Part shown: piece after piece, positions 1 to 64,000 of the stretch
How positions within the stretch are numbered: position 1 is the first letter of the stretch
Layout: each line of letters opens with the position of its first letter
NCBI RefSeq assembly: GCF_039974535.1
Contig: NZ_JBDWIU010000012.1
Span: 135,045-199,044, forward strand
Length of the DNA stretch: 64,000 nucleotides
Reading direction: 5' to 3'
Source of the DNA: Litoreibacter sp.
Lineage (GTDB): Bacteria > Pseudomonadota > Alphaproteobacteria > Rhodobacterales > Rhodobacteraceae
The notes under the pieces: generated by a model
Database searches by the model: none
Told to the model about the DNA's origin: nothing
Seen by the model: the letters and a program-made list of their open reading frames with translations, nothing else
Translations under genes and position numbers: made by a program

Positions 1-87
1 GGTCATGTCGGTCTCGCTCAATTGGCGCAGTATCTCGCGGCGTGTCGGGTCGGCGAGGGCCTTGAAGGTGGGTTGTTCTGTGATCAT
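1..87 (-). CDS. ArsR/SmtB-family transcriptional regulator, N-terminal part (runs off the left edge)
   Basis: Not in the ORF track. The minus strand from ATG 87 reads MITEQPTFKALADPTRREILRQLSETDMT; FxALADPTRRxIL is the ArsR helix-1 signature. The start overlaps the cupin stop (ATGA). Confidence 0.88.
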   Translation of the reverse strand, partial: MITEQPTFKALADPTRREILRQLSETDMT

Positions 88-503
88 GGCTGGCCTACGG
101 GAAGGAAATCAAACTGGCCGTCCTGATACAGGAATGCGACGCAAGGCACGTCCGATACGCAGCTGGAGACATGGGGCAGGTCTTTCGGGATCTTATAGAA
201 TGCCCCAGCCGATAAAACGGGTGCTGTTTGCGGGTTCACATGGGCGACATGTGTCATTTCCCCTTCCACCACGATGCCAAACATATTGGCGGTTTTCACG
301 TGGGGCGGACTGGCTAGGCCTGCAGGGAGGCGCACCATGGCCATATAGGCGCTCTCGAACCTGTTTCCTTCAAGTGCGGCGAAGGCGACCCCTTCAGGGG
401 TGGTTTGCCAATCGAGTTGCGACGTCGGGAGATTGGTAATCTGTGGCTCTGCAAATGCGGGCAGTGTAATCAGCGTTGCCAAGCCGAGTAGGGGGAAGCG
501 CAT
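84..503 (-). CDS. Secreted cupin-domain protein (DUF4437-like)
   Basis: Signal peptide (MRFPLLGLATLITLPAFA); cupin motifs PPHVKT...VVEGEM and FYKIPKDLPHVSSC. Confidence 0.8.
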   Translation of the reverse strand: MRFPLLGLATLITLPAFAEPQITNLPTSQLDWQTTPEGVAFAALEGNRFESAYMAMVRLPAGLASPPHVKTANMFGIVVEGEMTHVAHVNPQTAPVLSAGAFYKIPKDLPHVSSCVSDVPCVAFLYQDGQFDFLPVGQP

Positions 504-519
504 GGGGCTCTCCTGTAAG

Positions 520-562
520 TGAAACTATTTGGTATCATTTATATATGAAACCAAAAGGTATC
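520..562. promoter_or_regulatory. Two tandem imperfect palindromes GAAACY-N4-GGTATC (521-536, 547-562); probable ArsR autoregulatory operator
   Basis: GAAACT-ATTT-GGTATC and GAAACC-AAAA-GGTATC, 26 bp apart, just upstream of the cupin-arsR operon. Confidence 0.6.
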
Positions 563-592
563 GCGTCAAGTGATTCATTTTAGTTGATTTAT

Positions 593-607
593 GTTTACGT
601 TTTGTTC
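593..607 (+). promoter_or_regulatory. Alphaproteobacterial LexA (SOS) box GTTT-N7-GTTC
   Basis: One mismatch to GTTC-N7-GTTC, 11 nt upstream of the mmcB ATG; mmcB is a known SOS gene in Caulobacter. Confidence 0.75.
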
Positions 608-618
608 ACATTCCTTGA

Positions 619-1074
619 ATGCCCTTGAAACCGCCATTTAACTTGCAACCCGGTCAGCTTTTGGCCCGAGGTGTATCGCGCCACCTAACAACGCATGGCT
701 TTGCTTGCATTGAGGAATTTACGCCCGAGCGCGGAAAAAGGGTGGATGTTATGGGCCTTGGGCCGAAAGGGGAGTTGTGGGTTGTTGAATGCAAATCTTC
801 TCGCGCGGATTTCCAGTCTGACACCAAGTGGCACGGCTATTTGCAATGGTGTGATCGCTACTTTTGGGCGGTGGATGGGGATTTCCCAACCGAGCTATTG
901 CCCGACACCACAGGTCTGATTATCGCTGATGCTTATGACGCCGAGATCGTTCGGATGTGCCCTGAAGATAAGCTGGCCGGAGCGCGACGCAGGGTGCTAA
1001 CGCAAAAATTCGGGCGCGTTGCCGCGTTGAGGCTAAACCAGATGCGCGACCCAGACTTTAGACGCCTTGCCTAA
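619..1074 (+). CDS. mmcB: MmcB family DNA repair endonuclease (PD-(D/E)xK)
   Basis: RVDVMGLGPKGELWVVECKSSRADFQSDTKW..YLQWCDRYFWAV signature; SOS box upstream. Confidence 0.92.
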   Translation: MPLKPPFNLQPGQLLARGVSRHLTTHGFACIEEFTPERGKRVDVMGLGPKGELWVVECKSSRADFQSDTKWHGYLQWCDRYFWAVDGDFPTELLPDTTGLIIADAYDAEIVRMCPEDKLAGARRRVLTQKFGRVAALRLNQMRDPDFRRLA

Positions 1075-1192
1075 TCACATCAAATCCAGCCTGATTTTGA
1101 TTTGATTGAGTTAACTCATTGTAAACATAGGTAAAGCCGTTCGGTTCGTTCGGCTGTTTTAACACAAGAAAAGTGTTAACGGCGCACGGCTT

Positions 1193-1212
1193 GGGTAACC
1201 CGTGGGTTACCC
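1193..1212. terminator. Inverted repeat GGGTAACCC-GT-GGGTTACCC downstream of the small lipoprotein gene
   Basis: Perfect 9-bp arms 11 nt past the 1224 stop; no clear U-tract. Confidence 0.45.
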
Positions 1213-1223
1213 TCAGTGGCCCC

Positions 1224-1409
1224 TTAATCAACCGAGCATCCGGTGCCGCCGATGCCGTCGTCTTCGCCGGGAACGCATTCCTCAACCTTCGCGTGTGGGG
1301 CGGCCTCAACGGTGGTCTCGGCGATAATCGGTTCTTCAAGGATGAGGTATTCGGGGGTGGCACACCCTGCCAAAGTCAGTGCCAAGATCGCCGCTGCTAT
1401 CCGCTTCAT
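1224..1409 (-). CDS. 61-aa lipoprotein with C-terminal C-x5-DDGIGGTGC motif
   Basis: Lipobox LAGC; start overlaps the DUF6502 stop (ATGA). Confidence 0.85.
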   Translation of the reverse strand: MKRIAAAILALTLAGCATPEYLILEEPIIAETTVEAAPHAKVEECVPGEDDGIGGTGCSVD

Positions 1410-2140
1410 TTTGCGTCCTCAAAGTAGAAATATCCGCCTGCACGGAATCTGACGGGAGACGCATCGCTTGGCAACGCCTTCATCGCGGCGGCTTGGCTGT
1501 TGAGCTTCTCAAGCAACAGCATTTGCCCGTCGCGGTATTGCTGTTCCAGCGTGGCGACTTGGTCGGGCGAGAGGGCGGCGTAATGCACCGCGCGCTCAAA
1601 ATAGGGCGGCGCGTCGGAGGTGATGTTGACCGTTGCAGCGCTCAGGTGGTCACCCATGTTGCGCGCGAGATAGGCCATTTGGTCCTCGGACCCCGCCAGC
1701 GGTTGGTAGGAGGTCTCAACCAAGGTCACGGTCTCGCCGTCCACCGATACTGTCCCCGCGGCGATCAGCGTGTCCAACATCGTGCGCGGGTGGACGTCGC
1801 GGCGCACTTCCCATGCCAGCGCCTCGAATGACGGGGCGGGGCCGCTTTTGGGCAGGGGTTTATCCGCGTAATCCGCCTCGGTCTGCCACAGGGAGACAAG
1901 GCGTGACAGGTGGGTCAGGCGCGGCTCATTGGGGCGGAAGTCGCGCAAGCGGGCGACGTCGCGGCGCTGTAATCCGGTCATCACTGACAGGCGGCTGTCG
2001 GTTGGTTTCCCATCGCAGGTTTCACGTGCGGCTTCGACATAATGCGCTTTCAGGCGCTCCGCCAAGTCGGGGAAGGGGACGCCGAGGGTTACCATGAGGC
2101 GGGCAAACGGGGCGAGGAGGGCATCTAGCAAATCCAACAT
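1406..2140 (-). CDS. DUF6502-like putative HTH DNA-binding protein (start moved to ATG 2140)
   Basis: LLAPFARLMV..GVPFPDL, HTH-like SRLSVMTGLQRRDVARL, and DVHPRTMLDTL / YFERAVHY..LS motifs recalled for this family. Confidence 0.75.
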   Translation of the reverse strand: MLDLLDALLAPFARLMVTLGVPFPDLAERLKAHYVEAARETCDGKPTDSRLSVMTGLQRRDVARLRDFRPNEPRLTHLSRLVSLWQTEADYADKPLPKSGPAPSFEALAWEVRRDVHPRTMLDTLIAAGTVSVDGETVTLVETSYQPLAGSEDQMAYLARNMGDHLSAATVNITSDAPPYFERAVHYAALSPDQVATLEQQYRDGQMLLLEKLNSQAAAMKALPSDASPVRFRAGGYFYFEDAK

Positions 2141-2196
2141 ATGCGCAATATGCACATTTTTCTTGACGGCAGCAAGCGAATTTGAAATATGTGCAA
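2140..2196. promoter_or_regulatory. Overlapping divergent promoters between DUF6502 and the vWA gene
   Basis: Minus strand: TTGCTG-N17-CATATT, then 6 nt to the ATG (leaderless geometry). Plus strand: TTGACG (2163-2168)-N16-AAATAT. Inverted TGCACAT/ATGTGCA motifs flank the -35 elements. Confidence 0.5.
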
Positions 2197-2220
2197 GGTA
2201 CACATTGATTGGAGTTCCCC

Positions 2221-3540
2221 ATGATCAAGACATTTTCAGCCCCCAGAGTGTTTCCCCGAATGATTCCCTGCATGGCCCTTGTGACCAGTGCCATTTTGTC
2301 CGCATGTGACATGCCAGAAGGAGTGGTGTTAAGTGAGCCTGTGTTGATTGAGCCGGCAATAGCCCCCGCAAGCGCTAAGGTCGCGCCAACAATTGCACCG
2401 ACAATTGCACCGGCACCTGTTCCTTTGCCTCCGTCTCGCAATTCAGGGCGTGCGCGGCGCGGCGTTGTCACAGCGGGCGATATTGACGACGCATTGAACC
2501 TCGCGGCCTTCACCCGCTATCAGGCCAAATCGCGCAAAGAGCTAAAACTGCCGATGGCGAACCTGTCGACGCCCGTGTTGGCGCAGTTGCGCGGGGCCGA
2601 CGGCAAACCTGCACCGGGGGTGCGGATCACATTGCGCAAGCCGGGTGCGCAGGAGCCGTTCTATTCTGGATACTCGGGCGTGGACGGCATGATCTCGGTC
2701 TTTCCGGCGAGCCTTGGGGCAGGGCTATTGCGCGAGGTCGAGTTGCGCGCGATCCCAGAGGAGCAGGGTGCCCCCATGGTGCAACGCCTGAAGACTGGCC
2801 AGCGTGCGCAGGTACAACTGCCGTTTAGTGGGGACTGGAAGCCGGACTTCTTGGATATGGTGTTTGTGGTGGATACGACGGGGTCAATGGCGGATGAATT
2901 GGCGTGGCTGACCAAGGAATTGAAGGGGCTAACACGTCAGGCCAAGCGGGCGGCAAGTGGCGTCGATATTCGTTATGGTTTGGTGGTCTACCGCGATGAT
3001 GGGGATGCGTATGTGGTGAAAAACTATGGCTTCACCAAGCAACAGTCGCAGATGCAAGGTTGGCTGCGTCAGCAGTCTGCGGGCGGTGGCGGGGACTACC
3101 CTGAGGCGGCTGGTCGAGCTTTAGCCTCGGCGGCTGGTATGCAATGGCGAAGTGGTAAGGGGGAGCGGTTGATGATCCACGTCGCCGATGCGCCGGAGCA
3201 TAACAATCGCGCCAAAACCTACCTGCAAGCGGCACGCAAGGCGGCGTCTAAGGGAATCCAAGTGTTTGGGCTTGGGGCCAGCGGGGTTGGGCCTGAGGCG
3301 GAATACCTCATGCGCCAAGCGGCGGTGCAAACGGGTGGCCGCTACATGTTCCTAACCGATGACAGCGGCGTGGGCTACGGCCACCAAGAACCCACTGTGT
3401 CTTGCTACCGCGTCACGGCATTGACGGATTTGGTGGGGCGGGTGCTGCGCTCCGAGCTGACAGGGCGGCGCATTGAGGCGGCCCCGTCCAAGGTGGTGCG
3501 CGAAGTGGGCAGCTACCGCAATGGCGTCTGCTTGAACTAG
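2221..3540 (+). CDS. von Willebrand factor A domain lipoprotein
   Basis: GGAG SD before ATG 2221; lipobox LSAC; Pro/Ala linker; MIDAS motif VVDTTGSM, GGGDYPEA, HVADAP; C-terminal DDSGVGYGHQEP. Confidence 0.88.
   Translation: MIKTFSAPRVFPRMIPCMALVTSAILSACDMPEGVVLSEPVLIEPAIAPASAKVAPTIAPTIAPAPVPLPPSRNSGRARRGVVTAGDIDDALNLAAFTRYQAKSRKELKLPMANLSTPVLAQLRGADGKPAPGVRITLRKPGAQEPFYSGYSGVDGMISVFPASLGAGLLREVELRAIPEEQGAPMVQRLKTGQRAQVQLPFSGDWKPDFLDMVFVVDTTGSMADELAWLTKELKGLTRQAKRAASGVDIRYGLVVYRDDGDAYVVKNYGFTKQQSQMQGWLRQQSAGGGGDYPEAAGRALASAAGMQWRSGKGERLMIHVADAPEHNNRAKTYLQAARKAASKGIQVFGLGASGVGPEAEYLMRQAAVQTGGRYMFLTDDSGVGYGHQEPTVSCYRVTALTDLVGRVLRSELTGRRIEAAPSKVVREVGSYRNGVCLN
2383..2413 (+). repeat. 12-bp tandem repeat encoding APTI-APTI-AP in the vWA linker
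   Basis: gcgccaacaatt gcaccgacaatt gcaccgg. Confidence 0.7.
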
Positions 3541-3542
3541 CG

Positions 3543-3737
3543 TTACTTGCCTTTGGACATCGTGCGGGCGCCAGCTGCGGCCGCACGAATTTCTTCGGCA
3601 ATTTCTTCGGCTTCTTCGGGCTCAAAATCGAAAGGCAGCTCAACGCCGTCGGCCTCGACATAGATACGTACCATGCCGTCGGTGGTTGGACCGATTTGCA
3701 AGTTACCGGCGATTTCGCTTTCGCTGTTGATACCCAT
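3543..3737 (-). CDS. Small acidic conserved protein (DUF6324-like); start ATG 3737
   Basis: MGINSESEIAGNLQIGPT..GMVRIYVE...DFEPEEAEEIAEEIRAAA; AGGG SD upstream. Confidence 0.8.
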   Translation of the reverse strand: MGINSESEIAGNLQIGPTTDGMVRIYVEADGVELPFDFEPEEAEEIAEEIRAAAAGARTMSKGK

Positions 3738-3888
3738 AGGACCCTCTTTGTCTTGGCGTGACCCTGAGGTAGCCCTGATGCCGCCGCGAGGCAAGGGGCG
3801 GGTGCGGAAGGGAATTTCAAATTCGGCGAATTATTCGCATCAGCGGTCTTGCAATCGCTCACACCTATGGGTAAATCCCACGCAGTGT

Positions 3889-3965
3889 GCCGCCTTAGCT
3901 CAGTTGGTTAGAGCACTGGTTTGTGGAACCAGGGGTCCCCCGTTCGAGCCGGGGAGGCGGTACCA
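3889..3965 (+). tRNA. tRNA-His (GTG)
   Basis: Acceptor stem GCCGCCT/AGGCGGT, D-arm TAGCTCAGTTGGTTAGAGC, anticodon arm CTGGT-TTGTGGA-ACCAG, T-loop GTTCGAG, encoded CCA. Confidence 0.98.
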
Positions 3966-4048
3966 TCCCCCTTCAAGTTGGTAGTTGATGCGATCCGTGA
4001 AGAGATTTGCGCATGTCCGTGCGCCGTTATCGACGACACGCTCTGAAC

Positions 4049-4363
4049 CTATGGGCGAGAGTTTACCTTAATTTCCTGCGTGAGCTCGCCGCTGTCGCGA
4101 TCGAATATCAGGATCCGATTGTCGGATGTCACCACCGCGTACCATGTGGGGGCTTGCGTGAAGGCGGTTGTTTCAGTGCCGTCGGGTAAGGTTATGTAGT
4201 CTGGAATGGCGATGTCCGGCGCACCAGCGTTCAAGCGGATGACAACCAATGTAATCATCACTACAAGGCCCACAATCATCGTTGCGGTCAGGGTTGTTAC
4301 CAAGCGTCGCAAGAACTTTAGGTTGGCGGGCTCTTCCGCCGGAATTTCGGGATTATTGTCCAT
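4049..4363 (-). CDS. Single-TM conserved protein (DUF6476-like)
   Basis: EPANLKFLRRLVTTLTATMI TM segment; LPDG...FTQ..WYAVVT motif. Confidence 0.8.
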   Translation of the reverse strand: MDNNPEIPAEEPANLKFLRRLVTTLTATMIVGLVVMITLVVIRLNAGAPDIAIPDYITLPDGTETTAFTQAPTWYAVVTSDNRILIFDRDSGELTQEIKVNSRP

Positions 4364-5384
4364 GTCGCCTCAAACTATCGCGGTCGAGATCACTGACGCC
4401 CCGCCTGCGCGCCTTGATAAGGCATTGGCCTTGTTTGCACCAGTGGAGGCGCAGCTGAGCCGCTCACGTTTGGTCAAATTAATTGAACAAGGTGCGGTGT
4501 CACTGGACGGGGTGATTGTGGATCAGCCCAAAACCAAGGCGCAGCTGGGCCAAGTTTGGATGATCACCATTGGTGAAGCGGTCGATTACGACACCGTGGC
4601 CGAAGATATCCCGCTGGATGTGATCTATGAGGACGACGCGTTGATCGTGGTCAACAAGCCCGCGGGCATGGTGGTACATCCGGCACCCGGATCGCCTAAT
4701 GGTACCTTGGTGAATGCTTTGCTGCATCACTGCGTGGACAGCTTGTCGGGGATCGGCGGGGAGAAGCGACCGGGCATTGTGCACCGTATCGACAAGGAAA
4801 CCTCGGGGCTATTGGTCGTGGCCAAGACCGACATTGCGCATCAGGGACTGGCTAAGCAGTTCGAGAAGCACACGGTTGAGCGGCGCTACAACGCACTTGT
4901 TTACGGCGTGCCTGAGGCATCCGACCCGCGCATCAACGGCCTGCCGGGGGTGGCGTTTGAGCAGGGCAACATCCTGCGCGTGATCGCGAACCTTGCGCGT
5001 CACAAGACCGACCGCCAGCGCCAAGCGGTGGTGAAAAACACGGGCCGTCATGCGGTGACGCGGGCGCGGCTGTTGCAGCGCTTTGGCACGCCGCCTGTGG
5101 TGTCCTTGCTGGAGTGCTGGTTGGAAACCGGCCGCACGCATCAAATTCGCGTGCATATGGCCCATGTCGGGCACTCGCTCGTGGGGGATCCAGTTTATGG
5201 TGGTCGGCGGAAATTGGCCAAAAATGCGCTGCCAGAGACGGCACAAGAGGCGATCCGAGCCTTCCCACGTCAAGCGCTTCATGCGGCCACTTTGGGGTTC
5301 AAACACCCTGTTTCTGGTGAAATGATGCGGTTTGAGGCGGTTTTGCCGCCTGATTTTCAAGCGCTTTTAGAGGAATTGGGCTAA
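4362..5384 (+). CDS. rluD: RluA-family 23S rRNA pseudouridine synthase (RluD); start ATG 4362
   Basis: N-terminal S4 domain (RLDKAL..SRSRL), VVNKPAGMVVHP, catalytic HRIDKETSGL, LETGRTHQIRVH, QALHA. Confidence 0.93.
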   Translation: MSPQTIAVEITDAPPARLDKALALFAPVEAQLSRSRLVKLIEQGAVSLDGVIVDQPKTKAQLGQVWMITIGEAVDYDTVAEDIPLDVIYEDDALIVVNKPAGMVVHPAPGSPNGTLVNALLHHCVDSLSGIGGEKRPGIVHRIDKETSGLLVVAKTDIAHQGLAKQFEKHTVERRYNALVYGVPEASDPRINGLPGVAFEQGNILRVIANLARHKTDRQRQAVVKNTGRHAVTRARLLQRFGTPPVVSLLECWLETGRTHQIRVHMAHVGHSLVGDPVYGGRRKLAKNALPETAQEAIRAFPRQALHAATLGFKHPVSGEMMRFEAVLPPDFQALLEELG

Positions 5385-5491
5385 TTTCCTGACATTTATG
5401 TGAATAGTCGTAACATACCCCTTAACGAACGACCTCGGGCTTCCTACATTAACTATTGAGAAAGGCGCACAGTGTATGTGCGCTGCAAAAA

Positions 5492-5518
5492 CTTGAGTAG
5501 GGCGCAACCTGCTCATAT
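5492..5518 (+). promoter_or_regulatory. Candidate RpoH-type promoter CTTG-N18-CATAT upstream of rpoH
   Basis: Matches the alphaproteobacterial RpoH consensus; 44 nt before the ATG. Confidence 0.45.
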
Positions 5519-5562
5519 GTTCATTATCCGTATTGGCACACCTATTAAGGGGGGCACGCACT

Positions 5563-6459
5563 ATGTCGAATTACACATCATTACCAGCTCCAAGCCCTGA
5601 ACAGGGCCTAAACCGCTATATGCAAGAAATCCGCAAGTTCCCGATGCTGGAACCTGAGGAAGAATACATGCTGGCCAAACGTTGGGCAGATGACGAGGAC
5701 AGCGGTGCGGCGCACAAGCTTGTCACGTCCCACCTGCGCCTCGCGGCGAAGATCGCTATGGGCTATCGCGGCTACGGCCTGCCGACGGCTGAAGTGATCT
5801 CGGAGGCCAACGTGGGCCTGATGCAAGCGGTCAAAAAGTTCGACCCAGAGAAGGGCTTCCGCCTGTCGACTTATGCAATGTGGTGGATCCGCGCCTCCAT
5901 TCAGGAATACGTCCTGCGGTCGTGGTCCATGGTGAAGCTGGGCACGACGTCGGCGCAAAAGAAGCTGTTCTTTAACCTGCGCAAAGCCAAGAATCGCATC
6001 GGTGCGTTGGAAGAGGGTGACTTGCGCCCTGAAAACGTATCGCGCATCGCCAACGACCTGAACGTGACCGAGAAAGAAGTGATCTCGATGAACCGCCGGA
6101 TGTCTGGCGGGGACGCATCGTTGAACGCGGTGGTCTCGGCTGACGGCGAGGGTGCTACGCAGTGGCAAGATTGGTTGGAAGACGAGAACGCTGACCAAGC
6201 AAGCGACTATGAGGCCAAAGACGAGATGGAAACCCGCCGCGAATTGCTGGCGGAGGCCATGGACGTGCTGAATGACCGCGAGAAGGACATTTTGGTGCAA
6301 CGCCGCTTGCAAGAGAAGGCGATCACGTTGGAAGAGTTGTCGACACAATATGACGTGTCGCGCGAACGTATCCGCCAGATTGAGGTCCGCGCCTTTGAGA
6401 AGTTGCAAGAGCGCATGCGTGAATTGGCGGCGGACAAGGGGCTGCTTGAGAGCGCCTAA
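5563..6459 (+). CDS. rpoH: RNA polymerase sigma factor RpoH (sigma-32)
   Basis: Region 2 LVTSHLRLAAKIAMGYRGYGLP, RpoH box QKKLFFNLRK, region 4 VSRERIRQIE. Confidence 0.97.
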   Translation: MSNYTSLPAPSPEQGLNRYMQEIRKFPMLEPEEEYMLAKRWADDEDSGAAHKLVTSHLRLAAKIAMGYRGYGLPTAEVISEANVGLMQAVKKFDPEKGFRLSTYAMWWIRASIQEYVLRSWSMVKLGTTSAQKKLFFNLRKAKNRIGALEEGDLRPENVSRIANDLNVTEKEVISMNRRMSGGDASLNAVVSADGEGATQWQDWLEDENADQASDYEAKDEMETRRELLAEAMDVLNDREKDILVQRRLQEKAITLEELSTQYDVSRERIRQIEVRAFEKLQERMRELAADKGLLESA

Positions 6460-6482
6460 CTTTTGCCAAACTGAATTGAGAC

Positions 6483-6510
6483 AAGGGCCGTGCAATGCGC
6501 GGCCCTTTTT
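6483..6510 (+). terminator. Intrinsic terminator after rpoH
   Basis: AAGGGCCG...CGGCCCTT stem followed by a U-run. Confidence 0.85.
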
Positions 6511-6571
6511 CGTGGTCGCGGGGCGAAGGGCTGTGCCGGATTAAGTAAGAAGTGATCGAATTGGTGGTTGA

Positions 6572-7564
6572 ATGATGTATTCGCGCGTGACGCCTGTGGT
6601 GTTGTTTACGATTTTTTGTCTAAGTGTCACAGGGGCTTACCTGAATGAAGGGCGCCGATCCTTAAAGCATCCCGCCGCCATGAGTGAGGCGAAGATGCAG
6701 GCACTAGATCTCTATTATACCGAGATGAAACTGGCGTTGCAGGTCGGGGATAATGGCCGCTTTGAGGAATTGATCACCCGTCAGGTTCTCGACATGGTGA
6801 CGGATGACGTGGATAGCTTCGAGGTCGACGTACTGCCCCAACCTTACCAAGAATTGCGAGACTTGATGCTGAAGGGCAGTGTCGCTTCGGCGCAGGCGTT
6901 CTTGACGGCCCACCCAAATTTAGACCTCAACGCCCCGCAAGGGCGCTACGGTGCGGTGCCGATAATTTGGGCCACGGGGCATATGGATGCAGTTCCTTCA
7001 ATGGTGAAGTTGCTTTTGGCCCATGGTGCCGATCCCAAAGTGCGCAGCGAGCGCGGCTATAACGTGCTGCATGCGGCGGCCTCACCGTTTAATTACTTCG
7101 CAGGCGCGTCGGATGCGGAAAACATGTTGAAATTGCTTCCGGCCGAGCTGGTGGCGGGCACCACCCAGATGGGGCTCACGCCGTTGCATCTGGCGTTGCT
7201 AAATGGGCAGCCAGAGTTGGCGATAAGTTTGCTGGCGCATGGGGCTGATCCGGATGCTCCCCCACCGTCACACGTGTCTCAAAGCTTCATGCCGGGGTAT
7301 CCACCTTTGATGATTGCGGGAGGCGATGTTTCTATTGTGCAAGCTTTGCTGGCGGCTGGGGCGGACCCGACTGCGGTCAACGCGTCGGGGCGTAGTATTA
7401 TGGACGTCGTGTCCGAAGGCGCGATTGCGGCGGAACGCGACTTGCAAGAACGCATTAGTGCGAGTGCTGCCGAAGCAAGCGACCGCGAATACGCGGCGGA
7501 CTATGCGCGCGCGCGCGATATTATTCGCGCCGCCCTCGATGGGCGCTTGGCGGGCGACGGTTGA
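6572..7564 (+). CDS. Ankyrin-repeat protein with N-terminal hydrophobic segment
   Basis: Ankyrin repeats: GAVPIIWA..LLLAHGADP, GYNVLHAAA, GLTPLHLALLNG..LLAHGADP, GYPPLMIA..LLAAGADP. Confidence 0.85.
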   Translation: MMYSRVTPVVLFTIFCLSVTGAYLNEGRRSLKHPAAMSEAKMQALDLYYTEMKLALQVGDNGRFEELITRQVLDMVTDDVDSFEVDVLPQPYQELRDLMLKGSVASAQAFLTAHPNLDLNAPQGRYGAVPIIWATGHMDAVPSMVKLLLAHGADPKVRSERGYNVLHAAASPFNYFAGASDAENMLKLLPAELVAGTTQMGLTPLHLALLNGQPELAISLLAHGADPDAPPPSHVSQSFMPGYPPLMIAGGDVSIVQALLAAGADPTAVNASGRSIMDVVSEGAIAAERDLQERISASAAEASDREYAADYARARDIIRAALDGRLAGDG

Positions 7565-7602
7565 GGCACTAACCTTCAGCGAAACCGTTGGAGGAGATGA
7601 TC

Positions 7603-8565
7603 ATGACGAAACCGTTGAGCTGGGGTGTCTTAGGTGCCGCAAACTTTGCCTTTGAGCATATGGGCCCCGCAATACACTCCGCACGTGGGGCGCGATTAAC
7701 GGCGTTGGCGACCAGTTCTGACGACAAATTCTCTAGGTTTTCCAACAAGTTTCCGGACCTCAAGCGCCACACGGATTACGACGCGCTTTTGGCAGATGAT
7801 GGGATTGATGCGGTCTACATACCGCTACCCAATACATTGCATGTGGAGTGGGGCCTGAAGGCGATGGCCGCTGGGAAGCATGTGTTGATAGAAAAGCCCG
7901 TGGCCATGAAGGCAAGCGACATCGACGTCTTGATTGAGGCGCGGGATCGCACAGGTCTGATGGCGACCGAGGCCTATATGATCGTCCATCATCCGCAGTG
8001 GCAACGGGCGAAGGAGCTTGTGGCGAATGGTGCTGTGGGGGACTTGAAACAGCTGACTTGCGCGTTTTCATATGACAACCGCGACCCTGACAATATCCGT
8101 AACAAGGCGGATTTGGGCGGCGGTGCGTTGCCCGATATTGGTGTCTATGCCTTAGGCTGCGCGCGCTACGTACTGGGGGCGGAGTTTGAGCAAATCTCGG
8201 CCCAGATTGAACGAGTGGCAGGGGTGGATACATTGTCACGCGTGCAGGGGCAGATCGCAGGGGCGGCCTATAATGGATACGTGTCCACGCGGATGCAGCC
8301 CTTCCAAGAGGTAGTCTTTCACGGGGACGCAGGCCTGATCAAACTCACTGCGCCGTTCAATCCGAATGTCTACGGCATGGCGCAAATTGAGGTGCATCAG
8401 GGTGGGGATATCCGCATGGAGCGCTTCCCTGCGGCGAACCACTACGTCAATCAGGTGGAGGCCTTCTGCGCTTCGGTTGGGACGGGCGTGGATTATCCGT
8501 GGTCGCTGGAGGACGCTAAGGGGACGCAAGCTTTGATCGATGCGGTCTTTGCGGCTGCGGGTTAG
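7603..8565 (+). CDS. Gfo/Idh/MocA family oxidoreductase
   Basis: WGVLGAA Rossmann start, DAVYIPLPN..H.EW, GKHVLIEKP, GGGALPDIGVY; GGAGG SD. Confidence 0.92.
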   Translation: MTKPLSWGVLGAANFAFEHMGPAIHSARGARLTALATSSDDKFSRFSNKFPDLKRHTDYDALLADDGIDAVYIPLPNTLHVEWGLKAMAAGKHVLIEKPVAMKASDIDVLIEARDRTGLMATEAYMIVHHPQWQRAKELVANGAVGDLKQLTCAFSYDNRDPDNIRNKADLGGGALPDIGVYALGCARYVLGAEFEQISAQIERVAGVDTLSRVQGQIAGAAYNGYVSTRMQPFQEVVFHGDAGLIKLTAPFNPNVYGMAQIEVHQGGDIRMERFPAANHYVNQVEAFCASVGTGVDYPWSLEDAKGTQALIDAVFAAAG

Positions 8566-8915
8566 ATCCCCAAATCTGCGCGCAGCTTTTTGGTGAGCTT
8601 GGATTTGGCCATGTCGTATGAGGCCTCAATATGGGCTTTGAGCTCGGTGTCGGACAGGCCGGGTTCCTCGTAGTGCTGTATCCATTTCATGCCGCGCGAG
8701 GCCAAGTACGGGGCAGGGCGTAGACCGGGCATGTCGGGTAGAATTTCCCATGCAATGTCGGACACCTTGAAGGTGAACGCGTCCTTACCATCGTTCCAGC
8801 CGCAAACGGCAAACAGCTTGGTGCCGACCTTCCAGACGTCCGAGTTGCCCCATTGAACCACATGATTGGTCGCGGGCAGGGAGGCGCAAAATGCGTTGTA
8901 CTCGTCTCTGGTCAT
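8562..8915 (-). CDS. MmcQ/YjbR family protein
   Basis: QWGNSDVWKVGTKLFA, FKVSD, RPAPYLASRGMKWI, SYDM motifs. Confidence 0.88.
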   Translation of the reverse strand: MTRDEYNAFCASLPATNHVVQWGNSDVWKVGTKLFAVCGWNDGKDAFTFKVSDIAWEILPDMPGLRPAPYLASRGMKWIQHYEEPGLSDTELKAHIEASYDMAKSKLTKKLRADLGI

Positions 8916-9004
8916 GGATCGTTACCCGTCTGCTGTTGCTTGGCTGCGATCAGTTTGGCAGCGCGGGGCATTGGGGGCAACGACCTTCGGGTTTTCGCTA
9001 ATGC

Positions 9005-9529
9005 TCATGAACAACGGGCTGTAAAATCCTTTATAAAACCTTCTACTTTCGCGCGGTTTTCTGAGGTCATCAGTTCTTGAAGTATTTCATCGGGAGATAG
9101 CTTGAGAAGATCGAAGGCGATGAAAGGGTCGAGCATGAACCTATCGCTGACGGTAGACAAAACCAGCCGCAGTTGAGCAAGCATATCGTCACCCCGATGA
9201 GAAGCATGCATCAACGCTATGGGCTTTGCGATGATTTCGTCTCGGGATACGAGCCAGTCGATTGCGTTCTTCAGGCCGCCAGGAATTGCCCTGACATACT
9301 CGGGACTTGAGAAGAGCAACCCGTCACTTTTGTTAATCATGTCGGCGAAGGCTTGAACGGGCTGTGGTAGAGGGCCATTCTCGGCGTCAGGTGAGAATAC
9401 TGGTAGTTCGGCTACACCAGAAAACACGACCACCTCATGAGTTGGGTGAGCGATTTTCGAGACGGCCCTAAGTAAGGCTGTATTGGTGGAGGCCTCGCGG
9501 CCACTTCCAGAAATAGCAAGAATGTTCAT
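9005..9529 (-). CDS. NADPH-dependent FMN reductase (ChrR/SsuE-like)
   Basis: ILAISGSGREAS, SPEYVRAIPGGLKNAIDWLVS. Confidence 0.92.
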   Translation of the reverse strand: MNILAISGSGREASTNTALLRAVSKIAHPTHEVVVFSGVAELPVFSPDAENGPLPQPVQAFADMINKSDGLLFSSPEYVRAIPGGLKNAIDWLVSRDEIIAKPIALMHASHRGDDMLAQLRLVLSTVSDRFMLDPFIAFDLLKLSPDEILQELMTSENRAKVEGFIKDFTARCS

Positions 9530-9750
9530 TTGTTATCCCTAGGCGAAACCTATGCTGCTCTCAATGTCTAGTTCGTCCGGCAAAGGGGCATCGAAGTAAG
9601 CAGGTCCAAAGATAAATTATTTTGGGATTGGGGCCATGATGATCAGGTTCTCACAGAACTGTGAAACTCTGACTTGCCGCATTGGCGCCCGCTCCCTATC
9701 AATCGAGCGCAAAGCAATTATGATTTCGCCACGGTAAAGGAGAGGATGCT

Positions 9751-10239
9751 ATGTCAGACTTGAACACCACCCGACGTGGGCTATTGGCGACGACAGGTGC
9801 GCTGGCCGCGACAGCCGTGTCCGGCCTTTTGCTGCCGGCACGCGCCCAAGGATTGGCCCCAACACCGACGATGCGCGGTGGATCGAACAACTACCAGCCC
9901 GGTGCCCCAATAGTGGAGCGGATTGGCGGCGGCGGGTTTTGGATGACGGGCAGCGTGCTCAGGGCGGGCGATGGTGCCCCGCTTTCGGGACAACGCATCC
10001 AGATTTGGGCGCATACCACCGAAGGCCACGAGCGTGACGCGCAAAGCCACGGGGCGACCCTGACCGATGCGAAGGGCAACTTCCGTCTGGAGATGCCGCA
10101 GATCGTGCCAGCCTTTGGGCAGGCGCATGGGCATCTGGCGTTCGAGGGTGAGGGGTTCGAGACCGTGTTCCTACGCCCTGTTATGTCCAACTCCCGTGAC
10201 ACCACATTGAACGTGGATTTCGTCCTTCAGCCGGTCTAG
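9751..10239 (+). CDS. Tat-exported intradiol-dioxygenase-like protein
   Basis: Twin-arginine signal TTRRGLL; G.VL...G.PL.G..IQIWA, TDAKG.FR and AHGH motifs of the intradiol fold. Confidence 0.8.
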   Translation: MSDLNTTRRGLLATTGALAATAVSGLLLPARAQGLAPTPTMRGGSNNYQPGAPIVERIGGGGFWMTGSVLRAGDGAPLSGQRIQIWAHTTEGHERDAQSHGATLTDAKGNFRLEMPQIVPAFGQAHGHLAFEGEGFETVFLRPVMSNSRDTTLNVDFVLQPV

Positions 10240-10285
10240 CGGGCAGGGCGGACGCATTCGTAGCATCTTAATATGGGGCGGTCTT

Positions 10286-10840
10286 TTGGCCGTTGTGGCG
10301 GTGCCCATCGGGGCCGCCGCCCTTAGCCCGTTTTTGGCGTGGCGCGGACCGATTTACATCTTCGCGGGATTTGCGGGTATTTTTGCGATGGCGCTATTGC
10401 TTATTCAGCCGCTGTTGGTGGCAGGGTATTTGCCCGGCTTTGAGGCGCGACGTGGACGAGGCGCGCACGGCGTTATCGGCGGCGCGTTGGTTTTATGTGT
10501 CGTGGGACACGTCGCAGGGCTTTGGATCACCAGCCCGCCTGACGTCATCGACGCGTTAACCTTTACTTCACCCACATCCTTTTCCGTCTGGGGCGTTGTG
10601 GCCATGTGGGCCGTTTTTACGACGGCCCTCGTTGCGAAGGGGCGACGTAGGTTGAGGCTTAAGCCCCACACATGGCGTGGTCTGCATCTGGGGTTGGCGG
10701 TTGTGATAGCGCTTGGCAGCACGCTCCACGCGTTGCTTATTGAGGGCGCAATGGAGACCATAACCAAAGCCGCCCTATGCGCGCTGGTACTTGTTGCCGT
10801 GGCCAAGGTCGTGCTGGTTTTCAGGCCGCGACGCCGCTGA
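10286..10840 (+). CDS. Ferric-reductase-like transmembrane (bis-heme b) protein; true start uncertain
   Basis: Multiple TM helices with four His (GAHG, VGHV, WRGLH, TLHA). The frame stays open upstream to 10211 without ATG/GTG. Confidence 0.8.
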   Translation: MAVVAVPIGAAALSPFLAWRGPIYIFAGFAGIFAMALLLIQPLLVAGYLPGFEARRGRGAHGVIGGALVLCVVGHVAGLWITSPPDVIDALTFTSPTSFSVWGVVAMWAVFTTALVAKGRRRLRLKPHTWRGLHLGLAVVIALGSTLHALLIEGAMETITKAALCALVLVAVAKVVLVFRPRRR

Positions 10841-10850
10841 GGTGTGCTAG

Positions 10851-11768
10851 CTAACCTTCCACGCGAAACTCTGCCAAGACGTCGATAATCAAGTCCTTCA
10901 CGCGGTCACGAACGGCGGACTTTTGGCCGGAGCGAGACACAAGATACATGTCCGACCGGAACTGCTTGGGGAGCTTTACATCGCGGTAGACGATGTTCTC
11001 TAGCTGCATAACTTGCGCCGACTTGGGCACGATGGCGAAGCCAAGGCCGTGGTTGACCAGACTGATCACTGCGTGGGTTTGGCTGGCCTCCATTTTGGTG
11101 TCAGGCACTATCCCGCAAGACGAGAATAACGCGCCCATCGTCTCCATCAAAAAGCCGCCCCTGTCTTTGGTGTAGGAGACATAAGGTTCCCCGTCGAAGT
11201 CGTTGATTGAAAGGTCGAATTTTGTCGCCAGGTGATGCCCTATGGGGATGGCCATGACGAAAGGTTCGCTGACCGCTCTTGTGCGCTCTATCTCGCCGCG
11301 AGGCTGCTCCATTCGCGTCAGGCCCAGATCGATGCGGCCGGAGCGTTGAGATTCAATCACCTCGTAGCCCATCATTTCAATCGGGGTCAGGCCCACGTTG
11401 GGAAGCTCTTGCGCCATGCGCTGGGCGATCAATGGCATGAATTTCATCGCGGCAGAGGGGACAAAGCCAAGGGAGATGTTCCCAACGTCACCGCGCTCCG
11501 CCTGACGGGCATTCAGGATCGCGTGCTCTGCGCGTTGAATGATGTCGATAGCGCTGTGGTAAAAGCTTTCGCCAGCGGAGGTGAGGCGAACATGTCTGTT
11601 GTTGCGCTCCAGCAAGGTGAGGTTAACACGTTCTTCCAAGATTTTGATTTGTCTGGATAAAGGAGGTTGCGTCATGTTCATGCGCTCCGCTGCTCTGCGA
11701 AAGCTAAGCTCTTCGGCGACGGCAACGAAACACCTCATTTGGAAGAATTCAAACTGTCCTTGGACCAT
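10851..11768 (-). CDS. LysR-family transcriptional regulator; start ATG 11768
   Basis: FVAVAEELSFRRAAERMNMTQPPLSRQIKILEE HTH. Confidence 0.95.
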   Translation of the reverse strand: MVQGQFEFFQMRCFVAVAEELSFRRAAERMNMTQPPLSRQIKILEERVNLTLLERNNRHVRLTSAGESFYHSAIDIIQRAEHAILNARQAERGDVGNISLGFVPSAAMKFMPLIAQRMAQELPNVGLTPIEMMGYEVIESQRSGRIDLGLTRMEQPRGEIERTRAVSEPFVMAIPIGHHLATKFDLSINDFDGEPYVSYTKDRGGFLMETMGALFSSCGIVPDTKMEASQTHAVISLVNHGLGFAIVPKSAQVMQLENIVYRDVKLPKQFRSDMYLVSRSGQKSAVRDRVKDLIIDVLAEFRVEG

Positions 11769-11807
11769 GTAAGTGCTCGTTATGCAGGGGAATTGAGAGG
11801 TATAATT

Positions 11808-11824
11808 GATACATTTTATGTATC
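11808..11824. promoter_or_regulatory. LysR recognition site GATACAT-TTT-ATGTATC (T-N11-A)
   Basis: Perfect 7-bp palindrome containing T-N11-A in the divergent intergenic region. Confidence 0.75.
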
Positions 11825-11904
11825 GCAGCAATCTAATTGTGAAATTTACATTTCTGCCGCGAGGAACGAAATTACCACCCGACCCGCAGATGGAGGACCC
11901 CTAG

Positions 11905-12627
11905 ATGACCGAGCACCCGCTAAAGCCCGAAACCAAAGCCATGCTCGAGAAAGTGTCCGTCGCGACGCTTTGCACGGTCATGTACAAACGTGGATTGCGC
12001 AATCAAGTGATCCAAGACGTGCACCCCCTGTCGCAAAAGGGGAAGAACATGGTCGGTCCTGCGTTCACCCTGCGCTACATGCCGGCACGTGAAGACCGGA
12101 ACCAGTTGATCGAATTTCGCAACCCCAAGCACCCGCAACGCCACGCCGTCGAAATGTGCCCAGAGGGACATGTGCTGGTGATGGACAGCCGCAAAAGCGC
12201 CTATGCGGCTTCGGCGGGCGATATACTGGTGACGCGACTGATGGCGCGCGGCGTCGCGGGTGTTGTCACCGATGGCGGGTTTCGCGACGCGATGAGCATC
12301 GCCCAGCTGGAGATGCCCGCCTACCACCACCGCCCCGCGAGCCTGACCAACCTGACTATCAACGAGGCGATTGATATCAACGTGCCCATCGGCTGTGGCG
12401 ACGCGCCCGTGTTTCCCGGCGATATCCTTGTGGGGGATGATGACAGCATCATCGTGCTGCCCGCCCATTTGGCCGAGGAGGCCGCCATTGAGGCGACAGA
12501 AATGACCGCCTATGAGGATTTTGTGCTGAGCAAGGTAAAGGCAGGGGCGAGCATCATCGGGCTATACCCCGCGACGGACGAGAAAAACTTGGCCGAGTTC
12601 GAAGAATGGAAAGCCAACCGCTCCTAA
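11905..12627 (+). CDS. RraA-like / HMG-aldolase family protein
   Basis: VSVATLCT, MVGPAFTLRY, GDIL..RL..RGVAGVVTDGGFRD, PGDILVGDDD. Confidence 0.88.
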   Translation: MTEHPLKPETKAMLEKVSVATLCTVMYKRGLRNQVIQDVHPLSQKGKNMVGPAFTLRYMPAREDRNQLIEFRNPKHPQRHAVEMCPEGHVLVMDSRKSAYAASAGDILVTRLMARGVAGVVTDGGFRDAMSIAQLEMPAYHHRPASLTNLTINEAIDINVPIGCGDAPVFPGDILVGDDDSIIVLPAHLAEEAAIEATEMTAYEDFVLSKVKAGASIIGLYPATDEKNLAEFEEWKANRS

Positions 12628-12676
12628 GTCGGCGCTTACAAATGACCAATTCCAAGACAAGAATGCGAGACGCAAC

Positions 12677-14191
12677 ATGACTTTTAAACCGCACGGAAAA
12701 CACCTTATCGCAGGCAGCTGGGTAGACGGGGACGCCAGCACCGCCTCTACGCCCGCCCATGGGCCATCTCATGAATATTCGGTTGGCACATCCGCCCATG
12801 TCGACGCCGCCTGCCAAGCCGCCGAGGAGGCATTCTGGAGCTACGGCTATTCCAGCGCCCAAGACCGCGCGGAGTTCCTAAACGCGATTGCGGATGAGAT
12901 CGAGGCACGCGCTGACGCGATCACTGAGATTGGCACCCAAGAAACCGGCCTCCCCGAAGCCCGCCTGCAAGGGGAGCGCGGACGCACCACGGGGCAGCTT
13001 CGCCTGTTTGCTTCATATATTCTGGATGGTGGTTATCTTGACCTGCGCCACGACGCGGCCCTGCCTGATCGTGCCCCGATCCCACGGCCTGACCTGAAAC
13101 TGGTACAACGTCCGATCGGGCCCGTGGCGGTGTTTGGCGCATCCAACTTCCCGCTGGCGTTCTCGACCGCTGGTGGGGACACTGCGGCGGCCTTGGCGGC
13201 GGGGTGTCCTGTTGTGATCAAAGGGCACGGCGCACACCCCGGCACCAGCGAGATCATCGCCGAAGCCATCAACGCGGCGATCACAAGCTGCGGTGTGCAT
13301 GCGGGCGTCTTCTCGCTAATTCAAGACGGCGCGCGCGAGATGGGGGCGGCACTTGTCCAGCACCCGTTGATCAACGCGGTGGGCTTTACCGGATCACTGG
13401 CTGGGGGGCGCGCGCTGTTTGATCTATGTGCGCAACGCGACACGCCTATCCCGTTCTTTGGCGAACTTGGCTCGGTCAATCCAATGTTTATGATGCCATC
13501 CGCCTTGGCAAATCGGGGCGAAGACATTGGCACCGCTTGGGCGGGATCTTTGACCATGGGGGCGGGGCAGTTTTGCACCAACCCCGGCGTGGCGGTTGTC
13601 ATCGACGGGCCTGACGCGGATGCGTTTATTTCCGCCACGACAGCTGCCTTGGAGGAGGTTGCGCCGCAAACTATGCTCACCGACGGGATCGCGGAGGCGT
13701 ACCGCTCTGGGCAGACACGCTTTGGGGGCGCAGAGGGCGTAAAGACGCTGTTGTCCACGACTTGCGGCAAGCGCGAGGCCAGCCCGTTTCTGTTTGAGAC
13801 CACAGGGGCAGAGTGGATGGCCAACGATGAGCTGGAGGAGGAGGTGTTTGGCCCCCTCGGGCTGGTCGTTCGCGTGAAAGACGCGGCTCAGATGCAGGAC
13901 GTCGCACGCAGCCTGAAGGGCCAGTTAACTTGCACGCTGCATCTGGACACAGAAGATCACGCGGCGGCACAAAGCCTGCTGCCTGTGTTGGAACGTAAAG
14001 CAGGGCGTTTGTTGATGAATGGCTTTCCAACGGGGGTCGAGGTCAGCGACGCGATGGTTCACGGCGGGCCATACCCCGCCTCCACGAACTTCGGGGCGAC
14101 TTCGGTCGGGACCATGGCGATCAGGCGGTTCTTGCGGCCGGTTTGCCTTCAGGGATTTCCCGATGCGCTGTTGCCGCGTGAGTGCCATTAG
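12677..14191 (+). CDS. NADP+-dependent aldehyde dehydrogenase (2,5-dioxopentanoate/KGSA dehydrogenase type)
   Basis: FGASNFPLAFSTAGGDTA, GFTGS, GELGSVNP, GQFCTNPG, EEVFGP, HGGPYPA: KGSADH subfamily signature. Confidence 0.92.
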   Translation: MTFKPHGKHLIAGSWVDGDASTASTPAHGPSHEYSVGTSAHVDAACQAAEEAFWSYGYSSAQDRAEFLNAIADEIEARADAITEIGTQETGLPEARLQGERGRTTGQLRLFASYILDGGYLDLRHDAALPDRAPIPRPDLKLVQRPIGPVAVFGASNFPLAFSTAGGDTAAALAAGCPVVIKGHGAHPGTSEIIAEAINAAITSCGVHAGVFSLIQDGAREMGAALVQHPLINAVGFTGSLAGGRALFDLCAQRDTPIPFFGELGSVNPMFMMPSALANRGEDIGTAWAGSLTMGAGQFCTNPGVAVVIDGPDADAFISATTAALEEVAPQTMLTDGIAEAYRSGQTRFGGAEGVKTLLSTTCGKREASPFLFETTGAEWMANDELEEEVFGPLGLVVRVKDAAQMQDVARSLKGQLTCTLHLDTEDHAAAQSLLPVLERKAGRLLMNGFPTGVEVSDAMVHGGPYPASTNFGATSVGTMAIRRFLRPVCLQGFPDALLPRECH

Positions 14192-14198
14192 ATAAGTT

Positions 14199-14230
14199 GC
14201 AGCGTCCCTCGGTGATCCAAGGGACGCTGC
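14199..14230. terminator. Hairpin between convergent ALDH and thioesterase genes
   Basis: GCAGCGTCCC-N12-GGGACGCTGC perfect 10-bp stem. Confidence 0.7.
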
Positions 14231-14255
14231 ACGATTTTGGGTAGTGCGAGACGCC

Positions 14256-14690
14256 TTAGGTATCGGGAAGCTGGCGCGGGTTGCCATCATCGTCGAGAGC
14301 CACAAAGACGAAGTCAGCGCTGGTCACCTTAGCCCCATCCTTGGCAAAGCGGGCGCGCGCCCAGACGTCCACATGCACTCGCATCGAGGTTCTGCCAACC
14401 TTCACCAGTGTCGCATAAAGCGTGACTTCGTCGCCGACTTTGACAGGGCGCAGGAACTGCATGGCTTCAACGGCGACGGTAGCGCCACGGCCTTGGGATA
14501 CGCGGCCCGCCATGTTTCCGGCGGCTAAATCCATCTGCGACATGATCCAGCCCCCGAAGATGTCGCCCGCTGGGTTGGTGTCGGCAGGCATCGCCACCGT
14601 GCGGATGACAAGGACCCCGTCGTCTTGCTGGCGTCCATGAGAGCCGCGATCTTTTGCTCGCGCGAGGGTCTCCGCTTCACTGTTGCTCAT
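14256..14690 (-). CDS. Hotdog acyl-CoA thioesterase (YciA-like); start ATG 14690
   Basis: MPADTNPAGDIFGGWIMSQMD, ATVAV, FLRPVKVGD, VGRTSM, FVFVALD. Confidence 0.92.
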   Translation of the reverse strand: MSNSEAETLARAKDRGSHGRQQDDGVLVIRTVAMPADTNPAGDIFGGWIMSQMDLAAGNMAGRVSQGRGATVAVEAMQFLRPVKVGDEVTLYATLVKVGRTSMRVHVDVWARARFAKDGAKVTSADFVFVALDDDGNPRQLPDT

Positions 14691-15021
14691 CTTGATGATC
14701 CTTCCTGGGTGACACGCCTGCACGGCGGGAAATTGCGTTGATGGAGTGTAGCCCGAAATCAAGGAGCTGGGACACGGCATACACGAAATGTTGAGTGTTA
14801 GGTGATTTTGACACTCTCATGTCAGTCTGACCTGAAGACAGAAAATTCCTAATAAGATATTCATGTGTGTAGTCGCGAGCGGCTCTTTTGAGCCCTGAGT
14901 GAATTTTCTGCTACATAACCAATGCCTGCTGCTTGGTCGCATGAGGGGAAATAGCCATCACTTGGCGCGCGCCACCTCGTTGTTCTGGTTTCTATGTTCA
15001 AACCACAATAACTACATAGCC

Positions 15022-15312
15022 ATGAAGATTTCAGCAATTTACACACTTCTGATCGTGCTGGGTACAAGCATATTTTTTATGTATTTCGCGAAGGATTGGA
15101 CAGGAAATCACTGACCTCTTTTTGGGACTTCTATTGATCGGTTCTTCTATAACTACGGAACAATATTGAAGTACTTTCTTCTGCTTCCCATTGTCGTCTG
15201 TACCTACAAAGATTTCAGAGAAAACAAAGTGCTCGCTAAAATCTCGATGCTTATCATGCTGCTGACGGTATGGTTTTGTGCGTCCAGTTTGCTCTGGGTG
15301 ATAACTGGTTAG
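15022..15312 (+). pseudogene. AT-rich small membrane-protein gene interrupted by one in-frame TGA (15112-15114)
   Basis: MKISAIYTLLIVLGTSIFFMYFAKDWTGNH*PLFGTSIDRFFYNYGTILKYFLLLPIVVCTYKDFRENKVLAKISMLIMLLTVWFCASSLLWVITG*; the frame continues for 65 codons with two more TM helices. Confidence 0.65.
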
Positions 15313-15462
15313 GAGCTGTGTCGGCGTTATTGCACATCTCGACTTCGGGGCGCATGTTGTGAAAGAAAATCCAGATGACGAAGTTCTTATTTGCCGCGCA
15401 AAGTCCGTTGAGACAGTGAGGGTGTATCAGAATTTTAAAACCTGACAGGAGAATTTCACCCC

Positions 15463-15930
15463 ATGGAAACACGCCCACCATTGCCGCCCTTTACCGAGGA
15501 AACCGCCCGCCAGAAAGTTCGGCTTGCTGAGGACGGTTGGAACGGCCGTGATGCCGCCAAGGTCGCATTGGCCTATACCGAGGACACGCAGTGGCGCAAC
15601 AGGTCCACCTTCGTGACCAACCGCGATGAAGCCCGTGCATTCCTTGAGGCAAAGTGGATCAAGGAGCTGGAATACCGCCTGATCAAGGAGCTTTGGGCGT
15701 TTACCGACAACAGAATTGCCGTGCGATACGCCTATGAATGGCATGACGACAGTGGCAATTGGTTCCGGTCTTACGGGAATGAGAACTGGGAATTTGACGC
15801 ATCAGGCCTCATGCAGCGGAGGTTTGCGAGCATCAACGATCTGCCGATCAATGAGGAAGATCGCAAGTTCCGTTGGCCACAAGGGCGCAGACCTGATGAT
15901 CACCCCAGCCTGACTGAATTGGGACTGTGA
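15463..15930 (+). CDS. NTF2-like protein (DUF1348 family)
   Basis: [60 protein letters not shown]. Confidence 0.93.
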
Positions 15931-15993
15931 CACGGGCTTAATCGGGCCTAATCTCGAAGTCAGACACTTTTGTCACTGTAAGACGTTCACGTC

Positions 15994-16022
15994 CGGCCCG
16001 CCCTCGTTTCAGAGGCGGGCCG
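15994..16022. terminator. Hairpin between convergent DUF1348 and pepF genes
   Basis: CGGCCCGCC...GGCGGGCCG stem. Confidence 0.65.
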
Positions 16023-16034
16023 AACGTGAAAAAT

Positions 16035-17867
16035 CTAGTCTTCCATCGCTTCCAGCTCGTCGATCATCCCAGAGATCATCGACAGGCCTTTGTCCCAAAA
16101 CTTAGGGTCGGAAGCATCCAGCCCGAAGGGGGCCAGCAACTCCTTGTGGTGCTTCGAGCCGCCCGCCTTGAGCATGTCGAAATACTTGTCTTGGAAGTCG
16201 TCGCCGCCTTCCTCGTAGACCGCATAGAGCGCGTTCACCAAGCCGTCGCCGAACGCATAGGCGTAGACGTAGAACGGCGAGTGGACGAAGTGCGGCACAT
16301 AGGACCAGAAGGTATCGTAGCCTTCCATGTATTCAAACGCCGGTCCTAGGCTTTCGGCCTGCACCGACATCCACAGCGCCCCGATATCATCTGGGGTCAA
16401 CTCGCCTTCGGCGCGGGCGGCGTGGAGTTTGCATTCAAAGTCGTAGAACGCGATCTGGCGCACCACGGTGTTGATCATGTCCTCGACCTTGCCCGCGAGC
16501 ATGACCTTGCGCTCGGCCTGTGTCTTGGCCTTGGACAGCATTTTGCGGAAGGTCAGCATCTCGCCAAAGACCGAAGCCGTTTCCGCCAAGGTCAGCGGGG
16601 TGGAGGACAGCAATTCGCCTTGTCCTGCGGCCAGAACTTGGTGGACGCCGTGGCCTAGCTCATGCGCCAGCGTCATCACATCACGCGGTTTGCCCAAGTA
16701 GTTGAGCATCACATAGGGGTGCACATCCGCGACGGTGGGGTGGGCAAAGGCACCGGGGGCCTTGCCGGGTTTCACACCTGCATCAATCCAGCCTCGGTTA
16801 AAGAACGGCTCCGCGATGCCCGCCATTTCGGGGGCGAAGTCGTGGTAGGCCTCCATGACGGTGTTTTGTGCCTCTTCCCAGCCCACAAGGCGCGGGTCTT
16901 CCATCGGCAAGGGCGCGTTGCGATCCCAGACCTGCATCACATCAAGGCCCAGCCACTTGCGCTTCAACTCGTAGTAACGGTGCGACAGCTTGGGGTAGGC
17001 GGCAACGACGGCGTTGCGCAGGGCTTCGACGACCTCGGGTTCCACATGGTTGGCGAGGTGACGGCCGGTTTGCGGGGTGGGCATGCCACGCCAGCGGTCC
17101 TCAACTTCCTTTTCCTTGGCAAGGGTGTTGTGGACGCGGGCGAAGAGTTTGACGTTCTCGCCAAAAACGCGCGACAGCTCACGGGCGCTGGCCTCGCGCT
17201 TGGCGCGGTCAGGGTCGGTTAGCAGGTTGAGCGTGCCTTCGATGTTCAGCTCTTGGCCATCCACGTTGAATTGCAGCGCCGCGATGGTTTCGTCAAACAG
17301 GCGGTTCCAAGCGGCGGCCCCCACGGTGGATTGGTCGTGCAGGAATTTTTCCAGCTCATCGGACAGCTGGTAGGGACGCATGGCGCGCAAACGGTCGAAG
17401 ATGGGCTTGTAGCGGGCAAGGTCCGCGTTTTGGGCAAAGAGCGCGTCGAGCTGCTCGTCAGGGATGCGGTTGATCTCCAGCGAGAAGAATACCAGCGGGG
17501 TGGTGAAGTTCGTGATCTGATCTTGCGCGTTGGCCATGAATTGCGCGCGCTCGTCGTCGGTGGTGTTTTGGTAATACCGCAGCCCCGCGTAGGACATGAT
17601 GCGCCCAGAGATCATGTCGATCTTCTCGTAGCGGGTCACGCAGTCCAACAGGCCCGCGGCGTCCAGATCGGCCAGATTGCCATCATAGTCGGATGCGAAC
17701 TGGGCGCAGGCCTTATCCAGCCACTCCATGTCGCGGGTGTATTCCTTGGCGTCGGGGGCCTTGTAGAGGTCGCTTAGATCCCAGTCGGGCAGGTCGCCCA
17801 AGCCGCCGCCGCCCTCGATGATGTCACGAAGAGGTTGCTTGGGGGCGGGCAGAAATGGTGTGCGCAT
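16035..17867 (-). CDS. pepF: M3B oligoendopeptidase F; start ATG 17867
   Basis: LPDWDLSDLY N-terminus, GKAPGAF, HELGHGVH zinc motif, LAETASVFGE, HFVHSPFYVYAY. Confidence 0.93.
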   Translation of the reverse strand: MRTPFLPAPKQPLRDIIEGGGGLGDLPDWDLSDLYKAPDAKEYTRDMEWLDKACAQFASDYDGNLADLDAAGLLDCVTRYEKIDMISGRIMSYAGLRYYQNTTDDERAQFMANAQDQITNFTTPLVFFSLEINRIPDEQLDALFAQNADLARYKPIFDRLRAMRPYQLSDELEKFLHDQSTVGAAAWNRLFDETIAALQFNVDGQELNIEGTLNLLTDPDRAKREASARELSRVFGENVKLFARVHNTLAKEKEVEDRWRGMPTPQTGRHLANHVEPEVVEALRNAVVAAYPKLSHRYYELKRKWLGLDVMQVWDRNAPLPMEDPRLVGWEEAQNTVMEAYHDFAPEMAGIAEPFFNRGWIDAGVKPGKAPGAFAHPTVADVHPYVMLNYLGKPRDVMTLAHELGHGVHQVLAAGQGELLSSTPLTLAETASVFGEMLTFRKMLSKAKTQAERKVMLAGKVEDMINTVVRQIAFYDFECKLHAARAEGELTPDDIGALWMSVQAESLGPAFEYMEGYDTFWSYVPHFVHSPFYVYAYAFGDGLVNALYAVYEEGGDDFQDKYFDMLKAGGSKHHKELLAPFGLDASDPKFWDKGLSMISGMIDELEAMED

Positions 17868-17990
17868 GGGGCGTCCTTTGATCTTGTTCCCAGCCAACCT
17901 AAGTGCGGCGGGCGGGGGCAACAAGACGTTGTTGCTCAAATCCTGAGGATCAAGGTGTGAGACAGCGGGTTTCGAGCGCCGTACGACTAA

Positions 17991-18012
17991 AAGGCGCCAC
18001 TTCTGGCGCCTT
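17991..18012. terminator. Hairpin downstream of the His/Arg-rich secreted protein gene
   Basis: AAGGCGCCA-CTTC-TGGCGCCTT. Confidence 0.7.
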
Positions 18013-18044
18013 CGTCGAGCGGTTTGGGACGGAATTCATTTCTA

Positions 18045-18440
18045 TTAGCCCCTATAAGGGTTGAGGCGCGACCGGCTTCTGGCGGGCGCGTATGAGCCGG
18101 TGTTGCGTGTGCGTTGTTGCGCGTAAGTGCCACTGTCACGACTACGACGGAGGTTCAGAAGATGGCTTAGCCGCCTGTAGCTGCGGGCAGACTGGTGAGG
18201 GCGAGAATGCCCGTAGTGTCGCGAAAAATCATGATGACGCGATGCGCCATGATGCCTTTTGTGCCCGTAATACCTTGATTTCGCTTGTATGAGCACCGCG
18301 TCACCGGTGCTGTAGGATACTGCGGGGACGGTTTGAGCGTTGAAGCTCTCTGCTGTGCTGGGGGTAGCAAGCATGACGCTTGCGCCGATAATTGCGGCGA
18401 AGAGTGCGGATGCAGTTTTTTTGGTTGCTGTGTAAGTCAT
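18045..18440 (-). CDS. Secreted His/Arg/Ser/Tyr-rich low-complexity protein
   Basis: Signal peptide, then VLIQAK followed by a basic His-rich tail; GGAAG SD upstream. Confidence 0.65.
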   Translation of the reverse strand: MTYTATKKTASALFAAIIGASVMLATPSTAESFNAQTVPAVSYSTGDAVLIQAKSRYYGHKRHHGASRHHDFSRHYGHSRPHQSARSYRRLSHLLNLRRSRDSGTYAQQRTRNTGSYAPARSRSRLNPYRG

Positions 18441-18823
18441 GGTGTCTCACTTCCTATATCTTCGTTGTTTCGTGTTGAGACAATGTTGGCCGATCAAGCG
18501 GCGAGAGGATATCAACGAAACCTCACGCTCACTAGCGAAGCCGTTATTGGAACGTAAATTCACGTGATGTGGCTGGCGGTAGTTTTTGTTAACTATGTGA
18601 AATATATAAAGTTTCATTTTAAAGAAGCGTATTTATATGTGTTATTGACAGGTTTGGTGCGTAAATGCACATTCCGGCATCCCAGCGATATTAGGCACTG
18701 TGGGCTGAAGCAGGGTCCCTATTAAACGCCCCATGGCTTCACAATTATGTGGTGACATCCTGTTGGCATTGACGAAGATCGCCTCACCGACAACATAAGC
18801 GAAACCCAACCTGGAGTTTCAAA

Positions 18824-19228
18824 ATGACCATGCAAGAAGCCATCGCACTGCAGCCCGCTTGGATCGGGATGTGGCTTAGAGTGTTATTCCTTTGCGCCTT
18901 TATCCTGCCAGCTACCTTGGTGTTTTGGAAGCCGACGCGGTGGGCTGGCCTCATCACGCCAATCGCGAGCGTTGCATCTGGCCTGCTAACCCAGAAGCTT
19001 TACGGCGCCCTAGGTTACGTCAAACTTCTGGGCCTTCCGCATATCGTCTTTTGGACCCCACTTATTTTCTTCCTGATTGTCGTTTGGCGTAAACCGGATC
19101 TGCCGATGATCCCAAAGGTCATTCTGAGCACCGTGATGGGCGTGATCCTGATCTCGCTGGTTTTCGATTACGTGGATTTGGTGCGCTACATCTTGGGTGA
19201 CCGGACACCGTTTGAAGGCACGGTTTAG
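18824..19228 (+). CDS. Hypothetical membrane protein (about 4 TM)
   Basis: GGAG SD; hydrophobic helices; LLGLPHIVFWTPL segment. Confidence 0.8.
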   Translation: MTMQEAIALQPAWIGMWLRVLFLCAFILPATLVFWKPTRWAGLITPIASVASGLLTQKLYGALGYVKLLGLPHIVFWTPLIFFLIVVWRKPDLPMIPKVILSTVMGVILISLVFDYVDLVRYILGDRTPFEGTV

Positions 19229-19261
19229 GCGGGCACGCCTTTTGGGCCATCTGAGAAAGTG

Positions 19262-20065
19262 TCAGGCGGAGTGACCATCAACTGTGGGCTCTCCGCGTGG
19301 GCTCAGGTCGTCGTGGTGAACGATAACACCGCTATCGGTGAATAAGACGATGCCGTATCCTGCGGCCTCGTCGATGGAATGATCGCTTCCTTTGAGGCCC
19401 AAGGTCAGCGGAGATTGGTGGCAGGTGCTTTTGAAGGTGGCAAATGGCGTGCCGCTTGCGCCGCCACTGATTGTACGGTGAACATGGCCGCATAAGAGCT
19501 GCACCACATTGGGGAACTCCGCGATCAGGGCATGGAACTCCGCGTCATTGCGCAACCGGATGTCGTCCATACCGTCCAAGCCGGTGGAAAATGTCGGGTG
19601 ATGTAGTGCCACGGTGACAGGCGCACCGTTCGCGGCGACAAGTGCATCGCGCAACCACGCCATGCGATCCCCACATAGGATGCCGGAATGCTGGGGTTTG
19701 GCATTAGGGTCCAAGCTGTCGAGGCAAATCAGTTGATGATGGCCAAGCTGCACCACATGCTGCGCGTGGCCGGACGCGGTGTGGGGCGCGTCGGGGAAGG
19801 CTTCAAAGAAGGCCTCGCGGTCGTCGTGGTTCCCGAGCATTAAAGACACAGGTGCTTTGACCCCGTCGAGACAGTCGCGCAACAAGGCGTATTGGGCGGA
19901 GCGGCCGTGGTGGGTCAAATCGCCTAGGACGACCATATGTGCGGCGTCTGGGTGGAACTTTGCGACGTGCTCAAGCACTTGGCGCAAGCGCTTTACGGGT
20001 GACAGCCCAATGATTTGCCCCTCAACTTCGACCAGATGCGGGTCGGTCAAAACAATAAGCTTCAT
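19262..20065 (-). CDS. Metallophosphoesterase (CpdA/GpdQ-like phosphodiesterase)
   Basis: LTDPH, GDLTHHG, GNHDD, ALHHP, CGHVHR motifs. Confidence 0.92.
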   Translation of the reverse strand: MKLIVLTDPHLVEVEGQIIGLSPVKRLRQVLEHVAKFHPDAAHMVVLGDLTHHGRSAQYALLRDCLDGVKAPVSLMLGNHDDREAFFEAFPDAPHTASGHAQHVVQLGHHQLICLDSLDPNAKPQHSGILCGDRMAWLRDALVAANGAPVTVALHHPTFSTGLDGMDDIRLRNDAEFHALIAEFPNVVQLLCGHVHRTISGGASGTPFATFKSTCHQSPLTLGLKGSDHSIDEAAGYGIVLFTDSGVIVHHDDLSPRGEPTVDGHSA

Positions 20066-20111
20066 TTCGGTATCCCCTAGTCTACGTGTTGCCTGAATGT
20101 AGGGCGCAAAG

Positions 20112-20150
20112 AAAAGCCTAGCGACGGGAATGATCCATCGCTAGGCAAAA
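20112..20150 (-). terminator. Terminator downstream of pyc
   Basis: GCCTAGCGA...TCGCTAGGC stem flanked by A-runs. Confidence 0.7.
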
Positions 20151-20206
20151 TTTTGTGTCGTTTCCAGCCGCCACATATTGGGGCAGGATATTAGGCGGGG
20201 CAGGAG

Positions 20207-23200
20207 CTACTTGTCTTCGAGTTCGACCAGCAGGTCCTTGGCGTCGATCTGGCCACCCGGGACGACATGTACCGCTTTGATGACCGCGTCGCGCTCTGCG
20301 TGAATGCCTGTCTCCATTTTCATGGCCTCAATCGTTAGCAGCAAGTCGCCTTCCTTGACCGCTGCGCCCACTTTCGCGGCAACGGTAGCCACAACGCCCG
20401 GCATTGGCGCGCCAATGTGGTTGGGGTTGCCAACTTCGGCCTTTGGCATGCGTGCTGTGGCGGATGTTGATTTGCGGTTTGGCACGCGGATGACACGTGG
20501 CTGGCCGTTGAGTTCGAAGAAGACTTTGGCTTCGCCTTTGTCATCGGTCTCACCCAAAGCTTGCATGCGGATTTCAAGCGTTTTGCCTGGATCGATCTCT
20601 GCGCTGATCTCTTCGCCGGGTTCCATGCCGTAGAAGAAGGTCCGCGTGGGCAGGGTGCGCACAGGGCCGTAGACCTCGTGGCGTTCGGCGTAATCGGTGA
20701 AGACTTTCGGATACATCAGGTAGCCGTTGAGGTCCTCGTTGTCGATTTTGACGCCTTCCAGCTTGGCTTCCAGCTCCTTGCGGGTGGCCTTCAGATCAAT
20801 CGGTGCCAGCTTTTCGCCGGGACGATGGGTCATCGGCTTCTCGCCTTTGAGGATCTTCTTCTGGATTGCCTTCGGCCAGCCACCCGGAGGTTGTCCCAAA
20901 TTTCCGCGCATCATGTCGATGACGCTGTCGGGGAAGGCCACGTCGGTCTTCGGATCCTCAACCTCGTCGCGCGTCAGACCTTGGGAAACCATCATCAACG
21001 CCATATCGCCCACAACTTTAGAGGACGGCGTTACCTTCACGATGTCACCAAACATCTGGTTCACGTCGGCATAAGTCTGCGCGACCTCGTGCCAGCGCTC
21101 TTCCAAGCCAACAGAGCGGGCTTGCGCCTTAAGGTTGGTAAACTGACCACCGGGCATTTCGTGCAGGTAGACCTCGGAAGCTGGCGCCTGCATGCCGCTC
21201 TCGAAGGCTGCGTATTGGCCGCGTACGGCTTCCCAGTAATCCGAGATTTGGCGTACGGTTTTGATGTCTAGGCCAGTATCGCGGTCGGTGTGGGCCAAGG
21301 CCTCTACCACGGAGCCGAGGGTGGCTTGTGACGTGTTGCCGGACAGCGCGTCCATGGCACAATCGACCGCATCCACGCCAGCCTCGGAGGCGGCTAGAAT
21401 CGTCGCGATTGCCACACCTGCGGTGTCATGCGTGTGGAAGTGGATCGGCAGGCCGACCTCTTCTTTCAACGCTTTTACCAGAACGCGGGCGGAGGCTGGC
21501 TTCATGAGGCCCGCCATGTCCTTCAGGCCAAGCACATGCGCGCCAGCGGCCTTCAACTCCTTGCCCATCTCAACGTAATACTGCAGCGAGTATTTCGCGC
21601 GGTCAGGGTTCAAGATGTCGCCTGTGTAGCAGATAGTGCCTTCGACAACCTTGCCGGATTCAGCAACCGCATCCATCGCCACGCGCATGTTTTCAACCCA
21701 GTTCAGGCTGTCGAACACGCGGAAGACGTCAACACCGGTCTCCGCCGCTTGGCGCACGAACTCCTGCACCACGTTGTCGGGGTAGTTGGTGTAGCCCACG
21801 CCATTGGAGGCGCGCAGCAGCATTTGCGTCATCAGGTTTGGCATGGCCTTGCGCAGGTCGCGCAGACGCTGCCACGGGCATTCTTGCAAGAAGCGGTAGG
21901 CGACGTCGAATGTCGCACCCCCCCAGCATTCCATGGAGAACAGGCCAGGCATGTTGGACGCATAAGTCGGTGCTACACGGATCATGTCGACCGAGCGCAT
22001 ACGGGTCGCCAGCAAGGATTGGTGCCCGTCACGCATGGTCGTGTCAGTGATCAACAGTTGCTTTTGGTCGGACATCCAGTCGGCGACGGCTTGGGGGCCG
22101 TGGTCTTCCAGAATGTTGCGCGTACCATAAGCAGGTTGAGCTTGCGGCGCAGGCGCCTTGGGCGTGCGGGCCTCAGCGGGCAGGGGGCGGCCTTCGGTTT
22201 CAGGATGACCGTTGACCGTGATGTCGGCGATATATGTCAGGATCTTCGTGGCGCGGTCACGGCGCTTTTTGAAGTCGAAGAGGTCAGGCGTCTCGTCGAT
22301 GAACTTGGTGTGGTATTCGTAGTTCAAGAACGTTGGGTGCTTGAGCAGGTTTTCCACGAAGGCAATATTCGTCGACACACCGCGCACACGGAATTCGCGC
22401 AATGCACGATCCATACGGTTGATTGATGCCTCTGGCGTTGGCGCCCATGCGGTCACTTTGGTCAGCAAGCTGTCGTAGTAGCGTGTGATGACAGCGCCCG
22501 CGTAGGCGGTGCCGCCATCAAGGCGAATGCCCATACCTGTGGCCGACCGGTAGGTGGTGATGCGGCCATAGTCGGGAATGAAGTTGTTCTGCGGGTCTTC
22601 GGTCGTGACACGGCATTGCAGCGCGTGGCCGTCCAGTTTGACGTCATATTGCGACGCGCAGCCTGTGGCTTCAACGAGGGATTTGCCCTCGGCGATCAGG
22701 ATTTGGGCGCGCACGATGTCGATGCCGGTGACTTCTTCGGTGACGGTGTGCTCAACTTGGACGCGTGGATTTACTTCGATGAAGTAGAACTCGCCGCTGT
22801 CCATATCCATGAGGAACTCAACAGTACCTGCACACTCATAGCCGATATGTTCGCAGACCTTCTTGCCCAATTGACAGATCTGTTCGCGCTGTGTGCCCGA
22901 CAGGTAGGGGGCTGGTGCGCGCTCCACCACTTTTTGGTTGCGGCGCTGAACCGAGCAGTCGCGCTCGTACAGGTGGTAAATTTGGCCGTGGCTGTCGCCC
23001 AGAATTTGAACTTCAACGTGGCGGGCACGCACGATCATTTTCTCAAGGAAGCCAGCGGAGTTACCGAATGCAGCTTCCGCTTCGCGGCGGCCCTCAAGGA
23101 CCTTTTCTTCCAACTCGTCTTCGGAATTGATCGCGCGCATGCCGCGACCACCGCCGCCCCAAGACGCTTTAAGCATCAGCGGGTAGCCAACGTCTGCGGC

Positions 23201-23650
23201 CTCTTTCTTGATGGCGTCCATGTCGTCGCCCAGCACGTCGGTGGCTGGGATAACCGGAACACCTGCATCGACCGCGACCTGACGCGCGGAGGCTTTGTCG
23301 CCAAGTTTGCGCATGGTTTCGGCTTTGGGGCCGATGAATTTGATGCCAGCATCGTTGCAGGCGTCTACGAACTCGGGGTTCTCGGACAGCAGGCCGTAGC
23401 CGGGGTGGATCGCATCAGCGCCGGACATCTTAGCGACGCGGATAATTTCCTCGATGCTGAGGTAGGCGGCTACTGGGCCAAGTCCTTCGCCGATTTTATA
23501 GGCTTCGTCGGCTTTGAAACGGTGCAGGCCGAGCTTGTCTTCTTCGGCATATACGGCGACGGTTTTTTTACCCATCTCGTTGGCAGCGCGCATCACACGG
23601 ATAGCAATTTCGCCGCGGTTTGCGATAAGGATTTTTTGGAAATCGGCCAT
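20207..23650 (-). CDS. pyc: Pyruvate carboxylase; start ATG 23650
   Basis: Biotin carboxylase domain (ILIANRGEIA), carboxyltransferase domain (DTTMRDGHQSL), biotinyl AMKM motif. Confidence 0.98.
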   Translation of the reverse strand: MADFQKILIANRGEIAIRVMRAANEMGKKTVAVYAEEDKLGLHRFKADEAYKIGEGLGPVAAYLSIEEIIRVAKMSGADAIHPGYGLLSENPEFVDACNDAGIKFIGPKAETMRKLGDKASARQVAVDAGVPVIPATDVLGDDMDAIKKEAADVGYPLMLKASWGGGGRGMRAINSEDELEEKVLEGRREAEAAFGNSAGFLEKMIVRARHVEVQILGDSHGQIYHLYERDCSVQRRNQKVVERAPAPYLSGTQREQICQLGKKVCEHIGYECAGTVEFLMDMDSGEFYFIEVNPRVQVEHTVTEEVTGIDIVRAQILIAEGKSLVEATGCASQYDVKLDGHALQCRVTTEDPQNNFIPDYGRITTYRSATGMGIRLDGGTAYAGAVITRYYDSLLTKVTAWAPTPEASINRMDRALREFRVRGVSTNIAFVENLLKHPTFLNYEYHTKFIDETPDLFDFKKRRDRATKILTYIADITVNGHPETEGRPLPAEARTPKAPAPQAQPAYGTRNILEDHGPQAVADWMSDQKQLLITDTTMRDGHQSLLATRMRSVDMIRVAPTYASNMPGLFSMECWGGATFDVAYRFLQECPWQRLRDLRKAMPNLMTQMLLRASNGVGYTNYPDNVVQEFVRQAAETGVDVFRVFDSLNWVENMRVAMDAVAESGKVVEGTICYTGDILNPDRAKYSLQYYVEMGKELKAAGAHVLGLKDMAGLMKPASARVLVKALKEEVGLPIHFHTHDTAGVAIATILAASEAGVDAVDCAMDALSGNTSQATLGSVVEALAHTDRDTGLDIKTVRQISDYWEAVRGQYAAFESGMQAPASEVYLHEMPGGQFTNLKAQARSVGLEERWHEVAQTYADVNQMFGDIVKVTPSSKVVGDMALMMVSQGLTRDEVEDPKTDVAFPDSVIDMMRGNLGQPPGGWPKAIQKKILKGEKPMTHRPGEKLAPIDLKATRKELEAKLEGVKIDNEDLNGYLMYPKVFTDYAERHEVYGPVRTLPTRTFFYGMEPGEEISAEIDPGKTLEIRMQALGETDDKGEAKVFFELNGQPRVIRVPNRKSTSATARMPKAEVGNPNHIGAPMPGVVATVAAKVGAAVKEGDLLLTIEAMKMETGIHAERDAVIKAVHVVPGGQIDAKDLLVELEDK

Positions 23651-23782
23651 GGTAGGAGGACCCCTAGTTGTGCAGTTGCGGCATGCATAGGGCCAAAGTC
23701 GCATGTCGTAAACTAGTTAGAGGTGGGTATAGCCAGCCCTCGTTAGCGCTAAACGATTGTTATGCCCTTGATTTTCATGGGG

Positions 23783-24913
23783 CTAAAAAAGTCGGGAAGA
23801 TATGCTTTTGAGCGATTTAGCCCCCAATTGCCCCATATTTGAGGCCAAATCCTTGGCAAACATGTCCGCCAGATGGGCTGGACCAGAATCGCCCAAGGCC
23901 CCCAACGCGTAGTGCCATGCCCGCCCTAGCATTACGAAGTCAGCGCCCAAGGCGATGGCGCGCAAGATGTCCAGGCCGCCTTCAATCCCGCTGTCGAAGA
24001 TCAGCGGTAGGCTGGTCGCCGCCCGCACATCCGGTAGGACTTCGATCGTGGATGGCCCGCCATCGAATTGGCGTCCCGCGTGGTTGGACACCCAAAGCGC
24101 GTCCACGCCCTCGTCTTGCAACCGTGCCGCGTCGTCGGCATTGGACACGCCCTTGAGGATCAGTGGGCCGTCCCATTCATCGCGCAGGTATTTGACGTAG
24201 TCCCAATCCGGCGAGGTGCGCAGCAGGTAGCCGACATGTTCCGTCGAGGAGCGGCTGGTCGATTGCTCCGCGTAGCTGTCCATCAGCTTCATGCGTGGCA
24301 TCCCGGTTTTGCGGATGCCGTTGAGCCATGTAGGGCACATCGCAGCCTGCATGGCCAAACGCCCCGTCAGGCGCGGCGGCTGTGTTAACCCGCCGCGGGT
24401 TTGGCGTTCGCGGCGCGAGGCCACGGGTACATCGACGGTCATTACCAAGGTGTTAAACCCAGCGGCCTTGGCGCGCGCCATCATGTCCTTGCGGATTTCA
24501 GGATCGCGAGGCGGATACATCTGGAACCACGCGTCCTCGCCCAAATGAGGTGCCACGTCTTCCGGCGTTTGGGTGGCGACGGTGGACATGGAGTAGGGGA
24601 TGCCTAGACGCGCGGCCTCCGCCGCCAGTGTCTTTTCGGCATTGGGCCAGATCAGGCCAGACATGCCAACAGGGGCGATGCCGAAGGGCAGCTTGTAGTC
24701 GCGGCCTAAGAATGTGGTGCCAAGATCGGGGGTGAACTCGCCGTGCAGAATGGAGGGGCGCAGCAACACCTCGTCCAACTTGGTGCGGTTGCGCTTTAAC
24801 GTGGCCTCGGTGCCGGTAGCGCTATCGAGGTATTCCCACACGAAATGCGGAATACGTTTGCGGGCGCGGGCCTTGAGATCGGACAATCCGGGATATTTGG
24901 CGTGGTGGTCCAT
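23783..24913 (-). CDS. FMN-dependent alpha-hydroxy-acid oxidase/dehydrogenase (LldD-like); start ATG 24913
   Basis: GIAPVG, WFQMY, LILKG, VSNHAGRQFDG, DSGI..GLD..RAIALGA..V.LGR. Confidence 0.92.
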   Translation of the reverse strand: MDHHAKYPGLSDLKARARKRIPHFVWEYLDSATGTEATLKRNRTKLDEVLLRPSILHGEFTPDLGTTFLGRDYKLPFGIAPVGMSGLIWPNAEKTLAAEAARLGIPYSMSTVATQTPEDVAPHLGEDAWFQMYPPRDPEIRKDMMARAKAAGFNTLVMTVDVPVASRRERQTRGGLTQPPRLTGRLAMQAAMCPTWLNGIRKTGMPRMKLMDSYAEQSTSRSSTEHVGYLLRTSPDWDYVKYLRDEWDGPLILKGVSNADDAARLQDEGVDALWVSNHAGRQFDGGPSTIEVLPDVRAATSLPLIFDSGIEGGLDILRAIALGADFVMLGRAWHYALGALGDSGPAHLADMFAKDLASNMGQLGAKSLKSISSRLF

Positions 24914-24920
24914 CAAGGCC

Positions 24921-25706
24921 TCAGAATTGTTGCAGGAACTTATAGAGGCGACGTTGCGCGTCACCTGTCCACATATTGATATGGCCCGCACCTTTTACCA
25001 CGTAAAGTTCCTTCTGCTTGGAACCTGCGGCTTGCAAGATCGCACGGCCCATCGTGGGCGGGATGAAGTCGTCGTTTTCGCCGTGAAGGATAAGAAGGGG
25101 TGATTGCAGGTCGGGCGCGCGCTCAAGGCTGGGCCATTTAGAGAGCATCAACCCCGTCGCCAGTGGCAATTGCGGATGCATATGAGCAGCGACGTCTTTA
25201 AGCGAGGTGAACGGGGCCTCAAGTGCTATGGCGCGAGGGCGGGGTGTCGCAGTCGTGGCCAGATTGATGGCGACGGCGGCTCCGATGCTTTCGCCGTAGA
25301 TGATGGGCGTGGTCGGCGTGCCGGTGAGTTGCCCGCTCGTAAGGGCGTCATACATCGCGTTGATATCTTTTGATATTCCGGTCTCTGTTGGCCAGCCTTT
25401 GCTGCCATTTCCCCCGCGATAAGATGGGGCGACAATGCCGTAGCCGCGATCCATCAGCCGTTGCAAGCGGGCAGTGCGTTTCGCGATGTGGCCCGCATTG
25501 CCGTGCAGGTAAAGGACGGTGGGCTTGCCGCGTTTGGCATCCGCAACCCAGACGACCATGTCGTTGACCTTCGCCACCTTGAGGCGGGAATCCGATGGGG
25601 TGATGCTGCGCGGGTCAAGCGGGTAGACGACGAAGCGTTCCAGCGTGAAATACCCGCCAAAGAACAGCGCGAGCAGGACAATTGCGCGAAGAAGGAAGCG
25701 CATCAA
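24921..25706 (-). CDS. Membrane-anchored alpha/beta hydrolase
   Basis: LYLHGNAG, YRG, YGESIG nucleophile elbow, LILHGE.D, GAGH. Confidence 0.88.
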   Translation of the reverse strand: MMRFLLRAIVLLALFFGGYFTLERFVVYPLDPRSITPSDSRLKVAKVNDMVVWVADAKRGKPTVLYLHGNAGHIAKRTARLQRLMDRGYGIVAPSYRGGNGSKGWPTETGISKDINAMYDALTSGQLTGTPTTPIIYGESIGAAVAINLATTATPRPRAIALEAPFTSLKDVAAHMHPQLPLATGLMLSKWPSLERAPDLQSPLLILHGENDDFIPPTMGRAILQAAGSKQKELYVVKGAGHINMWTGDAQRRLYKFLQQF

Positions 25707-27082
25707 TCCACCTTGTAAGGCAGGGTGTCGCGTTGGTCGTGGTCAACGGTAAGCTTGCTTTCCAGCGGTGGGACGGAGCGTTGGTGGCATTCTTTTCGTG
25801 GACAAATGCGGCAGGAAATCCCTATGGGTTCAAAGGCTTGTGCGCCGGCAGGAAGCATATCATCGGCGTAGACGATTTCACTGGCGTGGGTCATCTCGCA
25901 ACCCAATGCGATGGCATAGCGGCGCGTAGGAGCCGTGAAGCTGCCCCCCGGTTTTGAGACGTCGCGTGCGATGGAGATGTAGCGCACGCCATCGGGGGTT
26001 TCGGCCAATTGGCGCAAGAATCGCCCCGGGGTTTCGAACGCGCGGTGGACGTTCCACAGGGGACAGGGGCCGCCGAAGCGCGCGAATTGTAACCGCGTGG
26101 CGGAATGGCGTTTGGTGATGGTGCCCGCCTGATCCACGCGCACGAAGAAGAAGGGTATGCCTTTTGCGCGGGGGCGCTGCAGGGTCGAGAGGCGGTGGGC
26201 GACTTGCTCGATTGAGGCGCCGAATTGATCGGCGAGCTGTTCCAGATCGTGGCGCGTGGATTGCGCGGCCTCTAGGAAGGCGGTGTAGGGCATCAAGGTC
26301 GCGCCCGCGAAGTAATTAGCCATGCCAATCTTGGCGATATGACGAGCGGCGTCGGTTTGGAACCGCGCGAGGTCCAAAGTTGCGTCCAAAAGCTCATTTT
26401 GTTCGAGAAGCGCAATCTGGTGCAGCAGCTGAAAGCGCTGTGTCGACGGCGCGGAGCTGGCTGCAAGCCGGAGTGTGTTGCTGGCCGTGTCATAGGCGCG
26501 AATTTGTTTTGAGTCAGAGAACTGCAAGTCAAAGTTCAACGCATCACTGCGCAAAACGTCGCCGCCAATGGTGCTGGCAAACCGTTCGGCCGCGTGATCC
26601 ACCGCATCGATGTAATTGTCGCAATAGTGAAAGAAGTCTCGGACCTCTTCCCACGGGCTGGGCTGCAAATTCGTGGCTTCTTGGCCCAAAACCTCGTCCA
26701 AAGAGGCCAGCCGCTCATGGGTTTGGCGATAGGCGCGGTGCAGCTCGATAAAGGCGCGCGACAGGGCTGGGGCGTTGGAGGCGGCAAGGCGTAAATCGGC
26801 CAAAGGCGGGGCGATTTCGGCGAAGATCGGGTCGGATAGGGCCTCAGACATATCGGTGACCATGCGTTCCGCGTCGCCGGTCGACAGCTCGGTGACGTCG
26901 AAGCCGAACTCGCTGGCCATAGCAAGGACCACGGCAGTGGAGACAGGCCGATTGTTGTTTTCCATCTGGTTGAGATAGGGCAGGGATACGCCGAGCTTTT
27001 CTGCAAAAGCCTTTTGAGTCAGCCCCATACGGGTGCGAAGTTCACGTAGTTTTGTGCCAGCATAGAGTTTTCGAGGGGCCAT
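25703..27082 (-). CDS. pccR: Short-chain fatty acyl-CoA regulator (XRE HTH + DUF955 + DUF2083), PccR-type
   Basis: KLRELR...LTQ..FA..LGVS..YLNQMENN.RP; ANYFAGA.LMPY; RFGG.CPLWN.H; C-terminal C..C.R..C.QR; adjacent to pccB. Confidence 0.88.
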   Translation of the reverse strand: MAPRKLYAGTKLRELRTRMGLTQKAFAEKLGVSLPYLNQMENNNRPVSTAVVLAMASEFGFDVTELSTGDAERMVTDMSEALSDPIFAEIAPPLADLRLAASNAPALSRAFIELHRAYRQTHERLASLDEVLGQEATNLQPSPWEEVRDFFHYCDNYIDAVDHAAERFASTIGGDVLRSDALNFDLQFSDSKQIRAYDTASNTLRLAASSAPSTQRFQLLHQIALLEQNELLDATLDLARFQTDAARHIAKIGMANYFAGATLMPYTAFLEAAQSTRHDLEQLADQFGASIEQVAHRLSTLQRPRAKGIPFFFVRVDQAGTITKRHSATRLQFARFGGPCPLWNVHRAFETPGRFLRQLAETPDGVRYISIARDVSKPGGSFTAPTRRYAIALGCEMTHASEIVYADDMLPAGAQAFEPIGISCRICPRKECHQRSVPPLESKLTVDHDQRDTLPYKVD

Positions 27083-27094
27083 GTCGCACGCGCC

Positions 27095-27132
27095 TTTGCA
27101 GTTTTGCTACCTCCGAGCATAACCTTTGCAAA
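27095..27132. promoter_or_regulatory. TTTGCA repeats upstream of pccR (probable PccR sites)
   Basis: TTTGCAGT-TTTGCTAC and TTTGCAAA; the 13-mer TTTGCAGTTTTGC is identical upstream of pccB. Confidence 0.7.
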
Positions 27133-27140
27133 CTACATTC

Positions 27141-28355
27141 TCAAGTCGCGGCGATTGCCTTCTCACGGCGTAGGACGAAGGTGATGGCGAAGAGGCTGGC
27201 AATCGCGCTCAGGAGCATGACCCATTGTAATGGGAAGCTGCCGTTGCCGCCTTCCAGTAGTGCGCCTGACAGTGCCGCTAACGCTGCGCCACCGCCGATC
27301 ATAATAGCGCCGCCCACGCCTGATGCCGTGCCCGCGAGGTGGGGGCGTACGGACAAAAGGCCTGCGTTCGAATTGGGTAGAACCAAGCCGTTGCCCAAGC
27401 CCACGAAGGTGCAAAACCCGAAGAAGGTGAAGGCAGACCCAAAGCCCGTAGCGGTCACGATCAGCGACCCCGCCATGCCGACCACAAGGATGATGCAGCC
27501 GATAAGGATCATCCGGTTTACCCCGATACGCACAGCATATCGTCCGGTGAAGAGGTTGCCTGCAAAGTAGCCCAGTGCAGGCACGCCAAACAGGTAGCGG
27601 GACGTCGTAGATGGTAGCTCATAAACCACGGAGGCCACATAGGGGGAGCCACCGAGGAAGGCAAAGAACGCACCAGAGGCGAAGGCTGCAGACAGGGCAT
27701 AGCCCCAAAAGCGCGGCGAGGTGAAAAGCTCTGGGTAATCGCGGATCTGAGCGATGAAGCTGACGGATTTCGCCTTATTTGTCTCACCTTGGTCGGCCCA
27801 GCAAAGCCATGCCAACCCGATGCCAAAGGCGAAGGTGAACAAGAAGATGGCGCGCCAGCCGAACAGCTCATCAATAAAGCCGCCGACCGTTGGGGCGAAC
27901 ATTGGGACCAGCGACATGCCCATCGTTACATACCCCATGGTTGAGGCCGATTCTTCCATCGGGACAACGTCGCGCACGATGGCGCGTGACATCACCATGC
28001 CCACCGCCACGCTGGCGCCGATCATGCGAAACGTTAAAAACACTTCGATTGTGGGGGAGAAGTAGCATCCAAGGGATGCGGCGGAGAAGACGCCAAGCGC
28101 GCCCATCACTACGGGGCGGCGGCCGTAGCGGTCGGATAACGGCCCGATCAGAATTTGAAGCACCGCCGTGCAAGCTAAGTACAGCGAGATCGATAATTGC
28201 ATCACGCCATATTCCGTATTGAACGCCTCGGTCATGACCGGAAGGGACGGCAGGAATATAGACATGTTCATGGCTGACACTCCAGCGAGGAGGACAAGCG
28301 TAATGAGATGTGGCGGGGTGGCGCGATCAAATAGCCGCGCTGATGAATAACTCAT
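27141..28355 (-). CDS. Bcr/CflA family MFS drug-resistance transporter
   Basis: About 12 TM; GPLSDRYGRRPV motif A; AIVRD. Confidence 0.92.
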   Translation of the reverse strand: MSYSSARLFDRATPPHLITLVLLAGVSAMNMSIFLPSLPVMTEAFNTEYGVMQLSISLYLACTAVLQILIGPLSDRYGRRPVVMGALGVFSAASLGCYFSPTIEVFLTFRMIGASVAVGMVMSRAIVRDVVPMEESASTMGYVTMGMSLVPMFAPTVGGFIDELFGWRAIFLFTFAFGIGLAWLCWADQGETNKAKSVSFIAQIRDYPELFTSPRFWGYALSAAFASGAFFAFLGGSPYVASVVYELPSTTSRYLFGVPALGYFAGNLFTGRYAVRIGVNRMILIGCIILVVGMAGSLIVTATGFGSAFTFFGFCTFVGLGNGLVLPNSNAGLLSVRPHLAGTASGVGGAIMIGGGAALAALSGALLEGGNGSFPLQWVMLLSAIASLFAITFVLRREKAIAAT

Positions 28356-28407
28356 GTGGCGGACGATAGGCGGCGAAATTTGGAAGGTGAACCCATTAGT
28401 TTAGTTA

Positions 28408-28463
28408 TTTGCAGTTTTGCAGTTATCAGTTCAAGAATTTTGCATTATTTGCAAATTTGCCGT
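28408..28463. promoter_or_regulatory. Array of five TTTGC(A) sites upstream of pccB (PccR operator)
   Basis: TTTGCAGT x2, TTTGCATT, TTTGCAAA, TTTGCCGT. TTTGCAAA is the described Rhodobacter PccR core. Confidence 0.75.
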
Positions 28464-28528
28464 TTGATCCTTTGCCGCAGCGCGGCACATGTGTAGGTTC
28501 ATTGTAACTAGAACGGGAGCCCCGCGCC

Positions 28529-30061
28529 ATGAGTGATATCCTTAGTGAACTTGAAGATCGCCGCGATGCGGCCCGCCAAGGCGGGGGCGAGCGTCGCATC
28601 GCTGCACAGCACGCCAAAGGTAAGCTGACAGCGCGTGAGCGGATCGAGCTACTGCTTGATGAGGGTAGCTTTGAAGAGTTCGACATGTTTGTGGCGCATC
28701 GCTGCACTGATTTTGGCATGGAAAAAGATCGCCCTGCGGGTGACGGCGTCGTGACAGGCTGGGGTACGGTCAATGGGCGTCTTGTCTATGTGTTCTCGCA
28801 GGACTTCACGGTGTTCGGTGGCTCCTTGTCGGAAACCCACGCACAGAAGATTTGCAAAATCCAAGACATGGCCATTCAAAACGGCGCGCCGGTGATTGGG
28901 ATTAACGATTCCGGTGGTGCACGGATTCAAGAAGGGGTGGCTTCTTTGGCAGGCTACGCAGAAGTGTTCCAACGCAACATCATGGCCTCGGGGGTCGTCC
29001 CGCAGATCAGTCTGATAATGGGGCCATGTGCTGGTGGCGCGGTTTATTCGCCTGCGATGACGGACTTTATCTTCATGGTAAAGGACTCCTCCTACATGTT
29101 TGTCACCGGACCTGACGTGGTCAAAACGGTGACCAATGAGGTTGTGACGGCAGAAGAGTTGGGCGGGGCTAGCACGCATACCAAGAAGTCCTCGGTTGCG
29201 GATGGCGCGTTTGAGAACGATGTGGAGGCCTTGGCCGAAGTGCGTCGCTTGGTGGATTTCTTGCCGCTGAACAACCGTGAAAAGGCCCCGGTGCGCCCGT
29301 TCTTTGACGATCCAGCTCGCCTTGAGGCGAGCCTTGATACATTGGTGCCTGCCAATGCCAACACGCCTTACGATATGAAGGAGCTGATTGTTAAGCTGGC
29401 TGATGAGGGCGATTTTTTTGAGATACAGGAAGAATTTGCGAAGAATATCCTAACTGGCTTTATCCGCCTAGAAGGGCAGACCGTTGGTGTGGTTGCCAAT
29501 CAGCCGATGGTTTTGGCGGGATGCTTGGATATCGACAGCTCGCGCAAGGCCGCGCGGTTTGTGCGGTTCTGCGATGCGTTTGAAATTCCGATCCTGACCT
29601 TGGTGGATGTACCGGGCTTCTTGCCAGGGACGTCCCAAGAATATGGCGGCGTGATCAAACATGGCGCGAAATTGCTGTTTGCATATGGCGAGGCGACCGT
29701 GCCGAAAGTGACAGTGATCACCCGCAAAGCGTATGGCGGGGCTTATGACGTGATGGCCTCCAAACACTTACGCGGTGACTTCAACTACGCATGGCCCACC
29801 GCCGAGATTGCGGTGATGGGGGCCAAGGGGGCGGTGGAAATCTTGTACCGTTCTGAGCTGGGCGATGCAGAGAAGATCGCGGAACGCACTGCAGATTATG
29901 AAGACCGCTTTGCCAACCCGTTTGTCGCGGCCGAGAAGGGCTTCATCGACGAGGTGATCATGCCCCATTCCACCCGTCGCCGCGTGGCGCGGGCCTTTGC
30001 GTCCTTGCGGGGCAAGTCGCTGAAGAACCCCTGGAAGAAGCACGACAATATTCCATTATGA
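28529..30061 (+). CDS. pccB: Propionyl-CoA carboxylase beta subunit
   Basis: [47 protein letters not shown]. Confidence 0.97.
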
Positions 30062-30068
30062 GGCTCGT

Positions 30069-30464
30069 ATGACCGAATTTCACAATATATCTGACGCGCC
30101 TACGCATGTTGCCCCGTTCTCTCATGCGGTGGAAAGTGATGGCTGGGTGATCCTTACAGGCCAGATGCCGACCAAACCGGGCGGAGCCACGACGGACCCG
30201 CTTGATGAGGGCGTGGAGGCGCAGACACGCCAAGTTATGCTGAACTTAGAGACAGTACTGAAAGGTATAGGCTTGGACCTGAGCCATGTCGTGCAATGCC
30301 GCTGCTTCCTTACCGAATTTGAACGCGATTACGCGACGTTCAACGAAACCTACAAAAGCTTCTTCCCAGCTGACCGTTTACCTGCGCGCACTACGGTGGG
30401 GGTGACGGCTTTGGCCGTTGGTGCATTGGTTGAGATTGATTGCGTCGCGAGGCGGCCGGAATGA
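30069..30464 (+). CDS. RidA/YjgF family protein
   Basis: PFSHAV, TGQ, LPARTTVGV..L..GALVEIDC. Confidence 0.92.
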   Translation: MTEFHNISDAPTHVAPFSHAVESDGWVILTGQMPTKPGGATTDPLDEGVEAQTRQVMLNLETVLKGIGLDLSHVVQCRCFLTEFERDYATFNETYKSFFPADRLPARTTVGVTALAVGALVEIDCVARRPE

Positions 30465-30862
30465 AGCTAGCGGCATTGGCATTGTTGATCGGGACTGGGG
30501 CGGCGTCGGCTGAACAGGATGCATTGATTGCGTTATCTGACGTGCAATATCAGCGCCATGAGGTGCTATTTGAACCCGCCGGTGCTTATGAAGCGGTTCG
30601 TAGGGTGGTGCGATTGCGATTGGTGGCAAACGAAATCGCAGACCAGAGCAATTTTGGATTCGACGTGATTGAACGTGACATTCAGTCGCTCTGTGACACC
30701 GAAGGGCTTAGAATCGTTAGCAAGTTCGCACCCAATGCAACTGAAATTGTAATCTCTGTAGCCGCTGAAAAGACGGTATTCGGCGAACCCGCGCCGAGCA
30801 TTGTTCAGTACTTTGATGTCTTCTCAGTGGTCGATGGAACCTGTGTTTGGGGTGGTTTATGA
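30461..30862 (+). CDS. Secreted conserved protein (DUF6497-like); start ATG 30461
   Basis: ATGA overlap with the ridA stop; signal peptide; D...LC...G, FG...P...QYFD.F...DG.C.W. Confidence 0.72.
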   Translation: MKLAALALLIGTGAASAEQDALIALSDVQYQRHEVLFEPAGAYEAVRRVVRLRLVANEIADQSNFGFDVIERDIQSLCDTEGLRIVSKFAPNATEIVISVAAEKTVFGEPAPSIVQYFDVFSVVDGTCVWGGL

Positions 30863-31076
30863 CATTTAATCAATGCCTTAATGGTGGATATACACCTCAA
30901 AATTCGATTGTTGCATTAGCAACACGTCCTGCAATCGATGCATCTGAGATATATTTTTTCTTCAATAGAACAGCTACCTTGCGTCGAGGTTACATTTCTG
31001 TGACCCCTAATGTGTGCGAAGAAGGAGTGGGGATTAGCCCCATTAGTGATTCGTCAGATCAAAACAGGAGACTCAG

Positions 31077-31208
31077 ATGTCCAAGAGCATCAAAGCACTC
31101 GCAGCCTTTGGCTTCGTTGCAATCGTCGCAGCATGCGGCGGCCAACAAGAAGAAGAAGTTGTTATTGTTGAACCAGTTGTTGAAGAAACAACTTACAGCA
31201 AGTTCTAA
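31077..31208 (+). CDS. 43-aa lipoprotein (not in the ORF track)
   Basis: ACAGGAG SD; MSKSIKALAAFGFVAIVAAC-GGQQEEEVVIVEPVVEETTYSKF; lipobox VAAC; followed by a terminator. Confidence 0.88.
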   Translation: MSKSIKALAAFGFVAIVAACGGQQEEEVVIVEPVVEETTYSKF

Positions 31209-31215
31209 TACTACA

Positions 31216-31250
31216 TTTGCGGGGCGGGCTTTTCGCATCGCCCCGCAAAA
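31216..31250 (+). terminator. Hairpin after the 43-aa lipoprotein gene
   Basis: TTTGCGGGGCG...CGCCCCGCAAA. Confidence 0.75.
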
Positions 31251-31391
31251 CCCTACCGGCCAGACAACGCAATTTGCGAATGCGGCCTCTTCCCAGACAT
31301 TCAACAATACCATGCCGCCGATCCGCCCTCGTGCGCTCCGTTCGCGTGCCCATGTGGGCTGGCGTTGCGGCATCACTACTCAGGTGACACC

Positions 31392-31751
31392 ATGTTAAAA
31401 CACAAGGGCTTTCCTTCGCGCCTTCCGGGCAGCGATTTCCAGTTTACGATTCGTCGCGACAACAAAAGTGGCCCAACCCCGATCAAAGCCCGAGAGCGGT
31501 TTGCCGACCGCCGTCCTGCCGACCGCCGTGCCGACGCTGGTTTCATCTGGGCCTTGGTGCAGCATTTCGGTGAAGAGCCGTTTGAGCGGGGGAATTTGGA
31601 CGCTGGTCGTCTGAGCTGGCTTTTTGGCCGCGAGGTTATTGCAGCAGAGGATCCTTTCGATCCAGCGAGTTACGATGCGTTGATGCGCATCGACTATCGC
31701 CGCGTGCAGGCGTCGTTCCCCAATGCATTTGCTGAAGAGTTCATTGAATAA
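31392..31751 (+). CDS. Conserved hypothetical protein; start ATG 31392
   Basis: AGGTG SD; LKHKGFPSRLPGSDFQFTIRR...FERGNLDAGRLSWLFGRE; typical codon usage. Confidence 0.82.
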   Translation: MLKHKGFPSRLPGSDFQFTIRRDNKSGPTPIKARERFADRRPADRRADAGFIWALVQHFGEEPFERGNLDAGRLSWLFGREVIAAEDPFDPASYDALMRIDYRRVQASFPNAFAEEFIE

Positions 31752-31924
31752 TGAGCGATATCGCGCTGCCATATCTGAAATTTGGGCGAAAGGACGCTTA
31801 CTTTTGTGTTGTTCGCTTTTTGGAGTTTCTTACCGACACGGCGCATCGCATCGTTCCTATGCAAGCCAGTTGCACAATCCCAGCAGCTAGCTTGCAAATA
31901 CAAGACCGTTACCCTTCCCCCCTA

Positions 31925-31959
31925 AGGAGGTCTGTTCATTTGAGCAGACCTCTTTTTTT
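31925..31959 (+). terminator. Strong intrinsic terminator in the 31752-32106 intergenic region
   Basis: AGGAGGTCTGTTCA-TT-TGAGCAGACCTCT followed by a U-run. Confidence 0.85.
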
Positions 31960-32106
31960 GCGCAAGGCTATGCACGGGCAAAATTGTGCCGACTTCAATA
32001 CAAGGTTTCGCGCAACTCTTCGCCCGAATGGCCATGCGTACAAAAAGATGATTTCAAATGATGCGTCCTCGTATTGGGTCTCCTTGAACAACCAAGGAGA
32101 TACCTC

Positions 32107-32307
32107 ATGCGAAAATCATTCATCGCCGCCACATGTCTTTTTACAACATTTGCTCTATCCGCCTGCGATAACGACGCCGAGCGCGGCCTTGTCGGCGCAG
32201 GGGCAGGGGCGGTGGTCGCTTCGGCCACTGGTGGATCGACCCTTACTGGGGCAATCTTGGGTGGTGCTGCGGGCGTGTTCTGCGACGACGCAGGCGTCTG
32301 CAAGTAA
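32107..32307 (+). CDS. 66-aa glycine-zipper lipoprotein
   Basis: AAGGAG SD; lipobox LSAC; GAGAGAVVA..TGGS.LTGAILGGAAG; C-terminal C-x5-C. Confidence 0.9.
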   Translation: MRKSFIAATCLFTTFALSACDNDAERGLVGAGAGAVVASATGGSTLTGAILGGAAGVFCDDAGVCK

Positions 32308-32337
32308 CTTATCGACGAAAATTAACCGAACCAACAG

Positions 32338-32373
32338 GGCCGAGGTGTGCGTTCGCACGCCTCGGCCTTTTTT
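32338..32373 (+). terminator. Intrinsic terminator between the glycine-zipper lipoprotein and pccA
   Basis: GGCCGAGG...CCTCGGCC plus U6. Confidence 0.82.
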
Positions 32374-32421
32374 GATGCAAGACCCCCAGCCTCAAAGCTG
32401 GGTAACAGGGGACCTTTCCTA

Positions 32422-34422
32422 ATGTTCAAGAAAATCCTGATTGCCAACCGTGGCGAGATTGCCTGCCGTGTCATCAAGACCGCCCGAAAAATGGGCATCA
32501 AGACGGTGGCGATTTACTCGGACGCCGATGCGCAAGCGTTGCATGTGCAAATGGCGGATGAGGCTGTGCATATTGGGCCGCCCCCTGCGAACCAATCCTA
32601 CATCGTGATCGACAAGGTCATGCAGGCTATCAAGGACACGGGCGCGGAAGCCGTGCACCCAGGCTACGGCTTCTTGTCTGAGAACGCCAAATTCGCCGAA
32701 GCGCTAGAAGCCGCTGGCGTTGCCTTCATCGGGCCACCTAAGGGCGCGATCGAGAAGATGGGGGATAAGATCACCTCGAAGAAGATCGCCCAAGAGGCAG
32801 AGGTCTCCACGGTGCCGGGTCATATGGACCTGATCGAGGATGCGGATGAGGCGGTGAAAATCTCCACGCAGATTGGCTATCCGGTGATGATTAAAGCCTC
32901 CGCGGGCGGCGGCGGCAAGGGGATGCGCATCGCGTGGAACGACGATGAGGCCCGCGAAGGGTTTCAATCCTCTAAGAACGAGGCCGCGAATTCCTTTGGC
33001 GATGATCGCATCTTTATTGAGAAATTCGTCACCCAACCGCGCCACATTGAAATTCAGGTGCTGGCCGACGCGCATGGCAACTGCATCTATCTGGGCGAGC
33101 GCGAATGCTCCATTCAGCGCCGCCAGCAAAAGGTGATTGAGGAAGCGCCGTCGCCTTTCTTGGACGAGGCAACCCGCAAGGCCATGGGCGAGCAGTCTTG
33201 TGCCTTGGCACAAGCCGTGGGTTACACTTCTGCGGGCACGGTGGAATTCATCGTTGATGGCGACCGCAACTTCTATTTCTTGGAAATGAACACTCGTTTG
33301 CAGGTTGAGCACCCAGTGACCGAGCTGATCACCGGCGTCGACTTGGTTGAACAGATGATCCGCGTGGCTTACGGCGAGAAGCTGAAGCTGGCGCAAAAAG
33401 ACATCAAGCTGAACGGCTGGGCGATGGAATCGCGCCTCTATGCCGAAGATCCGTATCGTGGCTTCTTGCCGTCGATTGGCCGTCTGACCAAATACCGCCC
33501 ACCGGCGGAGAAGGCCAACGACAAACGCGCGGTGCGCAATGACACAGGCGTCTATGAGGGCGGCGAGATCTCGATGTATTACGATCCGATGATCGCCAAG
33601 CTGTGCTCATGGGGACCAACCCGCGCCGAGGCTATTGAGCATATGCGCGTGGCGCTCGACAGCTTTGAGGTGGAGGGCATTGGCCACAACCTGCCGTTCT
33701 GTGCTGCCGTGATGGATCACCCGAAATTTGTGTCGGGCGATATTACAACCGCCTTCATCGAGGAAGAATATCCCGAAGGGTTCCAAGGGGTTGAGCTGCC
33801 AAAAGAGACATTGATGCGCATCGCATCCTCTGCCGCTGCGATGCACCGCGTGGCCGAAATTCGCCGCGCGCGTATCTCAGGCACCATGAACAACCACCGC
33901 CGCAAGGTGGGCAAGGATTGGGTTGTCACCCTGCAAGGCGAACGCTTTGACGTGAAGATCAAGGCGGACCCAAAGGGCGCCACGATCAAGCATGCGGATG
34001 GGACGACACAGCGCGTAACCTCCAAATGGACACCCGGTGACAGCCTAGCCAAGCTGAAGGTGGACGGCGAAAAGCTGGTGCTGAAGGTCGACAAGATCTC
34101 TGGCGGGTTCCGCGTGCGTCACCGCGGCGCGGAGCTAAAGGTGCATGTGCGCACCCCGCGTCAGGCGGAACTTGCGGGTTTGATGATCGAGAAGTTGCCG
34201 GCTGATACGTCGAAAATGCTGCTCTGCCCAATGCCGGGATTGATCGTCAAAGTAGATGTCGAAGTGGGGGATGAGATCGAGGACGGTCAAGCCCTATGCA
34301 CCGTTGAGGCGATGAAGATGGAAAACATCCTGCGGGCGGAACGCAAAGGCAAGGTCGCCAAGATCAACGCGGCCGCAGGGGACAACTTGGCGGTGGACGA
34401 CATCATTATGGAGTTCGAATAG
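32422..34422 (+). CDS. pccA: Propionyl-CoA carboxylase alpha subunit (biotin carboxylase + BCCP); start ATG 32422
   Basis: MFKKILIANRGEIA, RECSIQRR, EMNTRLQVEH, EAMKME biotinyl motif. Confidence 0.96.
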   Translation: MFKKILIANRGEIACRVIKTARKMGIKTVAIYSDADAQALHVQMADEAVHIGPPPANQSYIVIDKVMQAIKDTGAEAVHPGYGFLSENAKFAEALEAAGVAFIGPPKGAIEKMGDKITSKKIAQEAEVSTVPGHMDLIEDADEAVKISTQIGYPVMIKASAGGGGKGMRIAWNDDEAREGFQSSKNEAANSFGDDRIFIEKFVTQPRHIEIQVLADAHGNCIYLGERECSIQRRQQKVIEEAPSPFLDEATRKAMGEQSCALAQAVGYTSAGTVEFIVDGDRNFYFLEMNTRLQVEHPVTELITGVDLVEQMIRVAYGEKLKLAQKDIKLNGWAMESRLYAEDPYRGFLPSIGRLTKYRPPAEKANDKRAVRNDTGVYEGGEISMYYDPMIAKLCSWGPTRAEAIEHMRVALDSFEVEGIGHNLPFCAAVMDHPKFVSGDITTAFIEEEYPEGFQGVELPKETLMRIASSAAAMHRVAEIRRARISGTMNNHRRKVGKDWVVTLQGERFDVKIKADPKGATIKHADGTTQRVTSKWTPGDSLAKLKVDGEKLVLKVDKISGGFRVRHRGAELKVHVRTPRQAELAGLMIEKLPADTSKMLLCPMPGLIVKVDVEVGDEIEDGQALCTVEAMKMENILRAERKGKVAKINAAAGDNLAVDDIIMEFE

Positions 34423-34427
34423 ACCTT

Positions 34428-35003
34428 GTGACTTGGGCCGACTTCATAGACGCGCGGGTGCCGCAAGCCGTTGTGGGTGGTGTGTTTATTGCGCTCGGCT
34501 GGGTCTTTAACGGCTGGCAAAACCGCAAACGGGATCGCCGCCGCCGGCTTGAGCGGGTGCAAGACGTGCAAACCGCCCTGATTGCCGAGATTGATCATTA
34601 TGTCATGACGCTGAAGCTGTTTGATCTATCGGCCACTTGGTCGCGGATCGTCAGCGCGATGGAAGACGACAGCAGCTACATCCCCGCAGTGCCAAGCGAA
34701 CGGAATGACACGATTTTCGCGGCTTTGGTCGCGGATGTGCACATCCTGCCCGATCCGGTGATCCAGCCAGTGGTCGGGTACTACAATCAGGTGTTTGCGG
34801 TGGATGCGATCATTGACGACCTGCGCTCGGATTTGTTTCGCGAGATGGACCAAGTCCAGCGTATCGGCATGTACACCGACTACATCGCTTTGAAACAGGA
34901 AGCTTTGGCGCGTGGGGAAATGGCCCTAAAGGCGTTGCGCAACAGCACGGGGCGTGCTGCGAAACCTAATAGCCGGGGCGCGGGCCCGTCTGGCCAGTCA
35001 TAG
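34428..35003 (+). CDS. Hypothetical protein with N-terminal TM anchor and helical body
   Basis: GTG start 5 nt after the pccA stop; TM segment VVGGVFIALGWVF; normal codon usage. Confidence 0.75.
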   Translation: MTWADFIDARVPQAVVGGVFIALGWVFNGWQNRKRDRRRRLERVQDVQTALIAEIDHYVMTLKLFDLSATWSRIVSAMEDDSSYIPAVPSERNDTIFAALVADVHILPDPVIQPVVGYYNQVFAVDAIIDDLRSDLFREMDQVQRIGMYTDYIALKQEALARGEMALKALRNSTGRAAKPNSRGAGPSGQS

Positions 35004-35034
35004 GGGGAGGGGATTTTGGCGTCTTGTTCGACAT
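34966..35034 (-). CDS. Candidate 22-aa small protein MSNKTPKSPPPMTGQTGPRPGY
   Basis: GAGGTG SD 6 nt upstream and a TTGCGC-N17-TAGATT promoter at 35113-35085; not in the ORF track. Confidence 0.45.
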   Translation of the reverse strand: MSNKTPKSPPPMTGQTGPRPGY

Positions 35035-35084
35035 ATCACTCACCTCTTGGGGCTGCGGTAGGGCAGAATGCCGTTCCTGTCCTT

Positions 35085-35113
35085 AATCTAGCTGATTTTG
35101 TGTTAATGCGCAA
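35085..35113 (-). promoter_or_regulatory. Sigma70-type promoter TTGCGC-N17-TAGATT
   Basis: 17-nt spacer, GC directly before the -10; points toward the 22-codon ORF. Confidence 0.55.
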
Positions 35114-35125
35114 TGAAGCAAGGGC

Positions 35126-35602
35126 TCAATTGCCAAGCTCAAGCGCTTGTGTCGCACGTTTCTCTTCAAGTTCTTGGCGCCTTAACGGGATTTTATCGAT
35201 GGCGCGGGATAACTCGCGCACGTCCCAAGGGAAGGGCTTGCGTAGCTTCACGCCGCCGTCTTTGCCGATCAGCACCAACATGAACCCCCGTGGGCGCAAT
35301 TTTTCGCGAATGGCGGATGGCTCTTGTGGGTCGGTATCCACCAAAACCACCACATCGCGATCGACTAAGGCATCTGCGCGGGCCTCTAGTAATTCGATCT
35401 GGCGCTTGAAACGTGGGTCGGCTGGGGTGTCGGAAAACACCACAATGGGCCGTTTGAGCCAGAGAAAATCACTCAAATTAGCCTCAACTGCGTCATATGG
35501 GCCGATAGGTGACCCATCTTGCAACGCCTCTTCAGGCAGGCTTGCTGCAAGCGTGTTGGTGGCAAATAATGCTGAAAAAACAAGTGTGATAGCGTGCTTC
35601 AT
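35126..35602 (-). CDS. DUF4174 domain secreted protein; start ATG 35602
   Basis: Signal peptide; LW..RPIVVF.D...DPRF..Q, RDVVV, F.LVLIGKDGGVK, IDKIP.R..E. Confidence 0.88.
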   Translation of the reverse strand: MKHAITLVFSALFATNTLAASLPEEALQDGSPIGPYDAVEANLSDFLWLKRPIVVFSDTPADPRFKRQIELLEARADALVDRDVVVLVDTDPQEPSAIREKLRPRGFMLVLIGKDGGVKLRKPFPWDVRELSRAIDKIPLRRQELEEKRATQALELGN

Positions 35603-35768
35603 GGCACCTCCCTGTGACCCCAATATAGGGGGCATTTGCAGGAATGGAATGGGAGGATTGCGCACAATTTCGCCAATTGCCCCCGTTAAGCGAATGATCA
35701 GCCTTTGCAGGCACACCGAATGCTCCAGCTTGCCGCATAGGGTGGCGGGCGCGTTGGGGGCGTGTGTT

Positions 35769-36728
35769 GTGGAAATTTGCTTACATTTAGGGGCGCATAG
35801 AACCGGATCGACCGGTTTGCAGGTGTTGTTGAACAGCCAGCGGGCAGAGTTGCGTCGCGCGGGCGTGGCGTATTGGGGGCCGGACAAAACGCGCAATGGC
35901 TTGTTGGCGGGGCTGATTAAAGACCCATCACAGGTGAACGGGCCAGGCAAAGCACTAGGTGAGCGTTCATGTGGGCGGCTTCGCATGGAGTTTGCGCGGT
36001 TAGAAGTTGAACACCGGCAACAGCTTGTGATTAGCGAAGAAAACCTGATCGGCACCATGGCGCAAAACCTGAGCGCCGTCCGCCTCTATGGGCAGGCCGC
36101 GGATAGGCTGGCCCGGGTTCGCCCCGCGTTTGAGGGGCGTAAATTGCGCATTGGTTTGGCAATCCGCGCATATGATTTGCACTGGGCCTCACAATTGGCG
36201 TTTCGCGCGGAAATGGGAGCAAGTCTGCCTTCTCCTGCGAAATTAGATCGGCTCGTGACCCAGCCACGTCGTTGGTGCGATCTGATTGCAGATATTAAGA
36301 CCATATTCCCAAACGCCTCGATTGTGGTTTGGCCGTTTGAGGGCTGGGTGTCTAACCCGCTCCCTCTGGTGTCCGGTATACTTGGGCGGGAAATTCCATT
36401 GGGGGCATTGGAAAAGCCGCACAAATCCAACGCCTCCGCGACAGCGACGCAACTCGCAAGTATCGCGGCTGAGCGCGGTGACATCGACACGGCACTTCGG
36501 CTGGCCTCGGCTGGGCAGGGCGCACGCTACATGCCGTTTAATGCCGACCAATTGCTCAAATTAAAACAAGACTACCGCGCAGATATCTCTTGGCTCAAAG
36601 CCAATGCGACAGGTTCTGCGGGAATGACCTATTTAGACCCGACCGGAGGCACATTCGGCGAGGCAGACATGACAGAAGGAAGCCATCATGAGCGACGACA
36701 GACGAAAAGCGTGGGAAGCACGCGCTGA
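35769..36728 (+). CDS. Sulfotransferase-like P-loop protein of unknown function; start GTG 35769
   Basis: [12 protein letters not shown]-terminal motif and VISEEN segment. The ORF-track extension to 35016 overlaps DUF4174 and is spurious. Confidence 0.72.
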
Positions 36729-38823
36729 GAAAGAGCTGCGCGGCCGTCCTTTAGATGGTTTGACGTGGGACAGCCCCGAAGGGATCGCGATCCAGCCGGT
36801 TTATACCGAGGATGACGCGGCTGATTTGGACCACATGGGCTCCATGCCCGGGGAAGGGCCATTCACCCGTGGGCCGCGATCTACCATGTACACGGGCCGC
36901 CCTTGGACGATCCGTCAATATGCGGGCTTCTCCACGGCGGAAGAATCCAATGCCTTCTACCGCAAAGCACTGGATGCGGGGCAACAAGGCGTGTCCGTGG
37001 CATTCGATCTGGCCACGCACCGCGGCTACGACAGCGACCATGAGCGCGTGGTCGGTGACGTAGGCAAGGCGGGTGTGGCGATTGATAGCGTTGAGGACAT
37101 GAAAATCCTGTTCGACGGCATCCCCTTGGACAAAGTGTCGGTGTCGATGACCATGAACGGCGCGGTGATCCCCGTTCTGGCGTCCTTCATCGTCGCGGGC
37201 GAAGAGCAAGGCCATGACCGCGCGGTGCTATCGGGCACCATTCAGAACGACATTCTTAAAGAATTCATGGTGCGCAACACCTATATCTACCCGCCAGAGC
37301 CGTCGATGCGGATCGTGTCGGACATCATCGCCTACACGGCGTCTGATATGCCGAAGTTCAACTCGATCTCGATCTCGGGTTACCACATGCAAGAGGCGGG
37401 TGCGAACCTTGTCCAAGAGCTGGCTTTCACGCTGGCGGACGGGCGCGAATATGTGCGCGCGGCGATTGCAAACGGCATGGATGTGGATGCCTTCGCAGGG
37501 CGGCTTAGCTTCTTCTTCGCTATCGGCATGAACTTCTTTATGGAAGCCGCCAAACTGCGTGCGGCGCGGTTCTTGTGGCATAAGATCATGCAGGAGTTTG
37601 AGCCGAAGAAAGAGCAGTCTTCGATGCTGCGTACCCACTGCCAAACATCAGGGGTCAGCTTGCAAGAACAAGACCCCTACAACAACATCGTGCGCACCGC
37701 TTACGAGGCCATGTCGGCAGTCTTGGGCGGCACGCAATCGCTGCACACGAACTCGTTTGACGAGGCCATCGCGCTGCCGACGGCTTTCTCGTCACGGATT
37801 GCCCGCAACACCCAGTTGATTTTGCAAAATGAGACCAAGGTGACCAAGGTGGTCGACCCGTTGGCGGGGTCTTACTATGTAGAAAAACTGACCTCCGATC
37901 TGGCGGAAGAAGCTTGGAAGCTCATCGAAGAGATCGAGGAGATGGGGGGCATGACCAAGGCCGTGGCCTCCGGCATGCCAAAGCTGCGCATTGAGGAAGC
38001 TGCCGCTCTGCGTCAGGCACAAGTGGACCGTGGCGAGGAAGTGATCGTCGGCGTCAACAAGTTCCGTTTGGACAAAGAAGACCCGATCGATATTCTGGAT
38101 GTGGACAATGTCGCAGTGCGTCAAAGCCAGATCGCGCGACTTGAGAAGATCAAGGCCACGCGTGACCAATCTGTCTGTGACGCCGCTCTGAAGGCATTGG
38201 AAGCTGGCGCAACCACGGGTGAGGGCAACCTGCTGGCCTTGGCAGTAGACGCCGCCCGCGCACGGGCAACGGTAGGAGAGATCAGCATGGCAATGGAGAA
38301 ATCATTCGGCCGTCACCGCGCTGAGGTGAAGACTTTGGCGGGCGTCTACGGCGCAGCCTATGAGGGCGACGAGGGCTTCGCGGCGATCCAAAAAGACGTG
38401 GAGTCCTTCGCCGAGGAAGAAGGCCGCCGCCCGCGCATGTTGGTCGTGAAGATGGGCCAAGACGGCCATGACCGTGGGGCCAAGGTGATCGCCACGGCCT
38501 TTGCCGACATCGGCTTCGATGTGGATGTGGGCCCGCTGTTCCAAACCCCTGAGGAGGCGGCGCAAGACGCTGTGGACAACGATGTGCATGTCATCGGCAT
38601 CAGCTCTCAGGCGGCGGGGCACAAGACCTTGGCACCCAAACTGATAGAGGCATTGGACGCCGCAGGGGCAGGGGACATCTTGGTGATTTGTGGCGGGGTG
38701 ATCCCGCAGCAAGACTACGAGTTCCTGCAAAACGCGGGCGTCAAAGCGATCTTCGGGCCGGGGACGAACATTCCTGAAGCCGCAAAAGACATCCTAGCGC
38801 TGATCCGCAAAGCGCGCGGGTAA
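36688..38823 (+). CDS. scpA: Methylmalonyl-CoA mutase (B12-dependent)
   Basis: RGP...[30 protein letters not shown]12-binding motif. Confidence 0.97.
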
Positions 38824-38831
38824 TGGAGAAC

Positions 38832-38870
38832 CCTACGCCCACCTTTAGAGAGGTGGGCGTAGGAATTTTT
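38832..38870. terminator. 13-bp perfect hairpin between convergent mcm and nhaA
   Basis: CCTACGCCCACCT-TTAGAG-AGGTGGGCGTAGG followed by AATTTTT. Confidence 0.8.
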
Positions 38871-38884
38871 GGATGATGATGAAC

Positions 38885-40075
38885 TTACTCTGCCGGAAGG
38901 GCTTCTGGATCTTCATTGTTGCGCGCTGACGCGATCATCAATGCGGTGTATCCAAGGATCGCGGACAGGACCGACCCCGACAAGACGCCCAAGCGCACTT
39001 GGTTCATCATTGCTGGGTCCTCAAAGCTAAGGTTGCCGATGAACAGCGACATGGTGAACCCGATACCCGCAAGGCAGGCCACGCCGTAGATATGCAGCCA
39101 ATTGGCCCCATGTGGCAGCCGCGCCCACCCCAATTTGACCATCACGAACACGAAGCCAAAGACGCCTAGCTGCTTGCCGACGATCAGGCCCAACATGATG
39201 CCCAACGACAGTGGGGCGATGAAGTCGGCCATGGTGAGGCCGGTCAAAACCACGCCCGCGTTTGCGAAGGCAAAGACCGGAACGATCAAGTACAAAACGT
39301 AGGGAGCCAAGGCGTGCTCTAGGGCGTGCAAAGGCGACTTGCCGTATTTGTCCTTCAACGGGATGAAGAAGGCGGTGATCACCCCCGCAAGCGTCGCGTG
39401 CACGCCGGATTTCAGCACGAAGAACCACATAATCGCACCAAGCAGGATCGCAGGCGCTAAACGATGGGCACCCTTCATGTTCAACCATGCCAAACCTGCG
39501 AGCGGTGCCAAGGCGTAGAGCAGGTAGTCAACTTTCAGCTCGGCGGTGTAGAACAGAGCAATGATGATGATCGCGCCAAGGTCGTCGAGAATGGCTAGCG
39601 TCAGCAAGAACACCTTCAACGACACCGGGGCGCGTGACCCGACAAGGGCGAGTATGCCCAAGGCGAATGCGATATCTGTTGCGGCGGGGATGGCCCAGCC
39701 GCCAAGACTGGGCAGGCCCCAGTTGAAGTAAACGAAGACCACGGCTGGCAGCATCATGCCGCCAAGGGCCGCCACACCTGGAAGGATCACGTCGCGGGGG
39801 TTCTTTAGTTTCCCTTCAAGCAGCTCTCGTTTCAGCTCCAGTCCGATCAGGAAGAAGAAGATCGCCATGAGCCCGTCGTTGATCCACAAGATCAGCGCTT
39901 TCGAGAGGCCTCCGCCGTTGAGCGTCAGGGACAAGGTGGCATTCAGAAAACTGTCGTAGGCCGGGGCTAGGCTCGAGTTGGCGACAAGCAGGGCTGCAAC
40001 TGCTGATAACATCAACAATATGCCACCCGAGGCATCGTGGTTGAAGAACTTGTCGAAGGCGCGCGCGAGGCTCAT
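38885..40075 (-). CDS. nhaA: Na+/H+ antiporter NhaA
   Basis: WINDGLMAIFF, GWAIPAATDIAF, LAILDD, KSGVHAT, GIGFTMSLFI. Confidence 0.96.
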   Translation of the reverse strand: MSLARAFDKFFNHDASGGILLMLSAVAALLVANSSLAPAYDSFLNATLSLTLNGGGLSKALILWINDGLMAIFFFLIGLELKRELLEGKLKNPRDVILPGVAALGGMMLPAVVFVYFNWGLPSLGGWAIPAATDIAFALGILALVGSRAPVSLKVFLLTLAILDDLGAIIIIALFYTAELKVDYLLYALAPLAGLAWLNMKGAHRLAPAILLGAIMWFFVLKSGVHATLAGVITAFFIPLKDKYGKSPLHALEHALAPYVLYLIVPVFAFANAGVVLTGLTMADFIAPLSLGIMLGLIVGKQLGVFGFVFVMVKLGWARLPHGANWLHIYGVACLAGIGFTMSLFIGNLSFEDPAMMNQVRLGVLSGSVLSAILGYTALMIASARNNEDPEALPAE

Positions 40076-40244
40076 TACTGGGGTTCCTGTCGTAACTTGA
40101 GTGAATTTATAAGGTTACGCAGAGATATAGCGTTCGGATCACATTTTTATAACAGGGTGCGACAAGTTTTCGCGGTGAAATTGGGCCCGACCTTGAAACC
40201 GGCCTCTCCATAGGTCACATCTGGACCTAACAAGAGGAAAGTTT

Positions 40245-41321
40245 ATGGCATTACCAGTCCGCGATCAGGCGAAATATTGGGGCATTGCAACGGCGGTGTT
40301 CTTATTGGCGTTGTGGTATTTGGGCGATGTGATGCTGCCCTTTATCGTCGGTGGGGCAATTGCTTACGGGCTTGACCCCTTGGCAGACCGGTTAGAACGC
40401 ATGGGAGCCAGTCGCGTCGTCGCGACCACCGTGATCAGCCTAGTTGCGCTGTTTGTATTCATCTTGATGGCAGTGCTGATCATTCCAATGATCGTAGGGC
40501 AGGCGGCGGGCTTGTTCGAAAGCGCGCCAGAATTATTTGCCCGCCTGCGCGATTTTTTGTCCGAGCGTTTCCCATCCCTTGGTGACGAGACCTCAACCCT
40601 GCGCCAGTCCTTGGCCTCCATCGGTGCTACAATCCAAGAACGGGGCGGTGCCTTTGCCAAAAGTGTGTTTGCCTCTGCGCTGGGGGTTATCAATGCGGTT
40701 GTGTTCATCGTCGTCGTGCCCGTAGTGGCCTTTTACCTATTGCTGGATTGGGACAACCTGATTGCTAAAGTCGACACGTTGATACCGCGCGATCATGCCC
40801 CGCAGATCCGCAAGATCGCGGCGGAGATTGACATAACACTCGCAAGCTTTGTGCGCGGCCAGATGACCGTTTGCGCGGTCCTTGGGCTGTTCTACGCCGT
40901 AGGGCTTATACTGGTGGGGCTGCAATTTGGCCTCGTGGTGGGCTTCATCGCGGGCCTTATCTCGTTTATCCCATATATCGGTGCCGTCATTGGCGGCGTC
41001 TTGGCCGTTGGACTGGCGCTGTTCCAGTTTTGGGATACGCCTGTCATGATTGGCGCTGTGGCCGCCGTGTTCGTGGCTGGGCAATTTCTTGAGGGCAACA
41101 TCCTGACACCCAAGTTGGTAGGCGAAAGCGTGGGCTTGCATCCTGTTTGGCTGATGTTCGCCTTATCGGTTTTTGGGTCGTTGTTCGGCTTCGTCGGCAT
41201 GCTGGTAGCGGTGCCTGTGGCGGCCTCCATCGGCGTGGTGACGCGCTTTGGGACGGATCAATACCGTCTTAGCCGGCTGTACAAAGGGTTGGACAACAAC
41301 TCGGCGCAGGAAGACGAATAA
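40245..41321 (+). CDS. AI-2E family transporter (PerM-like)
   Basis: Multi-TM; FVRGQ, FIPYIG, LEGNILTPKLVG..VGLHP. Confidence 0.92.
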   Translation: MALPVRDQAKYWGIATAVFLLALWYLGDVMLPFIVGGAIAYGLDPLADRLERMGASRVVATTVISLVALFVFILMAVLIIPMIVGQAAGLFESAPELFARLRDFLSERFPSLGDETSTLRQSLASIGATIQERGGAFAKSVFASALGVINAVVFIVVVPVVAFYLLLDWDNLIAKVDTLIPRDHAPQIRKIAAEIDITLASFVRGQMTVCAVLGLFYAVGLILVGLQFGLVVGFIAGLISFIPYIGAVIGGVLAVGLALFQFWDTPVMIGAVAAVFVAGQFLEGNILTPKLVGESVGLHPVWLMFALSVFGSLFGFVGMLVAVPVAASIGVVTRFGTDQYRLSRLYKGLDNNSAQEDE

Positions 41322-41324
41322 ACG

Positions 41325-41996
41325 ATGTCTGAACAACTGGCCTTTACCTTGCCCGCGAAAGAAGCGCTGGGGCGGGAGGATTATTTTGTAGCTGACGCCA
41401 ATGCATTGGCTGTCGCCGCCGTTGAGGATTGGGCGAACTGGCCGCTGAACAAGTTGATCTTGGTTGGCCCGTCTGGTGCGGGGAAGACCCATCTTGCCAT
41501 GGTTTGGGCGCAAGACGCGGGTGCGCGTGTCGTCTCGGCGCGTGATTTGGCCGATCCTGTGGATTTGGCGCAAGGCCCGCTGGTTGTAGAGGATTTGCAC
41601 CGCATCGTCGGCGTGCGCGATTCCGAAGTGCAGGCGTTTCATTTGCACAACCTGATGCAAGAGGGCGCTCATCCACTGCTGGTCACCACAGCCACCGCCC
41701 CAGCACGGATGGATTTTGCGTTGCCGGACTTGCAAAGCCGCATGTCGGGAACGTCGGTCGCGAAGTTGGAGGCCTTGGACGATATGTTGCTGATGGCCTT
41801 GGTGATGAAGATGTTTTCGGACCGCCAAATTGCTATCAAGCCTGACCTTTTGAACTATGTGATGCCGCGATTGCCCCGCAGTTTTGAGGCTGTTCGCGGC
41901 TTTGTCGAGGCTATGGATGTGCGTGCATTGGCCGAGAAACGCCCCATTGGCAAAGGTTTGGCCCGTGATGTTTTGGCCGAAATTTCGTGTGATTAA
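41325..41996 (+). CDS. hdaA: DnaA regulatory inactivator HdaA
   Basis: N-terminal clamp-binding QLAFTL, Walker A GPSGAGKTHL, PDLQSR. Confidence 0.88.
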   Translation: MSEQLAFTLPAKEALGREDYFVADANALAVAAVEDWANWPLNKLILVGPSGAGKTHLAMVWAQDAGARVVSARDLADPVDLAQGPLVVEDLHRIVGVRDSEVQAFHLHNLMQEGAHPLLVTTATAPARMDFALPDLQSRMSGTSVAKLEALDDMLLMALVMKMFSDRQIAIKPDLLNYVMPRLPRSFEAVRGFVEAMDVRALAEKRPIGKGLARDVLAEISCD

Positions 41997-42077
41997 CATC
42001 CGAGCATCTGGACACCGCCGCGCTAAATCCCCACATTCGTCATTGTGACCCTACATTCTCAAATCAAGACGCTTCCT

Positions 42078-44252
42078 ATGTGTGGTGCCGACTTTCTGAC
42101 CGCCGATTACCCGCAACCCGTGGAGATCGCTGATCTCGACGCGCAGGGTCCGGATCGGTTCTTCAACCGCGAGCTAAGCTGGCTTGCGTTCAATTGGCGT
42201 GTCTTGGGCGAGGCCGCAAACCCGCGTGTCCCGCTGATGGAGCGTGTGCGCTTTCTTGCGATATCGTCCACAAATTTGGATGAATTTTACACCGTGCGGG
42301 TCGCTGGCCTGCGTGAGTTGGCGAATGCGGGCAAACGATCTCCGTCGGCAGATGGTCGCACGCCAGAAGAGCAACTGCTTCTAATTGACGAAGACGCCCG
42401 TGCGTTGATCACCAAGCAAGACGCGGTGTGGGAAGCGCTGAAAGGCGAGATGGAAGCCAGCAATATCCGTCTTTTGGACGAGGATTGCTTGAATGAGGCC
42501 GATCGTGAGTTTCTTGACCGCTACTTCATGTCAAATGTGTTTCCGGTGCTGTCGCCCTTGGCCATTGACCCCGCACACCCGTTCCCGTTTATCCCGAATG
42601 AAGGCTTCTCACTGGCGCTGCAGCTAGAGCGGGCCAAAGATGGGCGCACCCTGCAAGCGTTGTTGCCGATCCCCGCGCAAATTGAGCGTTTCATCACCAT
42701 GCCTGCGGGGCAGGGCGAGCAGCGCTTCTTGCCGATGGAAAAATTGCTGGTCCTCAAGATTGAGGAGATGTTCCCTGGCTATTCCGCGACGGGCCATTGC
42801 GCATTCCGCCTTCTGCGTGACAGCGATTTGGAGGTTGAAGAAGAAGCCGAAGACTTGGTGCGCGAATTTGAGGTGGCGTTGAAGCGGCGGCGGCGTGGGG
42901 AAGTTGTTCGCCTCAAGATGAGCTCAGGCGCGCCATCCAAGCTGCGAAAACTGGTGATGAAATCGCTTGAGGTGACCGAAAAGGACGTCATTGAAATTGC
43001 TGGCATGATTGGACTTGCTGATTTGGGGGAGCTGGTGTCTGCCGCCCCTCGAAACCTTTTATGGCCGTCCTTTACGCCGCGTGTGCCTGAACGTGTACAA
43101 GACAACGACGGCAATATGTTCGCGGCCATTCGCCAGAAGGACATGCTGCTGCACCACCCCTACGAGAGCTTCGACATGGTCGTGCGCTTCTTGGCGCAGG
43201 CGGCGCGGGACCCGAATGTGGTGGCGATCAAGCAAACCTTGTACCGCACCTCGAACCAAAGCCCGATTGTGGAGGCTTTGTGCGAAGCGGCGGAGAACGG
43301 CAAATCCGTCACCGCCTTGGTGGAGCTGAAAGCGCGCTTTGATGAGGCTGCTAATATCCGCCAATCGCGCAAGCTGGAACGCTCTGGTGCGCATGTCGTC
43401 TACGGGTTCATCAACTATAAAACCCACGCTAAGATCAGCACGGTGGTGCGGCGCGAGGGGGACACTTTGGTGACCTATACGCACTATGGCACTGGTAACT
43501 ACCACCCTATCACCGCGCGTATTTACACCGACCTGAGCCTGTTCACCTGTGATGCCTCTTTGGGGCGCGACGCGACCAAAGTGTTCAACTACATTGGCGG
43601 CTATGCTCAGCCTGAACACCTTGAAAACCTTTACCTTTCGCCCACGGGTATGAAGAAAAAGCTGATCAAGATGATCGACAAGGAAGCCTCTTTCGCGGCG
43701 GAGGGGAAGCCGGCAGAGATATGGGCCAAGATGAATGCGGTGGTCGAATCTGATGTGATTGATGCGCTTTACCGCGCCTCGCAGGCGGGGGTGAAAATCA
43801 GCCTTGTTGTGCGCGGCATTTGCGCGGTGCGCCCCGGCATCAAGGGGCTAAGCGAGAACATTCGGGTGAAGTCCATCGTCGGGCGGTTCTTGGAGCATTC
43901 GCGCATCGTGTGCTTTGGCAATGGGCACGGGCTGCCATCGAAGAAGGCCAAGGTCTACATGTCCTCCGCCGATTGGATGAGCCGCAACCTGAACCGCCGC
44001 GTGGAGACATTAGTCGAGATCACAAACAAGACCGTGCAAGCGCAGGTGATGAGCCAGATTATGGCCGCCAATCTGGCGGACACCACGCAAAGTTGGGTAC
44101 TGTCGCCGGATGGATCCTACGTGCGGGCGGATGTTGACGGGCAAGAGAACCCGTTCAACTGTCACCGCTTCTTCATGGAGAACCCGTCGCTGTCGGGCCG
44201 TGGCTCGGCGGGCGCGGGGGATGTGCCGGAGTTGACCCACACACCGGACTAG
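42078..44252 (+). CDS. ppk1: Polyphosphate kinase 1; start ATG 42078 (GTG 42045 possible)
   Basis: FFNRELSWL.FN.RV, LHHPY.SF, LKARFDE, KTHAK, GRFLEHSR, SSADWM.RNL.RRVE. Confidence 0.97.
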   Translation: MCGADFLTADYPQPVEIADLDAQGPDRFFNRELSWLAFNWRVLGEAANPRVPLMERVRFLAISSTNLDEFYTVRVAGLRELANAGKRSPSADGRTPEEQLLLIDEDARALITKQDAVWEALKGEMEASNIRLLDEDCLNEADREFLDRYFMSNVFPVLSPLAIDPAHPFPFIPNEGFSLALQLERAKDGRTLQALLPIPAQIERFITMPAGQGEQRFLPMEKLLVLKIEEMFPGYSATGHCAFRLLRDSDLEVEEEAEDLVREFEVALKRRRRGEVVRLKMSSGAPSKLRKLVMKSLEVTEKDVIEIAGMIGLADLGELVSAAPRNLLWPSFTPRVPERVQDNDGNMFAAIRQKDMLLHHPYESFDMVVRFLAQAARDPNVVAIKQTLYRTSNQSPIVEALCEAAENGKSVTALVELKARFDEAANIRQSRKLERSGAHVVYGFINYKTHAKISTVVRREGDTLVTYTHYGTGNYHPITARIYTDLSLFTCDASLGRDATKVFNYIGGYAQPEHLENLYLSPTGMKKKLIKMIDKEASFAAEGKPAEIWAKMNAVVESDVIDALYRASQAGVKISLVVRGICAVRPGIKGLSENIRVKSIVGRFLEHSRIVCFGNGHGLPSKKAKVYMSSADWMSRNLNRRVETLVEITNKTVQAQVMSQIMAANLADTTQSWVLSPDGSYVRADVDGQENPFNCHRFFMENPSLSGRGSAGAGDVPELTHTPD

Positions 44253-44357
44253 GTTTGCGCTGGCAAATTTAGCACAATGCACTCATTTCACATTGACGTG
44301 TGGGGCTGCCAAGCGGCATGGTCGAGGCCGGGAAATGAACCAAAAGCGAGACGAGCT

Positions 44358-45881
44358 TTGGACGGACATCACGACGACGACGGCCCCTTTGGCCGCCCCC
44401 TGTTCAACGACCCAAAATCCAAGGCGCTAAAGCGGGTAGGGGCCATTGACGTGGGCTCAAACTCTGTGCGGATGGTGGTGTTTGACGGCGCCGCGCGCAG
44501 CCCTGCGTATTTCTTTAACGAAAAGGTAATGGCGGGGTTAGGTGCGGGCGTTGCGGAAACGGGGCATCTCAACCCTGAAGGCCGCGACCGCGCGCTGGCC
44601 GCGTTGCGTCGCTTCGCGTTGTTGGCAAAGGGCATGGGCGTGTCGCCGATGACTTGCGTAGCGACCGCTGCGGTTCGCGACGCCGCGGATGGGCCGGATT
44701 TCTGCGCCGAGGTTGCCCGCGAGACCGGATTGAACCTTTGGGTCGCCGAAGGAGCGGAGGAAGCGCGACTGTCTGGTCAGGGCGTATTTCTTGGTTGGCC
44801 GGAGGCAAAAGGGTTGATGTGCGATATCGGCGGCTCCTCCATGGAATTGGCGGAATTGTCTGACGGGGCCGTTGGGCGGCGCGTGTCCTCGCAAATCGGC
44901 CCTTTGAAATTGATGAGCCTCAAGGGCGGGGCCAAAGCGCGCAAAGCCGTGATTGACGACACTGTGGATGATCTGCGCAGCCAAATTGATGGCGACTACA
45001 AGACGTTGTTCTTGGTGGGCGGCTCTTGGCGGGCAATCGCGCGGCTGGATATGGAGCGGCGCGGCTATCCGTTGAAGGTGCTTCACGAGTATCGAATGAC
45101 AGCCAAATCAATCCTGCAAACTGTGAAATGGATCAATAAATTTAGCGTGGACGAATTGCGGGCGATGACCGGTAATTCCGAGGCGCGGATGCGTTTGGTG
45201 CCGATTGCGGCTCAAGTGCTCAAGTCGCTGATCCAGCGGTTCAAACCCAAGTCGGTGGCGGTTTCAAGCTACGGGATCCGCGAAGGCTTGCTGTATGAGC
45301 AGATGCCGTTTGAGCTGAAACGCCGCGATCCTTTGATCGAAGCCTGCCGTTATGATGAGGCCGCGAACGCCCGTATTCCCGGATTTGGCAAGTTTTTGTA
45401 CCGCTTCATTGAACCCTTGTTTGAGAAGGCCTCGCCAGAGCGTATTCGCCTGATAAAAGCCGCTTGCCTGTTGCATGATGTCAGCTGGCGCGCGCACCCC
45501 GATTACCGTGCGGAGGTTGTTTTCGACAATTCCACCCGCGCCAATCTTGGGGGATTGGATCACGCAGGACGCGTTTTCTTGGGAACGGCTTTGCTGCACC
45601 GCTACAAGAATTCGCGCAATGGCACCCCGTTTCAAGAGTTGTTCGATCTGCTGTCCGCACGGGAACTGCGCGACGCCGAGGTGCTGGGCAAAGCCATGCG
45701 GTTTGGGGCGATGTTCTCGGTTCAACGACCTGAATTGATGGGGCAGCTCAAGTGGCACCCTAAAAAGCGGGTCCTGAAACTGAAGCTGCATCCTGATACG
45801 AAAGCCCTGTTTGGCGAGGTGGCACAGGCGCGGTTTGCATCCTTGGCCTCAGCGTTGGATGCGGAAACGGTGATCCGTTAG
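44358..45881 (+). CDS. ppx: Ppx/GppA exopolyphosphatase; start TTG 44358 assumed
   Basis: IDVGSNSVR, ATAAVRDA, EEARL, DIGGSS.E, GIREG, LLHD HD-like tail. Confidence 0.92.
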   Translation: MDGHHDDDGPFGRPLFNDPKSKALKRVGAIDVGSNSVRMVVFDGAARSPAYFFNEKVMAGLGAGVAETGHLNPEGRDRALAALRRFALLAKGMGVSPMTCVATAAVRDAADGPDFCAEVARETGLNLWVAEGAEEARLSGQGVFLGWPEAKGLMCDIGGSSMELAELSDGAVGRRVSSQIGPLKLMSLKGGAKARKAVIDDTVDDLRSQIDGDYKTLFLVGGSWRAIARLDMERRGYPLKVLHEYRMTAKSILQTVKWINKFSVDELRAMTGNSEARMRLVPIAAQVLKSLIQRFKPKSVAVSSYGIREGLLYEQMPFELKRRDPLIEACRYDEAANARIPGFGKFLYRFIEPLFEKASPERIRLIKAACLLHDVSWRAHPDYRAEVVFDNSTRANLGGLDHAGRVFLGTALLHRYKNSRNGTPFQELFDLLSARELRDAEVLGKAMRFGAMFSVQRPELMGQLKWHPKKRVLKLKLHPDTKALFGEVAQARFASLASALDAETVIR

Positions 45882-45987
45882 GCAGGCTGATTTTCTCGAT
45901 TTAGTGAAAAATCATACGCCCCAACTTGGCAAGGGGCGGGCATTGGCGTAACCCAAGTGCAACCACTCATGAGAGAGACCAAATATC

Positions 45988-47325
45988 ATGCGCATGTCCC
46001 GCTACTTTTTGCCCGTCCTGAAAGAAACGCCTTCTGAGGCGCAGATCGTGTCGCACCGCTACATGCTGCGTGCTGGCATGATCAAACAATCCTCGGCGGG
46101 CATCTATTCTTGGCTGCCGCTAGGTTACAAAGTTCTCAAGAAGATTGAGAATATCGTCCATGAGGAGCAAGAGCGTGCGGGTCATATGGCGATGTTGATG
46201 CCGACGATTCAATCTGCTGATTTGTGGAAAGAGTCTGGCCGCTATGACGATTACGGCGAAGAGATGCTGCGCATCAAAGACCGCCACGACCGCGACATGC
46301 TGTTTACCCCAACGGCGGAGGAGATGGTGACCGACATCTTCCGCTCCCACGTGAGCAGCTACAAAGACCTGCCTTTGACCATGTACCAAATCCAGTGGAA
46401 ATTCCGCGACGAGCGCCGCCCGCGGTTTGGCGTCATGCGTGGTCGCGAGTTCTACATGAAGGACGGATACAACTTCGACCTGACCAAGGAAGACGCGCTG
46501 CATGCGTACAACCGCCATCTGGTCAGCTACCTGCGCACTTATGAGCGTATGGGGCTTCAAGCGATCCCAATGCGTGCCGACAGTGGCCCGATTGGTGGCG
46601 ATGATACGCATGAGTTCTTGGTGTTGGCGGAGACGGGCGAGTCGGAGGTATTCTACGACAGTGCGGTGACCGATCTGACCTTTGGCGATCGTGAGATTGA
46701 CTACGACAACGTGGAACAATGCGCAGGCGTAATGGAAGAATTCACAACCAAATACGCCCGCACCGACGAGACGCATGACGAGGCGCTGTTTAATGAAGTG
46801 CCAGAGGAACGTCGCAAGACCGCTCGTGGCATCGAGGTTGGTCAGATTTTCTACTTCGGCACCAAGTATTCGGAGGCAATGAAAGCCACCGTCCAAGGCC
46901 CTGACGGCAAGCCTGTGCCTGTTCACATGGGGTCGCACGGTATCGGTGTGTCCCGTTTGTTGGGTGCTATTATTGAAGCCAGCCACGACGATAAGGGCAT
47001 CATCTGGCCCGAAGGTGTCACGCCTTATCACTGCGGTATTGTGAACCTTAAGCAGGGCGACGAAGACGCGGATGCAGCCTGTGAAAGCCTGTATAAATCT
47101 TTGACCGGTTTGGGGCTTGAGCCGCTTTATGATGACCGCAAAGAACGGGCAGGGGGCAAGTTCGCCACGATGGATCTGATCGGCCTGCCTTGGCGCATCA
47201 CTGTTGGCCCACGCGGTCTGAAAAACGGCGTGGTCGAATTGACATCGCGCCGCACTGGCGAAAGCGAAGAGATGTCGCCGGCGGATGCAGTGGCCAAGGT
47301 GGCCGCGATCTACGCCAACCATTAA
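45988..47325 (+). CDS. proS: Proline--tRNA ligase (short type, no INS editing domain)
   Basis: [20 protein letters not shown] motif 2, [17 protein letters not shown] motif 3; 445 aa. Confidence 0.97.
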
Positions 47326-47336
47326 GCTTCCCGCAT

Positions 47337-47366
47337 TCGGCCTGTGGAATAAACGCTACAGGCCGA
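47337..47366 (+). terminator. Hairpin after proS
   Basis: TCGGCCTGT...ACAGGCCGA. Confidence 0.6.
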
Positions 47367-47474
47367 TTGCTTCGCAATTTTTCCCACCCACCAGTAAATC
47401 GTCGCTTTTTATGTGCGAAGTTATACTGTGAAGGCTCCAGCTATTTTAGTCGGCATTAACGTGAAGGAATTCAG

Positions 47475-47852
47475 ATGAGCGTAGAAACTCCAAACCTGTC
47501 CGAAATGGGCGTCCGCAATCCCAATCAGATTGTGCACTACTCTTTGGTGCGGGTATCAAACGATATGGATGTGCTGAAGATTAACTACGGCCGTCCGCGC
47601 GGATCGATCCTACCCAAACGCCGAAGCTATGATTTTAAACGTCTGGGCAAGCCGATGGCGGGGTCGGACGAGGTCCGCATGGAGATTTCCCCGCTTTTGG
47701 CCGCGGCGGTGGATGAGTTGGATCACCTGTTGAGCGATGGCAAGGCAGTGGCGATAACCAAGAAGCAACTGCAAGAAGAGATTGCCGAGATTTCCAAAGA
47801 ACTGAACGCGCGTTTGGCGCATTTGTCCGAAGCGGTTGCTGCGCTGGACTGA
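47475..47852 (+). CDS. DUF3461 (YaeH-like) protein
   Basis: NL..MG..NP..I..YSL......D.LKI.Y.R..G....K and EISP.L....DELD pattern recalled from DUF3461; AAGGA SD. Confidence 0.68.
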   Translation: MSVETPNLSEMGVRNPNQIVHYSLVRVSNDMDVLKINYGRPRGSILPKRRSYDFKRLGKPMAGSDEVRMEISPLLAAAVDELDHLLSDGKAVAITKKQLQEEIAEISKELNARLAHLSEAVAALD

Positions 47853-47941
47853 TTGCCGTTCGGTGAGGTGGCGGTGGTTTGCCCACGTGGCTGACCGTTG
47901 CCCTGCGCAAGATTAATTAGATGCCCGCCAAGCGGTGCAAT

Positions 47942-47972
47942 AAAAAAGGGGCGCCATAAGAGGCGCCCCTTA
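47942..47972. terminator. Terminator between convergent DUF3461 and symporter genes
   Basis: AAGGGGCGCC-ATAAGA-GGCGCCCCTT with an A-run on the left (U-run on the minus strand). Confidence 0.85.
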
Positions 47973-47993
47973 GTGTTTTAACTTGTGCTCAAC

Positions 47994-49562
47994 TTAGTGA
48001 GTAAACTTCTTGATTTCACCCGATGACAGACGCGCGGAGTAGGACGCCAACTCTGCCTTGACCAGCTTCATCAGGAAGTAGAGGCAGAAGATATTGACCA
48101 CCGCCATGGCGAAGATTGCCGCGTCGGAGAAGTCGATCACTGGGCCAAGGCTCGCTGCGGCACCGATGACGATGAACACGCAGAAGATCAGCTTGAACAC
48201 CAGCTCAGAGGTTTTGCCCTCGCCGAACAGGTATGTCCAAGCCTTGAGGCCGTAGTAGCTCCAAGAGATCATGGTTGAGAAGGCAAACAAAACCACAGCA
48301 ATCGCCAGCACATATGGGAACCAGCTGATGCCGGATGCGAAGGCTGCCGAAGTCAGTGCCACGCCACCGTTGCCGTCCACAGTCGCAATTGCGGAGCCAG
48401 CTTCATTCAGCATGTAGTTGCCAGTTTCTGGATCAATGATCAGCTGCCCCGAGATGGTGATAACCAAAGCGGTCATTGTGCAGATGATCACGGTATCGAT
48501 CAGTGGCTCAAGCAAGGATACGAAACCCTCGGTGATTGGTTCTTTGGTCTTCACCGCAGAGTGCGCAATCGCCGCCGAGCCAACGCCCGCCTCATTTGAG
48601 AAGGCCGCTCGTTTGAACCCTTGGATCAACGCGCCGACCATGCCGCCTGCAACGCCCAAACCAGTGAACGCCCCGCCGAAAATTTGGCCAAAGGCCCAGC
48701 CGATTTTGTCGTAGTTGACGATCAAGATGATCAGTGCCGCACCAACATAGAGGATACCCATGAAAGGGACCACTTTCTCGGTGACGGATGCGATCGATTT
48801 CACGCCGCCTACGATGACAACGAAAACGATAGCTGCGAAGATGAAGCCAGTAATCAACCCAGAGAACTCAAAGCCAAGAACGCCTTGGATTTGCGCGTGA
48901 GCTTGGTTGGCTTGGAACATGTTCCCGCCGCCAAGTGCGCCAAGGATACAGAACACCGAGAACAGGACCGCTAGGATTTTGCCGCCAGGAAGTCCCAGCT
49001 CGGTAAAGCCCTTCGAGATGTAGTACATCGGCCCACCAGAGACGGTGCCATCAGGATATTCATTGCGATATTTCACGCCCAAAGTGCATTCGGTGAACTT
49101 GGAGGCCATCCCCAAAAGACCCGCAAGGATCATCCAGAATGTGGCCCCCGGCCCACCAATGCCCACGGCAACGGCCACACCGGCAATGTTGCCAAGGCCA
49201 ACCGTGCCCGACAGCGCGGTGGCTAAGGCTTGGAAGTGACTGACTTCACCTGCGTCATTTGGATCAGAGTAGTCGCCTTTCACCAGCGCAATCGCATGGT
49301 TAAAGAAACGGAACTGAACGAAGGCGAAATACAGGGTAAAAACTGCGGCACCGATCACCAGCCACATCACGATCCACGGGAAGGGCTGGCCCATCACGTT
49401 AAAGGGCAGTGGAGCAAAGATGAAGCCCACAAAAGGCCCAGTTGCCGCCGCGAAGGCAGCGTTTACACGGGCATCGAGACCTTCGGCCTCTTGCGCCAAG
49501 ACAGGGCCTGCAGAAGCGGCCAGAAGTGCAGCAGACGCCGCGAATTGATTGATACGTTTCAT
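47994..49562 (-). CDS. Alanine/glycine:cation symporter (AGCS family); start ATG 49562
   Basis: SHFQAL.TALSGTVGLGNIAGVA.A, GGPGA.FWM, GGPMYY, FSNEAG.GS..IAH, FSTMISWSYYG. Confidence 0.95.
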   Translation of the reverse strand: MKRINQFAASAALLAASAGPVLAQEAEGLDARVNAAFAAATGPFVGFIFAPLPFNVMGQPFPWIVMWLVIGAAVFTLYFAFVQFRFFNHAIALVKGDYSDPNDAGEVSHFQALATALSGTVGLGNIAGVAVAVGIGGPGATFWMILAGLLGMASKFTECTLGVKYRNEYPDGTVSGGPMYYISKGFTELGLPGGKILAVLFSVFCILGALGGGNMFQANQAHAQIQGVLGFEFSGLITGFIFAAIVFVVIVGGVKSIASVTEKVVPFMGILYVGAALIILIVNYDKIGWAFGQIFGGAFTGLGVAGGMVGALIQGFKRAAFSNEAGVGSAAIAHSAVKTKEPITEGFVSLLEPLIDTVIICTMTALVITISGQLIIDPETGNYMLNEAGSAIATVDGNGGVALTSAAFASGISWFPYVLAIAVVLFAFSTMISWSYYGLKAWTYLFGEGKTSELVFKLIFCVFIVIGAAASLGPVIDFSDAAIFAMAVVNIFCLYFLMKLVKAELASYSARLSSGEIKKFTH

Positions 49563-49572
49563 GTCAGCCCCT

Positions 49573-50010
49573 TTAGTTGACAACGGTGACGGGCACGCTG
49601 GCTTCCATCACGAGGTTCGCGGTTGAGCTGCCAAAGATGCGTTTGGACAAGCCAGACTCGGTGGAACGGCCTACAATGATTTGCGCAGCACCGGTTTCTT
49701 TGGCGATATCGTTCAACGTGTCAGCAACATTACCGTGACGGACGAGGCCATTTGCCGTGAGGCCGGCTTTGGTCAACGATGCGATTGCTGGCGTGACAAC
49801 CCGTTCTTGCGCGGTGGAGATTTCCTCTTCACGGCGTTTATGGCGTTGCGCGTTTTCTTCGGCGGTTTGGAAAGAATATGGCGACCACTCAATGACATAA
49901 ATCACGTGTATTTCGCAGGTCCCGATCTGCTCAGCTAGAGATTTTGCGAACTCTAATGCGCGCTCCCCCGAGCTGTGCCCATCAAGGCCAATTACTAATT
50001 TCGTTGACAT
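49573..50010 (-). CDS. Universal stress protein; start ATG 50010
   Basis: LVIGLDG...GERAL, IIVGR, FGS....LV..ASVPVTVV. Confidence 0.92.
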   Translation of the reverse strand: MSTKLVIGLDGHSSGERALEFAKSLAEQIGTCEIHVIYVIEWSPYSFQTAEENAQRHKRREEEISTAQERVVTPAIASLTKAGLTANGLVRHGNVADTLNDIAKETGAAQIIVGRSTESGLSKRIFGSSTANLVMEASVPVTVVN

Positions 50011-50137
50011 AATACTGTCTCCCATTGCGACCGTCTGTTTTCATTTTTTTGCATTCAGGCGAGGAACCGAGACTTCAAATTGGAAGGCCTTCACGCGCTT
50101 GACGGACGAGTTGTTTTTCGGTCCTTCACATAAGTGT

Positions 50138-50156
50138 GTACGACATATTGTCGTAC
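50138..50156. promoter_or_regulatory. Perfect palindrome GTACGACA-TAT-TGTCGTAC (operator candidate)
   Basis: 8-bp arms in the usp/lolE divergent intergenic region. Confidence 0.55.
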
Positions 50157-50324
50157 CATCGGGCGCATTTCCAACGCAAAGCGTGGTGGAAAATCCCTAA
50201 ATCGGGTGATATTTTGGGAGAAATGATCTGAATTCAGTTTGGAGGTTCGGCTTGCGCCCAATAATGAAGTGTTGGCGACATGTTGCCGCCGCAGACTTGA
50301 CCCGCATAAAGGATCAGCGCAAAC

Positions 50325-51671
50325 GTGACGGCAAAAGCAAAGCGGAGAACGCAGTTGAGCAGCAACGGCCCCACCACTACCCCCCCGTTTTCGGGGTTCG
50401 AATGGATGATCGCATGGCGCTATTTGCGTGCCAAACGCGCGGAAGGCGGCGTGTCCGTGATGACGTGGATCAGCTTGATCGGCATCACCTTGGCGGTTGC
50501 AGCGTTGATCATCACCTTGGCTGTTCGGTCCGGCTTTCGCTATGAATTTGTAGACACGATCTTGGGCGCGAACGCCCATGTCACGGTCTATTCGTCGGGA
50601 CAAACCACATCGACGGGAACCTATGCTCAAGTCATCGACGATTATGACGGCTTAACGGCTCAGATGGCCGCGGCTGAAGGTGTTGTTCGTGCAGCTCCCT
50701 TGGTGAAGGGGCAGGTTATGGCCTCGGTGGCATCGGGCGGCAATGCCGGCGCGGAGGTCTACGGCATCCGCGCCGATGATCTGGCGAGCGTGCGCCGCGT
50801 GGTCGATCCGGAACAAAAACTAGGGGATTTGTCGCAATTTGGTTTGGCCAATAATGGCATGACAATTGCCATCGGTTGGGGCGTTGCGCGCAGCTTGGGC
50901 GCGTCTGTCGGGGATAAAGTTCGGCTGATCTCGCCGAATGGCACCAAGACAGCTTTCGGCACCTCTCCACGTATCGTGGCGTTTGAGGTGGTCTACATCT
51001 TCCAAGTTGGCCGCTACGACATTGACCGCACGCGGGTCTATATGCCCTTCGACAAGGCGCAGGAATATTTCAACCGCGAAGGCGTGGCTGATGAGATCGA
51101 GGTGATCCTTGATGACCCCGAAAACGTCACCAAGCAAGAACGCGCGTTGCTCTCGGCAGCTGGCGAGGGGGCGCTTTTGTGGACGTGGCGCGATAGCTCG
51201 GGCGCATTCCTGAATGCGTTGGAGATGGAGGACAATGTGATGTTCTTGATCCTCTCCGTGCTGGTGTTGATTGCCTCGATGAACATCGTCTCCGGCTTGA
51301 TCATGCTGGTGAAAAACAAGGGCCGCGACATTGGTATCCTGCGCACGATGGGGTTATCCGAAGGCTCTGTGCTGCGGGTATTCTTCATCTGCGGGGCCTC
51401 CATCGGGGTGATCGGGACGATCCTTGGCATGATCATTGGGTGCCTGTTTGCCATCTATATTGACCAGATTTTCGGCGTTGTGAATTGGGTTGCTGGTGGG
51501 GGCGTTTGGGACCCGTCAATCCGGCTGATCTCCAAGTTGCCAGCACGCCTTGAGATGGGCGACGTGCTGTCTGCTATTTCATTGTCGCTGTTCCTCAGCT
51601 TCGTTGTGACTATCTTTCCGGCCCGCCGTGCGGCGCGGATGAACCCTGTGGAGGCCTTGCGCTATGAGTAA
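50325..51671 (+). CDS. lolE: Lipoprotein-releasing ABC transporter permease LolC/E
   Basis: [50 protein letters not shown]. Confidence 0.93.
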
Positions 51672-52347
51672 TGCGGCGTTGCTGCTCGACGGTGTCGAGA
51701 AGGTCTATAACACGGGCAAACCTAACGAGATCGCGGTGCTGCGCGGTGTTCAGCTCGAGGTCGCCGCTGGCGAGGTCGTCGCCATGGTCGCCCCCTCAGG
51801 GGCGGGTAAGTCCACCTTGCTACACACTGCTGGGTTGCTCGACACGCCTGACAAGGGACGCGTCGTGATCGACGGGGATGACCTAAGCGGCAGGAGTGAT
51901 CGTGCACGCACGGCGGCGCGCAGGTCCAAGGTCGGGTTTATCTATCAGTTCCATCACCTGCTGCCGGAATTCAGCGCGTTGGAGAACATCGTACTGCCGC
52001 AACTGGCTGCAGGCGTGTCCAAGCGCGATGCTGAGGCTTATGCTTCTGAGCTGCTGGAGAAGGTCGGCGTGTCATCAAGGGCCGCGCATCGTCCGGGTGA
52101 GTTGTCGGGAGGCGAGCAACAACGCGTCGCATTCTGTCGTGCTTTGGCCAACAAACCGGGATTGTTGCTGGCGGACGAGCCGACGGGCAACCTTGATCCG
52201 GGTACCTCGGATCAGGTGTTTGACGCGTTGATGGCCTTGGCGCGTTCCACCGGTTTGGCCGCACTTATAGCGACCCATAATCTTGAGTTGGCTGGTCGGA
52301 TGGACCGAGTTGTCCGGCTGGAGAACGGCGTGCTGGTCGACGCCTAA
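51664..52347 (+). CDS. lolD: Lipoprotein-releasing ABC transporter ATPase LolD
   Basis: [45 protein letters not shown]. Confidence 0.93.
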
Positions 52348-53291
52348 GCGTCGGCCGCAGCTTTCAGGTACAACTCAACGGCGCCATCGAAGACCTCTGC
52401 CTGAACATCGGGTAGGTCCATGGCAACCTCATGCTCACCGCCTTCGATTATGCGCAAGTCGCCGTTATGCCAGCGGGCCATGCGGTCACGAATGGCGTCC
52501 ATGTCGACGATACGCTCATTGGTGCCAAGGAAAGTGATCGTTGGCACGTCAGGTGATGGGTTAAGTGCCAAAGCGCGGCATTCTTTCAGCGCCTCGTTGA
52601 ACCAAGCAAAGGAAGGGCCACCAAGGGCAAGATCTGAATGCGCGATCAATTGCTGACGCATGTTTTCAAACATACCCGTGTCACGGGTCAGCAGGTTGTC
52701 TTCAAAGGGGTGGGCCAACACGTAGGAGGTCTCGGAGGTTCCGGGCGCTATAAGTCGCTCAAACCGTGTGTTGCGTGTCAGGCTGGACAACACCCAGCCA
52801 GCGCTGCGGCGCACGGGGTCCAAGGCAATGTCCCACATGGGGCCAGTGAAGACAGCTCCAACGACAGGGAGGCCCTCCATCAAGGCCCGCAGACCAATGC
52901 ATCCCCCCATGGAGTGCGCGAACAGCCCAAGCGGCTTAGGCAAGTTCAATTCTGGCAAGGCAGCAATGACAGCGGCGACATCCGCTTGGTATTCGTTGAA
53001 TTTGTCGACGTGACCGATGAGGCGATTGTCGAGCGCGCGGGCGGCAAGGCCTTGCCCGCGCCAATCAACCGCTACCGTTGAGAAGCCGCGGTCCTGAAAG
53101 GCCTTTGCGGCTGCCCCATATTTTTCGATGAATTCTGTGCGACCCGGAAAAAGCAGCACGGTTCCTTTGTCCCCGCCATTCCAAACGCCGATGCGTATTT
53201 GAACATCATCCGATGTGGTGAGCCAGTAGGCGCATCCGCCTTCGGGTCCATTGGCGACATCGGCGTGGAATGGGGCAGGGGTAAGGGTCAC
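52344..53291 (-). CDS. Alpha/beta hydrolase (lysophospholipase PldB-like)
   Basis: [27 protein letters not shown]. Confidence 0.9.
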
Positions 53292-53575
53292 GACAGAACG
53301 GACCCCAGCTTCATTGCGGTGCCCATATCGCCATCGACGGACAGTTTGCCGGTCATGAAGGCCGAGGTTGGGTTCAAGTCGCCCGAGAGAATCGCCTCAA
53401 AGGTTTCGGTGTCGGCGGTCATGGTGCATTCTGCTTCGTCGTCGCCTGCGCGCACACCGTCGCCGTCAACCATAATGGCGCCTTCGCCCTCGATCACGAA
53501 CTTAACGGAGCCGTCAAAGCCGCCGTCCATTTTGCCTGCAAGGGCCTCTACGGCTTTGTTGATTACGTCACTCAT
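53288..53575 (-). CDS. SCP2 sterol/lipid-binding domain protein
   Basis: G.LNP..AFM.GKL.V.GDMG.AMKL; GGAG SD. Confidence 0.93.
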   Translation of the reverse strand: MSDVINKAVEALAGKMDGGFDGSVKFVIEGEGAIMVDGDGVRAGDDEAECTMTADTETFEAILSGDLNPTSAFMTGKLSVDGDMGTAMKLGSVLS

Positions 53576-53658
53576 GATCCAGATCTCCTATAAAAGTGAT
53601 TGAACGGGCATTTGTAGGTTTTGATTTTCGCAAATCACCCGTTAGACTTGCAGGCATT

Positions 53659-54219
53659 ATGATGGTTTCCCGCACAGTCCTCAATATTTTCGTTACGGCA
53701 TTCGTATCGATTATGGCTCTTAGTGGTCCGAGTTATGCCGATGAGGCGAAACTGGATGAACTCTACACTCAACTGGCTGAGCCGGAACTACAAGACGTGG
53801 AAGCGATTGAACGCAAAATTTGGGCGGAATGGTCCAAATCAGGGTCAGCCTCGATGGATTTGCTATTGATGCGCGGGCGTCGGGCGATGGAGGCGGGCGA
53901 TTTTTCAAAGGCAATCGAGCACCTGACCGCTTTGATTGACCATGCGCCAGAATTCGCCGAAGGTTGGAACGCGCGGGCGACTGCTTTTTTCAACGCAGAG
54001 CAATACGGCCTCTCCATTGCAGATATTCAGCGCACGTTGGCTCTTAACCCCAACCATTTTGGCGCAATGCAAGGGCTCGGGCGCATTATGGAAGAGCTTG
54101 GAAATGACGCTGACGCCTTAACCGCCTATAAGGCCGCAGCCGCTATACATCCCCACCGCGAAGGCCTAAAAGAAACTATTGAGCGGCTGGAGAAGAAAGT
54201 TTCCGGCCAAGACATTTAG
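53659..54219 (+). CDS. Periplasmic TPR protein; start ATG 53659 assumed
   Basis: Signal peptide; TPR motifs P.FAEGWN.RA, LALNP.HFGA..GLG. Confidence 0.88.
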   Translation: MMVSRTVLNIFVTAFVSIMALSGPSYADEAKLDELYTQLAEPELQDVEAIERKIWAEWSKSGSASMDLLLMRGRRAMEAGDFSKAIEHLTALIDHAPEFAEGWNARATAFFNAEQYGLSIADIQRTLALNPNHFGAMQGLGRIMEELGNDADALTAYKAAAAIHPHREGLKETIERLEKKVSGQDI

Positions 54220-54255
54220 CGATACGTTTCGACGTCTGAATACTAAGGGCAAGAT

Positions 54256-57030
54256 ATGAGCCAACAGGCACGCGTGACCGCGGTTCTTGGCCCCACGAAT
54301 ACCGGCAAAACCCACTACGCAATTGAACGCATGCTGGCGCATCGTACAGGCATCATTGGCCTGCCGCTGCGGCTGTTGGCGCGTGAGGTCTACGACAAAA
54401 TCGTTGCCCTTCGCGGCCCTTCTGTTGTGGCGCTGATCACGGGCGAAGAACGTATCGTGCCTGACCGCGCCGCATATTGGGTCTGCACGGTGGAGGCCAT
54501 GCCCGACGGCATGGGCGCGGATTTTCTAGCGATCGACGAGATACAGCTGTGCGCCGATCCTGAGCGCGGCCATGTGTTTACCGACAGATTGCTGCGCGCG
54601 CGCGGGTTACTTGAGACGCTGTTCATGGGCTCCGACACCATGAAAAGCGCGATTGCCGCGCTGGAGCCAAAGGCGCAATTCGTGCGGCGCGATCGGTTCT
54701 CGGAGCTGACATATACGGGCTCCAAAAAGATCAGCAGGCTAAAGCCGCGCAGCGCGATTGTCGGATTTTCGGTTGAAAACGTCTATGCCATCGCCGAGTT
54801 GATCCGTCGCCAAAAGGGCGGATGCGCGGTTGTGATGGGGGCACTGTCGCCGCGCACGCGCAACGCGCAAGTTGAGATGTATCAAAACGGGGACGTCGAC
54901 TATCTGGTAGCCACGGACGCCATCGGTATGGGGCTGAATTTGGACGTGAGCCATGTGGCTTTCTCCGCGTTGTCGAAATTTGACGGGCGGCGCATGCGCA
55001 GACTTATGCCCAACGAGTTGGCACAAATAGCCGGGCGGGCAGGGCGCTACATGCAACCTGGAACCTTTGGGGTGACGGGCGAGGCGCAGGACCTAGAGCC
55101 AGAGATTGTGGACGCGATCACTTCGGCGCAATTTACCCCGATTAAGAAGCTGCAATGGCGCAATGACCGGCTTGAGTTCGGCTCCATCGGGCGCTTGCTG
55201 CAAAGCCTGGAGAAGCACACGGATGATGACTGGCTGAGCCGCGCACGGGACGCGGATGACGTGCTGGCCCTCAAATCCTTGCGCGAGGTGACGGAGGTGG
55301 ACGCGCGGGTATCCACACCGCAGGATGTGAAACTGCTGTGGGACGTGTGCCGCATTCCCGACTTCAGGGGAATCAGTCAGGGCGAACACTCCGCCTTGTT
55401 GGAGGCGATTTTTGGCTACTTGCACGACAAGGGCCAAGTGCCGCGCGATTATTTGGGACGCCAGATTGCCCGTATCGACCGGACCGATGGTGGCATAGAT
55501 GCGCTGTCCAAGCGATTGGCGTTTATCCGCACATGGACCTATGTTGCGCAACGCAAAGGGTGGGTCCAAGACGAAACCCATTGGCGCGGGGAAACCCGTG
55601 CTGTAGAAGACCGATTGTCGGATGCCCTGCACGGGGCGCTGACGCAAAGATTTGTCGACCGGCGCACCTCAGTGTTGCTGCGGCGGTTGAAGCAGAAGGA
55701 GAGCCTCGTGGCTGACGTGAACGACAAGGGTGAAGTGACGGTAGAAGATCAGATGATCGGCCGTCTTGATGGGTTTCGGTTCCGGCAGGATCAAACCTCT
55801 AGCCCGGACGAGGCCAAAATGCTGCGCCAAGCCGCGCTGGCGGCCTTAACGCCGCATTTCAACCTGCGCGCGGACAAGTTTTACAACGCGCCCGATACCG
55901 AGATGGACTTCACCGAGCAAGGTGGCCTGATGTGGGGCGACATGGCCGTGGGCAAGCTGGTGAAAGGCGCCTCCGCGCTGAAGCCAGAAGTCGAGGCTTT
56001 CGTTGATGACGAAGCAGGTGCGGATGTGGCCGAGAAGGTCAAACGCCGCCTGCAACACTTCATTGACCGCAAGATTACGGCCGCGTTTGAGCCAATGATG
56101 GCGCTGTCCAACGACGAGACGCTGACCGGTTTGGCCAAGGGCTTTGCCTTTCAGGTGTCGGAAGCCTTGGGCGTTTTGACCCGCGACGCGGTTGCTGCAG
56201 ACGTGAAGGCGCTGGACCAAGATGCGCGCGGCGCATTGCGCAAGCACGGCATTCGCTTTGGTCAGTTTACCATCTTCATGCCTTTGCTGCTGAAACCCGC
56301 GCCTACGCGTTTGCGCTTGGTTTTGTGGTCGTTGCAAAAAGACTTGGCGGAATTCCCCGAATCCCCGCCCCCCGGTCTGGTAACTGTGCCGTCCGTCGCT
56401 GATGCGCCTGAGGGCTACTACACCCAAGCTGGCTACCGCCTTGCGGGCGAGCGGGCGATCCGGATTGATATGTTGGAACGCTTGGCCGACCAACTGCGTG
56501 CCGAAGACAGCCGTGGTGGCTTTGAGGCCAAAGCCGACATGCTGTCGATTACCGGCATGACGCTGGAGCAATTCGCGAACCTGATGGCCGGACTTGGTTA
56601 CAAGGCCGCGAAGGACGAGCGTGACAAGGTCAAAGCGGCTCCTGCCGAGGCCCCGAAAGCCGAAGAAAGCGCGGAAGCGGCCCCAGCAGAGGCAGCTCCT
56701 ACGCAAGAGGGTGCCGCAAAGGCTGAAACGCCCGAGGCTCCGGCTGAGAAGACAGATGCTGAGGCCGCAGCTTCCGCTCCAGTCCCTGAGAAGGAGGTGT
56801 TCTATACCTTCACATGGGGTGGCTTTGGTACGCGCAAGCCGCGCGAAGGTGGCCGCCCGCAAGGCGACAACCGTGGCAAAGGCAAGCAGGGTGGCAAACC
56901 TAAAGGCAAGGGTGGCCCGCGCCGCGACAACAAGGCGCAAAACTATCAGGCTCGCCCGCCTAAGAAGGAAAAAGCCATCGATCCTGACAACCCGTTTGCA
57001 GCAGCCCTGATGGGGCTGAAAAAAGACTGA
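54256..57030 (+). CDS. SUV3-like SF2 RNA helicase
   Basis: LGPTNTGKT, IDEIQ, ATDAIGMGLN, QIAGRAGR; Ala/Glu/Pro linker and Gly/Lys/Arg-rich tail. Confidence 0.92.
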   Translation: MSQQARVTAVLGPTNTGKTHYAIERMLAHRTGIIGLPLRLLAREVYDKIVALRGPSVVALITGEERIVPDRAAYWVCTVEAMPDGMGADFLAIDEIQLCADPERGHVFTDRLLRARGLLETLFMGSDTMKSAIAALEPKAQFVRRDRFSELTYTGSKKISRLKPRSAIVGFSVENVYAIAELIRRQKGGCAVVMGALSPRTRNAQVEMYQNGDVDYLVATDAIGMGLNLDVSHVAFSALSKFDGRRMRRLMPNELAQIAGRAGRYMQPGTFGVTGEAQDLEPEIVDAITSAQFTPIKKLQWRNDRLEFGSIGRLLQSLEKHTDDDWLSRARDADDVLALKSLREVTEVDARVSTPQDVKLLWDVCRIPDFRGISQGEHSALLEAIFGYLHDKGQVPRDYLGRQIARIDRTDGGIDALSKRLAFIRTWTYVAQRKGWVQDETHWRGETRAVEDRLSDALHGALTQRFVDRRTSVLLRRLKQKESLVADVNDKGEVTVEDQMIGRLDGFRFRQDQTSSPDEAKMLRQAALAALTPHFNLRADKFYNAPDTEMDFTEQGGLMWGDMAVGKLVKGASALKPEVEAFVDDEAGADVAEKVKRRLQHFIDRKITAAFEPMMALSNDETLTGLAKGFAFQVSEALGVLTRDAVAADVKALDQDARGALRKHGIRFGQFTIFMPLLLKPAPTRLRLVLWSLQKDLAEFPESPPPGLVTVPSVADAPEGYYTQAGYRLAGERAIRIDMLERLADQLRAEDSRGGFEAKADMLSITGMTLEQFANLMAGLGYKAAKDERDKVKAAPAEAPKAEESAEAAPAEAAPTQEGAAKAETPEAPAEKTDAEAAASAPVPEKEVFYTFTWGGFGTRKPREGGRPQGDNRGKGKQGGKPKGKGGPRRDNKAQNYQARPPKKEKAIDPDNPFAAALMGLKKD

Positions 57031-57404
57031 CCGGGGCTCCCTCCAAAATCCGCCTAGACAAATGGCTCTGGCATGCGCGTTTCTTCAAGACGCGCACGCT
57101 GGCGGCCAAACTGGTCAGTGGGGGGCATGTGCGGGTGAACTCGAATAAAGTCGACAAAGCTGCCACCAAAGTCGGAGCTGGGGACACACTGACTTTCCCG
57201 CAGGGCAATCAGATCAGGGTGGTGGAGATCGCCGCATGCGGCGATCGGCGTGGGCCGGCACCAGAGGCCCAAACGCTCTTCATCGATAAAACCCCTGTAC
57301 AGTTAGTCAAGCCGAAGACCCCCGGTGCAGACCGCGTTGGGGGGCGGCCAACTAAGAAAGATCGCCGCAGTCTGGATCTTTCACGTGATCGTGGTCTTGA
57401 ATGA
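57027..57404 (+). CDS. hslR: S4 RNA-binding protein (Hsp15/HslR-like), probable CTG start
   Basis: The frame upstream of the track's GTG 57129 encodes IRLDKWLWHARFFKTR; RRGPA.EAQ.L; GRPTKKDRR. Confidence 0.85.
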   Translation: MTGAPSKIRLDKWLWHARFFKTRTLAAKLVSGGHVRVNSNKVDKAATKVGAGDTLTFPQGNQIRVVEIAACGDRRGPAPEAQTLFIDKTPVQLVKPKTPGADRVGGRPTKKDRRSLDLSRDRGLE

Positions 57405-57454
57405 TCCTGTGATGAGCATTAGGACAAGCGCGTAAGAAAAATCGGACACCGCTC

Positions 57455-57793
57455 ATGACCTATATAGTCAACGACGCCTGCATCGCCTGCAAATACACTG
57501 ATTGTGTAGAAGTTTGCCCAGTAGATTGTTTCTACGAGGGAGAGAACATGTTGGTCATCCACCCAGATGAATGCATCGACTGCGGCGTGTGCGAACCAGA
57601 GTGCCCGGCCGACGCTATTCGCCCTGACACTGAGCCAGACATGGAAAAATGGGTCGAGTTTAACCGCAAGTACTCGGAGCTGTGGCCGGTTATCATCACC
57701 AAAAAAGACCAACTTCCCGAAGCAGAAGAACGCGACGGCGAAGATGGCAAGCTTGAGAAGTACTTCTCCGAGAAGCCCGGCGAGGGCGGCTAA
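57455..57793 (+). CDS. fdxA: Ferredoxin (7Fe/8Fe FdxA type)
   Basis: [31 protein letters not shown]. Confidence 0.96.
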
Positions 57794-57884
57794 GACGCCA
57801 GTTTTGCGCGAAGTCAAAGGCCTACGGGAGACATAAAACCAGCATGGCTTTTGATTGAACCGATTCTGTGGTATGGTGCCTTCA

Positions 57885-58020
57885 AAGGAACAAGGGCACC
57901 TATACGACGTTTCACTCGGGTGCTGAAAATCAGACAAGACTTAGGATTGACCGGAGGCATTTCTCCGGCCCGTCTTTTTCGCTGTTTAAGAAGGGCGTTT
58001 CCGAGTGGGAACGAATATGA
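57885..58020 (+). other. Structured 5' leader of carD (candidate cis-regulatory RNA)
   Basis: 5' hairpin GGTGCCTT/AAGGGCACC; long helix 57908-57919 with 58001-58013; inner hairpin CCGGAG/CTCCGG followed by a U-tract. Confidence 0.45.
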
Positions 58021-58533
58021 ATGAGCAAGAAAAAACAAGACTTTAGCCCCAACGAGTTCGTTGTCTACCCAGCACATGGCGTAGGCAAAGTGGTCAACAT
58101 CGAGACGCAAGAAGTTGCGGGCATCGAGCTGGAATTGTTCGTAGTGGCCTTCGAGAAAGACAAGATGACCCTGCGCGTGCCAACGCATAAGGCGATCGAA
58201 GTGGGCATGCGTCCGCTGTCCTCGCCTGACCTTGTGGGCCAAGCGTTCAAAACCCTTAAAGGCAAAGCCCGCGTGAAGCGCGCAATGTGGTCGCGCCGTG
58301 CGCAAGAGTATGAACAAAAGATCAACTCGGGCGATTTGATCGCCATTGCTGAAGTGGTCCGCGACCTGCACCGCCATGGCGACCAACGCGAGCAAAGCTA
58401 CTCTGAGCGTCAGCTTTATGAAGCGGCCCTTGAGCGTCTGACCCGCGAAATTGCGGTTGTTCAAGGCAAGGATGAGCCATCTTCGATGAAAGAAATCGAC
58501 GACGTATTGATCAGCCGCACCGTCGCTGCTTAA
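58021..58533 (+). CDS. carD: CarD family transcriptional regulator
   Basis: F.PNEFVVYPAHGVG, MWSRRAQEY..KINSGD, SYSERQLYE.A. Confidence 0.96.
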   Translation: MSKKKQDFSPNEFVVYPAHGVGKVVNIETQEVAGIELELFVVAFEKDKMTLRVPTHKAIEVGMRPLSSPDLVGQAFKTLKGKARVKRAMWSRRAQEYEQKINSGDLIAIAEVVRDLHRHGDQREQSYSERQLYEAALERLTREIAVVQGKDEPSSMKEIDDVLISRTVAA

Positions 58534-58554
58534 GCCGGTCTAAATGACATCTAC

Positions 58555-58589
58555 AAAGCCGCGCGCCTGATAAGGGCGGGCGGCTTTTT
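58555..58589 (+). terminator. Intrinsic terminator after carD
   Basis: AAAGCCGC...GCGGCTTT plus U-run. Confidence 0.82.
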
Positions 58590-58600
58590 CTATTGGGGCA

Positions 58601-59371
58601 CTAGAGCACCAGCGCAGCAATCGCGCCGAGGATTGCGATTTCAGTGACCAGTTGTGTTGCGCCGAGGATATCCCCCGTTTGGCCACCTATTTTCGCGCGT
58701 GCGATTGCGATGCACATGAATGCACTTATGGCTGCGATGAAGGCGAGCAGAAGTCCCGAGATACCGAATGCCAAAAGGATGACGATGAGGCAGGGGGCCG
58801 CACCGACAATCGGGGCCTTCCCGCACGGGCGCCCCGTTAAATTCGACAAGCCCGTATCGCGCGCATTCGGAAGTGCGCCCATGACATATGACATCACTTG
58901 GCGGGATGTCATGGCAGCGACGATGATTGGTCCCCAAATCCAGCCGGCTGTCAGCAGGGCGGTCAGTGCGCTCCACCGCATGGCAAAACCAGCGATCAGG
59001 GCAATGACACCATACGCGCCTATATGGCTGTCTTTCATGATCTCCAAACGACGCTCTACCGTGGTGCCACCCCATAGACCGTCAGCGGTATCTGCCAAAC
59101 CGTCTTCATGCATGGCTCCGGTCAACAGGCTCAAGCACAACAAAACCGCTGCGGCGACCATTCCTGATGGCAAACCAAGGGCGATAAGAATGCAGGCAAT
59201 GGCGCAGGCGATCCCTCCAACAATTAGACCCGTTACCGGATAGGCCCATGCGGCCATTGCGGCGGGGCGGGCCTCGTTCCAAGTGCGATCTGGCAGGGGC
59301 AATCGGGTCAAAAGGCCCAGTGCCACCCAAATATCTTCGCATTTTATGAGGGCCATGTCGGATTTGTTCAT
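58601..59371 (-). CDS. cobS: Adenosylcobinamide-GDP ribazoletransferase
   Basis: LLTRLP, LTGAMHEDGLADTADG, IMKDS.IGAYG, IGG.TGDILGA. Confidence 0.95.
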   Translation of the reverse strand: MNKSDMALIKCEDIWVALGLLTRLPLPDRTWNEARPAAMAAWAYPVTGLIVGGIACAIACILIALGLPSGMVAAAVLLCLSLLTGAMHEDGLADTADGLWGGTTVERRLEIMKDSHIGAYGVIALIAGFAMRWSALTALLTAGWIWGPIIVAAMTSRQVMSYVMGALPNARDTGLSNLTGRPCGKAPIVGAAPCLIVILLAFGISGLLLAFIAAISAFMCIAIARAKIGGQTGDILGATQLVTEIAILGAIAALVL

Positions 59372-59451
59372 AAGGTGACGCCGCCATCTACTTGTATCTG
59401 TGTGCCTCAGGGGTAAACAGATGCAGCAGCATTTACAATCGCGAGCAGAAC

Positions 59452-60459
59452 ATGGCCCCGTTTACAACATTGATCGAATTCTCCAACGCCCTTGCGGCGG
59501 CCCCTGACGCAGATGCGCAAGCGGTGGCTGGGGCGCAGGCGCGCAATGGTCAACTGACCAAGCCACCAGGTGCCCTAGGTCGTCTTGAGGACTTGGCAAT
59601 TTGGTACGCAGGGTGGCGCGGCACGGATCGCCCAACGCTGGACGCCCCGCAGATTGTGATCTTCGCGGGCAACCACGGGGTTTGCGCGCAAGGGGTCTCG
59701 GCCTTCCCGCCGGAAGTGACCGTGCAGATGGTCGCGAATTTTGAGCATGGTGGGGCTGCGATTAACCAATTGGCGAAGACCTTTGGTGCGACGATGAACG
59801 TCCACGCCCTTGATCTGGACACGCCGACCGCAGATTTCACCCAAAGCCCTGCGATGAGCGAAGCAGAATGCGTGGCAGCCTTGCAAACGGGTTGGGACGC
59901 GGTTGACCCCTCCGCGGATCTATTGGTCACAGGCGAGATGGGGATCGGCAACACAACACCCGCTGCTGCATTGGGTGCGGCCTTGTTTGGCGGCACTGGA
60001 ACCGACTGGGTTGGGCGCGGCACTGGGGTGGATGACGCGGGCTTGGCCAATAAGGCGCGCGTTGTCGACGAGGGCTTGGCGCTGCATACGTCGCGTGACC
60101 CGCTGGAGGTACTTCGCTGTTTGGGCGGGCGCGAGTTGGCGGCCATGGTTGGCGCGATTGCAGCCGCCCGTGCGCACCGCATTCCGGTGATCTTGGACGG
60201 CTTTATCTGCACCGCTGCGGCGTCTGTGCTTCAGAAAGCGCGTACAGGGGCTTTGGACCACTGTGTTGCAGGGCATTTATCCGCCGAGGGTGCGCACCGC
60301 AAAATGTTGGACGGCTTGGGCAAAGAGCCACTGTTGTCCTTGGGACTGCGTTTGGGCGAGGGCTCTGGCGGGGCGGCGGCGATTGGTGTGCTGAAGGCTG
60401 CAGTTGCGTGTCATAGCGGCATGGCAACCTTCGCTGAGGCAGGTGTGTCAGACGGTTAA
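59452..60459 (+). CDS. cobT: Nicotinate-nucleotide--DMB phosphoribosyltransferase; start ATG 59452
   Basis: [50 protein letters not shown]. Confidence 0.96.
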
Positions 60460-62333
60460 GTGTCGTCGCCTTGTGGCTCCTTGGGCTTTGTTAGCTTTGC
60501 GAGGAGCTCAATTTCTAGGTCGCGGTTAAGTTCTTTTGCGCGCTCCAGATAGGCTTCATTTTTTCTAACGGGGATGTTGGGGTCCCAAAGGATGGAGAGT
60601 TCAGACATGGCGGCACGGTCCATTCGGAAGAAGGCTACTTCTTGCTCATGGGCGTCATGTTCGGTCAGTCCCAATTCCTCTAGGGCGTAGCGTCCGGCGC
60701 GTAGGGAGCTGTCGAACACTTCGCGCACGATCTTATCGGCACCTGCTTTGTACAGTTCAAATACATGCGCACGGTCACGGGCGCGGGCGATGATCTTTAG
60801 ATCTGGGCGCTCTTTGCGGGCGAATTTGACGATACTATTGGCGGCGCTCCTGTCATCGACTGCGACAACCAGCAACTTGGCCTCGGCCAGCCCCGCTGCA
60901 TGTAGCATTTCGGGGCGGGTAGGGTCGCCAAAGTACCCTTTGAAGCCAAAGCGGCGCATCAGTTGGATCAAGGGTAAGTCATGGTCCAAAACCGTAGTTT
61001 GAAAACCGGAACTTTTCAGCAATCGGGTCACGCCTTGCCCAAAGCGACCAATGCCCGCAATGATGACGGGTTGCTGCTCGTCAATGTGGTCGTGCGGTGC
61101 GGCCTCGCGATGATCCGAGAACCTGTGCTGCAGCTTGTCGTAAACGATGAACAACAAGGGCGTGAGAAGCATCGACAAGGCGACGACTAGGAGCAACGTC
61201 TCTGCCATCTCGGTTGGGATGACGTTTTGCTGCACCGTGAAGCTGGTCAGCACGAAGCCGAACTCCCCCGCCTGTGCCAAGCCCAAAGTGAACAGCATTC
61301 TGTCGCGGCCCTTTATCTTAAACAGAAGTGTCAGAACGAAAAGGACGCCCGCTTTGATCGCCATCACGCCGATTGTAAGCCCAAGGATCACCAGCGGCGC
61401 CCCCATCAGCGTTGTGAAGTTGATCCCCGCACCCACTGTGATGAAGAACAAGCCCAGCAACAGGCCCTTGAAGGGTTCAATATCCGCAGCTAATTCGTGC
61501 CGGAATTCGCTGTTGGCCAAGACGACCCCCGCAAGGAATGCGCCTAAAGCAGGGGACAAGCCCACGAGGACCATGAGGGCGGCGACCCCCACCACGAACA
61601 ACAGTGATACGGCCGTGTACATCTCGCGCAGGCGGGCGCGGTGGATGTAGCGGAAGATGGGGCGGGTTAGGAAGTGCCCTCCGATGACGATAAGGGCGAT
61701 GGCGGCCAAGGTCACCAAAGTGACGCCCCAGCCCGGCAAGCCGTCCAACATGTTTATCACATTGCTTGCAGCGTCATGACCATCACTGCCGTGAGCAGCA
61801 GTTGTGATATTGCTCAAACCGGGCCAAGCAAGCAGTGGCACCAGCGCCAACATCGGGATCACTGCGATGTCTTGGGTTAACAACACCGAGAAGGCTGAGC
61901 GCCCGCCGTTGGTTCCCATTAGAGATTTTTCATTCAGTGTTTGCAATACGATAGCCGTCGAAGATAATGCAAATATCAACCCGATCGCCGTCGCGGCGTG
62001 CCATGGAACCCCCAAGGCCATCGCTGCCGCTAGGATCAAGCCGGTGGTCAGGCCGACTTGTAGCCCTCCAAGGCCAATTAGCCTGTGGCGCATGTCCCAA
62101 AGGGCACGAGGCTCCAGCTCCAACCCGATGAGAAACAGCATCATCACGACGCCAAATTCCGCGAAATGCTGCAGGCTTTGCGCGTCCGATCCAACCAAGC
62201 TGTCGAGCGGGGCAATCATGATGCCTGCAGTCAAATACCCCAAAACCGACCCCAACCCTAGGCGCACCGCCAAGGGGACTGCGACACAGGCCGCTAGCAG
62301 GTATAATGTCGATGCGAAAAGGAAGGTGTTCAT
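60456..62333 (-). CDS. CPA2 K+/H+ antiporter (KefB/KefC-like) with KTN domain
   Basis: [47 protein letters not shown]. Confidence 0.92.
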
Positions 62334-62456
62334 TGGGTGCTCGTTTATTGCCTGTGTCCCAAACTATGCCATTTTGGCAGGTCGGGTCGTGTTGAGTATA
62401 GCAAGATTTGTGAGCGGCATCAGAGGTAGTGTAGGATTAATCTCAAAGGAGGGCTC

Positions 62457-62849
62457 ATGAGTTTAGCTGAATTACCACCCGTTGACGTTTTGCGCGCATT
62501 TGAAGGGTTCCCCCCTGAGACGACGAAGCGCCTTCTGGCGATACGTCAGGTTATTTACCAAACCGCCGAGACTATAGCGGAAGTTGGACCTCTGACCGAA
62601 ACCTTGAAATGGAGAGAGCCTGCCTATCTGACGAACGCACCTAAAACGGGGACGACCATTCGTCTTGCTCAACTGTCGGGACAGGCGGCGATGATGGTCC
62701 CATGTAGCACCACGATCATCGAGGATGCCCGCGCTAGGTTCGGCGATTTGCCGGCGTTGCAAAGCAAGCGTGGCGTGTTGTTGGACGCGGAGGCGCAGGT
62801 TATCGACTACGTGATCAACGCGGCCTTAACCTATCACTTGCGCCGTTAG
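62457..62849 (+). CDS. DUF1801 (YdhG-like) protein
   Basis: LLAIRQ.I..TA......L.ETLKW.EPAY; GGAGG SD. Confidence 0.78.
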   Translation: MSLAELPPVDVLRAFEGFPPETTKRLLAIRQVIYQTAETIAEVGPLTETLKWREPAYLTNAPKTGTTIRLAQLSGQAAMMVPCSTTIIEDARARFGDLPALQSKRGVLLDAEAQVIDYVINAALTYHLRR

Positions 62850-64000
62850 GTGACGCGGGCGCGGGTTTTATAGGCGTCGCGATCCCATAGACGGCCGTCC
62901 ATGATGGTTTGCAGGGTTTCTGCAGCCTTCAGGATGTCCTCTTCTCCCACATATAACGGTGTTATGCCAAAGCGTAGAATGTTCGGTGCGCGGAAGTCTC
63001 CGACTACCCTATGGGCGATCAAGGCCTGCATGATGGCGTAGCCTTCCTCATGGGCGAAGGAGACCTGACTGCCACGCTCGGTTGAGTTGCGCGGGGAGGC
63101 AAGGGTTAGGTCGGGGCAGCGTGCCTCGACCTCGGTGATCATCAGTTCTGATAGCTCGATGCAACGGGTGCGGACGTCTTGCATATCGACCATGTCCCAA
63201 ACGTCCAAAGCGGCCTCAAGGGCGGCAATCTGGATCACGGGCGGTGTACCCACTCGCATCCGCTCGATCCCTGATCCGGGTTTGTAGTTCAGATCGAAGG
63301 CGAAAGGGGACGCATGGCCAAGCCAGCCGGACAGGGCGGGGTTTACCACTTCCGCATGGCGCGGGGCCACATAGATGAAGGCAGGGCCGCCGGGGCCGGA
63401 ATTGAGGTATTTGTAGCTGCATCCGACGGCAAAATCGGCTTGAGCAGCAGCAACAACGACGGGAACCGCCCCTGCGGAATGGGCCAAGTCCCAAACGGTG
63501 ATCGCACCAGCGTTATGGGCCAGTTTAGTCAGTTGCTCCATGTCGTGCATACGGCCAGTGCGGTAGTCTACCTGCGTTAGCATCATGACGGCGATGTCGT
63601 CGCCCAAGTTGCTGGCAACATCTTTCGGAGCGACGACACGTAACTCTAGGTCGCGGTCCAGCATGCGGATCAGCCCCTCGGCCATGTACAGATCGGAGGG
63701 GAAGTTGCCGCTGTCTGACAAGATGACATTGCGCGAGGGGTTTAACTCCAGTGCTGCGGCCAGCGCTTGGTAGACCTTGATCGACAGGGTGTCGCCCATC
63801 ACCACATGGCCCGCCTCTGCGCCGATGAGTTTGCCCACACGGTCGCCCACACGCGACGGCTGGTCCATCCATCCTGCCTTGTTCCATCCGGTGATCAGCA
63901 TCTCACCCCATTGGTCCCGCATCATGGCGTCCACACGGTTTTGCGCGGCATAGGGAAGGGGCCCAAGGGAGTTGCCGTCCAGATATGTCATGTTCTCGGG
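62846..64000 (-). CDS. kynU: Kynureninase (5' end beyond the window)
   Basis: YLDGNSLGP, WDLAHSAG, GCSYKYLN.GPG, RGSQVS, DFR.P..LRFG; frame open to the window edge. Confidence 0.95.
   Translation of the reverse strand, partial: PENMTYLDGNSLGPLPYAAQNRVDAMMRDQWGEMLITGWNKAGWMDQPSRVGDRVGKLIGAEAGHVVMGDTLSIKVYQALAAALELNPSRNVILSDSGNFPSDLYMAEGLIRMLDRDLELRVVAPKDVASNLGDDIAVMMLTQVDYRTGRMHDMEQLTKLAHNAGAITVWDLAHSAGAVPVVVAAAQADFAVGCSYKYLNSGPGGPAFIYVAPRHAEVVNPALSGWLGHASPFAFDLNYKPGSGIERMRVGTPPVIQIAALEAALDVWDMVDMQDVRTRCIELSELMITEVEARCPDLTLASPRNSTERGSQVSFAHEEGYAIMQALIAHRVVGDFRAPNILRFGITPLYVGEEDILKAAETLQTIMDGRLWDRDAYKTRARVT

Follow-up and report, generated by a model that had tools for sequence, protein, structure and literature searches.

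DUF6502 genes of Proteobacteria occur in two-gene modules, in which the gene for a regulator of this family is followed directly, and often with an overlap, by the gene for a GGIGGTG/DUF5666 (PF18914) partner; the Rhizobium loci L053–L073 and the second-type loci of Litoreibacter relatives (L031–L036) are examples. All partners in these modules are exported proteins with an acidic-G-[IVL]-G-G-T-G motif close to the N-terminus of the mature form, and paired 17-bp palindromes of the TGkG..CmCA type lie upstream. At 50% identity the family comprises 4,973 clusters; 3,699 of these have E ≤1e-10. A full-text literature search returned no paper mentioning DUF6502 or GIGGTG and found DUF5666 in passing only; judged from these records, this family of some 5,000 sequence clusters appears to be without a studied member. 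TetR/TetA-type cassettes place two palindromic operators in a short divergent gap, one across each promoter, which gives joint repression and autoregulation. The cyanobacterial regulator HetR (PDB 4YRV, 4J00, and 4HRI) binds its palindromic operator as a dimer, through a novel HTH, and is controlled by a small glycine-rich peptide from a very small gene; the PatS peptide RGSGR inhibits HetR when bound to its hood domain (PMC4649674). A vWA fold with a D-x-T-x-S MIDAS is known from integrin βI domains (PDB 3VI4 and 3ZDX), in association with RGD peptides and disintegrins, and the vWA fold is also present in the bacterial lipoproteins BatB (3IBS), YfbK, and CglD.

We analyzed a 2.3-kb block of three genes in a window of 64,000 nucleotides from Litoreibacter sp. 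The block consists of a DUF6502 gene, a gene for a 61-aa lipoprotein (mini-lipoprotein), and a divergent gene for a MIDAS-bearing vWA lipoprotein (Table 1). The three genes lie where an earlier note on this DNA had placed them, and the gap between the DUF6502 and vWA genes, given there as about 80 bp, measures exactly 80 bp. The translational coupling proposed in that note is also apparent, since the DUF6502 stop codon and the start codon of the small ORF overlap as ATGA at positions 1406–1409. The exported partner with its acidic-GIGGTG motif and the paired 17-bp palindromes are shared with the two-gene modules. In contrast to those modules, the partner here has no DUF5666 domains and is reduced to a mature lipoprotein of 45 residues, the motif of which is closed by two cysteines; moreover, a divergent vWA lipoprotein gene with its own putative operator has been added, and the regulator belongs to a separate, mini-type DUF6502 clade. 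The literature search returned no paper on the three-gene cassette.

Table 1. Features of the three-gene block and its intergenic gap (positions in the window).
Feature	Positions	Strand	Remarks
Hairpin GGGTAACCC-GT-GGGTTACCC	1193..1213		Lies where mmcB and the mini-lipoprotein gene converge; read from sequence
Mini-lipoprotein gene, 61 aa	1224..1409	-	ORF; signal peptide and lipobox LAGC (Cys16)
DUF6502 gene, 244 aa	1406..2140	-	PF20112; start ATG 2140
Putative operator 1, ATGCGCAATATGCACAT (- strand: ATGTGCATATTGCGCAT)	2141..2157		17-bp palindrome; covers the DUF6502 -10 box and abuts the ATG
Predicted DUF6502 promoter	2148..2176	-	-35 CTTGCT 2176-2171, 17 nt, -10 GCATAT 2153-2148
Predicted vWA promoter	2162..2190	+	-35 CTTGAC 2162-2167, 17 nt, -10 AAATAT 2185-2190
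Putative operator 2, ATGTGCAAGGTACACAT	2189..2205		Perfect palindrome; covers the -10 end and predicted start point of the vWA promoter
vWA lipoprotein gene, 439 aa	2221..3540	+	PF25106, PF00092; ATG 2221

The cassette is flanked by mmcB on one side and by DUF6324 and tRNA-His on the other. The earlier note had expected mmcB and DUF6324 to be adjacent in relatives, and this empty site was found in seven congeners, which indicates that the block is an insertion between the two genes. The trio itself occurs in about 28 genomes with different flanks, in agreement with the proposal of a discrete module that co-occurs elsewhere. In a sample of 150 genera, the vWA and DUF6502 genes were adjacent and divergent in five of the eight vWA-positive genera. 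The two genes were likewise adjacent in seven of eight separate vWA look-ups and in 12 congeners. The three-gene cassette is real, conserved, and mobile in marine Rhodobacteraceae. The hairpin downstream of the mini-lipoprotein gene belongs to the repeats D3/I1; it is possibly a terminator without a U-tract, and the terminator scan did not call it.

The start codon of the DUF6502 gene is the ATG given in Table 1, and the GTG at position 2203, with which the longest ORF begins, is not the real start. The product matched PF20112 with 41.5 bits (cut-off, 27) over profile positions 10–237 of 268, which supports the family assignment of the earlier note, and a whole-genome scan with this profile detected no further copy. 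The HTH occupies residues 47–66 (TDSRLSVMTGLQRRDVARLR), and Thr47, Ser49, Ser52, Thr55, Gly56, and Arg59, which are invariant in the DUF6502 alignment, all lie within it. An AF2 model of the protein (pLDDT 83.9) was compared with known structures using Foldseek. The best matches were HetR–DNA complexes (4yrv_B; probability 0.92), a weak likeness with an E-value of 0.013 and TM scores of 0.27–0.41, and these were followed by MarR, IclR, and GntR regulators; a DUF6502 profile search against PDB sequences gave nothing at E ≤10. Neither a TetR fold nor a TetR sequence match was obtained, and in contrast to TetR/TetA the targets here are lipoproteins and not an efflux pump. The sequence and the model suggest that the DUF6502 protein is probably a dimeric HTH repressor.

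The 80-bp gap contains two palindromes with the 17-bp consensus ATGTG-N7-CACAT. The motifs TGCACAT (2151–2157) and ATGTGCA (2189–2195) listed in the earlier note are present, each being half of its own palindrome. The pair was found in 25 of 25 mini-type loci at a spacing of 46–49 bp. In all 25 the proximal site stands 0–4 nt from the DUF6502 start codon, and the distal site is likewise retained in every one, whatever gene stands opposite. Scored with a PWM over the 3.44-Mb genome, operator 1 (30.3) ranked second and operator 2 (21.7) fourth, with a gap in score between the fourth and fifth sites. Two more operator-like sites occur in the genome (C17:1493 and C3:188020), and the gene beside the latter is strain-specific. 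The half-site varies with the DUF6502 clade (ATGTG/CACAT, ATGGG/CCCAT, or GTGGGA/TCCCAC), and in most cases Arg or Lys in the recognition helix follows T or G in the half-site.

Since a strict E. coli-type sigma-70 scan found no promoter in the gap, both promoters were inferred from the alphaproteobacterial consensus, which is CTTGAC-N17-CTATAT. The DUF6502 promoter block is conserved in relatives, and the TTGAC element beside site 1 is conserved across all DUF6502 clades examined. The -10 box of DUF6502 lies 7 nt from the ATG and no SD was seen in the start region, so that the mRNA is probably leaderless; the vWA gene has an SD (GGAG, 2211–2214). Two sites in 25 of 25 loci, one for each divergent promoter, with half-sites that follow the DUF6502 clade, indicate that DUF6502 very probably represses both arms, as the earlier note had supposed for its regulation.

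The mini-lipoprotein consists of a signal peptide, a 28-residue acidic/hydrophobic tether, the loop C45-VPGE-D-D51-GIGGTG-C58, and a terminal SVD, with DDGIGGTG at residues 50–57. The DDGIGGTGC motif reported earlier is therefore present, whereas the spacing given as C-x5-DD is C-x4-DD and SVD follows Cys58. A lipobox was recognized as a signal peptide ending in [LVI][ASTVI][GAS]C, read from the sequence; those of both lipoproteins (LAGC and LSAC) have this form and are conserved in orthologues. The residue at +2 is Ala in the mini-lipoprotein and Asp in the vWA lipoprotein. In every mini-type locus an orthologue of the mini-lipoprotein, 47–74 aa in length, is encoded downstream of DUF6502, and the small ORF keeps lipobox, Cys pair, and motif in over 30 loci, even where DUF6502 identity falls to 37%. 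An exported acidic-GIGGTG partner directly downstream of DUF6502 was present in the window and in all other loci examined (about 60 of about 60).

We considered whether the small ORF is spurious or the decaying remnant of a DUF5666 gene, with the vWA gene adjacent by chance. A Pfam search of the 61-aa protein gave no family at E ≤0.1, DUF5666 included, no DUF5666 match was found in the whole genome, and a protein search with the peptide retrieved just 13 database relatives, all of which would fit a remnant. However, such small ORFs are rarely called, which accounts for the low number of relatives, and a long partner from a relative matched DUF5666 at 28.7 bits. The statement of the earlier note that DUF6502 genes neighbor long GGIGGTG/DUF5666 proteins agrees with the other loci examined. 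Furthermore, the ORF is conserved in more than 30 loci, and in the motif codons of 22 loci positions 1 and 2 are invariant and position 3 is free; by this codon pattern, the GIGGTG motif is under purifying selection. The mini-type DUF6502 proteins form one clade (support, 97/86). A recent truncation is ruled out by this single old clade together with the third-position-only variation. The recurrence of the trio in congeners and with different flanks, the clade, and the codon pattern refute the remnant, which we regard as scarcely credible. The proposal that the small ORF is a reduced GGIGGTG partner thus stands, in the form of a conserved minimal version.

The likeness to HetR raises another explanation, namely that the GIGGTG peptide, as an unexported precursor or after processing and re-uptake, is a signal for DUF6502 that releases or strengthens its DNA binding, the coupling of the two genes setting the ratio of regulator to peptide. 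DUF6502 and the GIGGTG partner are the only two components constant over all clades, their start and stop codons frequently overlap, and the best fold matches of DUF6502 are to a regulator that is itself inhibited by a small Gly-rich peptide. On the other hand, export signals are present in all partners, to which the mini-type adds a conserved lipobox and Cys pair, and this points to an oxidized, periplasmic form as the functional one. Unlike the pair studied here, patS and hetR are uncoupled genes, and the PatS peptide is no lipoprotein; the likeness to HetR is weak and finds no counterpart in sequence, and the cassette encodes neither an importer nor a processing protease. We regard feedback of this kind as improbable.

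In regards to the vWA lipoprotein, a tether that is disordered up to about residue 80 follows the lipobox LSAC (Cys29), and after it come the conserved segment RRGVVTAGDIDD, a β-sandwich domain (approximately residues 119–199), and the vWA domain with the MIDAS residues Asp218, Thr220, and Ser222 (D-x-T-x-S). The tether, the RRGVVTAGDIDD segment, and the β-sandwich are specific to this Rhodobacteraceae vWA family and set it apart from integrin, BatB, YfbK, and CglD. Alignment of 26 homologues showed that the three MIDAS residues and Asp323 are invariant and that Asp292 is conserved in at least 90%; an invariant Cys pair (395 and 437) is located C-terminally. The protein matched PF25106 (VWA_4) with 37.5 bits and PF00092 with 33.4 bits, the cut-offs being 27 and 23.8, respectively. 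The score against the NCBIfam CglD model was 22.6 bits, far under the cut-off of 400, and the PADLOC defence models gave no family at E ≤0.01 for any of the three proteins. The AF2 model (pLDDT 82.2; below 50 for residues 1–80) matched the vWA domains of integrin βI, ANTXR, SpaC, and BatB with E-values of about 1e-7, and some of the top matches are integrin structures solved with RGD peptides. By sequence, the candidate for a comparable ligand here would be the invariant Asp that adjoins a Gly in the loop closed by a disulfide.

Whether the peptide and the vWA lipoprotein are partners was examined from the composition of the loci. The slot opposite DUF6502 has four kinds of occupant: a VWA_4-type lipoprotein, a vWA of the YfbK type, an FPARIGxARV lipoprotein, or a 71-aa stub (L047). 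The basal mini-type loci (L050, L052, and L076–L078) have the unrelated FPARIGxARV lipoprotein and no vWA; Pfam and NCBIfam searches of these lipoproteins gave nothing, and no similarity was detected between them and the mini-lipoprotein tethers of the same loci. Three vWA orthologues (in G157, G178, and Aliiroseovarius) have neither DUF6502 nor the peptide nearby. Moreover, GIGGTG occurs throughout the DUF6502 systems and arose before the association with the vWA. On the sequence record, the universal and older motif, the basal loci with another lipoprotein, and the three lone orthologues argue against a specific pairing of peptide and vWA. They would be expected if DUF6502 simply represses both promoters, the vWA lipoprotein being an interchangeable passenger, and if the GIGGTG loop acts on a periplasmic target common to DUF6502 systems, so that the two lipoproteins never touch; the retention of the distal operator with all four kinds of occupant also agrees with this.

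Three observations do not sit easily with a mere passenger. First, D-GIGGTG-C, with Asp directly before and Cys directly after the motif, is found unchanged in all 26 loci of the vWA sub-clade, and outside it the Asp position is Gly (G-GIGGTG) in six of six loci; the change falls exactly in this sub-clade, and the Asp-GIGGTG-Cys loop is confined to loci with a vWA, although the switch is a single evolutionary event and the correlation accordingly has n = 1. Second, the slot of L044 holds an unrelated, YfbK-type vWA lipoprotein, and it is unlikely that chance replaced one vWA lipoprotein with another. Third, the tethers of the mini-lipoprotein and the vWA lipoprotein co-vary: same-genome pairs scored 47.2 and cross pairs 31.4 (p<1e-5), and in 10 of 15 lineages the same-genome pair had the top score of its row. 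Identical codons account for 39% of the identical residues, which equals the expectation from codon usage, and no inverted DNA repeat linking the 5′ regions of the two lipoprotein genes was found; gene conversion as the source of the tether likeness is thereby ruled out. The loop, the second vWA family, and the co-variation are circumstantial, sequence-derived indications of a partnership, and we consider the passenger explanation a serious but less probable one.

We prefer, at somewhat better than even, to explain the block as an envelope cassette that is self-contained, moves horizontally, and is governed by a repressor of its own. It is well supported by the comparison of loci that a DUF6502 dimer would bind the two 17-bp palindromes, which lie in the 80-bp gap some 48 bp from each other, operator 1 acting on the -10 box of the DUF6502/mini-lipoprotein operon and operator 2 on the -10/start region of the vWA gene. 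With one operator per divergent promoter, both arms would be repressed jointly and the regulator would control itself, as in TetR/TetA-type cassettes. It is equally well supported that the 61-aa lipoprotein is the minimal version, fixed long ago, of the exported acidic-GIGGTG partner found with every DUF6502 gene examined; what is left of that partner is its lipid anchor and tether, together with the motif, which two cysteines close into a loop. The chances are about balanced that the mini-lipoprotein and the vWA lipoprotein cooperate in the periplasm, their N-terminal tethers being homologous and co-evolving. By analogy with the RGD loop on integrin βI, Asp51 at the start of the disulfide-closed loop may tentatively be proposed as the acidic ligand of the MIDAS metal. 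A complete disintegrin- and integrin-like pair, in which the Asp loop would dock on the MIDAS, the tethers would hold the lipoproteins in register, and a HetR-like repressor would switch the whole, is doubtful. A role in envelope signalling or adhesion, as put forward in the earlier note, is a guess. The repressor is cytoplasmic and both lipoproteins are exported, and the route of sensing is a difficulty that we count against the preferred explanation.

As the simplest DUF6502 form, in which a single regulator, two operators, and two small targets share 2.3 kb, the locus is a convenient system for proof of the regulator–operator relation, for the function of the matching tethers, and for the role of GIGGTG, which is accessible here because nothing else of the partner remains. 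If the peptide is the MIDAS ligand, this would be one of the rare bacterial cases in which the ligand of a vWA domain is genetically defined and encoded alongside it, and a disintegrin- and integrin-like pair, if true, would be a mode of lipoprotein–lipoprotein recognition not described before.

The closest homologues of the DUF6502 protein and the vWA lipoprotein were found in Litoreibacter species, and the host is a Litoreibacter-like member of the Rhodobacteraceae. In family HMM searches, the regulator matched DUF6502 (41.5 bits against a cut-off of 27) and the large lipoprotein matched VWA_4 and VWA; the 61-aa protein matched no family, and none of the three proteins matched a defence-system model. 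Homologue lengths and alignments favored the ATG at 2140 over the GTG at 2203 of the longest ORF as the DUF6502 start, which, together with the vWA start, leaves an intergenic gap of 80 bp. The lipoboxes are LAGC with Cys16 in the mini-lipoprotein and LSAC with Cys29 in the vWA protein, and the cassette is neighbored by genes for an MmcB-like protein, DUF6324, and tRNA-His. All elements of the earlier gene-level description were recovered, except that the spacing is C-x4-DD instead of C-x5-DD, one residue off. Between mmcB and the convergent gene for the mini-lipoprotein is a perfect hairpin with a 9-bp stem and no U-tract, a possible bidirectional terminator.

The same trio was located between mmcB and DUF6324 in eight genomes of the genus Litoreibacter and elsewhere in four more. 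Seven congeners lack the trio at this site, and in them mmcB directly adjoins DUF6324, as had been predicted, which indicates that the 2.3-kb block is an insertion. The gene order rluD, DUF6476, DUF6324, mmcB, cupin is kept across the genus, and the small conserved uncharacterised genes DUF6324 and DUF6476 flank tRNA-His. We sampled 150 genera of Rhodobacteraceae, with one genome per genus, and found a vWA orthologue in eight. In five of these, the vWA gene lies next to a DUF6502 gene of 58–64% identity and diverges from it, one locus was split over short contigs, and two copies were standalone; of eight additional vWA homologues looked up, seven belonged to a trio and one stood alone, so that the co-occurrence anticipated in the earlier note was observed. 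The trio is flanked by tuf, greA, ompA-like, or dapD genes depending on the genus, which indicates that the three genes travel together. No published description of the module was found in the literature searched.

The intergenic regions of each of 25 mini-type loci, in which DUF6502 is accompanied by a short GIGGTG lipoprotein, contained exactly two AATGTGyA-N3-TrCACATT sites with centres 46–49 bp apart. The TGCACAT and ATGTGCA motifs reported earlier are both present in the window but do not form one pair: the former is the inner half of site 1 and the latter the outer half of site 2. The alphaproteobacterial promoter consensus is CTTGAC-N17-CTATAT. Read against it, the gap holds a putative promoter for each gene; each predicted operator would overlap the -10/start region of one of them, and the DUF6502 mRNA is probably leaderless. 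A strict E. coli-type scan found no promoter. When the genome (3.44 Mb) was scanned with a PWM built from the sites, the two sites of the window ranked 2nd and 4th, and the scores fell from 21.7 to 15.5 below them. Two further operator-like sites outside the window scored as high as those of the cassette. One, TAAATGTGCAATATACACATCTA (31.1), is located on a 44-kb contig close to repA/repB-like genes; the other, AAAATGTGCAATCTACACACATA (24.0), is 11 nt upstream of the ATG of a gene that lies in an AT-rich stretch and encodes a strain-specific 323-aa membrane protein.

Coordinates of the features in the window, on other contigs of the same genome (C17, C3), and at loci of relatives (L-numbers)
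Feature	Position	Strand	Details and basis
Hairpin	1193-1213		GGGTAACCC-GT-GGGTTACCC
Mini-lipoprotein ORF	1224-1409	-	61 aa, MKRIAAAILALTLAGC...EECVPGEDDGIGGTGCSVD; ORF listing and sequence
DUF6502 gene	ATG 2140	-	MLDLLDALL; stop overlaps mini-lipoprotein start as ATGA, 1406-1409; sequence
vWA lipoprotein gene	ATG 2221	+	divergent, behind GGAG; homologue lengths, alignments
Operator 1 (predicted)	2141-2157		one mismatch to site form; abuts DUF6502 ATG; comparison of 25 loci
Operator 2 (predicted)	2189-2205		perfect palindrome; comparison of 25 loci
vWA promoter (putative)	2162-2167, 2185-2190	+	CTTGAC, N17, AAATAT; consensus
DUF6502 promoter (putative)	2176-2171, 2153-2148	-	CTTGCT, N17, GCATAT, 7 nt, ATG; no SD; consensus
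Mini-lipoprotein tether	1272-1361	-	relatives compared: L027, L038, L046, L048, L094, L100
vWA tether	2305-2460	+	same relatives
DUF6324	3543-3737	-	
tRNA-His	3889-3965	+	
DUF6476	4049-4363	-	
Operator-like site	C17:1493-1515		
Operator-like site	C3:188020-188042		
FPARIGxARV-type lipoproteins	L050:4340-4936	-	
	L052:4085-4870	-	
	L076:5771-6451	+	
	L077 from 5894	+	
	L078:5760-6371	+	
71-aa lipoprotein	L047:4710-4923	-	metagenome-assembled genome

The half-site varied with the DUF6502 clade, being ATGGG-N7-CCCAT in L051, L052, L082, and L083 and GTGGGA-N5-TCCCAC in L036, L056, L068, and L079. The AF2 model of DUF6502 (pLDDT 83.9) has an HTH at residues 47–66, where most invariant residues lie, followed by a winged-helix-like unit. 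Its best PDB fold matches were HetR-DNA complexes and then MarR, IclR, and GntR repressors, none at E ≤0.001, and the sequence profile found no relative among PDB entries. In the predicted recognition helix (residues 57–62), position 3 is Arg (QRRD/HRRD) with the TGTG half-site and mostly Lys (QRKD/HRKD/HRKE) with TGGG, L079 being an exception; this tracking is suggestive only. The proposal that DUF6502 would regulate both arms is well supported by the paired operators and clade-linked half-sites.

Every mini-type locus examined encodes, downstream of DUF6502, an ORF of 47–74 aa with a lipobox and the motif G-[IVL]-G-G-T-G, which is flanked by two Cys. In 22 loci, positions 1 and 2 of the six motif codons were invariant and position 3 was freely variable, which indicates that the ORF is translated and under purifying selection. 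The DUF6502 proteins of ~35% identity, which occur in Rhizobium, in other Rhodobacteraceae, and as a second copy in some congeners, are followed by exported proteins of 275–660 aa, in which an N-terminal set of one to three acidic-GIGGTG units precedes DUF5666-type domains, just as the earlier note had stated. Maximum-likelihood analysis of 40 DUF6502 proteins grouped all mini-type systems in a single clade (97/86) that is sister to the main long-type one; the divergent pair L082/L083 fell outside both. These results indicate that reduction to the bare motif occurred once, long ago, and rule out a unique recent truncation of a DUF5666 gene.

The vWA orthologues have in common a disordered tether, a RRGVVTAGDIDD-LNLAAF segment that is invariant, a beta-sandwich, and the vWA domain. 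Invariant positions of this domain are D218, T220, S222, and D323, and D292 is nearly invariant (at least 90%); two C-terminal cysteines are also invariant. The model (pLDDT 82.2; <50 for residues 1–80) matched ligand-binding vWA domains, integrin beta-I domains first (E ~1e-7).

Three observations argue for a link between peptide and vWA. First, all 24 VWA_4-type loci have D-GIGGTG-C, as do the locus with a different vWA and the truncated-cargo locus, whereas the six mini-type loci without vWA have G-GIGGTG with Cys at a variable distance; the change maps to one tree branch and counts as a single event. The truncated cargo is a lone 71-aa lipoprotein (signal peptide and tether, then stop), which may reflect truncation of a vWA gene or an error in assembly. 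Second, L044 has, in the slot opposite DUF6502, an unrelated vWA lipoprotein whose domains are vWF_A, VWA, and YfbK_C. Third, within a genome, the mature N-terminal tethers of the two lipoproteins align colinearly and resemble each other: CATPEYLILEEPIIAE..AAPHAKV and CDMPEGVVLSEPVLIE..APASAKV in the window, EEEVVIVEPVMAEPS and EEEVVIVEPVLAEPS in L038, and EPEPEPVIIVEEPAYILI and EPEPEPLVVIEEEPAYILL in L046 (mini-lipoprotein and vWA, respectively). Across 15 lineages, the score was 47.2 for same-genome pairs and 31.4 for cross pairs (p<1e-5 by permutation of the pairing); the same-genome pair was the best of its row in 10 lineages and exceeded composition-matched shuffles at z>3 in 12. Judged from these alignments, the tethers are homologous and co-vary genome by genome. 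Recent gene conversion was rejected as the source, because the same codon was used at 39% of 218 aligned identical residues, equal to the codon-usage expectation (in L038, 14/15 residues but 4/14 codons are identical), and no inverted DNA repeat linking the tether regions was found. The likeness is thus kept at the protein level, which suggests selection for matching tether sequences.

Against these observations, the two lipoproteins might form no specific pair. The GIGGTG motif is universal in DUF6502 systems and predates the vWA association. In the basal mini-type loci L050, L052, L076, L077, and L078, an uncharacterised lipoprotein of 190–260 aa (motifs FPARIG[IVL]ARV, ARQHLDAVLIYE, and LLDVRNGYPYG; no Pfam or NCBIfam match) replaces vWA behind the same predicted distal operator, and no tether likeness was found there. 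Furthermore, three standalone vWA orthologues (L074 in G157, L075 in G178, and L095 in Aliiroseovarius; 56–64% identity) occur in housekeeping settings, next to either a pyrC-like amidohydrolase or rsmE and GNAT, with no DUF6502, peptide, or palindrome operator nearby. We consider a functional partnership of the two lipoproteins plausible, the two readings being about evenly poised; a contact between the Asp and the MIDAS is a more tentative and rather doubtful proposal. Within DUF6502, an uncharacterised and very large family of 4,973 clusters at 50% identity, the cassette represents the minimal variant.
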